DNA of 64,000 bases, taken from Nitrospirales bacterium. GTDB taxonomy: Bacteria; Nitrospirota; Nitrospiria; Nitrospirales; UBA8639. Location: the NCBI GenBank assembly GCA_963555755.3, contig OY820905.2, forward strand, positions 1,760,001 to 1,824,000, read 5' to 3'. The translations under genes and the position numbers were made by a program. How positions within the stretch are numbered: position 1 is the stretch's first letter; the number at the start of each line of letters is the position of its first letter. Under the pieces are notes generated by a model that made no database searches, had not been told where the DNA came from, and was given only the letters and a program-made list of their open reading frames with translations. Of the stretch, positions 1 to 64,000 are shown piece by piece.

Positions 1-498
1 AATGGGAAGTCCTTCTTCTTTGTTGCGTTCTGCCGGCACATAGCCTTTTCCTGGTTTGACAATCATCTCGATATCGATATTGCCATCCTTATCGAGTGTG
101 GCAATTTTTAGGTCGGGATTGAGAACCGTGATATCCGCGTCATGTTCAATATCAGAGGCCTTCGCATCACCCGATCCCTTTTTCTTTAACCGTATGGCCT
201 TGGCCTTATCGGTATGCAATTTCAGTCGAAGATTCTTGATATTGAGAATGATGATCGTCACGTCTTCCGTCACACCTGGAAGCGTAGAAAACTCATGATA
301 GGCGCCTTCAATCTTCACTGATGTCACGGCGGCACCAGGGAGTGAAGACAATAATACCCGCCGCAGGGAATTCCCAATGGTCGTCCCAAACCCTCGTTCA
401 AAAGGCTCAGCAGTGAACTTCCCATAGGTGGTAGAGGCCGTGTCTTTTTCTAACTCCAGCCGCATCGGCAGCTGAAAATCCTTCATCCCTTTGCTCAT
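1..498 (-). CDS. rpoA: RNA polymerase alpha subunit (5' part; runs off the window)
   Basis: Read by hand from ATG 498: MSKGMKDFQLPMRLE...YGKFTAEPFERGFGTTIGNSLRRVLLSSLPGAAVT; follows rpsD. Confidence 0.97.
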   Translation of the reverse strand, partial: MSKGMKDFQLPMRLELEKDTASTTYGKFTAEPFERGFGTTIGNSLRRVLLSSLPGAAVTSVKIEGAYHEFSTLPGVTEDVTIIILNIKNLRLKLHTDKAKAIRLKKKGSGDAKASDIEHDADITVLNPDLKIATLDKDGNIDIEMIVKPGKGYVPAERNKEEGLPI

Positions 499-577
499 TA
501 CGTCCCCCTTCGCCTCATCTGTCTATGTCGAAAACATTCATGAACCTGCTTATGCTTGAAAAAATGGTTCTGTTTTT

Positions 578-698
578 GGAATGTTCAAAAAGGTGCGTCC
601 AGCAAGGCCGCAGGCCATTTGGCGCGCGGAGCGTACACGGCAGTACGTGAGCACGACAAAGGGCCGAGAACGCAGCTGGTGCCCTTTTTCAACATTCC
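578..698. repeat. ~120 bp palindromic intergenic element
   Basis: Inverted ends GGAATGTTCAAAAAGG...CCTTTTTCAACATTCC with internal stems, between rpsD and rpoA. Confidence 0.7.
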
Positions 699-700
699 CA

Positions 701-1327
701 TTATCGAGAATACAACTCAACAATCACCTGTTCATTCACGGGTGCGCCAATATCATCCTTCACTGGCAAGGCATTGATGGACCCACGAAATGCCTCGCGG
801 TCAACATCAATCCAACCAGGAGCCCCTCGTCCTTCCGCTACTTCCAACGCACTGGTTATAGCCAACAGTTCATGACTCTTCGGTTTCACAGTGATCACAT
901 CACCCACGGAAGTTGTGATGGATGCAATGTCGGCTTTTTTCCCATTGAGTTGGATATGCCCATGATTCACTAATTGGCGAGCCTGTTTTCGAGATAGGGC
1001 AAACCCGATACGATAGACCACATTATCCAAACGTTGCTCCAATAAACGCAGCAAGTTTTCCCCGGTCACCCCACTTTGGCGTTCGGCCCGTTTAAACGTC
1101 AATCGAAACTGGCGTTCTAGCACACCATACATGCGCCGTAATTTTTGCTTTTCACGAAGCTGCGCACTATAGTCTGTCGCTCGTGATCGGCCTTGTCCGT
1201 GTTGCCCCGGTGGATAACTCCGTCGCTCAATCGCGCATTTGTCCGTCATACACCGTGTTCCTTTGAGAAAGAGTTTCACCCCCTCTCGCCGACAAATCCT
1301 ACACACCGGTCCAGTATAGTTCGCCAC
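701..1327 (-). CDS. rpsD: 30S ribosomal protein S4
   Basis: CRICRREGVKLFLKG, PPGQHG, LREKQK, RLDNVVYR motifs. Confidence 0.99.
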   Translation of the reverse strand: MANYTGPVCRICRREGVKLFLKGTRCMTDKCAIERRSYPPGQHGQGRSRATDYSAQLREKQKLRRMYGVLERQFRLTFKRAERQSGVTGENLLRLLEQRLDNVVYRIGFALSRKQARQLVNHGHIQLNGKKADIASITTSVGDVITVKPKSHELLAITSALEVAEGRGAPGWIDVDREAFRGSINALPVKDDIGAPVNEQVIVELYSR

Positions 1328-1404
1328 GTCGCGTTCCTTTCACCAAAACCCAGGCTATCCTTATGCCATCAATAGTAAAGCGGCCTCATCCAGGCAGGCC
1401 ATGA

Positions 1405-1788
1405 TTACACTCGTCGTCGTTTAGGAGGACGACACCCGTTATGTGGAATGGGCGTCACATCACGAATGAGATTGACTCGCAATCCCACCGATTGTAGCGC
1501 ACGAACGGCCGACTCTCGTCCTGACCCAGGCCCATTGACGTAAACATCAATTTTTCGCATCCCATGTTCCATGGCTTTTCGTCCGGCTGCTTCTCCCGCG
1601 CGAGTCGCGGCAAACGGCGTACTCTTTCGAGACCCTTTAAACCCCAAACTCCCAGAACTCGACCAGGAGACGGTATTGCCGCTCATGTCTGTAATCGTCA
1701 CCAAGGTGTTATTAAAGGAGGCTTGAACATGCGCAATCCCCATTTGGACGATTTTCTTCTCTTTTTTTCGACCCTTTTTCACACTCAT
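1405..1788 (-). CDS. rpsK: 30S ribosomal protein S11
   Basis: [37 protein letters not shown]. Confidence 0.99.
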
Positions 1789-1802
1789 GCAATCACCTTT
1801 AC

Positions 1803-2171
1803 TTATTTCTTGGCACGACCAATAGAGGCTCGTTTTCCTTTTCGGGTTCGAGCATTTGTTTTCGTTCGTTGTCCACGAAGGGGAAGCCCTTTTCGATGAC
1901 GAAGACCACGGTAGGTACCCGTATCAATAAGCCGTTTGATGCTCATCGTGATTTCTCTTCGCAAATCCCCTTCCACGTTGCAATCGCGGTCAATAACTTC
2001 ACGAAGTTTCAAGATATCTTCTTCAACGAGATCTTTGACTCGAACGGCCCCATCAATACCCGTCTTTCGTAAAATACTGCGCGCGGTCCATGGACCGATT
2101 CCGTAGATATAGGTCAATCCAATGTCAAGGCGCTTCCCCACGGGAAGATCCACTCCTGCAATACGAGCCAT
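1803..2171 (-). CDS. rpsM: 30S ribosomal protein S13
   Basis: [36 protein letters not shown]. Confidence 0.99.
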
Positions 2172-2249
2172 GCGTCCTCCTTGCGTTCATCCACCCTCTG
2201 CTCAGGCAGGTTACTGCCTCAGTCTCAAGTGGGTGAACCGTATTATTTC

Positions 2250-2363
2250 CTACCCCTGACGTTGTTTGTGCCTCGGATTAGTGCAACGCACCCGAACCAC
2301 GCCACGCCGTCGGTAGACCGTACATTTTGAACAAATGGGTTTCACTGACGATTTGACTTTCAT
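2250..2363 (-). CDS. rpmJ: 50S ribosomal protein L36 (not in ORF track)
   Basis: Manual translation [37 protein letters not shown], 37 aa. Confidence 0.97.
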
Positions 2364-2378
2364 CTTCCATCCTCTATG

Positions 2379-2597
2379 CTATTTAAAGCGATAGGTGATA
2401 CGGCCTCTCGTCAAGTCATAGGGCGACAATTCGACCGTCACTTTATCACCAGGTAATATTCTGATGAAGTGCATTCTCATTTTTCCTGATATATGTGCCA
2501 GGATCTTGTGCCCGCTCTCTAGCCGCACACGAAACATCGCATTGGGCAAGGTCTCCAACACGGAGCCCTGAACTTCAATGACATCTTCTTTTCCCAT
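2379..2597 (-). CDS. infA: Translation initiation factor IF-1
   Basis: [39 protein letters not shown]. Confidence 0.99.
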
Positions 2598-2642
2598 AAT
2601 CACGTCCAGACTTTTCGTAGAAAGTCCCTTATTCCCAATATA

Positions 2643-3392
2643 CTACAACACCGTTAAAATTCTCGGAGGACCGCTCGGTTGAATCGCAATAGTATGTTCA
2701 AAGTGAGCAGAAAGACTCCCATCTTGTGTCACGGCCGTCCACTGATCATCTAACACCCGGATATGATATCCACCGAGATTCACCATTGGTTCAATGGCCA
2801 AGACCATTCCAACTTGCAACCGAGGCCCTTGCCCAGGCCGCCCATAATTCGGTACTTGCGGCTCTTCGTGCAATTGACGCCCAATTCCATGTCCCACAAA
2901 ATCGCGAACAACCGAAAACCCATGGGCCTCAACGTGGCATTGGACGGCATGCGAAATATCTGACAGCCGATTCCCCACTACGCCCTTTTCAAGCCCCTTC
3001 ATCATGGCCTCTTCGGTCACTCGCATGAGGGTGGCGACTTGATCGGGAACGGGACCAACGGGGACCGTCACAGCTCCGTCACCATAAAATCCCTGAACAA
3101 TTGCGCCTAAGTCCAGCCCGATGATATCCCCTTCTTTCAACACGCGATTTGACGGAATTCCGTGGACGACCTCGTCATTGACCGCCACACATAAGGTCTT
3201 GGGATAGTTTCGATAACCTTTAAATGCCGGAATCCCGCCATGGGCTCGGATAAATTCCTCGGCGATTTTATCAAGAAACGAGGTCGTAATGCCAGGCTTG
3301 ACCTCTTTTTTCAACACATGATGGGCCTCCGCAACAATTTTGGCAGCCTGGGCCATCATTTCGATCTCGTCCGGTGTTTTCAGAACAATCAT
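2643..3392 (-). CDS. map: Methionine aminopeptidase type I
   Basis: NDEVVHGIP, GHGIG..LHEEP, AIEPM, SAHFEHT. Confidence 0.98.
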   Translation of the reverse strand: MIVLKTPDEIEMMAQAAKIVAEAHHVLKKEVKPGITTSFLDKIAEEFIRAHGGIPAFKGYRNYPKTLCVAVNDEVVHGIPSNRVLKEGDIIGLDLGAIVQGFYGDGAVTVPVGPVPDQVATLMRVTEEAMMKGLEKGVVGNRLSDISHAVQCHVEAHGFSVVRDFVGHGIGRQLHEEPQVPNYGRPGQGPRLQVGMVLAIEPMVNLGGYHIRVLDDQWTAVTQDGSLSAHFEHTIAIQPSGPPRILTVL

Positions 3393-3393
3393 G

Positions 3394-3552
3394 CGTAACG
3401 ACTCAGGTCACTTCCCTTTTGGCTCATGACAGCGTTGCTGTGGTGCTCGAATCCTCATCCTTCGAGGACCTCAGGACAGGCTCAAAATGGATCGGTTCTG
3501 CGCTCCTCGCGCCTTGTCCTGAGCCAAAATTGAAGCAAACTTAAGTAGTGAC
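3394..3552. repeat. MITE-like ~155 bp element, family A copy 1
   Basis: ACTCAGGTCACTTCCCTTTTG...GCGCCTTGTCCTGAGCCAAAATTGAAGCA shared with 8101 and 31251. Confidence 0.85.
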
Positions 3553-3560
3553 ATCAAGGC

Positions 3561-4208
3561 TCAAGAAGGTGATAACAATGCAAGTAATCGCTCGTGCACA
3601 TCATCCACTGACCCTGAGCCATTCAGTTCCGCCAACACATTATTTTTACGATAATAGTCAATCAAGGGAGATGTTTGTTCTTCATACACAGTCAGTCTGG
3701 ACTCCACGGTTTCTTTTCGATCATCACTACGTTGAACAAGCTCACCCCCACATTCATCGCAGACCCCATCCCGCTTGGGAGGAACAAACTCCACATGGTA
3801 GACTGCGGGACATTGTGAACAACTTCGCCGTCCACTGAGCCGATTGATCACTTCCTCCCGTGGAACCACAAAATGCACCACACGATCAAGCGACAATTCT
3901 TTCGTAGTTAACAACGTACCCAACGTATCGGCCTGCGGCACCGTTCGTGGAAACCCATCCAGGATAAACCCTTTGGCACATTCCGGGGTGCCAACTTTTT
4001 CTTCGACTAAGCCGATCACAACATTGTCCGGAACGAGGTCCCCTCGATCCATAAATTGCTTGGCTTCTTTTCCTAATGGAGTGTGTTGTGCCACTGCTGC
4101 CCGAAGCAGGTCTCCCGTTGAAATTTTTTGGATGCCATATTTCGCCGATACCATTTCAGCCTGCGTACCTTTTCCCACACCTGGAGCACCAAGAAACACG
4201 AACCGCAT
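3561..4208 (-). CDS. adk: Adenylate kinase (Zn-lid type)
   Basis: GAPGVGKGTQA P-loop, ILDGFPRT, CSQC/CDEC lid. Confidence 0.98.
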   Translation of the reverse strand: MRFVFLGAPGVGKGTQAEMVSAKYGIQKISTGDLLRAAVAQHTPLGKEAKQFMDRGDLVPDNVVIGLVEEKVGTPECAKGFILDGFPRTVPQADTLGTLLTTKELSLDRVVHFVVPREEVINRLSGRRSCSQCPAVYHVEFVPPKRDGVCDECGGELVQRSDDRKETVESRLTVYEEQTSPLIDYYRKNNVLAELNGSGSVDDVHERLLALLSPS

Positions 4209-4214
4209 TGCCGG

Positions 4215-5528
4215 TTAACCACTCCTTCCCCTGAGCTTGCCTTTGGAGAGAAACCCTTCATAATTGCGCATCAACATATGTGATTCAATCTGTTGAGCCG
4301 TATCGAGTCCCACGCCAACGACGATAAGCAACGATGTCCCTCCAAAATAAAATGGAACATTCAACCGATAAATCAACAGCTCGGGAATAACACACACAAT
4401 GGCTAAATAAATGGCACCTGCGAAGGTAATCCGCGTCAACACCTTGTAGATATAATCCGCAGTCCGTTGCCCAGGACGAATTCCAGGGATAAAACCACCA
4501 TATTTCTTCATGTTGTCTGACATATCAACGGGATTCAGGACAACCGCTGTATAAAAAAAGCAAAAGAAAAGAATCATGCTGACATACATCAGCGTATAGA
4601 CTAACGAACCTGGAGCCAGATGGGCACCGATGGCCTGCACCCAAGGAACCTGAATAAATCCCGTAATCGTGGCAGGAAACGCAATGATCGACGACGCAAA
4701 AATTGGCGGGATCACTCCTGCCGTATTGATCTTTAAGGGAATATGAGTGTTCTGCCCCCCAAAAACACGTCGCCCCACGACTCGTTTGGCGTATTGAACA
4801 GGGACCTTACGCCGACCACTTTCCAAATAGACAATGGCCGTCACGACTCCACCCATAACCACGCCTAAAACAAGAAGTAAGAGAAGGCTGAGCTCTCCTA
4901 CCCGATACAGGTCGATGGTTTGAACGACGGCACTTGGCATCCGGGCGACGATTCCTGCAAAGATAATAAGCGAAATGCCATTCCCGACACCACGTTCAGT
5001 GATCTGCTCACCCAGCCACATTAAAAATGCGGTCCCACTGGTGAGGGTAATCACGGTCATGAAGCGAAAGGGCCAGCCGGGTTCAAGTACAAACTGTCCT
5101 TGATTCATCCCCTCCAGGCCAAGCGCAATTCCGAACCCCTGAACCAGCGCAATCCCGATGGTTCCATAGCGAGTGTATTGAATAATCGTTTTTCTTCCGC
5201 GCTCACCCTCCTTTGCCAGTTTGGATAAATGGGGAATGACAACGGTCAGTAACTGTATAATAATCGAGGCGCTGATGTACGGCATAATGCCCAGCGCGAA
5301 AATGGTAAGGCGCGATAAGGCCCCACCAGAAAAAATATCCAGGAACCCCAGAAGGGCTCCACCACGATCAAGGAGAAATTTCTGTAGCTCCTCGTTATTA
5401 ATTCCAGGTGTGGGGATATGCGCCCCAATCCGATACACAGCCAACATCGCCACCGTAAAGAGCACACGGCTGCGTAACTCTGGAATTTTGAGAATGTTTT
5501 GGAAGCTCGTAATGAGCCGTTCAAGCAC
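4215..5528 (-). CDS. secY: Preprotein translocase SecY
   Basis: [47 protein letters not shown]. Confidence 0.99.
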
Positions 5529-5970
5529 GGCCTATGACCTTGGCTTGTCCGCCCGCTTGCTGGATCTTTTGAAGGGCCGACTGGCTAAATTTATGGGCTT
5601 CAACAACAAGGGGCTTGGTCAGTTCACCCACACCAAGGATCTTGATTGGTCTCGATCGTTTTTTCACGATTCCTTTGTCATATAACACTTGGAGCGTGAC
5701 TTCATTGACATCCGATAGGGCGGAGAGCACTTTGAGGTTCACAATACTGTACTCAACCCGAAATGGATTATGAAATCCTCGCTTAGGCACTCGGCGAGCC
5801 AAGGGCATTTGCCCACCTTCGAACCCAGCCATATTAGGATTCCCTGAACGAGCCAACAGCCCCTTATGACCTTTACCAGACGTTTTACCATGCCCTGACC
5901 CATGACCTCGACCCAACCGTTTTGGTTTTTTCTTGGACCCAGGGGCCGGTCTTAAATCATGTAACTTCAT
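5521..5970 (-). CDS. rplO: 50S ribosomal protein L15
   Basis: [20 protein letters not shown]. Confidence 0.99.
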
Positions 5971-6173
5971 AATGATGTCACCTCGACCAAATGCTTCACT
6001 TTATCTATCAATCCAAGAACCTGAGGCGTTTGGGGATGTTCAACTGTCTGATGAAGACGTCGTAATCCAAGCCCAAGCAACAACACGCGTTGATTGGAAG
6101 GACGCCCTATAGGACTATTTTTTAGCGTAATAGAAACTCTGTTCATTGTAGTGCTTTGTTTGGATGGAGTCAT
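5967..6173 (-). CDS. rpmD: 50S ribosomal protein L30
   Basis: SPIGR...LGLRRLHQTV...KVKHLV; between rpsE and rplO; start may be Met 6146. Confidence 0.93.
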   Translation of the reverse strand: MTPSKQSTTMNRVSITLKNSPIGRPSNQRVLLLGLGLRRLHQTVEHPQTPQVLGLIDKVKHLVEVTSL

Positions 6174-6194
6174 GAAACAATATACTTAAGGATG

Positions 6195-6689
6195 TTAGGA
6201 AGAGACGGATGGCCCTGCTTGGCGCATCTTCTTCACCGCCTCTGGATCTTTCAATTTGGCAAGTCCTTCAAGCGTGGCCTGAACCACATTAAACGGGTTT
6301 CCCCTCCCTAATGTTTTCGCAACAATGTTATGAGCACCGAGCACTTCCAAAATGGCCCGAACCGCTCCACCCGCAATAATTCCGGTCCCTTCTTTGGCTG
6401 GTTTCATCAGAATATGTTCGCCGCAAAAAAACCCATGAACATCGTGGGGAATACTTCCGTTTTTCAAGGGAACTCGAATGAGCTGTTTTTTGGCTCGACC
6501 CACTGCTTTGGCAATGGCTGGAGGAACTTCAGCCGCCTTACCCTTTCCAATTCCAACCCACCCTTCACCATCTCCCACGACGACCAGTGCACTGAAAGAA
6601 AATCGTTTCCCGCCTTTCACCACCTTGGCCACGCGATTAATTGAAACCAGTTTATCTTTTAAGTTCAATTCTTCAGGATTGACACGCAC
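6195..6689 (-). CDS. rpsE: 30S ribosomal protein S5
   Basis: INRVAKVVKGGKRFSFSALVVVGD. Confidence 0.99.
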   Translation of the reverse strand: MRVNPEELNLKDKLVSINRVAKVVKGGKRFSFSALVVVGDGEGWVGIGKGKAAEVPPAIAKAVGRAKKQLIRVPLKNGSIPHDVHGFFCGEHILMKPAKEGTGIIAGGAVRAILEVLGAHNIVAKTLGRGNPFNVVQATLEGLAKLKDPEAVKKMRQAGPSVSS

Positions 6690-6708
6690 GAATAATTATC
6701 CCCCTGGG

Positions 6709-7074
6709 CTAAAAGTTAAGCCCTCCTTCACGAGAAGCATCGGCTAATGCTTTAACTCGACCATGAAATAACCGTCCACCGCGATCAAATACCACGGCAG
6801 TAATATTGGCAGCTTTGGCTCGTTCCGCTAATTGTTTTCCAACAGCCTTGGCTGCTTCATTTGATCCACAGGTTGACACAGTATCCTTGATGGATTTTTC
6901 TCTTGAAGAAGCAGCGGCTAAGGTTCGGCCCTGAGTGTCATCGATAATCTGAGCATAAATATGCGCATTACTTCGAAAGACATTCAACCTGGGTCTGGAG
7001 ATTGACCCTGTAACTTTTTTTCGAACCCGTACTTTGCGACGAGAAAATCTTCGACGTTTTGTCACTTCATTCAT
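6709..7074 (-). CDS. rplR: 50S ribosomal protein L18
   Basis: [25 protein letters not shown]. Confidence 0.99.
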
Positions 7075-7083
7075 AACAACCTA

Positions 7084-7623
7084 TTATTTCTTGCCGGCCT
7101 TCCCAGCCTTTTTAATCAACACCTCTCCACTGTATTTAATGCCCTTCTGTTTATAGACGTCCGGTGGTCGAACACTACGAATATTGGCTGCGACCTGAGT
7201 CACCAACCGCTTATCAATCCCCTTGATCAACACCACAGTCTGCTTGTCAACTGAAGCTTGAATGCCTTGAGGAAGGGAAACGGAGACGGGATGAGAGAAT
7301 CCCACATTGAGTGTTAAATCTTGACCTTGGAGCTGAGCACGATATCCAACACCAGTGAGCTCCAAGGTCCGCTCATACCCTTTGGTCACACCTTCGACAA
7401 GATTACTGACTTCCATCCGCGTCAATCCATGCAAAGCTTTGAGTCGTGGAGCATCGCCATTTCGCCCAACATGAATTTCACCATCTTTTACTTCAACACT
7501 GATACCATCGGCCAAGCCCCAGTGTAACTGACCCAGAGGACCTTTCACGGTAACCTGCCGTCCGGCAACTTGAACGTCTACGCCTGTAGCAAGCGGAACC
7601 GGTTTTTTTCCAATTCGTGACAT
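7084..7623 (-). CDS. rplF: 50S ribosomal protein L6
   Basis: MSRIGKKP, GVGYRA, RPPDVYKQKGIKY. Confidence 0.99.
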   Translation of the reverse strand: MSRIGKKPVPLATGVDVQVAGRQVTVKGPLGQLHWGLADGISVEVKDGEIHVGRNGDAPRLKALHGLTRMEVSNLVEGVTKGYERTLELTGVGYRAQLQGQDLTLNVGFSHPVSVSLPQGIQASVDKQTVVLIKGIDKRLVTQVAANIRSVRPPDVYKQKGIKYSGEVLIKKAGKAGKK

Positions 7624-7671
7624 CTGCTCGTTTATCCTAATTTCCGTTTATGGCACGACAGCTGCTAATGC

Positions 7672-8076
7672 TTACCATACATGACACAACACTTCGCCAC
7701 CCATCCCATTTTTCCGTGCTTCCTGATCGGTGACGACACCTTTTGAGGTGGAAATCAATGCCACACCTAATCCACCCATCACACGAGGAATTTCTGATTT
7801 TCCAACATATTTTCGATATCCTGGCTTACTTATCCGCTTAATCCCGCCCAGAATAGGTTTTTTCTCTCTGCCAGGATGATACCGCAACGTGACCGTCAAT
7901 CCAGGGTGGCCATTAAGCGTGGTCTGCTCAAAGCCATGAATAAAACCCTCAGATTGAAAAACAGACAGAATTTTTGCTTTTAACTTAGAAGCCGGAATAC
8001 CCACTGTCGGATGACCACGCCCCCCAGCATTTAGCAGGCGAACAAACAAATCAGCAACAGGATCGGTCATTGACAT
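7672..8076 (-). CDS. rpsH: 30S ribosomal protein S8
   Basis: MSMTDPVAD, RISKPG, GLGVALISTSKG, GGEVLC. Confidence 0.98.
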   Translation of the reverse strand: MSMTDPVADLFVRLLNAGGRGHPTVGIPASKLKAKILSVFQSEGFIHGFEQTTLNGHPGLTVTLRYHPGREKKPILGGIKRISKPGYRKYVGKSEIPRVMGGLGVALISTSKGVVTDQEARKNGMGGEVLCHVW

Positions 8077-8100
8077 ATGCGTTCCTCACTTAGAAAAAAG

Positions 8101-8260
8101 GTCACTACTCAGGTCACTTCCCTTTTGCCACAGGACAGCGTTCCTGTGGTGCTCGAATCCTCATCCTTCGAAGGACCTCAGGAAAACAGGCAAAGGGGAT
8201 GGGTTCTGCGCTCCTCGCGCCCTGTCCTGAGCCAAAATTGAAGCACCCTGAGTAGTTACG
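8101..8260. repeat. MITE-like element, family A copy 2
   Basis: Same core as copy 1; right end CCTGAGTAGTTACG is inverted to the left end CGTAACGACTCAGG of copies 1 and 3. Confidence 0.85.
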
Positions 8261-8287
8261 AAAAAAGTTGGCCACAATCAAAACGAC

Positions 8288-8473
8288 TTACCAACTTGAC
8301 TTCGTGACTCCAGGGATGTCCCCACGAAGACTATGGAATCGAAAACAGATTCGGCACATATGGAATCGACGCAAAAACGCTCGAACTCTTCCACACAAAG
8401 TACAACGGTTGTATCGCCGAACCGGAAATTTTGGTTCGAGGGCCGCTTTGTTTCGTAATGCTTTTCTTGCCAC
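8288..8473 (-). CDS. rpsZ: 30S ribosomal protein S14, Zn-binding type Z
   Basis: 61 aa, RCTLCGR...[13 protein letters not shown]. Confidence 0.97.
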
Positions 8474-8508
8474 AAGTTACTCCAACACAATCCATTGGGT
8501 GAATCAGA

Positions 8509-9099
8509 TCAACGAAAAGGCATCCCTAAATGGGCCAACAGCGCTTTGGCCTCATCATTACGGTTTGCACTGGTCACAATGGTAATATCCATTCCATGAA
8601 TCGATGCCACATCATCATACTTTATTTCAGGAAACGTTAATTGTTCCTTAAGCCCAAGCGTATAATTCCCACGCCCGTCAAAAGCCTTGGGAGACACTCC
8701 ACGAAAATCTCTGATGCGTGGCAAGGCAATATTCATCAATCGATCCAGGAATTCATACATATAATTCCCCCGAAGAGTGACTTTGGCTCCAATAGCCATC
8801 CCTTCCCGCAACTTAAACCCGGCAATGGCTTTTTTTGCTCTGGTCACAACGGGCTTTTGACCGGTAATCACCGAGAGTTCAGACACCGCACTTTCTAGAA
8901 GCTTGGCATTCTGAACGGCCTCTCCCATTCCCACATTCAGCACCACACGATCCAATCGAGGAACCTGCATATGATTTCGATAGGCAAATTCCTTGATCAT
9001 CTTGGGAATGACTTCGTTCCGGTATTTCTCCTTCAGCCGTGGAAGCGACTGTCCATTTGATGAAGACGGCTCAGCTGTACTCGTTTGCTTCTTACTCAT
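8509..9099 (-). CDS. rplE: 50S ribosomal protein L5
   Basis: [29 protein letters not shown]. Confidence 0.99.
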
Positions 9100-9467
9100 C
9101 AGACTTTATCCAAAATTTCTTCAGGACTCTTTCGAAGAACCCTGACGCGCCGCCCATCATCCAACACTTTAATACCAACCCGAGACGGCCGCTGAACACC
9201 CTGGGAATAAATCATGACATTGGAGATGGCGAACGGCGCTTCACGTTCCAAAATACCCCCCTGTTTATGCTTTTGTGTCGGCTTTGTATGACGCTTGATA
9301 ATATTCAACTTTTCAACCGTCACTCTTCCGGTACGAGAAAATACCCCCAACACCTTGCCGGTTTTACCCTTTTCACGCCCGGCAATTACCATGACCGTAT
9401 CCCCTTTTTTGATCCGAGTCTTCTGGCGAACAGGTCCAGAGTTCTTCCTTCCGAGACTGCGCGCCAT
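9099..9467 (-). CDS. rplX: 50S ribosomal protein L24
   Basis: [22 protein letters not shown] motif. Confidence 0.98.
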
Positions 9468-9835
9468 TATATAACCTCAGGAGCAAGTGAAACAATTTTC
9501 ATAAACTTCTTTTTGCGCAACTCTCTGGCGACTGGCCCAAAAATCCTAGTTCCAACCGGATCGCCTTTGTCATTGACCAGTACACAGGCATTTCGATCAA
9601 AGCGTATATAGGACCCGTCTTCCCGACGGGCGCTCTTCTTGGTTCGCACAATCACCGCCTTCACCACTTGCCCTTTTTTAACGGCCGCTTTTGGGATGGC
9701 CTCTCGGACTGATACGACAATAATATCGCCAATCCCGCCATACCGCCGTCGCGTTCCGCCCAACACATGAAAACACCGGACACTTTTGGCCCCGGAATTA
9801 TCTGCTACATCAAGGTAGGTATAATTTTGAATCAT
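9467..9835 (-). CDS. rplN: 50S ribosomal protein L14
   Basis: [26 protein letters not shown]. Confidence 0.99.
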
Positions 9836-9870
9836 CGCTATTCACTACTCCCAACATAGAGGAAACCCAT

Positions 9871-10149
9871 CTATGCCTGTTGAGACTTTTCGCCTCGTTC
9901 GATCACTGCCGCAACACGCCAATGTTTATCTTTGCTCAAAGGACGGGTTTCAACAATTTTCACACGATCTCCAATTTTCGATTCATTTTTCTCATCATGC
10001 GCTTTCAAAGTGGACACCAGACGAACGACCTTCCCATACAAGGGATGAGGCACGAATCTTGTAATGGCCACCACAACCGTTTTTTCCATCTTATCTTTGA
10101 CAACTTTTCCATACGTCACACGTTGTCTACGACGCTTCACATTAGTCAT
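9871..10149 (-). CDS. rpsQ: 30S ribosomal protein S17
   Basis: [22 protein letters not shown]. Confidence 0.98.
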
Positions 10150-10170
10150 TCTTTCGCACCTATACTCCCC

Positions 10171-10371
10171 TCATCGCGCCGCGTCCAACTCCTTCTCACG
10201 AAGGACTGTCCGAGCTCGGGCCACATCACGCCGGACTTGCCGAATTCGCATAGGATTTTCAATTCTTCCCAAGGCCAGTTGACATCGAAGATGAAACAAC
10301 TCTTCCTTCAGGCCGTGAACTTTCCCTACAATCTCTTCTAATTCCATTCCTCTGAGTTCTTGAATATCCAT
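10171..10371 (-). CDS. rpmC: 50S ribosomal protein L29
   Basis: ELFHLR...ENPMRIRQVRRDVAR. Confidence 0.97.
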   Translation of the reverse strand: MDIQELRGMELEEIVGKVHGLKEELFHLRCQLALGRIENPMRIRQVRRDVARARTVLREKELDAAR

Positions 10372-10382
10372 ACAGCTCTACC

Positions 10383-10802
10383 TTAGATTCCCAGCTCCCC
10401 ACGAACCACAAACTTCGTGGCCAAGGGCAATTTATGTCCAGCCAGACGAAAGGCTTCCTCCGCCACACTTCGACTCACATCGTCCATTTCATAGAGTATT
10501 CGACCGGGCTTAACCACAGCCACCCAAAACTCTGGACTACCCTTCCCTTTTCCCATTCTAACTTCAGCGGGCTTTTTGGTAACCGGCTTATCCGGAAAAA
10601 TACGGGTCCAAATACGCCCGCCACGCTTAACATAACGCGTCATGGCAATTCTGGCTGCCTCAATCTGTCTGGCAGTAATTCGTCCAGGCTCGAGTACCTT
10701 CAGACCAAACTGGCCAAACGACACGTCTCCACCACGGTAGGCCTTTCCATACATCCGGCCTTTATGAACTTTTCGATATTTAACTTTTTTGGGTGCTAAC
10801 AT
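10383..10802 (-). CDS. rplP: 50S ribosomal protein L16
   Basis: [18 protein letters not shown]. Confidence 0.99.
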
Positions 10803-10824
10803 AATAAATTACATTTTCCCGTTT

Positions 10825-11490
10825 TCACAATAAGGCAAGAGAAGGCTCACCTTTACTTGAAGAAGGCAGCTCCGCATCACCTTTATAAATCCAAGTCTTC
10901 ACACCAATGATCCCCATGGTCGTATGGGATTCCGCAAAACCATAATCAACATCGGCGCGAAGGGTATGAAGCGGGACACGACCCTCTCGGTACCATTCCG
11001 TCCTGGCAATTTCATTTCCCCCAAGTCGCCCCGCGCACGACACCCGTATCCCTTTGGCACCCAATCGCAAGGCCGCCGCAACACTTCGCTTCATCGCCCG
11101 ACGAAACGAGACACGTTTTTCCAACTGTAAGGCAATATTTTCGGCTACCAATTGCGCATCCAACTCTGGTTTTTTAATTTCCTTGACCGTGACGTACACC
11201 TCACGACCATATTTCTGCTCAAGCAAGGCCTTCAACTTATCGACTTCAGCGCCCTTCCTGCCAATGATAATACCAGGACGTGCGGTATGAATAATGGTTT
11301 TAACCTGATTGCCTGATCGCTCTATTTCCACACGAGAAATGCCGGCATGATACAATCTGGTTTTAACAATTTTTCGGATCTGCACATCCTCGTGAAGGAG
11401 TTTCACAAAATCTTTTTTGGCATACCACCGGGAATTCCATGACCTGGTATACCCAAGCCTAAAGCCATATGGATGTGTTTTTTGACCCAT
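10825..11490 (-). CDS. rpsC: 30S ribosomal protein S3
   Basis: [28 protein letters not shown]. Confidence 0.99.
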
Positions 11491-11555
11491 AAATTCAGTC
11501 TACTCCTCTACATGCTAAACTGGATGTCCTACACATTCTGTCAGCGTCATGACCC

Positions 11556-23812: not shown

Positions 23813-26800
23813 CTATTCCGTGGACTTCATCAATTCGACATCGAGACCTAAACTCTGGAGTTCCTTCACCAACACATTGAAAGACTCCGGCAATCCAGGT
23901 TCCAAGAAATTTTCCCCTTTGACAATCGCTTCATACATGCGCGACCGTCCAGGCACGTCATCGGACTTGACGGTGAGAAATTCCTGCAACGTCGAAGCGG
24001 CTCCATAGGCTTGCAAGGCCCACACTTCCATTTCCCCTAAGCGCTGTCCACCAAACTGGGCTTTCCCACCCAACGGTTGCTGCGTCACAAGAGAGTACGG
24101 ACCAATGGACCGAGCATGAATTTTATCATCAACCAAGTGATGCAACTTCATCATGTACACATATCCAACTGTCACAGGACTTTTGAACGGTTCACCCGTA
24201 CGACCATCAAGCACGACGGATTGCCCAGATTGAGATAAGCCGGCTTTTGTCAAGAGGTCCTTGACTTCCAGCTCAGTAGCTCCTTCAAAGACCGGGCTAG
24301 CCACATGAATGCCCAAGGCTTTGGCCGCCCACCCCAGATGGGTTTCCAAAATTTGTCCCACATTCATCCGCGAAGGTACCCCAAGCGGATTCAAGACAAT
24401 TTCCAACGGCGTGCCGTCCGGCAAATAGGGCATGTCTTCTTCAGGAAGAATGCGCGAGACCACCCCTTTATTGCCATGCCGACCGGCCATTTTATCTCCG
24501 ACGGAAATCTTGCGCTTAATCGCCAAATACACCTTGACCAACTTGATGACGCCAGGCGGCAATTCATCGCCACGCCGAAGTCGCCCAACCTTTTCATCAT
24601 AATAGGTTTGGAGGATTTCGATTTGATCTTTGGCGGCATGCTCAATATCCTCGAGTTTTTTCTGTTCCTCGGAATCACTAAGAAGGACTCGCCGAACATT
24701 ATCGTCGGATAATTTCCGCAAGACCTCTGCGGTGATCTTCCCCTTCCTCTTTAAAATGACCTCGCCACTGTCATGGTCCATAAGATCACGGCCCACGACT
24801 TGGCCGAGCAGAAGCTTACGCAGTCGCTTGGCCCGCTCTTCCTCAATAATACGAAGCTCCTCTTGATAGTTGCGTTCAATCTTGACTCGATCTTGCGATT
24901 CAATGTCTTTGGACCGCTCATCCTTATCAAGGCCTTTCCGAGAAAAGATTTTGACATCGACAACGATTCCCTCGATTCCAGGAGGAACTTGAAGCGAGGT
25001 ATCTTTTACATCCCCGGCTTTCTCGCCAAAAATCGCTCGCAACAATTTCTCTTCCGGAGTCAGCTGCGTCTCGCCTTTCGGCGTCACCTTGCCAACCAGG
25101 ATATCTCCAGGCTTCACCTCAGCCCCAATACGCACGATGCCACTTTCATCAAGATTCCGCAGAGCCTCTTCACCCAGATTGGGAATATCTCGGGTGATCT
25201 CTTCTTTCCCTAGCTTGGTATCGCGCGCCTCAACTTCAAACTCTTCAATATGAATCGACGTGAAGATATCGTCTCGCACCAGTTTCTCGCTGAGCAGAAT
25301 CGCGTCCTCAAAATTGTACCCACCCCACGGCATAAATCCGACAAGGATATTTTTACCAAGAGCCAATTCTCCTCGATCAATGGAGGGGCCATCTGCCAAC
25401 ACTTGCCCTTTTTTGACCGGCTGACCAACCTGGACCACCGGCGTTTGGGTCACACAAGTGTTTTGGTTCGTACGTTGAAACTTGACCAGGTCATAGGTAT
25501 CCAAAAATCGTTTACTCTTCCCCTTATCATTATCTTTTTTGCCCAGTTCCGTTCTCACCACGATTCGACGAGCATCGACGCTTTCGACAATTCCGTCACG
25601 GCGCGCTTGCTCAACATATCCGGAGTCTCTCGCAACCACAGCCTCCATCCCTGTCCCAACGAGCGGGGCTTCACTTTGAAGCAACGGAACGGCTTGTCGC
25701 TGCATATTTGAGCCCATCAAGGCGCGGTTCGCGTCATCATGCTCGAGAAAGGGAATCAACGCGGTAGCCACACTGACCACTTGCTTGGGCGACACGTCGA
25801 CGTAATCGATTTTATCAGGATCCGCCGTCACAAACTCGCCTGCCGACCGTGCCGTCACCGATTCCCCCACCAATTTTCCACTCGCATCCATTTTCGAGTT
25901 GGCCTGTGCGATAATAAACCGTTCTCCCTCGAGAGGGGAAAGAAATTCCACTTCATTGACAACTCGGCCTTTTCGTACTTTGCGAAACGGCGCCTCAATA
26001 AATCCGAATTCATTGATTCGGGCATACGTCGCCAATGAAGTGATCAAACCGATGTTCGGACCTTCCGGCGTTTCAATCGGACAAATCCGACTATAATGGG
26101 AAGGATGGACGTCACGAACCTCAAACCCCGCACGCTCTCGAGTCAGACCGCCCGGACCCAACGCCGACAACCGACGCTTGTGTGTGATTTCAGCTAAGGG
26201 ATTGGTTTGATCCATAAACTGAGATAATTGGCTCCCGGCAAAAAACTCCTTGATGGCTGCCACAATCGGCTTGGCATTAATTAAATCATGGGGTAACACG
26301 GTTTCCATGTCTAACAGATTCATCCGCTCCTTGATGCTCCGCTCCATCCGAGCCAACCCCAAGCGAATCTGATTTTCCAACAACTCACCAACTGATCGGA
26401 CGCGTCGATTTCCCAAATGATCGATGTCATCCACATCGCCTTTGCCCATTTTCAATTCGACTAAGCCGCGTACCACTTCAATAACATCCTGAGCCGTCAG
26501 GACACGCAGTTCAAGCGAATGGTCCAAGGAAAACCGACTATTCATTTTCAGACGTCCCACCGGAGAGAGGTCGTATCGCTTAGGATTCAAAAACAGGTTT
26601 TCAAAGAGGAGCTTCGCCGAATCGACGGACGGCATTTCCCCTGGCCGAAGGCGCTTGTAAATTTCAACCCAAGCCTCTTCTTTTGACGTGGTCCGCTCGG
26701 CCTCAAGAGTATCTAGAATCACAGGGGTGGTGGCCGTACTATCCAGGTAGATGATTTTGAAGCTCTCAACCCCACTCTCTAAAATTTTTTCGACAGTCGG

Positions 26801-27781
26801 CAGTGCAAACCGTTGATTCTTTTCCAGGATCACCTCACCACTTTTTGGAGCAACCAACTCCGTTAACACCGCACGGCCCACCAATTCATCCGGCTTGACG
26901 GGGATTTCCTTTATTCCCGCGGCACGAAGTTTGGACATGACCCCTTTGGTTAAGCGATTGCCTTCCCGAACCAACGGTTCCTTCGAACCTTTTTCGAACA
27001 CGTCGAGAGAGGTTCGGTGTCCCATATGCAACTCAAGATCAAGTTTACGCATGAACTGCCCATTGACGATGCGAATTTCTTCAACCGGATAATACATTTT
27101 CAGCAATTCATCCGTGGAAAGGCCGAAAGCCTTCAACAAGATCGTCGCCGGCATCTTTCGCCGCCGATCAATTCTGACATACAAAATATCGCGAGCATCG
27201 AATTCAAAATCCAACCACGAACCACGGTAAGGAATAATTCGAGCGGAAAACAGAATCTTCCCACTCGAATGCGTCCGACCTTTATCATGACTAAAGGATG
27301 CACCAGGCGAACGATGCAATTGGCTCACCACCACTCGCTCCGTCCCATTGATGATAAAAGTCCCGCGATCCGTCATCAGCGGGAGCTCCCCGACGTACAC
27401 CTCCTGCTCACGAACATCGAGAACTTTGCCTTTGACGCTTTTATCCTGGCTATCAAACACGACCAAACGAATACGAAGTTTTAAAGGTGCGGCAAAGGTC
27501 ATACCCTGCTCCAAACACTCGCGCACATCATACTTGGGTGTCCCCAACGAATAATTGGTAAACTCAAGAATAGCCGTATTGTTATAATCAGAAATGGGAA
27601 ACACGCTCATTAATGCCGCTTGCAAGCCCTTTTCAGCTCGGCGTTCAGCGTCAGCATCTTTTTGCAAAAAAGCTTCGTATGATCGTTTTTGCACTTCGAC
27701 CAGATCCGGGATTTCAATAGTCGAAGGAATTTTTGAAAAATCCATTCGCTTGATAAGTCCCGGCAATGTTGGTTGCGGCAT
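23813..27781 (-). CDS. rpoB: RNA polymerase beta subunit
   Basis: [38 protein letters not shown]; start at ATG 27781 after AAGGAG. Confidence 0.99.
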
Positions 27782-27866
27782 AGTCGGCTCCTTCGACATC
27801 ATCAATACAGGTTAGACAGCCCGTCCTTGGCAATGAGGAACAATCCTCGTCCCTCATCTTCCTTAT

Positions 27867-28259
27867 TTATTTGACTTCTACCGTCGCACCCACATCAGTC
27901 AGTTTCTTCTTTATGACTTCGGACTCATCCTTGTCCACATCCTCTTTGACGGCCTTTGGCACACCCTCCACTAAATCTTTGGCTTCCTTCAAGCCCAACC
28001 CCGTAATCTCTCGCACCACTTTAATCGCTTGGATTTTCTTGTCAGCTGCAAAACCAGTCAAAATCACGTCGAAAGAATCCTGCTCTTCAACGACTGGCGC
28101 AGCGGCCCCTGGTGCTGCTGCTACCGCCACCGGTGCTGCCGCAGTCACTCCAAACTTATCCTCGAAACCTTTGACTAACTCCGAAAGCTCCAATACCGTC
28201 ATGCCTGCCACGGCACTGAGAATGTCCTCTTTTGAAAATTTTGTTTCTGTCGCTGCCAT
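27867..28259 (-). CDS. rplL: 50S ribosomal protein L7/L12 from an internal start (130 aa)
   Basis: [48 protein letters not shown] 8 nt before ATG 28259. Confidence 0.9.
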
Positions 28260-28793
28260 TGAACCGTCTCCTTTCTTTTTTTCCTGTATTGCCGCCAGCA
28301 CAGCCACGAACCCACGAAGAATGCCTTGCATCACGCCAACCATCCCTCGCAGAGGGCCTTGCATGGCGGAAAGCAACATGGACAGCAAGACCTCCTTGGA
28401 CGGTAAATCCGCTGCGGCAATGAGCTGTGCCGGATCGAGAGTGTTTCCTTCTAATACGCCGCCTCGCCATACAATTTTCTCACCACACTTTTCTGCCTTA
28501 ATGAAGTCACGTAAAATTTTGGTGGGCAGAACGGGATCATCATAGCCAATCACCACGGCAACCTGCCCCTTGAACAACGTCTTCACCGACAACAGTGATG
28601 TCCCTTCAACCGCGCGCATCGCGAGCGAATTTTTCACCACTTTGAGTTCAGCGTTGACCCCACGAAGTTGGTGTCGCAACTGCGTCAATTGATTAACCGG
28701 CATTCCGCCACATTCCGTCACGACAGCCAATGTGGCTTTAGAGAATTTTTCGTGCAGATCAGCGATGGCCGTCACTTTATGTTCCTTGTTCAT
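27867..28793 (-). CDS. rplJ: In-frame fusion of 50S protein L10 and L7/L12 (308 aa)
   Basis: First 178 aa are L10 ([17 protein letters not shown]); no stop before the L12 sequence. Confidence 0.93.
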
Positions 28794-28815
28794 TCAGCAC
28801 TCCTTCTCGACTCCC

Positions 28816-29517
28816 TCACTCGACATTCCGGGTAATCGTTGAACATTCAAGTGGGATACCAGGCCCCATGGTGCTACACATGGTCGCGCCCTTCACATAC
28901 TTCCCTTTACTGGAAGAAGGTTTGGCCTTCATAAGAGAACCAAAAACCGTCTGTGCATTTTCCGAGATTTTGGTGCCTGAGAAAGACGCCTTTCCGATTG
29001 GCACATGCACGATCCCGGCCTTATCCACCTTGTATTCCACGCGCCCTTTGCGAATTTCATCAATCGCCTTGGCCACCTCGAAAGTCACGGTGCCTGTCTT
29101 GGGGTTGGGCATCAACCCTCTTGGACCAAGCACTTTTCCCAATTTACCCACGGAAGCCATAAGATCAGGAGTGGCAATGGCTTTATCAAAATCCAGCCAA
29201 CCTCCTTTTATTTTTTCCAACAGATCATCAGAGCCAACATAATCTGCTCCAGCCTGGCGAGCCTCCTGCTCTTTTTCACCTTTGGCAAAGACCACAATCC
29301 TCACCTTCTTCCCTGTCCCGTGAGGAAGGAGGGTTGTTCCACGGACCATTTGATCGGCTCGTTTAGGATCGACACCTAACCGAACCACCAACTCAACCGT
29401 TTCATCAAATTTCGCCGTGGCAATTTGCTTGACCAGCTCACTAGCCTCCTCCAAGTTATACAACTTCGATTCAACCTTGGACACAGCATGTTGTAATTTC
29501 TTTCCCACTGCCTTCAC
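28816..29517 (-). CDS. rplA: 50S ribosomal protein L1
   Basis: [24 protein letters not shown]. Confidence 0.99.
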
Positions 29518-29536
29518 TCCTCTACAATCTCTAAAA

Positions 29537-29962
29537 TTAGTCCGTGACCGTTATCCCCATGCTCCGAGCGGTGCCTTCAATAATTTTCATGGCACCCTCA
29601 ATATTAATTGCATTCAAATCTGTCATTTTTTGTTTTGAAATTTCCGTCAATTGGACCCGAGAAATGTTCCCGACCTTATCTTTCTGCGGCACGCCAGACC
29701 CTTTAATGATCCCTGCGGCTTTCTTTAACAAATCCGTGGCCGGAGGAGTCTTGGTGATAAAGGTGAAACTCCGATCTTTATAGACCGAAATCACAACAGG
29801 AATGATACTGCCTTCTTGTTTCTGGGTCTTCGCATTAAATTGCTTGCAAAACTCCATAATATTGAGACCATGTTGCCCCAATGACGGACCGACAGGGGGC
29901 GCAGGGTTTGCCTTCCCTGCGGGAATTTGCAATTTAATTTGAGTGATGACCTCCTTCGCCAT
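29537..29962 (-). CDS. rplK: 50S ribosomal protein L11
   Basis: [19 protein letters not shown]. Confidence 0.99.
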
Positions 29963-30058
29963 AGCGTGTTCTCTCTCCTACCAGAAGGTTAACAATGCTT
30001 CACAGCCTCGAAATGGCTTTCATGAATTCCGCTACACAATGTGAAATGTACCGATGGA

Positions 30059-30601
30059 TCATCCACGCTCAATTTGGGAAAAAGCTAATTCCACAGGAGT
30101 TGATCGACCAAAGATGCTCACCAAGGCCTTCACTCGACTATGATCCGAATCCACTTCATCCACCATCCCATTGAACCCCATAAACGGTCCATCAATAATT
30201 CGTACGTTATCGCCCTTAGAAAAGATGATCTGTTCACGAGGAGCTGTCGCCCCGGATTCGATTTGCTTGAGAAGAGATTCAGCCTCTTCATCAGTTAAGG
30301 GAATCGGTCGGGTCCCTCCCCCCACAAATCCCGTGACCTTCGGAGTGTCCTTGATCATCATCATTGTTTCATCTGTGACAGGAGCTTCCAATTCGATCAA
30401 GACATACCCCGGGAAAAACTTTCGCTTGGATGCCCTCCGCTTTCCATCCTTGATTTCTATCACGTCTTCAGTCGGAACTAATACCTGACCCAGCTCTTCC
30501 TGAAGGCCCATTTGAGTCGCACGCTCCCCTAGGGATGCCCTGACCCGCCCTTCATAACCCGCATAGGTGTGAATGACGTACCAACTTTTGCTTTTGGCCA
30601 T
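30059..30601 (-). CDS. nusG: Transcription factor NusG
   Basis: WYVIHTYAGYE, FFPGYVLI, TPKVTGFVG, SIFGRSTPVEL. Confidence 0.99.
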   Translation of the reverse strand: MAKSKSWYVIHTYAGYEGRVRASLGERATQMGLQEELGQVLVPTEDVIEIKDGKRRASKRKFFPGYVLIELEAPVTDETMMMIKDTPKVTGFVGGGTRPIPLTDEEAESLLKQIESGATAPREQIIFSKGDNVRIIDGPFMGFNGMVDEVDSDHSRVKALVSIFGRSTPVELAFSQIERG

Positions 30602-30624
30602 CAAAATACCTCAAATTCTTTTTT

Positions 30625-30816
30625 TTAAAGTATGCGGCTCACAAGCCACACTAAAATAGAATCGATCATGGAAAGGTATAAGGACATGATTACACAAAAG
30701 ACCACCACAACCGAGGTCGACCCAATGGTTTCTTCACGGGTTGGGAAGGACACCTTTTTCAATTCAGACTTCACTTCTGATAAAAATTCAGTAATTCTGC
30801 CCCACAATTTACCCAC
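30625..30816 (-). CDS. secE: Preprotein translocase SecE
   Basis: EVKSELKKVSFPTREE plus one TM helix, upstream of nusG. Confidence 0.96.
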   Translation of the reverse strand: MGKLWGRITEFLSEVKSELKKVSFPTREETIGSTSVVVVFCVIMSLYLSMIDSILVWLVSRIL

Positions 30817-30901
30817 GATGCATTCCTTCTCTTTTGTCCATGCCCCAAAACTTCAAATCTTTCCAATTCTTGGCCATGTACTGGAAACTCAAACTACAGT
30901 T

Positions 30902-30977
30902 TGGCAGGGGCACCAGGACTCGAACCCGGACCATCGGTTTTGGAGACCGACATGCTAGCCATTGACACCATGCCCCT
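30902..30977 (-). tRNA. tRNA-Trp(CCA)
   Basis: 76 nt cloverleaf, anticodon CCA, GGTTCGAG T-loop, encoded CCA end. Confidence 0.97.
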
Positions 30978-31061
30978 TCTCAAGACCCATGAGACGTAAG
31001 GGGTAAAACGGAAGGTGAATAAAAATCTATCGATTCTCGCTTCACCTTTTACTCTTGACCC

Positions 31062-31211
31062 TTATTTCACCTCTTTATGAGGGACATGCTTCCTGCAGAA
31101 CCGACAATACTTTTTCATCTCCAGACGATCCGGATCATTTTTTTTATTTTTCATCGTCGAATAATTTCGCCGCTTACAATCACCACAAGCTAAAGTAATA
31201 ATGACCCGCAT
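31062..31211 (-). CDS. rpmG: 50S ribosomal protein L33, Zn-binding (not in ORF track)
   Basis: Manual translation [49 protein letters not shown]. Confidence 0.97.
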
Positions 31212-31250
31212 GGTCCCCTACCTTTCGAGAAATATCAAACAACTCCGAAT

Positions 31251-31403
31251 CGTAACGACTCAGGTCACTTCCCTTTTGCCTCATGACGGCGTTCCTGTGG
31301 TGCTCGAATCCTCATCCTTTACGAGGACCCCTCAGGACCACCAGGCAGTTCCGCGCTCCTCGCGCCTTGTCCTGAGCCAAAATTGAAGCAACCTGCGAGT
31401 TAC
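31251..31403. repeat. MITE-like element, family A copy 3
   Basis: Same core as 3394 and 8101; between tuf and rpmG. Confidence 0.85.
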
Positions 31404-31415
31404 TCCAAATCTGTA

Positions 31416-32621
31416 TTACCCTAAGATTTCCGTGACCACACCGGCGCCCACCGTGCGGCCACCTTCCCGCACCGCAAACCGCACACCCTTCTCCATCGCA
31501 ATCGGCGCAATCAATTCCCCCGTAAACGTCGTGTTATCGCCCGGCATCACCATCTCGACCCCTTCGGCCAAGTTCACAATGCCCGTCACGTCGGTCGTCC
31601 GAAAGTAAAACTGGGGACGATACCCATTGAAAAACGGCGTGTGCCGCCCACCTTCATCCTTGTTTAACACGTACACTTCGGCTTTGAACTTCGTATGCGG
31701 GGTAATACTCTTCGGCTTCGCCAGCACCATCCCCCGCTCCACTTCGTCCTTCTTCGTCCCCCGCAACAGGGCCCCAATGTTATCCCCGGCTTGCCCATCA
31801 TCCAACACTTTCCGAAACATCTCCACCCCTGTCACCGTCGTGGTCCGCGTATCGGCTAATCCGACAATTTCAATTTCATCCCCCACCTTGACCTTCCCAC
31901 GTTCGACCCGCCCGGTCACCACGGTGCCCCGACCGCTGATCGTAAATACATCTTCAATGGGCATCAGGAAGGGTTTGTCAATGGCCCGCTCTGGCATCGG
32001 AATATACGAATCAACGGCTTCCAAGAGCTTCAGAATCGAGGGCACGCCAATGTCGCTGGTGTCCCCTTCGAGCGCTTTGATCGCCGAGCCGGTTATAATG
32101 GGAATGTCATCCCCTGGGAATTGATACTTCGACAACAACTCGCGCACTTCGAGTTCGACTAACTCCAACAACTCAGGGTCTTCCACTTTGTCGGCTTTAT
32201 TCAAGAACACGACGATGTACGGCACCCCAACTTGCCGGGCCAGCAGAATATGCTCGCGCGTTTGCGGCATCGGCCCATCCGCGGCGGAAACCACCAAAAT
32301 CGCCCCATCCATTTGCGCAGCACCCGTAATCATATTCTTGACATAGTCGGCATGCCCGGGGCAGTCCACATGCGCGTAGTGCCGATTCTCGGTCTCATAT
32401 TCCACATGGGAGATCGCGATGGTTAAGATCTTCGTCGGATCCCGTCGGCCTTGGGATTCACTGGCTTTGGCCACTTGATCATAGGAGACATAAGTGGCCA
32501 ACCCCTTATCCCCCATCACCTTCGTCAAGGCCGAGGTGAGGGTCGTCTTCCCATGGTCCACATGCCCAATCGTCCCCACATTCAAATGCGGCTTCTTCCG
32601 ATCAAATTTCGCCTTCGCCAT
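31416..32621 (-). CDS. tuf: Elongation factor Tu, tRNA-operon copy
   Basis: Protein identical to 15041-16246. Confidence 0.99.
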
Positions 32622-32727
32622 CTGCCCCTCCTCAGGAATCCCACCCAGAACCGACACATCTTGGTCGCTGGCTGAGAGCTAAACGTGAAAATTTACATGT
32701 ATTTCAATTAGCTGGTTCGAATCAAAC

Positions 32728-32803
32728 TGGAGCCCACGACGCGGATCGAACGCGTGACCTCGTCCTTACCAAGGACGTGCTCTGCCAACTGAGCTACATG
32801 GGC
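32728..32803 (-). tRNA. tRNA-Thr(GGT)
   Basis: 76 nt cloverleaf, anticodon GGT, CCA end. Confidence 0.97.
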
Positions 32804-32899
32804 CTTGATTTCGTAAAACGGGAAACGAGCGGAATGCAGATTCTGTCGTCCCAATTCTTCACCCTTCACGTGTACCGTTTTACGCCTCACGCTTCTCAC

Positions 32900-32975
<76 letters not shown>

Positions 32976-33043
32976 TACGCCCTACATGCCTATTAAAATC
33001 CAACGAACGAATTCTCCCTGCCCTTCCCTCGGCAACAAAAAAA

Positions 33044-33128
33044 TGGTGGGCAGGCAAGGATTCGAACCTTGGAAGCCGACGGCAGCAGATTTACAGTCTG
33101 CCCCCTTTGTCCACTCGGGTACCTGCCC
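33044..33128 (-). tRNA. tRNA-Tyr(GTA)
   Basis: 85 nt with long variable arm, anticodon GTA, CCA end. Confidence 0.97.
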
Positions 33129-33315
33129 ATTTTACATCTACACTTTTTGGCAGTCTGCCCTTAAGTCATCAAAGATTAAGGGAAAGATTCAATCGAACGG
33201 GTTGGATGCAATAAGGCAAAACCCTTCTCCCCCCTGAATTTCTAACAGGTAAGAACTAGGGCGCCTTAAAAATTTTCACTTAAATCGCCTAAAGGTCGAT
33301 CACAACAAACGGCAT

Positions 33316-33344
33316 ATTATAAAGACAGAGTGGAAAATCGTCAA
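33316..33344 (-). promoter_or_regulatory. Putative sigma70 promoter of the tRNA-tuf operon
   Basis: TTGACG-17 nt-TATAAT on minus strand. Confidence 0.75.
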
Positions 33345-33566
33345 GATATTTGGATGGAATCAAAATTGATTATTTTTTGAGGCTCAGATCCAAACATTTT
33401 GGGGACAATTTTGCCGGGGCCATGAATCCCTAAACTCAACATGTAGGCAAGTGGTATCGGCCTTTGTATGACGGGAGAAAGGGCTGGACCTCAAGCCTTT
33501 TTGTTTGATATGAAGTTATAAGAGGTATCTTAGGGTTCCCGAAAGTAATGGCAAGGATAGAAATTA

Positions 33567-34055
33567 ATGATTTTTCGACAGAAAATACTGATGCTTTTCC
33601 TTCTGATCACAGTTGTGTTCACGGGATCGTTGTCGGTTTTTGCCACACCACCTGCCCCGCCACCGAAACTTAACCCGGGACTCGCGACCATTCAGACACC
33701 CGACGGATTTACGATATTTGCCGAATTGGCCATTACACCAGACCAACGAACGAAGGGATTGATGTATCGAACCCGTCTGGCACCCGACCGAGGAATGCTC
33801 TTTACCTTCACAGAACCAGGCTATTGGACCTTCTGGATGAAAAACACCAAGATGGCTCTGGATATCCTATGGCTCGATGAAAAGGGCACCATTGTGCATA
33901 TTCAACATGCCGCCCCAATTTGTACACGGCAAGATAATCTCTGCCCACGGTACCGGTCCATAATCCCCGCAGTGTCAGTTTTAGAACTGGGACCAGGACG
34001 AGCGGAAACACTCAACTTAACAAAAGGCAAGACACTCAAGATTGAGTTACCTTAG
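33567..34055 (+). CDS. DUF192 family exported protein
   Basis: Signal peptide, GLMYR...GMLF, FWMKNT..LDI, VLEL..G. Confidence 0.9.
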   Translation: MIFRQKILMLFLLITVVFTGSLSVFATPPAPPPKLNPGLATIQTPDGFTIFAELAITPDQRTKGLMYRTRLAPDRGMLFTFTEPGYWTFWMKNTKMALDILWLDEKGTIVHIQHAAPICTRQDNLCPRYRSIIPAVSVLELGPGRAETLNLTKGKTLKIELP

Positions 34056-34074
34056 GATCCTTGCAAAAGGCTTT

Positions 34075-34274
34075 AAATTCGAAACCCGAATATCGAAATC
34101 CGAAACAAATCCGAAATCCCAAACTCGAATGCCTCAAACGGATCACTGAACTCTTATACGGCAGGCAAAACCCTTCATTCAATCTTCAAGGTCATCCCAA
34201 CAGTTTATCTATGTTTGGTTTTTAGTTTAGTCATTTGAATTTGTTTCGGATTTCGAGATTCGAGTTTCGGATTT
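34075..34274. repeat. Long hairpin of short CGAAA/TTTCG units, family C copy 1
   Basis: AAATTCGAAACCCGAATATCGAAATCCGAAACAAAT inverted to ATTTGTTTCGGATTTCGAGATTCGAGTTTCGGATTT; between convergent genes; related to 61722. Confidence 0.75.
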
Positions 34275-34299
34275 GGTCCCAACTTTTCAGATAGGCATT

Positions 34300-36510
34300 C
34301 TACCGTGAACCTTCCCATACTCGGATTCGTTTCGCAGAGATCACACCTTCGATTCGTCCAACCGCTTCCAAGGTTCGGTCAAGATGTAAGGTATTCGACA
34401 CCTCAATGACAAAATCCAAGACAGCTTTTTGATCTTCTCGTGTCGTAATTTCTGCTCGACTGATGTTAGCCTGAGATAAAGAAATGGCGGAAGATACCTT
34501 GGCTAACACCCCCGGTTGATCAATCGTCAACACGCAGACTTTGACTGAATGATTGCCTTCGATTTTCCCATCCCATTCAACCTCAACCAAACGGTCCTTT
34601 TCATAGTCCAAGGCTTGAAGGTTGGGACAGCCTACAGAGTGAATGGTGAGACCACTCCCACGCGTAATGTATCCCATGATGGGATCCCCCGGAACAGGGC
34701 TACAGCATTTCGAGAGCTGCATCATGACATCTCGACCGCCCATGATTTTTACAGCTTTGATAGGCCTTGGGGCCCGCATGTGCGGAACCACCCCTTCCGC
34801 GTCATCCTGGGCAACTTCTTCCCGGGCAGCAGGATCAAGAAATTGGTTGACGACCGTAGCGGCGGACAGGCGACCATAGCCGATCATTCTCATCATTTCA
34901 TCGAGTGATTCATATCCAGCGTCAGCTGCAACCTGTACGAGCTGATCGGATTTAAGCAGTTGAGCTGCCGGAAGGTTATGCCGTCGAAATTCACGTTCTA
35001 AAAGACGCCACCCTAATTCGAGCCCGCGTTTTTGCTCCTCAACTTTGAGCCAATGCTTGATTTTGGCTCTGGCTCGCGAGGTCTGAACAAATGTCAACCA
35101 TTCCCGCTGAGGGGTTTGAGAAGGCGACTTCAGAATGTGAACCGTATCGCCGCTATTGAGCTTGTGTCGCAAGGGAACAATTTTCCCATTGACCTTTGCG
35201 CCAATACAATGATCGCCGATTTCCGTATGAATGGAATAGGCCAAATCCAACGGGGTGGCGCCAAGAGGCAACTCCTTGACCTCACCTTTTGGGGTAAAGG
35301 CAAACACCACATCATGAAAAACATCCAAATGAAACAAGTCGAGTTTCACGGAATCCATGAACTGCTGGTTGTCTGACAAATCTCGATGCCATTCGACAAA
35401 TTGCCGCAACCAGCTAAACACTTTTTCATCTCGATCACCGACCTTGGCCTGCTCCTTGTACCGCCAATGCGCGGCCACGCCATATTCCGCGAGACGATGC
35501 ATGTCTTCCGTTCGAATTTGAAATTCAATATGCTCCCCTTGTGGACCCAGCACCGTCGTATGGAGCGACTGATATAAATTGGTTCGCGGAGTGGCAATGT
35601 AGTCTTTAAACCGACCATGCACGGGCGGCCACAGGGAATGGATCAATCCCAACACCACGTAACAATTCATTTTGGTATCCGAGACGACTCGAATGGCCGC
35701 GAGGTCATAGACCTCCTCAAAGGTGATCTCTTGTCGTTCCATCTTTTGATGGATGGAGTATAAATGTTTAGGCCTACCCTCCACCGCACCCGTCAGACCC
35801 GCGGCAGCCAAGGCGTCTCGTGTCGCATGAATAATGGATTCGACATATTCCTCCCGCTCTTCATCACGTTTCGCCACTCGCAACTTGAGCAAAGAATAGG
35901 CTTCCGGCTTCGAATATTGAAAACATAAATCCTCGAGTTCCTGCTGCATCCAACTCATACCGAGACGATTAGCCAACGGGGCATAAATTTCCAGGGTTTC
36001 TTGAGCAATCTGTTTTTGCTTGCTCTCGGACATGTGCTCGAGCGTTCTCATGTTATGCAAACGGTCCGCCAACTTAATAAACACCACCCGGATATCATCG
36101 GCCATGGACAGCAGCATTTTTCGAAAATTCTCAGCTTGCTTTTCTTCATAGGTCTCAAAAGGAAGCTGTCCGATTTTCGTGACACCTTCCACCAGGTGAG
36201 TCACTTCGTTTCCAAATTGCGCTTGCAACTCTTCTTGGGTCGCCAGGGTATCCTCTAGCGTGTCGTGGAGAAGCGCCGCGACGATGGCAGTCTCATCTAG
36301 CTTGAGAAAAGTCAGGATTCCCGCCACGGCCAAAGGATGTTGGAGATAGGGTTCCCCGGAACGCCGGGTTTGCCCTTCATGCGCCTTCGCGGAAAAATCA
36401 TACGCGCGTCGGATCACAGCCTCATCCGCTTCGGGATGATAGCTATGAACTTGTTCAACAAGCTGGTCGATCTCTGTGACAATCGCTAAGGACATGTGAC
36501 TCTCATACAC
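34300..36510 (-). CDS. rel: Bifunctional (p)ppGpp synthetase/hydrolase Rel
   Basis: Intact HDTLED hydrolase motif, RFKD and YQSLH synthetase motifs, TGS, ZFD and ACT domains. Confidence 0.96.
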   Translation of the reverse strand: MYESHMSLAIVTEIDQLVEQVHSYHPEADEAVIRRAYDFSAKAHEGQTRRSGEPYLQHPLAVAGILTFLKLDETAIVAALLHDTLEDTLATQEELQAQFGNEVTHLVEGVTKIGQLPFETYEEKQAENFRKMLLSMADDIRVVFIKLADRLHNMRTLEHMSESKQKQIAQETLEIYAPLANRLGMSWMQQELEDLCFQYSKPEAYSLLKLRVAKRDEEREEYVESIIHATRDALAAAGLTGAVEGRPKHLYSIHQKMERQEITFEEVYDLAAIRVVSDTKMNCYVVLGLIHSLWPPVHGRFKDYIATPRTNLYQSLHTTVLGPQGEHIEFQIRTEDMHRLAEYGVAAHWRYKEQAKVGDRDEKVFSWLRQFVEWHRDLSDNQQFMDSVKLDLFHLDVFHDVVFAFTPKGEVKELPLGATPLDLAYSIHTEIGDHCIGAKVNGKIVPLRHKLNSGDTVHILKSPSQTPQREWLTFVQTSRARAKIKHWLKVEEQKRGLELGWRLLEREFRRHNLPAAQLLKSDQLVQVAADAGYESLDEMMRMIGYGRLSAATVVNQFLDPAAREEVAQDDAEGVVPHMRAPRPIKAVKIMGGRDVMMQLSKCCSPVPGDPIMGYITRGSGLTIHSVGCPNLQALDYEKDRLVEVEWDGKIEGNHSVKVCVLTIDQPGVLAKVSSAISLSQANISRAEITTREDQKAVLDFVIEVSNTLHLDRTLEAVGRIEGVISAKRIRVWEGSR

Positions 36511-38206
36511 CTCGACTCATTCGCACATCTCTCATGCGCAACTGAACCCGATCATACCCTTTCCATCGATTGAACTCTGGCATAAACGCTACGTCAAATT
36601 GCTGTCCGCTTCCATTGATCTGGGCAAGCCATTCACCCATCCGAAACCCAATACATTCCACCGGCACCGACCCAGGCTGACGAACCACCAATTTCAAATG
36701 ATTCTCACCCACAATTTTCTTTTCTAAAACCGTGACACCAGAAACTGAAAGAGTCGGTTCAGGATTGCCCATGCCAAACGGATTCAATTGGTCCAATTCT
36801 CGCAACAGCCGAGGGGTCACCTCTGAAAGATGCACCTCCGCGTCGATCTCCAGGACAGGCAACTTGGATTCTGCACTCAACGTATCAGTTACTATCTTAG
36901 CCATTTTTTCTTGCAAACTCGAAAATGCTTGAGAGGAAACGGTTAACCCCGCGGCAGCCGGGTGCCCGCCAAAACCCAGTAAATGCTCCTGGCACTGGGC
37001 CAAGGCTTCAAACACATTGAACCCAGGCACGGAACGCGCAGACCCTTTCCCCACGCCCTCCTGATCAAAGGCCACGACCACCGCCGGACGATGATAGCGC
37101 TCAACCAGTCGAGACGCCACAATACCCACAACCCCCATATGCCACCCTCGCTTACCGACCACAATGACAGGGGACTCATCCCCTTCCTCGACACAGGCTT
37201 TGGCTTCTTCAAAAATATCCTGTTCAATTTCACGACGCTGCCGATTCAACTGCTCTAATTTCTGTGCGATCGACAAGGCCTCGGCTTCCGATTCACTCGT
37301 CAGTAGCTTCACACCTAAGCTCGCATGGGCTAATCGACCGGCGGCATTGATCACCGGAGCAAGCCGAAATCCGATGGTGCTTGCGGAGCAGCTATCCGTA
37401 ATACCTAAAACCTGCTTTAAGGCTCGAATACCACAACGAGTACCCTCGGTGATTTGGCGAAGACCGTCCCGAACGAACGACCTGTTTTCATCACGAAGTG
37501 GCACGACATCAGCCACGGACGACAACGCCACAAGATCAAGGTAATCCTTGGGCGAAACTTCGGGCTGGCCATATTTCATCGAATACGCTTCAGCCATTTT
37601 GTAGGCGAGTCCACCTGAACACAGGCCCTGGAAGGGATAAAGACTGTCGGGGCGATACGGGTTTAAAAAAGCAAAAGGCTCGGGAGCGGTATCTTGAAAT
37701 TGGTGGTGGTCCATCACAATAACATCTATTCCCAGGCGCCGAGCCAATGCTATTTCTCGATGCGAGGTGGTTCCACAATCTGCCGTCACCATCACCGAAA
37801 CATGGCGATCGGCGAGTTTTCGAATGGCACCCTCATTCAATCCATATCCTTCTTCTTGGCGGTGCGGAATATAGACCTCTGCTTGTGCGCCCATTTTCCC
37901 GAAGAAAGACCAATGTAAACTGGTGGCGGAAATGCCATCGACATCGTAATCGCCATAGAAACACATCCGCTCCCGCTGATGAATGGCCTGTTGAAGCCGG
38001 TCAATGCATTTTTCCATGTCTGGCAGAAGGAATGGGTCATGACCATTCCATCCAGAATCGGTCAGCCAACTATGAGCCTGGCCCGAATCCGTTACACCTC
38101 TCCCCCACAACACTTTGGCGGTAATGGGAGAAAAAGCCAATGATTCGGCAAGTGCCAGGATTTGCTCTTGGTCAACGGGCCTGGTGATCCAGCGTTTTTC
38201 GATCAT
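36503..38206 (-). CDS. recJ: ssDNA exonuclease RecJ
   Basis: GDYDVDG, DCG, DHH, INAAGRL, GSARS, GGHPAAAG. Confidence 0.97.
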   Translation of the reverse strand: MIEKRWITRPVDQEQILALAESLAFSPITAKVLWGRGVTDSGQAHSWLTDSGWNGHDPFLLPDMEKCIDRLQQAIHQRERMCFYGDYDVDGISATSLHWSFFGKMGAQAEVYIPHRQEEGYGLNEGAIRKLADRHVSVMVTADCGTTSHREIALARRLGIDVIVMDHHQFQDTAPEPFAFLNPYRPDSLYPFQGLCSGGLAYKMAEAYSMKYGQPEVSPKDYLDLVALSSVADVVPLRDENRSFVRDGLRQITEGTRCGIRALKQVLGITDSCSASTIGFRLAPVINAAGRLAHASLGVKLLTSESEAEALSIAQKLEQLNRQRREIEQDIFEEAKACVEEGDESPVIVVGKRGWHMGVVGIVASRLVERYHRPAVVVAFDQEGVGKGSARSVPGFNVFEALAQCQEHLLGFGGHPAAAGLTVSSQAFSSLQEKMAKIVTDTLSAESKLPVLEIDAEVHLSEVTPRLLRELDQLNPFGMGNPEPTLSVSGVTVLEKKIVGENHLKLVVRQPGSVPVECIGFRMGEWLAQINGSGQQFDVAFMPEFNRWKGYDRVQLRMRDVRMSRGV

Positions 38207-38384
38207 AGCTTTTATGAAAACTGATATAAAAAAAAGGAATGGCGTTTTTCGATCATGGTTTTTTTAAGAACTGGTATGGAAAAGGGCAAGATAGCTTGAT
38301 GAGAATCTTAGGAGTTGGATCCAAGGGTGTCAAACCCAACCTGTGGGGGAAACAACGTAACTCCTAACCCGGACGAGCTGGAAC

Positions 38385-39177
38385 GGTATTGTCAATTTAA
38401 GTTGCAGTTGACAGACTGGGCTGTATGAAAAATAAACCACCCAGCTACCAACGTCACCGTTTTCCCTCTGAAATTATTAGCCATGCCGTCTGGTTGTACC
38501 ATCGTTTCTGCCTCAGTTTCCGTGAAGTCGAAGAATTGCTGACCGAACGTGGCATCACCGTCACCTATGAAACCGTTCGTCAATGGTGCCGAAAGTTTGG
38601 GCCAGCCTATGCTCGGAAATTGAAGAAGCGACAAGGTCGTCTTGGTGAGACGTGGCATCTGGATGAAGTGTTTGTGTCCATCCAAGGCGAACAGCAGTAT
38701 CTCTGGCGAGCCGTGGATCAAGACGGCGATACCATTGATATGTTGGTGCAACGCCGACGCAATAAACACGCGGCCGGGCGCTTCTTCCGCCGCTTACTGA
38801 AAGGCCAAGGCCGTGAGCCGCGCTGGATGATCACCGACACACTCACAAGCTACGGTGCCGCACACCGGGCCGTCATGCCGACCGTCGAGCATATCAATGC
38901 GGTCTACGCGAATAACCGAGTTGAAGTGTCACACCAACCCACGCGGCAACAAGAATATCATATGCGAGGGTTTTCTTCAGCAACTCACGCTCAACGGTTT
39001 TTGACGTGACACGGACTCACCCAGAATCTCTTTCGTCTCGGCCGCCACCTCATGCAGGCGGTCAACTATCGACTGTTGCGCACCCAGGCCTTTCAGGTCT
39101 GGAAGGAAGCGGTGTGCGCATAAGCAGGTCGGCTTAGCTGGCTCAATTTGCCCATCGATCGTTAAGTTGACAATGCC
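38385..39177 (+). mobile_element. IS6-family element
   Basis: Inverted ends GGTATTGTCAATTTAA / TTAAGTTGACAATGCC around an IS6 transposase. Confidence 0.92.
38425..39123 (+). pseudogene. IS6 transposase with in-frame TGA at 39007
   Basis: WHLDEVFV, YLWRAVDQDG, NNRVEVSHQPTR; frame stays open after TGA to TAA 39123. Confidence 0.85.
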
Positions 39178-39375
39178 TCGATTCAAGCTCAACGGTTTCT
39201 CACGCTCCATGGTCTCACACAGAATTTGTTTCGTCTCGGTCGCCATCTGATGCAGGCGGTCCACTATCGGTTCTTACGTACGCAGGCCTTTGAGGTCTGG
39301 AAGGATTCGGTGTACGCATGAGACGTGTGGCCAAACAGGTTCAATTCGCGCTTTGGCCGTTAAGTTGACAATGCC
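39178..39375 (+). mobile_element. Second, diverged IS6 right-end fragment
   Basis: Encodes AQRFLTLHGLTQNLFRLGRH and ends TTAAGTTGACAATGCC. Confidence 0.85.
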
Positions 39376-39534
39376 CCTCAGAGCCTTCCACGGGTTGTTT
39401 TGGGCAACCCGAGTTCGGTGGGGATACAGAGCCTATTGAGTTTTTTCGCAGGTCGTTCAGTTTGACCGTCATGGAAAGCGACAGAATTCCCTGTTGGGCC
39501 ATGATTCCTCCTTTCAGCCCGAATATCGCACCAT

Positions 39535-40893
39535 ATGCCTTCCCATTTAACTAAACCTGTTTAAATGGATCAAACAGCGTCTCAGCTGCAAATCTTTTTT
39601 CAACATCTCCGAAAATGCCGTCATTGGAGTCAGATCGGGATCGCCAACTCAGTCAAGATGTGCTTGACAGGTATCGTCAAAACACGCCTCATGATCAAGA
39701 CCGTTCTACCCAGGTTTACAGATTTTGCCTCACGCTGTTTGGAAAATTGTGAATCAAATACTTACCCAGGAACTTGCCATGAGTAGACTGGTGCCATACG
39801 TAATCAATAGAAATTGGTGATAATTTAACCGAGTATCCCTTCCAACCATCGGACTTGATCTTACTGCCCTTAGCGACATGGCTTTTAGGAATGCTATTCA
39901 TCTCGTCTCTCCAACGTCTTGAAGAATCGCATACCATTGTAAACGCCCTGCCTTCCCATTTGACTAAGGTGATCCCTAGTGTAGTACTGCTGGACTATGG
40001 ACACAGGGTATGCTGCTGATATCTTGGTTTTCTGTTAGGTTCGCACACCGAAGAAGCGTGCTTCGAGTACTTGCCACCGATATCGGTGGCCAGACGGGTT
40101 CAATGTGTCCAGCTTGCCGTCATCGCGGTGGTTGGTCGCTCAAAAAATATTTCCGGTTTGAGTGTTGTCGTGTCATAGACAGGACATCACCTTCTGAAGC
40201 GGCACAGTGATGCATAGACGCACTTGCGCTACGGCTTTGGTTTTGGGAGCCTATAGGCGTCTCCACGCACAACCAAAGCCAGTGCTGTGCAATTGCAGCG
40301 TCAACTCAGTATCAAGAAGGTGGATAGCGCCTGGATTCTGCTCCACAGATTGCGACGAGGAATGGTACGACAGAACCGTGAACGGCTCGCAGGAACAGTT
40401 GAAGCCGACCAACCCATATCGCGTGGACCGGCAAGCTGGCAAAACGGGCCGTGGCGTCGCGAAAGCGCAAAACCGAAGACGTTCTTAGCCGGAGCCGTAG
40501 AAATTCCACGTACACACAAGGGGATCCCTTTCCAGAGAAAGCAGGGCGTTTACGATTAACCTTAGTCAAATGGGAAGGCATATCGCACCAATATCCCAGC
40601 CCTGGTTTGCCCCTAAACCTGTTTAAATGGATCAAACAGCGTCTCAGAATCAAATCTTTTTTCCGCATCTCCGAAAATGCCGTCAAGAGTCAGATCGGGA
40701 TCGCCATCTCAGTCTATGTGCTCGTGACAATCGTCAAAACACGCCTCATGATCAAGACCGATCTCTACCCAACACAGATCTTGAGCCTCACCCTGTTTGA
40801 GAAAATTCCATTGAATCAAATACTTACGGACAGGAACTGCCATGAGTAGACTGGTGCCATACGTAATCAATAGAAATTGGTGATAATTTAACC
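39535..40893. mobile_element. Scrambled IS1595 and IS4 fragments
   Basis: Indel-ridden IS1595 copy (~39949-40583), inverted internal IS1595 piece (~39830-39950), two IS4 3' fragments. Confidence 0.75.
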
Positions 40894-41021
40894 GTATAGT
40901 AGTGCCAATATATAATTTGTGATTTTAATATACTTAGTATTGACATGCCTTTTATAATTATATTCACTAGTGTCCCAACGTTGCTAGATCCATCCCGCAT
41001 AACCATTTGAATTATAGAAGA

Positions 41022-42033
41022 TATGCCTTCCCATTTGACTAAGGTTAGTCCCTAGACTAGTCTGCTGGACTATGGACACAGGGTATGCTGCTGATATCTT
41101 GGATTTTTCTGTTAGGTTCCACACCGAAGAAGCGTGCTTCGAGTACTTGCGGGCGATTCGGTGGCCAGACGGGTTTATGTGTCCAGCTTGCGGTCATCGC
41201 GGTGGTTGGTGGCTCAAAAAATATTTCCGGTTTGAGTGTTCGTCGTGTCATAGACAGACATCACCGCTAAGCGGCACAGTGATGCATAGATCGCACTTGC
41301 CGCTACGGCTTTGGTTTTGGGCTGCCTATTTCGTCTCCACGCACACACCTGGCATCAGTGCTGTGCAATTGCAGCGTCAACTCAGTATCAAGAAGGTGGA
41401 TAGCGCCTGGTATTTGCTCCACAGATTGCGACGAGGAATGGTACGACAGAACCGTGAACGGCTCGCAGGAACAGTTGAAGCCGATGAAACCCATATCGGT
41501 GGACCGGTAAAAGGCAAAACGGGCCGTGGCGTCGCGAAAGCGAAAACCAAGACGTTAATAGCCGGAGCCGTAGAAATTGTCACGTACACACAAGGGGATC
41601 ACTTTCGAGAGAAAGCAGGGCGTTTACGATTAGCGATTCTTCAAGACGCTGGAGAGAACGAGATCAAAGCATTCCTCAATAGCCATGTCGCTGAGGGCAG
41701 TAAGATCAAGTCCGATGGTTGGAAGGGATACTCGGCAAAAGCCTTGGCAGGATACGAACACCTGAGACGGACCCAGGGTGACCCAGCAAGTGCTGGGAAG
41801 CACGCTCCACACATCCATAGAGCGTTCGGCAATCTGCAGACCTGGCTGAACGGGATTCACCATGGAGTGGATTCAAAATACCTGCAACACTATCTTGATG
41901 AGTTTGTCTTTCGCTATAACCGCCGTGAGACTCCAATGAGTACCTTCCAGAGTTTGTTGAAAATCCTGACCAGCAGCTCAAAACCCTTGGGATTCAATAA
42001 ACTGAAGCAACCTTAGTTAAATGGGAAGGCATA
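41022..42033 (+). mobile_element. IS1595-family element copy 1 (1012 bp)
   Basis: IR TATGCCTTCCCATTTGACTAAGG / CCTTAGTTAAATGGGAAGGCATA; 8 bp TSD ATAGAAGA. Confidence 0.95.
41072..42016 (+). CDS. IS1595 transposase
   Basis: RWPDGFMCPAC Zn ribbon, VEADET, SDGW..Y, YLDEFVFRYNRR. Confidence 0.95.
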   Translation: MDTGYAADILDFSVRFHTEEACFEYLRAIRWPDGFMCPACGHRGGWWLKKYFRFECSSCHRQTSPLSGTVMHRSHLPLRLWFWAAYFVSTHTPGISAVQLQRQLSIKKVDSAWYLLHRLRRGMVRQNRERLAGTVEADETHIGGPVKGKTGRGVAKAKTKTLIAGAVEIVTYTQGDHFREKAGRLRLAILQDAGENEIKAFLNSHVAEGSKIKSDGWKGYSAKALAGYEHLRRTQGDPASAGKHAPHIHRAFGNLQTWLNGIHHGVDSKYLQHYLDEFVFRYNRRETPMSTFQSLLKILTSSSKPLGFNKLKQP

Positions 42034-42127
42034 ATAGAAGAAATTAGGCGAATCATGGGTGTCACCGATTTGAACTGTGCAAAAACCTCTAAAATGCCAC
42101 TATTTAGGCTATTTTTGGAGGAAAATC

Positions 42128-43294
42128 ATGCACATAGGGAAACTCGTCTTTGCTCAATTGATGGATCATCTTCCCATGCATACCTTTCGTTGCTGTGTGA
42201 CGCGCTACGATGGAAATCACAAGGTCAAATCATTCAGTTGTCTCGACCAATTCCTCTGTATGAGCGTTGCTCAATTGACCTACAGAGAAAGCCTTCGGGA
42301 TATCGAGGCCTGTCTTCGTGCCCAACGAGAAAAGTGCTACCACATGGGTATTCGTGGAAGCGTCTCTCGCAACACTCTCTCCAATGCCCACAAAGTCCGC
42401 GACTGGAGAATGTACGCCGACGTTGCTCAGGCCTTGATCAAGATGGCACGGCCCCTCTATGCCCAAGAAGATTGAGGGCTCGATCTCGACAATACTATCT
42501 ATGCGCTCGACGCCTCCACAATCGATCTCTGTCTCTCCGTGTTTCCCTGGGCGCTCTTTCGTTCCACCAAATCAGCTGTCACACTCCATACCCTGCTCGA
42601 TTTACGAGGCAATATCCCAACTTTCATCCATATCTCAGACGGCAAGCTACACGACGTCAAGGTCCTCGATCTCCTCATCCCAGAGCCAGGGGCGTTCTAC
42701 ATCATGGATCGAGGGTATCTGGATTTCGGACGACTCTTCACCCTGAATCAAGCCGGCGCCTTCTTCGTCATTCGCGCCAAGAGCAATACCCAATACACAC
42801 GTCGGGACTCTCATCCCATAGCCAGATCCCAGGGGCTGCGCTGCGATCAACGTATTATTCTGACCGGAGTCGATTCAAAGAAGGACTATCCACAATCATT
42901 ACGGCGGATCAAATATCACGACGACCAGATCGACAAAACCTTCAATTTCCTGACCAACAACTTTTTGATACCCGCACAGACTGTAGCCGATCTCTACCGG
43001 TATCGATGGCAGGTAGAGCTGTTTTTCAAATGGATCAAACAACACCTGAGAATCAAATCCTTTTTTGGCACGTCCGAGAATGCCGTGAAGCGTCAGATTT
43101 GGATCGCCATCTCAGTCTACGTGCTCGTGGCGATCATCAAAAAACGACTCAACCTCAAAACCGATCTCTACACAATATGACAGATTTTGAGTCTGACGCT
43201 TTTCGAGAAAACACCATTGGATCAATTACTTATGGGCATCCATTACAAAAATGAGGATTCTATGATGTCTAACCAATTGAATTTGTTCGATTAA
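42128..43294 (+). pseudogene. IS4 transposase (DUF4372 + DDE) with two in-frame TGA codons
   Basis: AQLTYRESLRDIE, MDRGY, YRYRWQVELFFKWIKQ; TGA at 42473 and 43178 in the same frame. Confidence 0.88.
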
Positions 43295-43716
43295 ACGTTG
43301 GGACACTAGTGAATTATATTATAGGTTTATTTGCCCTCGTGTTCAATGGCCCTCGTGTTTAATGTATCGCGAATTTCTTGTAATCGGGAGAAAACAAAAA
43401 AACATACCGGGGCCGTTGAGATTTGAGAGACCGTGAATGCCCAAGTAGGCAAGACTAATTTGGAGGATCTATATCAAAGGCAATATATCTAAACATTTGT
43501 AAGGCCATGGATCTAAAAGTTCTGAATTGAGCAGCCGTTGAATCATGTTGAAATTTTTGTGGGTCATAACAGAATACATGGTTCTCCCATACCGCCATCC
43601 AATTCTGGCTCCCTGAAGCTTTTTGTCCCTGCCTCTCCTTCCTGTTAGCTTTCTTTCTTGTGTAGCTGTACAATATTACCAGCCTTCGCTGAAGCGGGCT
43701 TCGCGCAGGCAGGTCT

Positions 43717-45568
43717 GACGGATCTTCCCCCCATGTTTGCCACCTAAGCTGTTGGAATTCTTCAGGGAAAGATTGGATTGCTCTCTGGAATGTAGGCATG
43801 TAATTGTTGTTTTATCTTGACTATAATGCTTTATTTATGCTATACATAAAGCATGTATATCGCCACCGTTCCTAACCGCACCTCCCCGCCCGCCATTTTA
43901 TTGCGCGAAAGCTACCGAGCGGGCGGCAAGGTGAAGACCCGGACCCTGGCCAATCTGACCTCGTGGCCTCCGGCTCGCGTAGACGCGCTCAAGCGCTGCC
44001 TCCGTGGGGATTTCGATGGAACGGAAGACGAGGCGGGCCCCGTGAGTGATCGGATCTTTGGCGTCCTCTTCGCCCTGAAAGCGGTGGCCCAACGGGTGGG
44101 AGTGGTGTCGGCCTTGGGTCCGAAACGAGTAGCCAAGCTCGCCCTGTTCCTGGTGCTGGCACGAGTGGCTCATCAGGGTTCGCGGCTGTCAGCCGTGCGG
44201 TGGGCCACCGATCATGCGGTCGCTGAGGTGTTGGGATTGCCCGCCTTTGACGAGGATGACCTGTACGAGGCCTTAGACTGGTTGGGCACCCAACAAGAAG
44301 CCATCGAGAAGAAACTGTATCGGGCCTATGTCCAGCGGACCGGCCAGCCCCCGGTCTTGGTGCTCTATGACGTGACCTCCTCCTATTTTGAGGGGGACAA
44401 GAATGAACTGGCCGCCTATGGGTATAATCGGGACGGCAAGAAGCACAAGAAGCAGATTGTGATTGGGTTGCTGACAGGGCCGGATGGTGAGCCGCTGGCC
44501 GTCACGGTGTTCAAGGGGAATACGGCGGATCCCCGCACGGTCGCCGAGCAGATTGAACGGATCAAGACCCAGTTCAAGATCACCGACGTCGTGTTTGTGG
44601 GGGATCGGGGGATGGTGAAAGCCGCAGGCAAGGCGGCCCTCACCGAGCAGGGACTCAAGTACCTCACCGCCCTCACTGACCCGCAGATTCGCACCTTGCT
44701 GAAGAAAGATGTGCTCCAACTCAATTTGTTTGATGAGACGATACAGGAAGTGGAGGATGGGTCTCGTCGGCTGATCCTGCGGCGGAATGAGGCGTTGCGC
44801 CACACGGTGGCCACGCGACGTCAGGACAAAGTGGCCACACTGCAGCAGAAGGTCGCGGCGCGCAATGCGTTTGTCCAGAAGGCCAAGCGGGCCACCCCGG
44901 CGGCGGGACAGCGGCAGCTGACCCAGTGGGCCAAGAAGCACAAGCTCTCCGCCTTCACCACCCTCGCCCTGCAGGGGACCCAGCTTGTGGTCGAGATTGA
45001 TGAGGCCAAGCAGGCCGAGGCGGCCCTGTTGGATGGCTGTTCGGTGCTGGAAACCGATGTGGCTCGGGACACGATGGATGCCGCGACGGTGGATGCCCGG
45101 TACCGGGACCTGCAACGGGTGGAACGCGACTTCCGGACGATGAAGACGGGCTTGCTCGAACTGCGCCCCATCTTTGTGCGGAAGGAGAGCCGCACGCGTG
45201 GCCATGTCTTTGCCGCGATGCTCGCCCTGAAAGTGGCCCGGGAAGGCGAGCGAGGCCTGAAGGAGGCGTTTGGGACGACGGAGCAGAGCGCCCAGGCGCT
45301 GACCCTTCAAGACGCCCTGGGGGCCCTGTCACGATTGTGTTTCCAACGCCATGCAATCGGCGGGCAGGAGGTGCTTCAGCTGGCTCGCCCCGATGCTAGG
45401 CAGGCAACCATCTTTGCCGCATTGGGGATCACCCCGCCTGCCACCACCACACGGCCAGCCAAGGTGCATGTGTAGGCAGAGACGTGGCCTCGCCCAAACC
45501 GTGACTTCTTCAATGACATCAAAAGGTTAGAGCCAAAAATCCGCCCAAAACTCGGGGGAAGATCCGTC
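43717..45568 (+). mobile_element. IS1634-family element (ends approximate)
   Basis: Inverted sequences GACGGATCTTCCCCC / GGGGGAAGATCCGTC around the transposase; no TSD seen. Confidence 0.75.
43853..45475 (+). CDS. IS1634 transposase
   Basis: LLRESYR..GKVKTRTLANL, YDVTSSYFEG, GYNRDGK, VGDRGM, VERDFRTMK. Confidence 0.93.
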   Translation: MYIATVPNRTSPPAILLRESYRAGGKVKTRTLANLTSWPPARVDALKRCLRGDFDGTEDEAGPVSDRIFGVLFALKAVAQRVGVVSALGPKRVAKLALFLVLARVAHQGSRLSAVRWATDHAVAEVLGLPAFDEDDLYEALDWLGTQQEAIEKKLYRAYVQRTGQPPVLVLYDVTSSYFEGDKNELAAYGYNRDGKKHKKQIVIGLLTGPDGEPLAVTVFKGNTADPRTVAEQIERIKTQFKITDVVFVGDRGMVKAAGKAALTEQGLKYLTALTDPQIRTLLKKDVLQLNLFDETIQEVEDGSRRLILRRNEALRHTVATRRQDKVATLQQKVAARNAFVQKAKRATPAAGQRQLTQWAKKHKLSAFTTLALQGTQLVVEIDEAKQAEAALLDGCSVLETDVARDTMDAATVDARYRDLQRVERDFRTMKTGLLELRPIFVRKESRTRGHVFAAMLALKVAREGERGLKEAFGTTEQSAQALTLQDALGALSRLCFQRHAIGGQEVLQLARPDARQATIFAALGITPPATTTRPAKVHV

Positions 45569-45896
45569 TGAGGTGTCTCCCACGCACCAAGGGTCCATGA
45601 CGCCAGGAAGAGGCAGCATGAGATGCTGCAGCGACTATTCCCTAAACCGAATGTGTCTCTAACTAAATTCCAACTCTGTTCCACATTCGTTTGAAGACAT
45701 ACAGATCCTAAACGCTAGAGGCAAACTTACTCTCAGTGAAGAGTAGGAGCTAAGTTCTTCGATGAGAGCGACCTGAGAGGACCGGCTTCAAAATTCAGTT
45801 GATAAAATTTACTGTTTGCATCAATTATTCCTAACCAAGGCAATTCCCATATTTCCAACCTCCTCATACACAGCTTACATATACCGGTGGTGCTTC

Positions 45897-47318
45897 ATGT
45901 ATCTCGTGGTAGCGACGGTGGCCGTTGCCTGTGTTGGATGTGCTCCGCATAAAGACACCGACCTCGATTTGGACATCCTATTGGCCAACTATCACGAGCA
46001 GAACAAACAAATAAAAGCCCGGCGCCAAATCAACCTGGAAAGGGGCATAGAGCGGCTCGAGGTAGTCTTGGAGGGATCGTCGCCCGAACAGGTACTGGTG
46101 TCGGTCGATCTGAAAGAGGCCCGGCTCGAGGTATTGGTGCAGCTCATTCTCAAACGGTCACGTACAGAATTTATCCGCGAAATACCCCGCCTTGTTGGCA
46201 CTGTAACGGCGCTTTTCGAACGTAGGCCTTTGGTCGAGGCGCTATCGATCCTGCTTCGCCCGAGCGGTATGACCGCGAGTCTGAAGGATTCAATGGTGGT
46301 GATTAATGAAGCGCCGGTGCAGACCGGACCAGCGACCCTCAGCTCCGCAGACGACTCAGGTAATGTGTCACACGAGTTTTCTCTCTCGCACTTACGTACT
46401 GAACACGCGGTCAAGTTATTGAACTCCCTCTATCCATATAACGACCAAGAGGGCACCAGGGAGATCATGGTTGCACCGCTACCCAAGACTAACTCGATCG
46501 TCATTTCCGGTCGCCCTGCAATCATCGACAAAGTGGTCCATATGCTTAACCACATCGATATCGATTCTGGCCACGTCTTGTTGGAGGCTCTCATTGTCGA
46601 ATTCAACGTACAGTCCTTTCTCGATCTCGGTTCTCGCCTCGAAGGCGGCTCCACTGGGGAGTTTCGCAACATCTTTATTGACTTCGCCAACCTGATCGGC
46701 GATACGGTCTCATTTACCCGTGTTGCAGACACCGCCCACACGGCGACGTTCACAGCTGTGTTGAACATGCTGGTCCAGGACGAAGACGCGCGCATCATCT
46801 CGCGGCCATATTTGGCGACGACCAGCGGAACATCGGCACATCTCGAAATTACTGAGGACCGGTTCGTGGTCGTCCAGGCCCCTGGCGGTATCGATGTGAC
46901 GCTCGAGAAGATCTCGAGTGGCATCATCCTCGAGGTTCTTCCTGTGATCACCAAGGATGGCAGAATTGCGCTCGACCTCGAGATCGACCAGTCGCAGTTT
47001 ATCCCCACACTTGAAAACGTTGAACAACGGCGATCACGAAACTCCGTTACCACTTCCACCACGGTAGAGGATGGTCAGACAGTGATTATCGGTGGACTTA
47101 TGCTGAAGTTGGGCTCAGACAGCGTAGCTGGCCTTCCTGGATTGCGCGATTTGCCTGTTCTCAAATATTTTTTCGGGCACCAGGACATGTTTCGCCAACA
47201 ATCGCAAGTGATAATTTTCGTGACGCCGCATCTGTGGTCGCCGGGAATGGTAACGCCGACCATGGACCAGAAGAACTGGTCGTTATATAACATGCCGTCT
47301 GAGGAGGAACCGAAATAG
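45897..47318 (+). CDS. Secretin-family (GspD/PilQ-like) outer-membrane protein, possible lipoprotein
   Basis: VLLEALIVE, SGIILEVLPVI, DGQTVIIGGL, LPGLRDLPVLKYFF, IIFVTP; ATG 45897 gives a hydrophobic leader ending CVGC. Confidence 0.85.
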   Translation: MYLVVATVAVACVGCAPHKDTDLDLDILLANYHEQNKQIKARRQINLERGIERLEVVLEGSSPEQVLVSVDLKEARLEVLVQLILKRSRTEFIREIPRLVGTVTALFERRPLVEALSILLRPSGMTASLKDSMVVINEAPVQTGPATLSSADDSGNVSHEFSLSHLRTEHAVKLLNSLYPYNDQEGTREIMVAPLPKTNSIVISGRPAIIDKVVHMLNHIDIDSGHVLLEALIVEFNVQSFLDLGSRLEGGSTGEFRNIFIDFANLIGDTVSFTRVADTAHTATFTAVLNMLVQDEDARIISRPYLATTSGTSAHLEITEDRFVVVQAPGGIDVTLEKISSGIILEVLPVITKDGRIALDLEIDQSQFIPTLENVEQRRSRNSVTTSTTVEDGQTVIIGGLMLKLGSDSVAGLPGLRDLPVLKYFFGHQDMFRQQSQVIIFVTPHLWSPGMVTPTMDQKNWSLYNMPSEEEPK

Positions 47319-47575
47319 GATGATCATGAATTGCCAGGAATCGAAATTGTGATTGAGTCAACCGCACTCTTTATCACCACTCCATTTTTAAGGCATAATT
47401 GTTCCTCTCAAAAAATGGGCTCTTCTCCCAAGCGAGTGGGGAAATTTGGGCGAGTCATTTCCTGAAAGGCTCGCTGGAGAAGAGCCATAAAAAGAGGGGA
47501 AGAACAATTTGGAGAGAAAGAGCTATGCCGTCATGCTTACACACCCAACACTCGAAACTCTCAACCAAAGATTTG

Positions 47576-47622
47576 ACCCCTATCTGACCCCTATCCGACC
47601 CCTATCCCCTATCCCTATCCGA
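47576..47622. repeat. Short tandem (GAC)CCCTATCC repeats
   Basis: GACCCCTATCT GACCCCTATCC GACCCCTATCC CCTATCC CCTATCC. Confidence 0.7.
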
Positions 47623-47823
47623 GACACCCCAATCTTTATTAATTGACCACGAACGGTGATGAACGGGAATCAACAAAGGTCCCGTTGCATCGGTCAATAC
47701 AGAAGAAAAATGTTGGGGGGGGGGGGGGGGGACTCGTTGAGGGCAGAGCCGTGGGCAAGGGAATGGAATGAATTGAAACAGAAATTGGTCGGGTCGAATA
47801 ACTGAAAAGGGGATAAGAGAAAG

Positions 47824-48027
47824 TTACTGGCCTCCTTTTTGCACGTAATTCTTCACGAATTCCGAAGCGTTTTCTTCCAAGACTTCGTCAATCTCATCGA
47901 TCAGTTGGTCAATATCGTCGGTCAGTTTTTTCCCAGTCTCGACAACCTTCGGATTGGCTTTAACTTCTTGATCGTCTTGAACGGAAGGATCTTTGGTTGA
48001 ATCAGATTTACGCTCCTGCTTTTCCAT
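47824..48027 (-). CDS. pup: Prokaryotic ubiquitin-like protein Pup (67 aa)
   Basis: C-terminus LIDEIDEVLEENASEFVKNYVQKGGQ; GGGAGG RBS before ATG 48027. Confidence 0.92.
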   Translation of the reverse strand: MEKQERKSDSTKDPSVQDDQEVKANPKVVETGKKLTDDIDQLIDEIDEVLEENASEFVKNYVQKGGQ

Positions 48028-48624
48028 CGGCCACCTCCCTGACTTAAAAAGACACTCGGTCAAGTCAATTCAGGATAACGGAGCCCGTCTGAGGGGTCAA
48101 GGTAAACCCCTTCGTCAAATCACGCAGCCTGTTCTTAACCGCTTAAAAAATTGTCAGACGGTAGGCGGGAAACGGGAGGGGAAGCCCCACCTTCCTCTTG
48201 CTGCCGTCTCCCGTCTTTCGCCTAACGATGGAATTAAGCATTTTTATCATCCCACAGAACATGGAGAATTGCTTAGAAAGCAGTTAGCGGTTCGCACCAA
48301 TACACAGGCAGCCGGGGCTTGATCCTTGTCAGAGCAGGGCCCTCCCGTTCAAGGATCAGCATCACCAAACGATTCCGTCCGAGTAACCGCTCCAACGCCC
48401 AAGCACGAAAGTGTGTCGGGAACCCATACCGCGCGCCTCTTCGATGACGACGTAGAGGCTTCAGCCCAAGCAACCCGGCCACCTCCTGATCACGGGCCTG
48501 GTACCATTCAAAAAACTTCCCCACCTGAAATAACAACACATCCCCGGAAAACCGCCAGCGATAATACCCGTATTGACAACCGATCGTGCGCAGGTTGGCG
48601 GGAAAACAAAACGTTCGCTCCTGT

Positions 48625-48783
48625 TGTCATTTCGACCCTCCCCTTGGTCATTTCGATCACCCCCAATTGTCATTTCGACCCTCCCTTTGTCATTTCGACC
48701 CTTGGGAGAAATCTCTTTCCCGCCACACGAGCCACAACCGTCCAGGGCCAGCCAAGAGATTTCTCCTTTCACTCGAAATGACA
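48625..48783. repeat. REP-like cluster, GTCATTTCGA units
   Basis: Four tandem GTCATTTCGA units and a closing inverted TCGAAATGAC; related at 56432. Confidence 0.75.
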
Positions 48784-48894
48784 CCGGGGGGGTGTCCATA
48801 TATGATAGAGGGGGACTGATTGCTCATCCCCTCCCGCTAACCAATTCGATCAATCTTGGTGACCTTTTATAAGGTAGGGTCCCCTTTTTGGCTT

Positions 48895-49157
48895 CCCGCG
48901 TTGGGTGCGGCGGAGCCGGAGCCCCGAATCGACTTTTCGGCGAGGGCTGTTTGAGCGGAGCGAGTTCCCGAGCCATCTTGACCTGTCCTGAGCAAAGTCG
49001 AAGGGTTTGGGGCGAAGACGGAGGGACCCGTAGAGCCTGCCCCCGCAGAAGCGGGGGGCCGCGCACGGGCGGAAATGGTTTTGGGCACTTTTACCGAAAC
49101 AACAGGCCTGTCCTGAGCTTGCCGAAGGGGCCTCGCCGCGTGGGGGCAAAACCCCAC
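48895..49157. repeat. Structured intergenic element, family D copy 1
   Basis: Reverse complement aligns with 56584-56782. Confidence 0.8.
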
Positions 49158-49271
49158 TTTAATATTTTTCAACCATACCCGAAAAACCTATTGGTCAATG
49201 ACGCGCGGAAGAGGCATCCTTCGACATGGCTCAGGAGGGATGCTGCACCTACAAAAAGACGCTATTTTCTA

Positions 49272-51413
49272 TTAACGGACCAGCAGGCCACCGTACTGCA
49301 CAAAAAACGGGACGAAGACTAGTGACAGAATAGCGGAAAGTTTGATCAGGATATTCAGCGACGGGCCTGAGGTATCTTTGAGTGGATCCCCGACGGTATC
49401 GCCAACAACTGCGGCTTTATGAATGTCAGTACCCTTGCCGCCGAGGTTACCGGCTTCAATATATTTCTTGGCATTATCCCAGGCTCCACCACTATTAGAT
49501 GAGGAGATGGCCATGACGCCACCGGCGACTAAAGAACCTGCAAGGACACCCGCGAGCGCTTGAATGTCAAACAGGAAACCGACAAGCAGTGGGGTCCCCA
49601 TGATCAGAATGCCTGGGGGAATCATTTCCTTTAGCGCAGCTTGAGTTGAAATGGCCACACATCGGTCAGAATCCGCCTCGGCTTTCCCTTCCATGAGGCC
49701 AGGAATGGTGCGAAACTGACGTCTGACTTCTTCAATCATTTTATAGGCCGCCGTCCCCACAGACTTCATGGTCATCGCTGAAAAATATGACGGTAACATC
49801 GCACCGATAAACAGCCCGGTAAAGACCAAGGGATCGAGCAAGTTAATGCTTCCCAACAGATCATACTCAGGACCACGTTGTTCCTTGAGCAACAAATCAG
49901 CCCGTGTCAAAAAGGCAGCGAACAGGGCCAACGAGGTGAGGATTGCTGCGCCGATGGCGAACCCTTTACCAATGGCAGCTGTGGTGTTTCCTGCTGCATC
50001 CAGCACGTCCGTTCGTTTTCGCACGTGCTCAGGCATGCCGGCCATTTCAGCAATGCCACCGGCGTTATCAGAAATCGGGCCGTAGACATCGATGGTCAGC
50101 GCAATGACCAGTGTACCAAGCATACCAAGAGAGGCGATGGCCACACCGTACATACCAGCCAACATCCACGGGATATAGATGGCCAAGCCAATCGCGAGAT
50201 AGGGACCCACGGCACTCTGATAGCCGAGAGCTAAGCCAAAAATGATATTCGTGGCCGAACCGGTTTCACACGATTTCGCCAATTCTCGCACGGGAGCGTA
50301 GTTATGTGAGGTGTAATATTCGGTTATCAGACCCACGACGAGCCCAGCAATTAAGCCGGCGAGGAAGCAAAAATACACCGCCAGATCCGTATACGTCTCA
50401 CCGCCGATTTGAAAGGAATCGGGGACCATGGCCTTGGTGACGAAAAACATCACCACCGCTGTCAACACACTAGAGATGATCAGCATCTTTTTGAGCGCTG
50501 GACCCACTTGGTCTTCCGTGTTGACCTTGATCATCATCAAGGTCAGAAAGCTCACTGGGATCCCAACAGCAGAGATAAGAATCGGATACAACAACGCATC
50601 GACCATGCCGGAAAAGGCCACAGCGCTAATCACCATAGCGGCGCAGGTACTTTCAGCACAGGACCCAAATAAGTCGGCACCCATACCGGCCACATCACCG
50701 ACATTATCGCCCACGTTATCGGCAATCACCGCAGGGTTACGCGGATCGTCTTCAGGAATACCCGCTTCAACTTTACCGACCAGATCAGCACCGACGTCAG
50801 CGGCTTTGGTGAAAATACCACCACCCACACGGGCGAATAGCGCAATAGACGAACCACCGAGACCGAAGCCGGCAATAACTTCCATCAGAATGTGTGTCGG
50901 GAGTTGAGCCGGCATGATATTCACCAGCAGAAGATACACCCCAAGTAGTCCTAAGGAGGCCAGACTCACCAACGCAAAGCCCATGACGGAGCCCGAATGC
51001 AACGCAACCTTAAACGCTTCGGAAAGGGATTTATTGGCTGAGACCGTGGTACGCACATTGCCCTGGGTCGCGATCTTCATGCCGATGAATCCCGAAAGAA
51101 TCGAAATGATCGCGCCAACAATGAACGCAATGGCGGTATAAATCCCTTCATTCACATAATCGGTTTGATGGTCATCAATGAGGACCGCAATGATCGCCGC
51201 AAAGACCACCATAAAGATGGCCATGAATTTATATTCCTGCTTGAGGAATGCCATGGCCCCATTGGCGATAGCCGAGTGGATCTTAGCCAGACGCTGCTTG
51301 AGTTCGGGATCATCGATACCCATATCGATGGGGATTTTTCTGGTCGATGAAGAATAATAAAATGCGATGACCAGTCCGAGAAATGACAGGGCCAGAATAG
51401 CAGTTACCGCCAT
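49272..51413 (-). CDS. hppA: Membrane-bound K+-dependent ion-translocating pyrophosphatase
   Basis: [42 protein letters not shown]. Confidence 0.96.
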
Positions 51414-51966
51414 GTTGGATATCTCTCCATGTAGTTAAAGACAAAAGGATTGATTCGCCATCACATACAAAAGAAAATTGATCATGTGAGGGAAAGCAAT
51501 ATTGGTAGAATTGGACTCTCTTACCCAAGCATGCGTTATGTCTGCTGAGTCACGTTTCTACCTTGAGGTGTATTCCTTGGGCACAGTAAAGAAGAATATA
51601 GCTGAAAAACTGCCCATTGTATCCATCGAGACACGAATGATCAAGAAAAAATTCAACGAAGCAAATACGTTGGCTTCAACCTAGAAACGGTAGTTGGGCG
51701 CAAAAAAGACGTGTAAGATATTGGTGTGCATCGTGAAGGAGAAAAATTCGTAGTCACCTTTTGGGTGATGAGACATTTTTCTGTTTTGCGAATTGTGCCA
51801 AGAGCTTGCGCGGACTTTTGTGATCCAACTGCGGTTTCTAGGTTCAAACATCGCTCACACGTCATGCACGTGAAAACGATGCTCACGCTTCTTGATTGAT
51901 CAACGCTTCTTTGGATAAGAACGAAGATGTGAAGGAGTTCCCGCCAAGTCACAGGCTTTGATTAAG

Positions 51967-52111
51967 GGGTCGCGCTAGCATGTTTGGGTGCTGAGACGCC
52001 TGTCTGGCAGGGCGCGAGGACTGCGCATACTCCTCGTATGGAAAGGACGAACAACGCCGCCAGACAGGATGGATCGACGCCCAAACAGGGGAAGTTATTC
52101 TAGCGCGACCC
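51967..52111. repeat. Palindromic element, family B copy 1
   Basis: Reverse complement of 52745-52901; overlaps the last codons of the pseudouridine synthase. Confidence 0.85.
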
Positions 52112-52694
52112 TTAAGAGCCGAAGCTCTTGGGAACGGAGCTGTCGATACTGACCTGAAAGCAAGTTATCGATACGTATCGGACCGATCGCCATTCGAATA
52201 ATTCGGAGAGCAGGATGACCGACGGCCGCGGTCATCCGCCGGACCTGTCGATTCATCCCTTCAGCAATTGAAATCTCCAACCAGGCAGTTGGAACCGATT
52301 TGCGAAATCGAATAGGAACGGGACGTTCCCATAACGAAGGGGCGTGATCCAACAGATGAACCCTCGCTGGCCGAGTCTTCCGTCCGCCAATAACCACTCC
52401 TGTGCGAAGTTTTGCTAAACTGTGTTTATCGGGAATGCGTTCAACTTGCACGACATAGGTTTTAAACAATTTAAACTTGGGGTCAGTTAAACGATGCGCT
52501 AATGACCCATCGGCAGTGAGCAGAAGCAATCCCTCGCTGTCGAAATCAAGTCGTCCCGCCGCATACACATCGGGAACGGAAATATAATCCGACAGTGTGG
52601 GACGCTGTGATGTATCCGTAAAACAAGACAGCACGCCATACGGTTTATTGAAGATCAGGGTGTGACCAGGATGTATTTTCACATTTCTCACCAC
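52095..52694 (-). CDS. RsuA/RluE-family rRNA pseudouridine synthase
   Basis: FNKPYG, AGRLDFDSEGLLLLT, EGMNRQVRRMTAAVG. Confidence 0.92.
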   Translation of the reverse strand: MVRNVKIHPGHTLIFNKPYGVLSCFTDTSQRPTLSDYISVPDVYAAGRLDFDSEGLLLLTADGSLAHRLTDPKFKLFKTYVVQVERIPDKHSLAKLRTGVVIGGRKTRPARVHLLDHAPSLWERPVPIRFRKSVPTAWLEISIAEGMNRQVRRMTAAVGHPALRIIRMAIGPIRIDNLLSGQYRQLRSQELRLLRVALE

Positions 52695-52744
52695 TTCGTC
52701 ATTTTATCATCATTTTTTATTCCACCCATTCAACGTAGAATGAA

Positions 52745-52901
52745 GGGTTCGCGCAAGAATAACTTCCCCTGTTTGGGCGTCGATCCATCCTGTCTGGCGG
52801 CGTTGCTCGTCCTTTCCATACGAGGAGTATGCGCAGTCCTCCCGCCTTGCCAGACAGGCGTCTCAGCACCCAAACAGGGGAAGTTATTCTTGCGCGAATC
52901 C
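52745..52901. repeat. Palindromic element, family B copy 2
   Basis: Long perfect stem TTCGCGCAAGAATAACTTCCCCTGTTTGGG / CCCAAACAGGGGAAGTTATTCTTGCGCGAA. Confidence 0.85.
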
Positions 52902-53003
52902 TAATCAGTTGCCCAGTTTATAATTTTCTGTTAACGTACGGAGCAATTCTGGTTAATTACTCACGCACTACCACTAAACATCGAATCAATAGGGGAATTA
53001 TCA

Positions 53004-54023
53004 ATGGCCTGGGAACCAAAAGATCCGTGGGGGAAACAAGGTGGCTCAGACCCTCTGGATGACGTCCTTAAAAAAGCCCAAGAACAATGGAAGCGGCTGA
53101 TGCCGTCGACTGGGGTGAAGACCATCATCTTGATTGTCGTGGGCATTTTCGCACTCACCCAAGCCTTCTACAAAGTCGAACCCGATGAGGAAGGTCTCGT
53201 GAAACGGTTTGGCGATGTAGTCCGCGTCGTTGGACCTGGCCCCCATTTCAAAATTCCGATCCTTGAAAGCGTGGATACGCCTAAGGTTGAAAAATTGCAC
53301 CGGATCGAAGTCGGGTTTCGCACCAATGCTCGAGGCCGGTCACAGATGGTCCCGCAAGAAGCGCACATGTTAACGGGGGATATGAATATTCTGGTCGTTG
53401 AATTTATCGTGCAATACAAAATCAGCAATGCCAGAAACTTTCTTTTTAATGTTGCGGGCATTGAAGAGACGATCCGAAAAGCCGCGGAAGCCTCCATGCG
53501 GGAAATCGTCGGCAAAAACAAGATCGATGAAGTGTTAACTGTGGGCAAAGCCGAGATTCAAATGAAAACCCAAGCCCTCCTGCAGGGAATACTCAACCAA
53601 TATGAGGGCGGAGTACAGATTTCCACCGTCCAATTATTGGATGTAAACCCCCCACAGAAAGTGGCGAAATACTTTAAAGATGTCGCCAGTGCGAAAGAGG
53701 AGAGAGAGCAGCTCATCAACCAAGCCCATGGCTATCGAAATGACCTCATACCCAAAGCCAAAGGACAGGCGGCACAAGATGTTAATGAAGCCAAAGGGTA
53801 TGCTAAGTCCAGAATCGCTCGGGCTGAAGGTGAAGCGAATCACTTTTTGCAAACACTGAAAGAATACAAAAAAGGCAAAAACGTCATCGCCACGCGGGTG
53901 TATATCGAAACCATGGAAAAAGTGCTCTCGAACGTCGATAAAATTATTCTAGATTCTAACGCAGCGGGCAATGTCATCCCCTATCTCCCGTTAGATCGAA
54001 TGAAAAGGCAGGCTTCACCATAA
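53004..54023 (+). CDS. hflK: FtsH modulator HflK
   Basis: MAWEPKDPWG, TM helix, SPFH domain, MLTGDMN, VYIETME. Confidence 0.95.
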   Translation: MAWEPKDPWGKQGGSDPLDDVLKKAQEQWKRLMPSTGVKTIILIVVGIFALTQAFYKVEPDEEGLVKRFGDVVRVVGPGPHFKIPILESVDTPKVEKLHRIEVGFRTNARGRSQMVPQEAHMLTGDMNILVVEFIVQYKISNARNFLFNVAGIEETIRKAAEASMREIVGKNKIDEVLTVGKAEIQMKTQALLQGILNQYEGGVQISTVQLLDVNPPQKVAKYFKDVASAKEEREQLINQAHGYRNDLIPKAKGQAAQDVNEAKGYAKSRIARAEGEANHFLQTLKEYKKGKNVIATRVYIETMEKVLSNVDKIILDSNAAGNVIPYLPLDRMKRQASP

Positions 54024-54880
54024 TGAAACAAAATCTAATCCTCGGCATATTAGGTGTATTCGTCTTGCTCATTATGTTGGGGGTATCCCCATTCTTTATT
54101 GTTGATCTGACGCAAACGGCCATCGTCGTCCAGCTTGGTGAACCCAAGCGAACCATCACCGAACCCGGCTTAAAGTTCAAGATTCCCTTCGTGCAAGAAG
54201 TCACCTATTTTGATAAACGACTCCTGGATTACGACGTCCCCGCTCGCGAGGTCATTACCAAAGACAAAAAGACTATTTTGATCGATAATTACGCCAAATG
54301 GAAAATCGTGGATCCCCTCCAAGTGTACAAATCATTCCAAACCCAACGGGGAGCGCTTCAACGATTGGACGATATCGTCTATTCCGAGCTTCGCGTGGAG
54401 CTAGGTGGCCATGAACTCCACGAAATTGTCTCCGCCAACCGGTTGGTGATCATGGCCAAGGTCGCACTACGAGCCAACGAAATAGCCAACAAATATGGCT
54501 TGGAAATCTTAGATGTCCGAATCAAACGCGCGGACCTGCCTGAGCAAAATGCCAAGGCCGTGTTTGATCGCATGCAAGCCGAACGGGAACGGATCGCCAA
54601 ACAGTATAAAGCCGAAGGCGCGGAAGAAGCGCAGAAAATTCGATCGGAAGCCGAAAAGGATCGCGCAATTCTTTTAGCCAATGCCTACAAAACGTCCCAA
54701 GAACTTCGCGGTGCGGGCGAGGCCAAAGCCTTCAAAATTTACGCCGATGCCTATCGGCAAGATCCCAAATTTTTTGAATTTATTCGGACCATGGAAGCCT
54801 ACGGTAAAGTCTTCTCCACAAACACCACCATGGTGCTCAGTCCCGATTCCGAGTTTTTGCGATACCTGAAAAAACGCTAA
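54023..54880 (+). CDS. hflC: FtsH modulator HflC
   Basis: DVRIKRADLP, RMQAERER, LSPDSEFLRY. Confidence 0.96.
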   Translation: MKQNLILGILGVFVLLIMLGVSPFFIVDLTQTAIVVQLGEPKRTITEPGLKFKIPFVQEVTYFDKRLLDYDVPAREVITKDKKTILIDNYAKWKIVDPLQVYKSFQTQRGALQRLDDIVYSELRVELGGHELHEIVSANRLVIMAKVALRANEIANKYGLEILDVRIKRADLPEQNAKAVFDRMQAERERIAKQYKAEGAEEAQKIRSEAEKDRAILLANAYKTSQELRGAGEAKAFKIYADAYRQDPKFFEFIRTMEAYGKVFSTNTTMVLSPDSEFLRYLKKR

Positions 54881-54976
54881 CCGCCTCGGTTTACAATTCA
54901 ACCTTCCTTCACATTCCGCCCTTGCTTGACCATCTCTTTTCAGGTTAAAACTCCAGCATGGCAAACCAAGGACATC
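54831..54976 (+). repeat. Direct repeat copy 1 (hflC end to pentapeptide-gene start)
   Basis: Matches 55629-55787. Confidence 0.85.
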
Positions 54977-55043
54977 AATAGGAAAAACTAGTAGAGACAC
55001 AAGTCAATCAGCCAGAAAAGTCCAAAATTCTTCCACACCAACC

Positions 55044-55313
55044 ATGCCTGAAATCGCTAGATTTTTTGGAATCATCATTCGAATGTATGTCGAACCAAGT
55101 GGCCCTCATCACCGACCACACTTTCATGCGTACTATCAAGAACATGTCGGAATTTATGCCATCGATGAAATCGAACTTCTCGCCGGCAGTCTTCCAGCTC
55201 GACAAGAACGTCTGGCTACAGCTTGGGCAGAAATCCATCAAGAAGAACTCTTAAATAACTGGAATGTCTTGCAGGCTGGTGCTCCTCCAAGTAAAATTGA
55301 ACCACTGCGGTAA
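55044..55313 (+). CDS. DUF4160 family protein (putative toxin)
   Basis: MPEIARFFGIIIRMY, HHRPHFHAYY, WAEIHQEELLNNW, IEPL. Confidence 0.88.
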   Translation: MPEIARFFGIIIRMYVEPSGPHHRPHFHAYYQEHVGIYAIDEIELLAGSLPARQERLATAWAEIHQEELLNNWNVLQAGAPPSKIEPLR

Positions 55314-55317
55314 CAAT

Positions 55318-55614
55318 ATGGCTCACTCAATCCATAAAGTCGTGAAGTTTGAAAAGGTGGCTCCGTTCACCCTCAACGTTGAATTTGAGGACGGCGCACA
55401 TCAGGTCATCGACTTTCAACCAGTTTTACGGGGAGAGGTATATGGACCGTTGAACGATGCACGTGTATTTGATCAGGCTTGTTTAGACGAAGAAGTCCAT
55501 ACTATCGTGTGGCCCAATGGAGCGGACTTTGATCCTGCCACACTCTATGATTGGCCTCAAGCCGGACCAAAACTTGAAGCGCTGACAAAATGCTGGAAAA
55601 CAAAGGTCGGATAG
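55318..55614 (+). CDS. DUF2442 family protein (putative antitoxin)
   Basis: LNVEFEDG, TIVWPNGADFDPATLY. Confidence 0.88.
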   Translation: MAHSIHKVVKFEKVAPFTLNVEFEDGAHQVIDFQPVLRGEVYGPLNDARVFDQACLDEEVHTIVWPNGADFDPATLYDWPQAGPKLEALTKCWKTKVG

Positions 55615-55628
55615 CCCACACCTCCCCT

Positions 55629-55787
55629 TGGTGCTCAGTCCCGATTCCGAGTTTTTGCGATACCTAAAAAAACGGTAACCGCGTCGGTTTTCACTTCATC
55701 CTCTCTCTTCAGCATTACACCACGTTTCATCCTTGCTTCACCGTCTCTTCTCACGTTAAAACAGTAACATGGCAAACCAAGAACATC
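55629..55787 (+). repeat. Direct repeat copy 2
   Basis: TGGTGCTCAGTCCCGATTCCGAGTTTTTGCGATACCT identical to hflC 3' end. Confidence 0.85.
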
Positions 55788-56422
55788 TTGACCTCGTTCT
55801 TCAAGGGCTGGAGGTGTGGAATAAATTTCGGCGAACGCAGCCAGATGTCCACCCCGACCTCAGCGGTGCCGACCTGTCGGGGTATGACTTTACGCGAATG
55901 GATTTTTCGAAAACGGATTTTACCGGCGCGGATCTATCCGATGCCTACTTGCTTCGCGCCAATTTCGAAGAAGCCAACCTCACCGAAGTCAATCTCACAG
56001 AGGCAGATATTCTTGATGCCAATCTCATCAAAGCCGTGCTCACCAAAGCCACAATGGTGATGACCGACCTCAGTGGAACCGGCATGGTTCGTGCGGACCT
56101 CACAGGAGCTGACCTCTCGAAAGCCAACCTTACACGAACCGCCTTACCATGGGGAATACTGCGGGGATGCACACTCGTCGAAACCAATTTAAAATTGGCT
56201 GACCTCCGCGAAGCCGACCTCACAGATGCCGACCTTTCTCAAGCCAATCTCCAAGACGCGTCGCTCACAGGCACCATATTCAAAGGAGCCAATCTCCAAA
56301 CCACCAAAAACATTTCGCTGGAACTCTTAGGCAAAACCAGCACTCTTCACAATGCCCAACTCGATTCAGAGATTAAAAAAGAAATTGAGAAGAGCTATTC
56401 TCACCTCCTAAAGGACGCTTAG
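55769..56422 (+). CDS. Pentapeptide repeat protein
   Basis: MANQEHL..L..G...WN N-terminus then A(D/N)L(S/T)x repeats. Confidence 0.93.
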   Translation: MANQEHLDLVLQGLEVWNKFRRTQPDVHPDLSGADLSGYDFTRMDFSKTDFTGADLSDAYLLRANFEEANLTEVNLTEADILDANLIKAVLTKATMVMTDLSGTGMVRADLTGADLSKANLTRTALPWGILRGCTLVETNLKLADLREADLTDADLSQANLQDASLTGTIFKGANLQTTKNISLELLGKTSTLHNAQLDSEIKKEIEKSYSHLLKDA

Positions 56423-56583
56423 CACCCAACCGTCATTTCGTTTCCTTCTGTCATTTCGACCAGCGGGAGAAATCTTGTCGCCTCAACGTTAGTTCCCTAT
56501 TCTATGGGGCAAAGATTTCTCTTTCTCTTCGAAAGTACATTTGAAGTGATATAGGGTTGGCATAGTCTATCTGTCATTTTTTT

Positions 56584-56782
56584 ATGCGGGGTTTCGTCCC
56601 CACACGACGAGGTCCTTTTGTTTCGGCAAAAGGACCCAAAACCATTTTCGCCCGTGCGCGGCCCCTCTGGGGAAACTTCGCTGCCAGGCCGAATCAAATG
56701 GCTCGGAAACTCGCTCCGCTCAAACAGTCCTCGCCGAAATGCCGGATTTGGCCTGGCAGCGAAGCCGCGCACGAAGGCGGGG
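56584..56782. repeat. Structured intergenic element, family D copy 2
   Basis: Shares CCCAAAACCATTT.CGCCCGTGCGCGGCCCC and ACTCGCTCCGCTCAAACAG with the inverted copy at 48895. Confidence 0.8.
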
Positions 56783-57386
56783 GAAATACTTAAGAAACAA
56801 ATCAAGTAAAATGGAGGGGTGAAAGGCAAACCCAATTAAAACTCAATAGTCAGTGTTTAAAGGGCTTTCATGGCCAAAAGGCAGGTTCCATGTAACAGTA
56901 TTGGGTATACTGTTACATTTTCTTTTAAATTGAAATCTTAAGGTGGGTAGATCCCCCGGCAAAGGTGGGGATGTTGTGGAAGCCGCCGAATTGGCCCGGG
57001 CTATTTTCCATCGCCTGAATCTGCCTTAGTAGAATGCCACCCTGCTTCCAAGAAATCCATCATGGCCTGCGGGATTTGTGCGCCGGACTTATCCTTGAGG
57101 GACTCTTGGAGATCGTCAGGCAGTGGAATAGCATGCTTCCGGAAAAAACTTTCAAATTCGGAATAGAGATCATTCAACCAAATTTCGGTCCTTTCCTCCT
57201 GGCTCCCAAAAAACTGGAGATGCTTCGAACTTATTGGTGATTCCCTCTGGTAATGAAAGGTCGCGTTTCGAAACAACCTGAGTTTGTCTACGAAGGGGGA
57301 ATGGAGAAGCTGGTCTATCTTGGGATCACTTAGCTTCAGATCCTTCCAGCCCTCAATCACGAGGTAAATTCCTGAATATGAGTACA

Positions 57387-58398
57387 TATGCCTTCCCATT
57401 TGACTAAGGTTAGTCCCTAGACTAGTCTGCTGGACTATGGACACAGGGTATGCTGCTGATATCTTGGATTTTTCTGTTAGGTTCCACACCGAAGAAGCGT
57501 GCTTCGAGTACTTGCGGGCGATTCGGTGGCCAGACGGGTTTATGTGTCCAGCTTGCGGTCATCGCGGTGGTTGGTGGCTCAAAAAATATTTCCGGTTTGA
57601 GTGTTCGTCGTGTCATAGACAGACATCACCGCTAAGCGGCACAGTGATGCATAGATCGCACTTGCCGCTACGGCTTTGGTTTTGGGCTGCCTATTTCGTC
57701 TCCACGCACACACCTGGCATCAGTGCTGTGCAATTGCAGCGTCAACTCAGTATCAAGAAGGTGGATAGCGCCTGGTATTTGCTCCACAGATTGCGACGAG
57801 GAATGGTACGACAGAACCGTGAACGGCTCGCAGGAACAGTTGAAGCCGATGAAACCCATATCGGTGGACCGGTAAAAGGCAAAACGGGCCGTGGCGTCGC
57901 GAAAGCGAAAACCAAGACGTTAATAGCCGGAGCCGTAGAAATTGTCACGTACACACAAGGGGATCACTTTCGAGAGAAAGCAGGGCGTTTACGATTAGCG
58001 ATTCTTCAAGACGCTGGAGAGAACGAGATCAAAGCATTCCTCAATAGCCATGTCGCTGAGGGCAGTAAGATCAAGTCCGATGGTTGGAAGGGATACTCGG
58101 CAAAAGCCTTGGCAGGATACGAACACCTGAGACGGACCCAGGGTGACCCAGCAAGTGCTGGGAAGCACGCTCCACACATCCATAGAGCGTTCGGCAATCT
58201 GCAGACCTGGCTGAACGGGATTCACCATGGAGTGGATTCAAAATACCTGCAACACTATCTTGATGAGTTTGTCTTTCGCTATAACCGCCGTGAGACTCCA
58301 ATGAGTACCTTCCAGAGTTTGTTGAAAATCCTGACCAGCAGCTCAAAACCCTTGGGATTCAATAAACTGAAGCAACCTTAGTTAAATGGGAAGGCATA
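57387..58398 (+). mobile_element. IS1595-family element copy 2 (1012 bp)
   Basis: Same IRs as copy 1; 8 bp TSD TGAGTACA. Confidence 0.95.
57437..58381 (+). CDS. IS1595 transposase
   Basis: Protein identical to 41072-42016. Confidence 0.95.
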   Translation: MDTGYAADILDFSVRFHTEEACFEYLRAIRWPDGFMCPACGHRGGWWLKKYFRFECSSCHRQTSPLSGTVMHRSHLPLRLWFWAAYFVSTHTPGISAVQLQRQLSIKKVDSAWYLLHRLRRGMVRQNRERLAGTVEADETHIGGPVKGKTGRGVAKAKTKTLIAGAVEIVTYTQGDHFREKAGRLRLAILQDAGENEIKAFLNSHVAEGSKIKSDGWKGYSAKALAGYEHLRRTQGDPASAGKHAPHIHRAFGNLQTWLNGIHHGVDSKYLQHYLDEFVFRYNRRETPMSTFQSLLKILTSSSKPLGFNKLKQP

Positions 58399-58607
58399 TG
58401 AGTACATTAAGTAAATCCCTGGGGGAAAACAAAGGAAAACCTCTAAGCCCAGTTTTTCGTTGCTTACTATTTGCAACCAATCTTCATTCATTTCTCGACA
58501 ATACAAAACCCGCATGTGTGAGAGAAGGACCCGGAAAAATTGACACTGTCTTAAGTGGATAGGTAGACCTGTTTCAATCATCTTCATGTCCTTTACAGGA
58601 GCTTATC

Positions 58608-58913
58608 ATGAGTAGACGAATCCGACGAAATCACCAACCTGCATGCAAGGCGAAAGTGGCGCTTGCTGCCCTGAAGGGCGATTTTACCACTGCCGAATGA
58701 GCGAAGAAATTTGAGGTCCACGCGAACCAGATCTCCCCATGGAAAACACAGCTACTAGAGAAGGCACCCGGAGTCTTTGATGAGAAGTGGCGCGAGACAG
58801 GCCCTCCCGTTGAGGTGAAAACCCTGCATGCCAAGATCGGGCAACTGACGTTAGAGAATGATTTTTTAGAAGGCGCGCTCGGCAAGGCCGGACTCCTGAG
58901 CGCAAGGCCATGA
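58608..58913 (+). pseudogene. IS3 orfA with in-frame TGA at 58698
   Basis: KAKVALAALKG...AE*AKKFEVHANQI...LHAKIGQLTLENDFL. Confidence 0.8.
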
Positions 58914-59737
58914 TCGACCGGAACCATGCACTCCCCGTATCGCACCAAGCCAAGATACTCGGATTATCGAGAGGTTGTCTCTATTATCAACCTGTCCCCC
59001 TCAGTGAGCGTGACCTTGCGTTGATGCATCGTCTGGATACACTGCATCTGGCCCACCCGTTTGCCGGGTCGCGTATGTTGAGAGATTTGCTCCAATTGGA
59101 GGGCTCCAGCGTTGGGCGCACACACGTGAGAACCCTGCTGAAGCGGATGGGCATCGAAGCCCTCTATCGCCAGCCCAGGACGACTCAGAGGCATCGAGGA
59201 CACGCCGTATATCCGTACTTACTCAGGAATCTATCCATTACGCGGCCCAATCAGGTGAGGGCCTCGGATGTCAGCTACCTTCCGATAGCCCATGGATTTG
59301 TCTATCTGACGGTCAGGCTAGACAGGTATAGTCGCCGAGTCCTGTCATGGCGTGTGTCGGTAACGATGGATGGGGAATGTATCATGGATGCCTTGGAAGA
59401 GGCGATTGAGAAATATGGCTGTCCAGCAATCATGAACACGGATCAAGGCAGGCAATATACCAGTGAGCGATTCATCCAAGCGCTCAAGGAGCGAGATATT
59501 CAAATGAGCATGGACGGCAAAGGAGCCTGGCGTGACAACATTTTCGTTGAACGCCTGTGGCGATCAGTCAAATATGAGGATATGTACTTACATGCCTATG
59601 AGACGCCGAATGAGGTCAAACAAGGCCTGAAACGGTATTTTCAATTCTACAATACCAGTCGTCCACATCAAGCCCATACGGACCAGACACCTGATACGGC
59701 GTATTTCAACCTGTTGCCTGTAGCCGAGGTAGCATAA
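58910..59737 (+). CDS. IS3 orfB DDE transposase domain
   Basis: YPYLLRNL, NTDQG, SMDGKGAWRDNIFVERLWRSVKYE. Confidence 0.9.
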   Translation: MIDRNHALPVSHQAKILGLSRGCLYYQPVPLSERDLALMHRLDTLHLAHPFAGSRMLRDLLQLEGSSVGRTHVRTLLKRMGIEALYRQPRTTQRHRGHAVYPYLLRNLSITRPNQVRASDVSYLPIAHGFVYLTVRLDRYSRRVLSWRVSVTMDGECIMDALEEAIEKYGCPAIMNTDQGRQYTSERFIQALKERDIQMSMDGKGAWRDNIFVERLWRSVKYEDMYLHAYETPNEVKQGLKRYFQFYNTSRPHQAHTDQTPDTAYFNLLPVAEVA

Positions 59738-59831
59738 TTCATTGGGATACTTTCCACTTAAGACTTGGCTTGGGGTGTTCAGATAAACGGGACCACCTCT
59801 AACTACAATTAAAGAGAAAGAAGGGAACGAC

Positions 59832-60086
59832 CTAGTGTTTAGAGTCAGGGTTGTTGCTTCGTCGGATGACGACGATGCGGCCGAGGAGATGATTGGGCGG
59901 GTTTACGGATGTTTCGATTAAATCGATTCGAGAGCCTACGCCTTGGAGTATGCGAAGGCCTTGGGAGGTTTGGACGAAGCCTTTGGCTCGGAGGGCTTGA
60001 TGGGATTGGATTTGTTTAATGAGGGTGTCGGGATCAATGCCGGGGTCTAGCTGGATTTCTTCAGATTCAAAGGCCTCGTAGGTATG
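59832..60086 (-). pseudogene. Orphaned duplicate of the 3' 255 bp of the CobW-like gene
   Basis: Colinear with 60775-61029; open frame HTYEAFESEEIQ...GRIVVIRRSNNPDSKH*. Confidence 0.88.
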
Positions 60087-60144
60087 AGGGAATTGCTATA
60101 TTTCTTCCTAGAAGATAAGCTTTATCTCTGCCTGGAGGTGAATC

Positions 60145-60375
60145 ATGAATTGGGAAGAGCGGATACAGGTTGATCCAAATGTTCTTGTGGGGAAACCCGT
60201 GATAAAGGGGACACGCTTGGCGGTTGAGTTTATCATCGACCTCTTAGCTCAAGGATGGACCGAAAAGCAGATACAGGAGAATTATCCTGGCATTACTCAT
60301 GAAGACATTCAAGCCTGTCTTGCTTACGCCAGCGCTATCTTGCATGCCGAACGGGTTTTCCCCCTACCGACTTGA
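60145..60375 (+). CDS. DUF433 family protein (putative antitoxin)
   Basis: GKPVIKGTRL, YPGIT.EDIQACLAYA. Confidence 0.92.
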   Translation: MNWEERIQVDPNVLVGKPVIKGTRLAVEFIIDLLAQGWTEKQIQENYPGITHEDIQACLAYASAILHAERVFPLPT

Positions 60376-60378
60376 CCC

Positions 60379-60744
60379 GTGCGCATTCTTGCCAATGAAA
60401 ATGTGCCAGGTGAGATTGTTCAGGCACTAAGAGATCGAGACCATGATGTCAGCTGGATACGAATTGATGCTCCTGGAAGTGTGGACACCGAAGTACTTTC
60501 CCGCGCTCAAACAGAAGATCGCCTCCTCTTAACCTTTGATAAGGATTTCGGAGAACTTGCCTTCCGATGGGGACTCCAAGTCTCTAGTGGCATTATTCTT
60601 ATTCGTCTCTCTGCTCCTTCCCCCACCCAACTTCAACAATCAGTGATTTCCGCACTCGAAAGCCGAGATGATTGGGCCGGAATGTTTTCAGTTATTGAAA
60701 CAAGCCGAATCCGTACCACACCCTTACCTCCACAGGTCAAATAA
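60379..60744 (+). CDS. DUF5615 PIN-like protein (putative toxin)
   Basis: MRILANENVP, LR...HDV, LLTFDKDFGEL. Confidence 0.9.
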   Translation: MRILANENVPGEIVQALRDRDHDVSWIRIDAPGSVDTEVLSRAQTEDRLLLTFDKDFGELAFRWGLQVSSGIILIRLSAPSPTQLQQSVISALESRDDWAGMFSVIETSRIRTTPLPPQVK

Positions 60745-60774
60745 CTCGTCAATCCCTGGATAGAAGGAAACAGT

Positions 60775-61689
60775 CTAGTGTGTTGAATCTGGTTTGGTGC
60801 TTCTTCGAATGACGACGATGCGGTTGAGGAGATGGGCTGGGGGATTTACGGTGGTTTCGATTAGGTCGATTCGAGAGCCTACGCCTTGAAGTATGCGAAG
60901 GCCTTGGGAGGTTTGGACGAAGCCTTTGGCTCGGAGGGCTTGGTGGGATTGGACTTGCTTGATAAGGGTTTCCGGATCGATACCGGGCGCTATTTGGATT
61001 TCTTCAGATTCAAAGGCCTCATGGGTATGCGATACCTGTTGATCGCGCTGGTGTTTGGCCTGAGTCTCCGGGTCTGGAGTAAATAAGACTTTGGACTCGA
61101 CATTTGCATTGGTGGCACGAATGAGTGGAGTGCCCGGGGCCATGTGCTCTAATTGTTTCTCAATCAGATCGAGTTGATCGGCCTCGATCAAATCAATTTT
61201 ATTGACGATGAGGAGATCTGCCGATGACACTTGTTGCTCGAAGGTTCCGCTTAAGTCACGCCCTTCTGCAACTTGTTCGGCATTGACTACGACCACCGTA
61301 ATACTATCGCCTACCCATTCAGTCACCGGTTCTCGCCAAAAATTGATAAGCGTTTCGAACGGTAAGGCCACGCCTGAGGTTTCAACGACAATCCGATCTG
61401 GCTGAACCTCTTCCCACAGTTGCTGTAAGGTCTTCACTAACTCATCGGACAGCTTACAGCAGACACAGCCGCCTTCCAATTCGACATAGCTGTTGGAGCC
61501 TTGATTGCCCAGCAATGCCTGATCAATGCCTAAGGCCCCGAATTCGTTCGATACGATTGCCAGTCGCAATCCTTGACGTTGTGCGTCCTTGAGAAGATGT
61601 TGAACGAGTGTGGTTTTACCCGCCCCTAAGAATCCTGACACGACGAGGGCGGGAATACCGGCGAGAGGAGCAGGCTGTGGGTTCTTCAT
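60775..61689 (-). CDS. CobW/COG0523-family metal chaperone GTPase
   Basis: SGFLGAGKTT, NEFG, GCVCC, ETSG, NKID. Confidence 0.93.
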   Translation of the reverse strand: MKNPQPAPLAGIPALVVSGFLGAGKTTLVQHLLKDAQRQGLRLAIVSNEFGALGIDQALLGNQGSNSYVELEGGCVCCKLSDELVKTLQQLWEEVQPDRIVVETSGVALPFETLINFWREPVTEWVGDSITVVVVNAEQVAEGRDLSGTFEQQVSSADLLIVNKIDLIEADQLDLIEKQLEHMAPGTPLIRATNANVESKVLFTPDPETQAKHQRDQQVSHTHEAFESEEIQIAPGIDPETLIKQVQSHQALRAKGFVQTSQGLRILQGVGSRIDLIETTVNPPAHLLNRIVVIRRSTKPDSTH

Positions 61690-61721
61690 GGTTGGTTAAT
61701 CAATCGAGGCAAAGGGTCCCA

Positions 61722-61853
61722 TAAACTCGAAATCCGAATATTGAAATCCGAAACAAATCAGAATTTCAAAACTCGAATGCTTCAAACGGATCTTGAAAAC
61801 TCGGAATCAAAATTTACGGTTGTTTCGGATTTCGACATTCGAGTTTCGAATTT
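61722..61853. repeat. Long hairpin, family C copy 2
   Basis: AAACTCGAAATCCGAATATTGAAATCCGAAACAA / TTGTTTCGGATTTCGACATTCGAGTTTCGAATTT. Confidence 0.75.
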
Positions 61854-61862
61854 AGGACGCTT

Positions 61863-62627
61863 TTATGGCAAATCAGTCATCCCCAGACCCGGACCAATTT
61901 CATATAACAGGGAGACTTGCGCTTCGATTTTTATTTCTCCAGGCGACATCGCCACTGAAGACTCACCAGCAGCATTCGCCATGAGCATACTCGATTTCGC
62001 AAAGGATCGCCGAGGTGCAGGAACCTGCGACCTACCTTCTTGGACGGTCAACAATTCCACCAACTGAACATCTAAGGCTTGCGCTAACATCCGCGCCTTG
62101 GCTTTGGCTTTCTTTGCGGCTTGGGCTAAGGCTTGGAGATATATCGGGTGTCGGTCACGCACAATCCATTGGATCCCATTGAAATGATTGGCTCCTGCCT
62201 TCAATGCCCTGTCGGCTACAGCCCCGACCTTGTCCAAATCTCGGACCTCGACCTTTAGCCCATTTCGCACGGTATACCCAAGAATCCTGGGCGGTTCATA
62301 TTTGACAGGCTCATTTGGCCGCCGACGTGGTGGCGGAGCATATTTTGGCGTGACATCAAAAGAGGTGGTTTGAATGCGCGCTTCGGGAATGCCAAGACGG
62401 CTAAGGGCTGTCATCACCCGTTGCATGCGATCTCGATTTTCATCCACGACTTGCTCAAATGATTCGCCCGCGGTCTCCACCGAAAAATTGACAATGGCCG
62501 TGTCAGGTGCCAACTGAATCGACCCTTTGGCCGAAGCACTCATGGTCGAGGGATCATCTGTATCTTCATGAGCCCAGGCAGCGGTAGCCGACATGATGAC
62601 CAGTAGCCCAAAGACGAGAAATCTCAT
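61863..62627 (-). CDS. SIMPL (DUF541) domain exported protein
   Basis: Signal peptide, APDTA, IQT....V.P.Y, GY.V.N, AGAN, PGEI; ATG 62627 after AAAGGAGG. Confidence 0.9.
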   Translation of the reverse strand: MRFLVFGLLVIMSATAAWAHEDTDDPSTMSASAKGSIQLAPDTAIVNFSVETAGESFEQVVDENRDRMQRVMTALSRLGIPEARIQTTSFDVTPKYAPPPRRRPNEPVKYEPPRILGYTVRNGLKVEVRDLDKVGAVADRALKAGANHFNGIQWIVRDRHPIYLQALAQAAKKAKAKARMLAQALDVQLVELLTVQEGRSQVPAPRRSFAKSSMLMANAAGESSVAMSPGEIKIEAQVSLLYEIGPGLGMTDLP

Positions 62628-62722
62628 GGGACCTCCTTTGGTGTGGAGAAAACTTACAGGACGACTCGTTGTCTCAATTGCCCACATTGACAACCATGGT
62701 CCGCCTTTACGAAAATGTCGGA

Positions 62723-62899
62723 ATGGAAACATCTACAACCGAATCACCTGCGTCTACCCCAGAATCCGAACTCCCCGACCGCCTATGTGCGTGGTGCAAG
62801 ATCAATATGAGTAAGCGCCTGGTCGGTGAGGGACGCTTTATTCATTACACATGCCCGCAATGTATTTTTCAACATACCTCGAAGCATGAAGACTCGTGA
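62723..62899 (+). CDS. Small putative zinc-ribbon protein
   Basis: CAWC...CPQC; start uncertain. Confidence 0.5.
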   Translation: METSTTESPASTPESELPDRLCAWCKINMSKRLVGEGRFIHYTCPQCIFQHTSKHEDS

Positions 62900-63102
62900 A
62901 GCGTGATGAGTAATGCGTCATGAGTAAAAAGCTGAGAAGAAAATAGGGATTTCTTCACGCTTCACGTATTACGTTCTTCGGATGCCCTTCCCCATAGAAT
63001 ATTTCAATTAGTCGTCCGGAAAGGACTGAGTCCTGGTGCGTCATGAGTGAAGGGATCCAACTTCCCCACGCTTTACGCCTCACGGATCACGCTTTACGTC
63101 TT

Positions 63103-64000
63103 TTAAAATAGATTCGAGACGATTCTGGTTCCACCCACCCAGGTCCCAATCACGCTGCCAATTGTCGGCAATAAAAAAGCGAGAAAAATTCTGAGCAGTC
63201 GGCTTTGCCACCACCGTCGGGGAATCGCGATGTCTGCTGCCACGGATTGAAACTCGCGAACCATCGGTGGCTGCATATAGGCCTGCACAAATGCCGTGAC
63301 ATAGCCAACGCCAATCACAGGGGTCAAGCTGGTGAAGGGTGCACCGGCAAACGCCACCAAGATAGTCAACGGATGCGCGAACGCGAGTATGGCACCAATG
63401 CCGCTGGGAATCCCATTGGCCAAAATCCAAAACAGGGCATTTTCGCCTGCCGCTGCCACGCCCTTTTGGTAGCCAATCAGCGCAATGGAGCCAACAATAA
63501 TCGCGGGGATACTCCACCCCACCCATTTCCAGATTGGCGATACGGGCGGAATGATATCAAGCGCCTGAAGATCCATTCGCTGGGCTTGGTGCAACACCGT
63601 CGTCATACCCTCAACATGGCCGGCTCCGACCACGGCAATGAGTTTCTTACCATCGGCTTGTAAGATTTTTTCTGCTAAATATTGATCACGCTCATCAATC
63701 AACACTTTTTTCAGGGTCGGAACTTCAGCCCCGAGTTCCTTCATCATCTCCGACAACACGTCCTGCTTCTTCAGGTTTTGTAGGGATTCTTCCGTCACCG
63801 GCTCGGTATCAAACACGCTGAGCATAAGCGAGGACACGAGCATGGTTTTTTTGAGGAACGGTGTCGATCGCCAGGCGCGCCGCATGGTCACACGGATATC
63901 GCGATCACACAGAAAAATCGGGATGTCGTGTTTTTTCGAAACCGTGATGGCTTCGAGCATTTCCATGCCAGGCAAAACACCCAACTGATCCCCAAGGCGT
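63103..64000 (-). CDS. TraB/PrgY-family membrane protein (5' end outside the window)
   Basis: PGMEM, DRDIRVT.RRAW, LIDERD.Y, AVVGAGH, APFTSL.P. Confidence 0.9.
   Translation of the reverse strand, partial: RLGDQLGVLPGMEMLEAITVSKKHDIPIFLCDRDIRVTMRRAWRSTPFLKKTMLVSSLMLSVFDTEPVTEESLQNLKKQDVLSEMMKELGAEVPTLKKVLIDERDQYLAEKILQADGKKLIAVVGAGHVEGMTTVLHQAQRMDLQALDIIPPVSPIWKWVGWSIPAIIVGSIALIGYQKGVAAAGENALFWILANGIPSGIGAILAFAHPLTILVAFAGAPFTSLTPVIGVGYVTAFVQAYMQPPMVREFQSVAADIAIPRRWWQSRLLRIFLAFLLPTIGSVIGTWVGGTRIVSNLF

Follow-up and report, generated by a model that had tools for sequence, protein, structure and literature searches.

We found that the genes for ribosomal proteins L10 (rplJ) and L7/L12 (rplL) are joined in one reading frame in a Nitrospirales bacterium, and that this fused gene is real and clade-wide. 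In the usual description of the bacterial stalk, one L10 loosely holds two or three L12 dimers whose subunits come from a separate gene. Our data indicate that the fused frame, which contains a second, conserved Shine-Dalgarno (SD) sequence and ATG, is likely to yield both an L10–L12 fusion and free L7/L12, with one fusion and approximately five free copies per stalk.

One reading frame for L10 and L7/L12

The window is the whole 64,000-nucleotide stretch of DNA analysed here, and translation of its minus strand from 28793 to 27867 gives 308 codons without a stop (Table 1). Within the encoded protein, residues 4–173 match the NCBIfam L10 equivalog NF000955 (154.9 bits against a cut-off of 85) and residues 185–308 match the L7/L12 equivalog TIGR00855 (155.7 bits against a cut-off of 84.4), with the Pfam domains in the order L10 (PF00466), L12_N (PF16320) and L12 (PF00542). 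An earlier note on this DNA had described L10 as running in frame through a linker into a complete L12, which is what the single frame and the two profile scores bear out. The N-terminal dimerisation domain, Ala/Pro hinge and C-terminal domain of L12 are all present by profiles and model, and the L10 half departs from the uL10 norm in that its chain goes on past the helix into L12.

Table 1. Features of the fused rplJ–rplL gene and its two starts, in window coordinates
Feature	Positions	Strand	Basis
rplJ–rplL fused ORF, 308 aa (L10–L7/L12)	27867..28793	−	translation and family profiles
Shine-Dalgarno AGAAGGAG of the upstream (rplJ) start	28800..28807	−	6 nt 5' of the ATG at 28793; −9.2 kcal/mol with the genome's anti-SD
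L10 moiety, residues 1–178: rRNA-binding domain (1–128) and C-terminal helix	28260..28793	−	profile, model
L10 C-terminal helix, residues 133–175, three predicted L12-dimer binding segments	28269..28397	−	T. maritima alignment; one long helix in model
Internal Shine-Dalgarno AGAAAGGAG, in-frame codons for part of K-K-G-D	28268..28276	−	−11.7 kcal/mol
Internal ATG (Met179), predicted start of free L7/L12	28257..28259	−	ATG in 84/84 junctions
L7/L12 moiety, 130 aa; predicted in two forms, at the C-terminal end of the fusion and free	27867..28259	−	profiles, PDB matches
L12 N-terminal dimerisation helices, residues 188–214	28152..28232	−	Pfam, model
L12 C-terminal factor-binding domain, residues 241–308, after the Ala/Pro hinge	27870..28073	−	Pfam, model

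The fused frame sits between rplA and rpoB, in the order rplK-rplA-rplJ-rplL-rpoB-rpoC. The gap between rplA and rplJ is 22 nt (window 28794–28815) and is shorter than 50 nt in 53 of the 73 relatives measured, and no Rfam match to an L10 leader was found in positions 16000–34500. Since the gap is short and no match was found there, this cluster may lack the usual L10(L12)n feedback leader or have it at another place. Four tRNA genes are located around tuf, rpmG and secE (window 30905–33128), as is usual for such a cluster. When both halves were used as tblastn queries, no second rplL or rplJ was found in the genome, which is 99.4% complete and comprises two contigs (the only other match had an E value of 0.1). 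Where a canonical genome has a separate rplL, this genome has one frame, the sole copy of both L10 and L7/L12.

According to the earlier note, the L10 tail seems to keep three amphipathic binding segments, LLSMLLSAM (residues 136–144), PLRGMVGVM (147–155) and ILRGFVAVL (158–166), and indeed it is collinear with the three-dimer tail of Thermotoga maritima L10: 65 residues align without gaps to residues 115–179 of 1ZAV chain A, up to the last residue. The structures 1ZAV, 1ZAW and 1ZAX hold 18 L12 N-terminal chains per three L10 chains. L10 of Bacillus subtilis and Escherichia coli aligns only to about position 158–159. The stalk of T. maritima and Thermus thermophilus is given as L10/L12(6) in passages of PMC1635324, and passages of the same paper and of PMC13001810 put the L12 requirement at four to six copies per L10. 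An AlphaFold model of the fusion contains the L10 domain, a single helix (residues 133–175), a low-confidence linker (173–189), the L12 helices (188–214), a disordered hinge and the C-terminal domain. The model is modest (66 sequences, pLDDT 61, pTM 0.40) and does not give the position of the tethered domain; the linker between the L10 helix and the L12 dimerisation helices spans approximately 13–15 residues, at low confidence.

We infer both protein products, their stoichiometry and the position of the tethered domain as follows. Initiation at the first start would produce the L10–L12 fusion, and initiation at the internal start would produce free L7/L12 from the same mRNA. The fusion would bind 23S rRNA via its L10 domain, and its C-terminal helix would offer three predicted dimer sites. 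Since L12 N-terminal domains are dimeric, the simplest assembly would be one fusion with five free L12: the outermost site would hold the tethered N-terminal domain together with one free L12, and the two remaining sites would take four further free copies, giving six heads of which one would be unable to leave. Alternatively, the tethered L12 may stand outside the three sites as an additional arm with a further free L12 as its partner, which would give seven or eight heads and resemble archaeal aP0. The three L10 segments are all intact and would offer room for six free L12, and the archaeal stalk reaches seven sites through the aP0 tail and three aP1 dimers, according to passages of PMC7768734. 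However, the high local concentration of the tethered domain at the outermost site should allow it to compete there, and a short linker of conserved length suits docking close by; we consider an extra arm unlikely.

A predicted internal start within the linker

The internal ribosome-binding site claimed in the earlier note is exactly where it was placed: GAAAGGAG lies at 28275–28268, 8 nt 5' of the ATG at 28259–28257. Pairing with the 3' end of the genome's single 16S rRNA extends to AGAAAGGAG (28276–28268), and the predicted energy (−11.7 versus −9.2 kcal/mol at the rplJ start) is the second strongest among the 11 starts scored in the cluster. For comparison across relatives, 107 loci were collected, of which 105 were parsed; 91 of these had frames of more than 280 codons, and 84 distinct junctions remained after removal of duplicates and of a fusion from another order (G381, described below). 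The set excludes one truncated locus, one locus missed by the motif, 12 outgroup loci without the fusion and two copies from G006. Because of shared descent among the 84 junctions, counts over them are not independent trials.

We found that the junction codon is ATG in 84 of 84 distinct junctions. The residue that follows is small in every case (S 38, A 26, P 19, V 1), compared to 232 of 510 residues after other Met; S, A, P or V at the second position is compatible with removal of the initiator Met. The Gly four codons 5' of the ATG is encoded by GGA or GGG in all 77 junctions that have it, compared to 951 of 1898 other Gly codons (50%), and all four codons are in use at each of the 15 further conserved Gly columns. 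In the other seven junctions, a GGAG arises from different codons. Predicted SD pairing lies between −9.3 and −13.3 kcal/mol in 84 of 84 junctions; the median is −11.7, compared to −4.6 for the 501 other Met codons scored in frame. The rplJ SD is weaker than the internal one in 76 of 82 cases. Across the 84 junctions, the least folded 40-nt windows of the gene are at the junction ATG, although this weak folding is partly a consequence of Lys and Glu codons. Compared to the rplJ start, folding is weaker at the internal start in 63 of 82 cases over positions −40 to +30, but in only 34 of 82 over positions −20 to +20. Codon optimisation is 0.035±0.027 in the L12 half versus −0.029±0.029 in the L10 half, a difference of the expected sign that lies within error; rplL is reported to be more codon-optimised than rplJ in six species in passages of PMC13001810. 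Since the constraint at third codon positions must have a source other than the protein, the SD is kept beyond what the protein needs. The invariant ATG and the synonymous-site constraint on the SD agree with the earlier prediction of a ribosome-binding site conserved at the junction in Nitrospirota, and constitute strong sequence evidence for a working internal start.

Two further observations concern starts within the gene. In three loci of one family (L068, L069 and L071 of f4), the SD-coded linker contains a second in-frame ATG (K-G-M-G-E-M), and only the second ATG has normal SD spacing. A scan for a promoter inside rplJ that could drive an mRNA of rplL alone returned two consensus sites, compared to 1.3±1.1 expected, both within the L12 part, and no terminator.

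We asked where the linker came from. In f11, the unfused family with the closest unfused L12 match, AAAGGAG or ACAAGGAG is found a few bases 5' of a free rplL, including AGAAAGGAG-type sites, and the L12 bears the same short N-terminal extension as the fused L12. Because f11 has the same sites and extension before a free rplL, the linker can be read as an old ribosome-binding site recast as codons. A single origin in the ancestor of the order is likely, and it would have removed the rplJ stop and spacer and turned the rplL ribosome-binding site into a K-G-E-G-D linker.

The distance from the L10 start to the junction Met is 177, 178 or 180 codons in 82 of the 84 junctions (the other two were not parsed), and where the length differs the frame is preserved. 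In the window gene, a single-nucleotide change could turn any of seven of the nine linker codons into a stop, which would give back an ordinary L10 without harming the L12 start. In the five linker codons outside the SD core, we counted 147 parsimony changes, among which approximately seven stops were expected if tolerated and none was seen; the test is rough (uniform mutation is assumed, the purine richness of the start region disfavours T, and Met anchoring across indels inflates the count). These data suggest that the fusion is selected or entrenched.

The same linker bears on the reading that internal initiation does supply free L12 but a protease cuts the fusion at the linker, which would leave an ordinary L10(L12)6 stalk with no lasting tether. 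Cleavage would fit the low-confidence coil at residues 173–189 of the model and the completeness of both halves, but the conserved linker residues are those that the SD dictates, no separate cleavage motif is evident, and the residue before the junction Met varies (D 33, E 29, S 12 and six others in the 84 junctions). Furthermore, a stop codon would restore the ordinary state equally well, yet none is found among the linker changes, and we regard cleavage as quite improbable. There is very little to recommend the idea that only the fusion is made, with one L12 per ribosome or with fusions pairing mutually, since a single ORF annotated in databases as one protein would agree with it but the invariant ATG, the synonymous constraint on the SD and the three-site tail would be left unexplained. 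Equally faint is the prospect that ribosomes undergo programmed frameshifting in the A-rich linker, so that part of the L10 chains terminate early and unfused L10 is made as well: A AAA AAG, a slippage motif as in dnaX, does lie in −1 slippage phase at window 28277–28283 (minus strand), directly before the internal SD, but such a heptamer is present in only 7 of the 84 junctions. The preferred reading remains a fusion accompanied by free L7/L12 from the internal start.

Distribution of the fusion

With the whole protein as query, a full-length, stop-free match was found in 38 of 41 genomes drawn from the bacterium itself and its genus, family and order. The three exceptions are G006, which is broken inside L10 with the junction continuous, G028, whose gene lies on two contigs and has an intact junction, and G001, a 59% complete genome that gave no match. 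Within a phylum sample of 401 genomes, 127 of the 132 genomes of the order (own included) gave a match, and 125 of these 127 matches were full length without a stop, the other two being split by contig ends. The earlier note expected a stop-free junction in relatives, which holds across the order, and took separate genes in all relatives as the contrary case, which is not what the near genomes contain. Outside the order, 23 of 24 single-piece matches contain stops, among the matches listed (there are 422 further). A class sample of 401 genomes gave no stops in the best 150 of 445 matches. In other orders of the class, the L12 frame is 129–182 codons long in 26 of the 26 genomes picked (i.e., L12 is separate), and the DNA of these genomes shows L10 stops and spacers, with three tails not parsed cleanly.

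We searched again 20 order-level genomes with two matches or partial ones. Thirteen of the 20 matched, with no internal stops and with the split ones ending at contig ends; the other seven gave no match, and five of those tested were without rplA as well, which makes them uninformative about the fusion. Five genomes of genus g17 (G387, G230, G567, G569 and G576; 98–99% complete, one of them a single contig) have no match for rplJL or rplA, which probably reflects missing or unread sequence. In a FastTree phylogeny of 67 loci (L10, L12, part of L1 and part of RpoB), the 33 fused clade members form one group with a support of 0.999. A genome from another order of the class, G381, also carries an L10–L12 fusion (L077, G381:C122:783–1706), with a different junction that has its own SD and ATG. 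The tree puts it with unfused orders at weak local support (0.19 for the node shared with its neighbour and 0.93 for the next node up), and no fused relative was found among the matches listed for 25 other genomes; this fusion from a single genome could be a private change.

The earlier note had proposed mapping reads over 28259–28290, and contigs of seven of the eight sequencing runs (X5, X6, X11, X12, X10, X16 and X18; X17 does not reach the junction) cross 28257–28290 with no stop, indel or changed letter. X5 and X6 may be the window's own source, and X11 and X12 are diverged strains from other studies. Four of the seven crossing runs are RNA or guessed-RNA libraries that may include DNA, and RNA contigs give no level, strand or ends. 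An assembly or sequencing error or a private stop-removing mutation, possible for single-member clusters elsewhere and for G381 but favoured by nothing in this clade, has a negligible chance and is ruled out for Nitrospirales by the seven concordant runs and by conservation to approximately 53% identity across four families.

We next considered other lineages. The best 150 matches in 1.84 billion cluster representatives contain 21 full-length L10–L12 proteins with 35–46% identity, besides one Nitrospirales-like entry. In most of the 21, inspection by eye of the protein letters alone finds G-G, E-G or G-E two to four residues ahead of the M, V or L with which L12 begins, a pattern that an SD at this position would encode. 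Ten of the 21 were looked up: four are multi-member clusters whose names point to Armatimonadota and Chloroflexota/Dehalococcoidia, and six are singleton clusters, in which the stop may have been lost privately. Among the matches listed for 251 genomes from the phylum to which a Dehalococcoidia locus belongs, at least four are full length and stop-free. In the three of these that were read (L168, L172 and L175), the stop-free junction has an ATG or GTG preceded by an SD of −10.8 to −14.2 kcal/mol. Because fused clusters occur elsewhere and the Chloroflexota junctions have an SD and ATG or GTG, the fusion probably arose several times with the start kept. A separate observation is that six proteins of 593–1056 aa (P0134, P0148, P0151, P0154, P0159 and P0241) have five to eight L12 C-terminal domain matches, apparently tandem L12-head repeats.

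On balance, we lean slightly towards a wider reading in which the order Nitrospirales and, independently, many other lineages hold one bL12 covalently on uL10 and obtain the rest from a nested start. This would be a repeated bacterial route to a P0-like stalk with one non-exchangeable head, kept by selection, in which the ratio of fusion to free protein would be set by elongating versus internally initiating ribosomes.

Comparison with known systems

The earlier note guessed that annotations of relatives already show the fusion, and database entries of the same architecture do exist. ESM Atlas clusters are named 'Multifunctional fusion protein family protein', the two best of them (137 and 61 members) being mostly Nitrospirota where the phylum is known, and NCBI NKB80675.1 is named only 50S ribosomal protein L7/L12. 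These entries carry automatic labels and are silent on internal initiation and stalk composition. In the annotation of such genomes one 'L7/L12' stands alone, L10 is missing, and the predicted proteome has no free L12, which has consequences for marker-gene sets and for searches of proteomic data. Stalk stoichiometry was reportedly surveyed by Davydov et al. in 2013. In the literature searched, judged by titles and abstract openings, no study of a natural L10–L12 fusion was found; a mention may exist in subscription journals or in the supplements of Nitrospira genome and proteome papers. The text passages and 12 of 13 supplements of Yutin et al. 2012 (PMC3353972) hold no mention of fusions, and the Nitrospirae genome shown in those passages is Thermodesulfovibrio.

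Whether L12 must exchange on and off the ribosome is a standing question. A natural, clade-wide covalent stalk in a nitrifying order would be a ready test of the need for L12 exchange, of the number of mobile heads and of how an unequal subunit ratio is obtained from one mRNA, and a repeated origin would parallel the archaeal and eukaryotic P0 design.

The canonical bacterial stalk is uL10(bL12)4 (E. coli, B. subtilis) or uL10(bL12)6 (T. maritima, PDB 1ZAV/1ZAW/1ZAX; T. thermophilus), with L10 and L12 made from separate rplJ and rplL. The fused gene has in common with it the domains, the gene order, an SD and ATG belonging to L12 and a three-segment tail as in T. maritima. It differs in that the gene is fused without a stop or spacer, one L12 is predicted to be covalent on L10, and there is no Rfam L10 leader. 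Among the 53 PDB sequences that match the fusion profile, no chain spans both halves.

In archaeal aP0(aP1)6 and eukaryotic P0(P1-P2)2 stalks, as in the predicted fusion, uL10 itself carries a factor-binding C-terminal region. Passages of PMC7768734 describe the aP0 C-terminal region as homologous to aP1 and as adding a seventh factor-binding site, and describe aP1, P1 and P2 as little similar to bL12. Given this low similarity, the parallel with P0 would be one of convergence and analogy. Unlike P0-type stalks, a whole bL12 with its dimerisation domain is attached here, and the free copies are predicted to come from the same ORF rather than from a separate gene. No P0-type long uL10 was recognised: PRK04019-type L10 models of approximately 340 positions match only residues 3–95, far below their cut-offs, and the appended part is bacterial bL12.

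In-frame internal initiation yields two isoforms per gene in infB (IF2 alpha and beta), clpB and cheA. The fused gene shares with these one ORF, two starts and nested products, here predicted from the DNA. In contrast to infB, clpB and cheA, the short product would be a core ribosomal protein needed in several-fold excess, and the arrangement would have arisen by gene joining.
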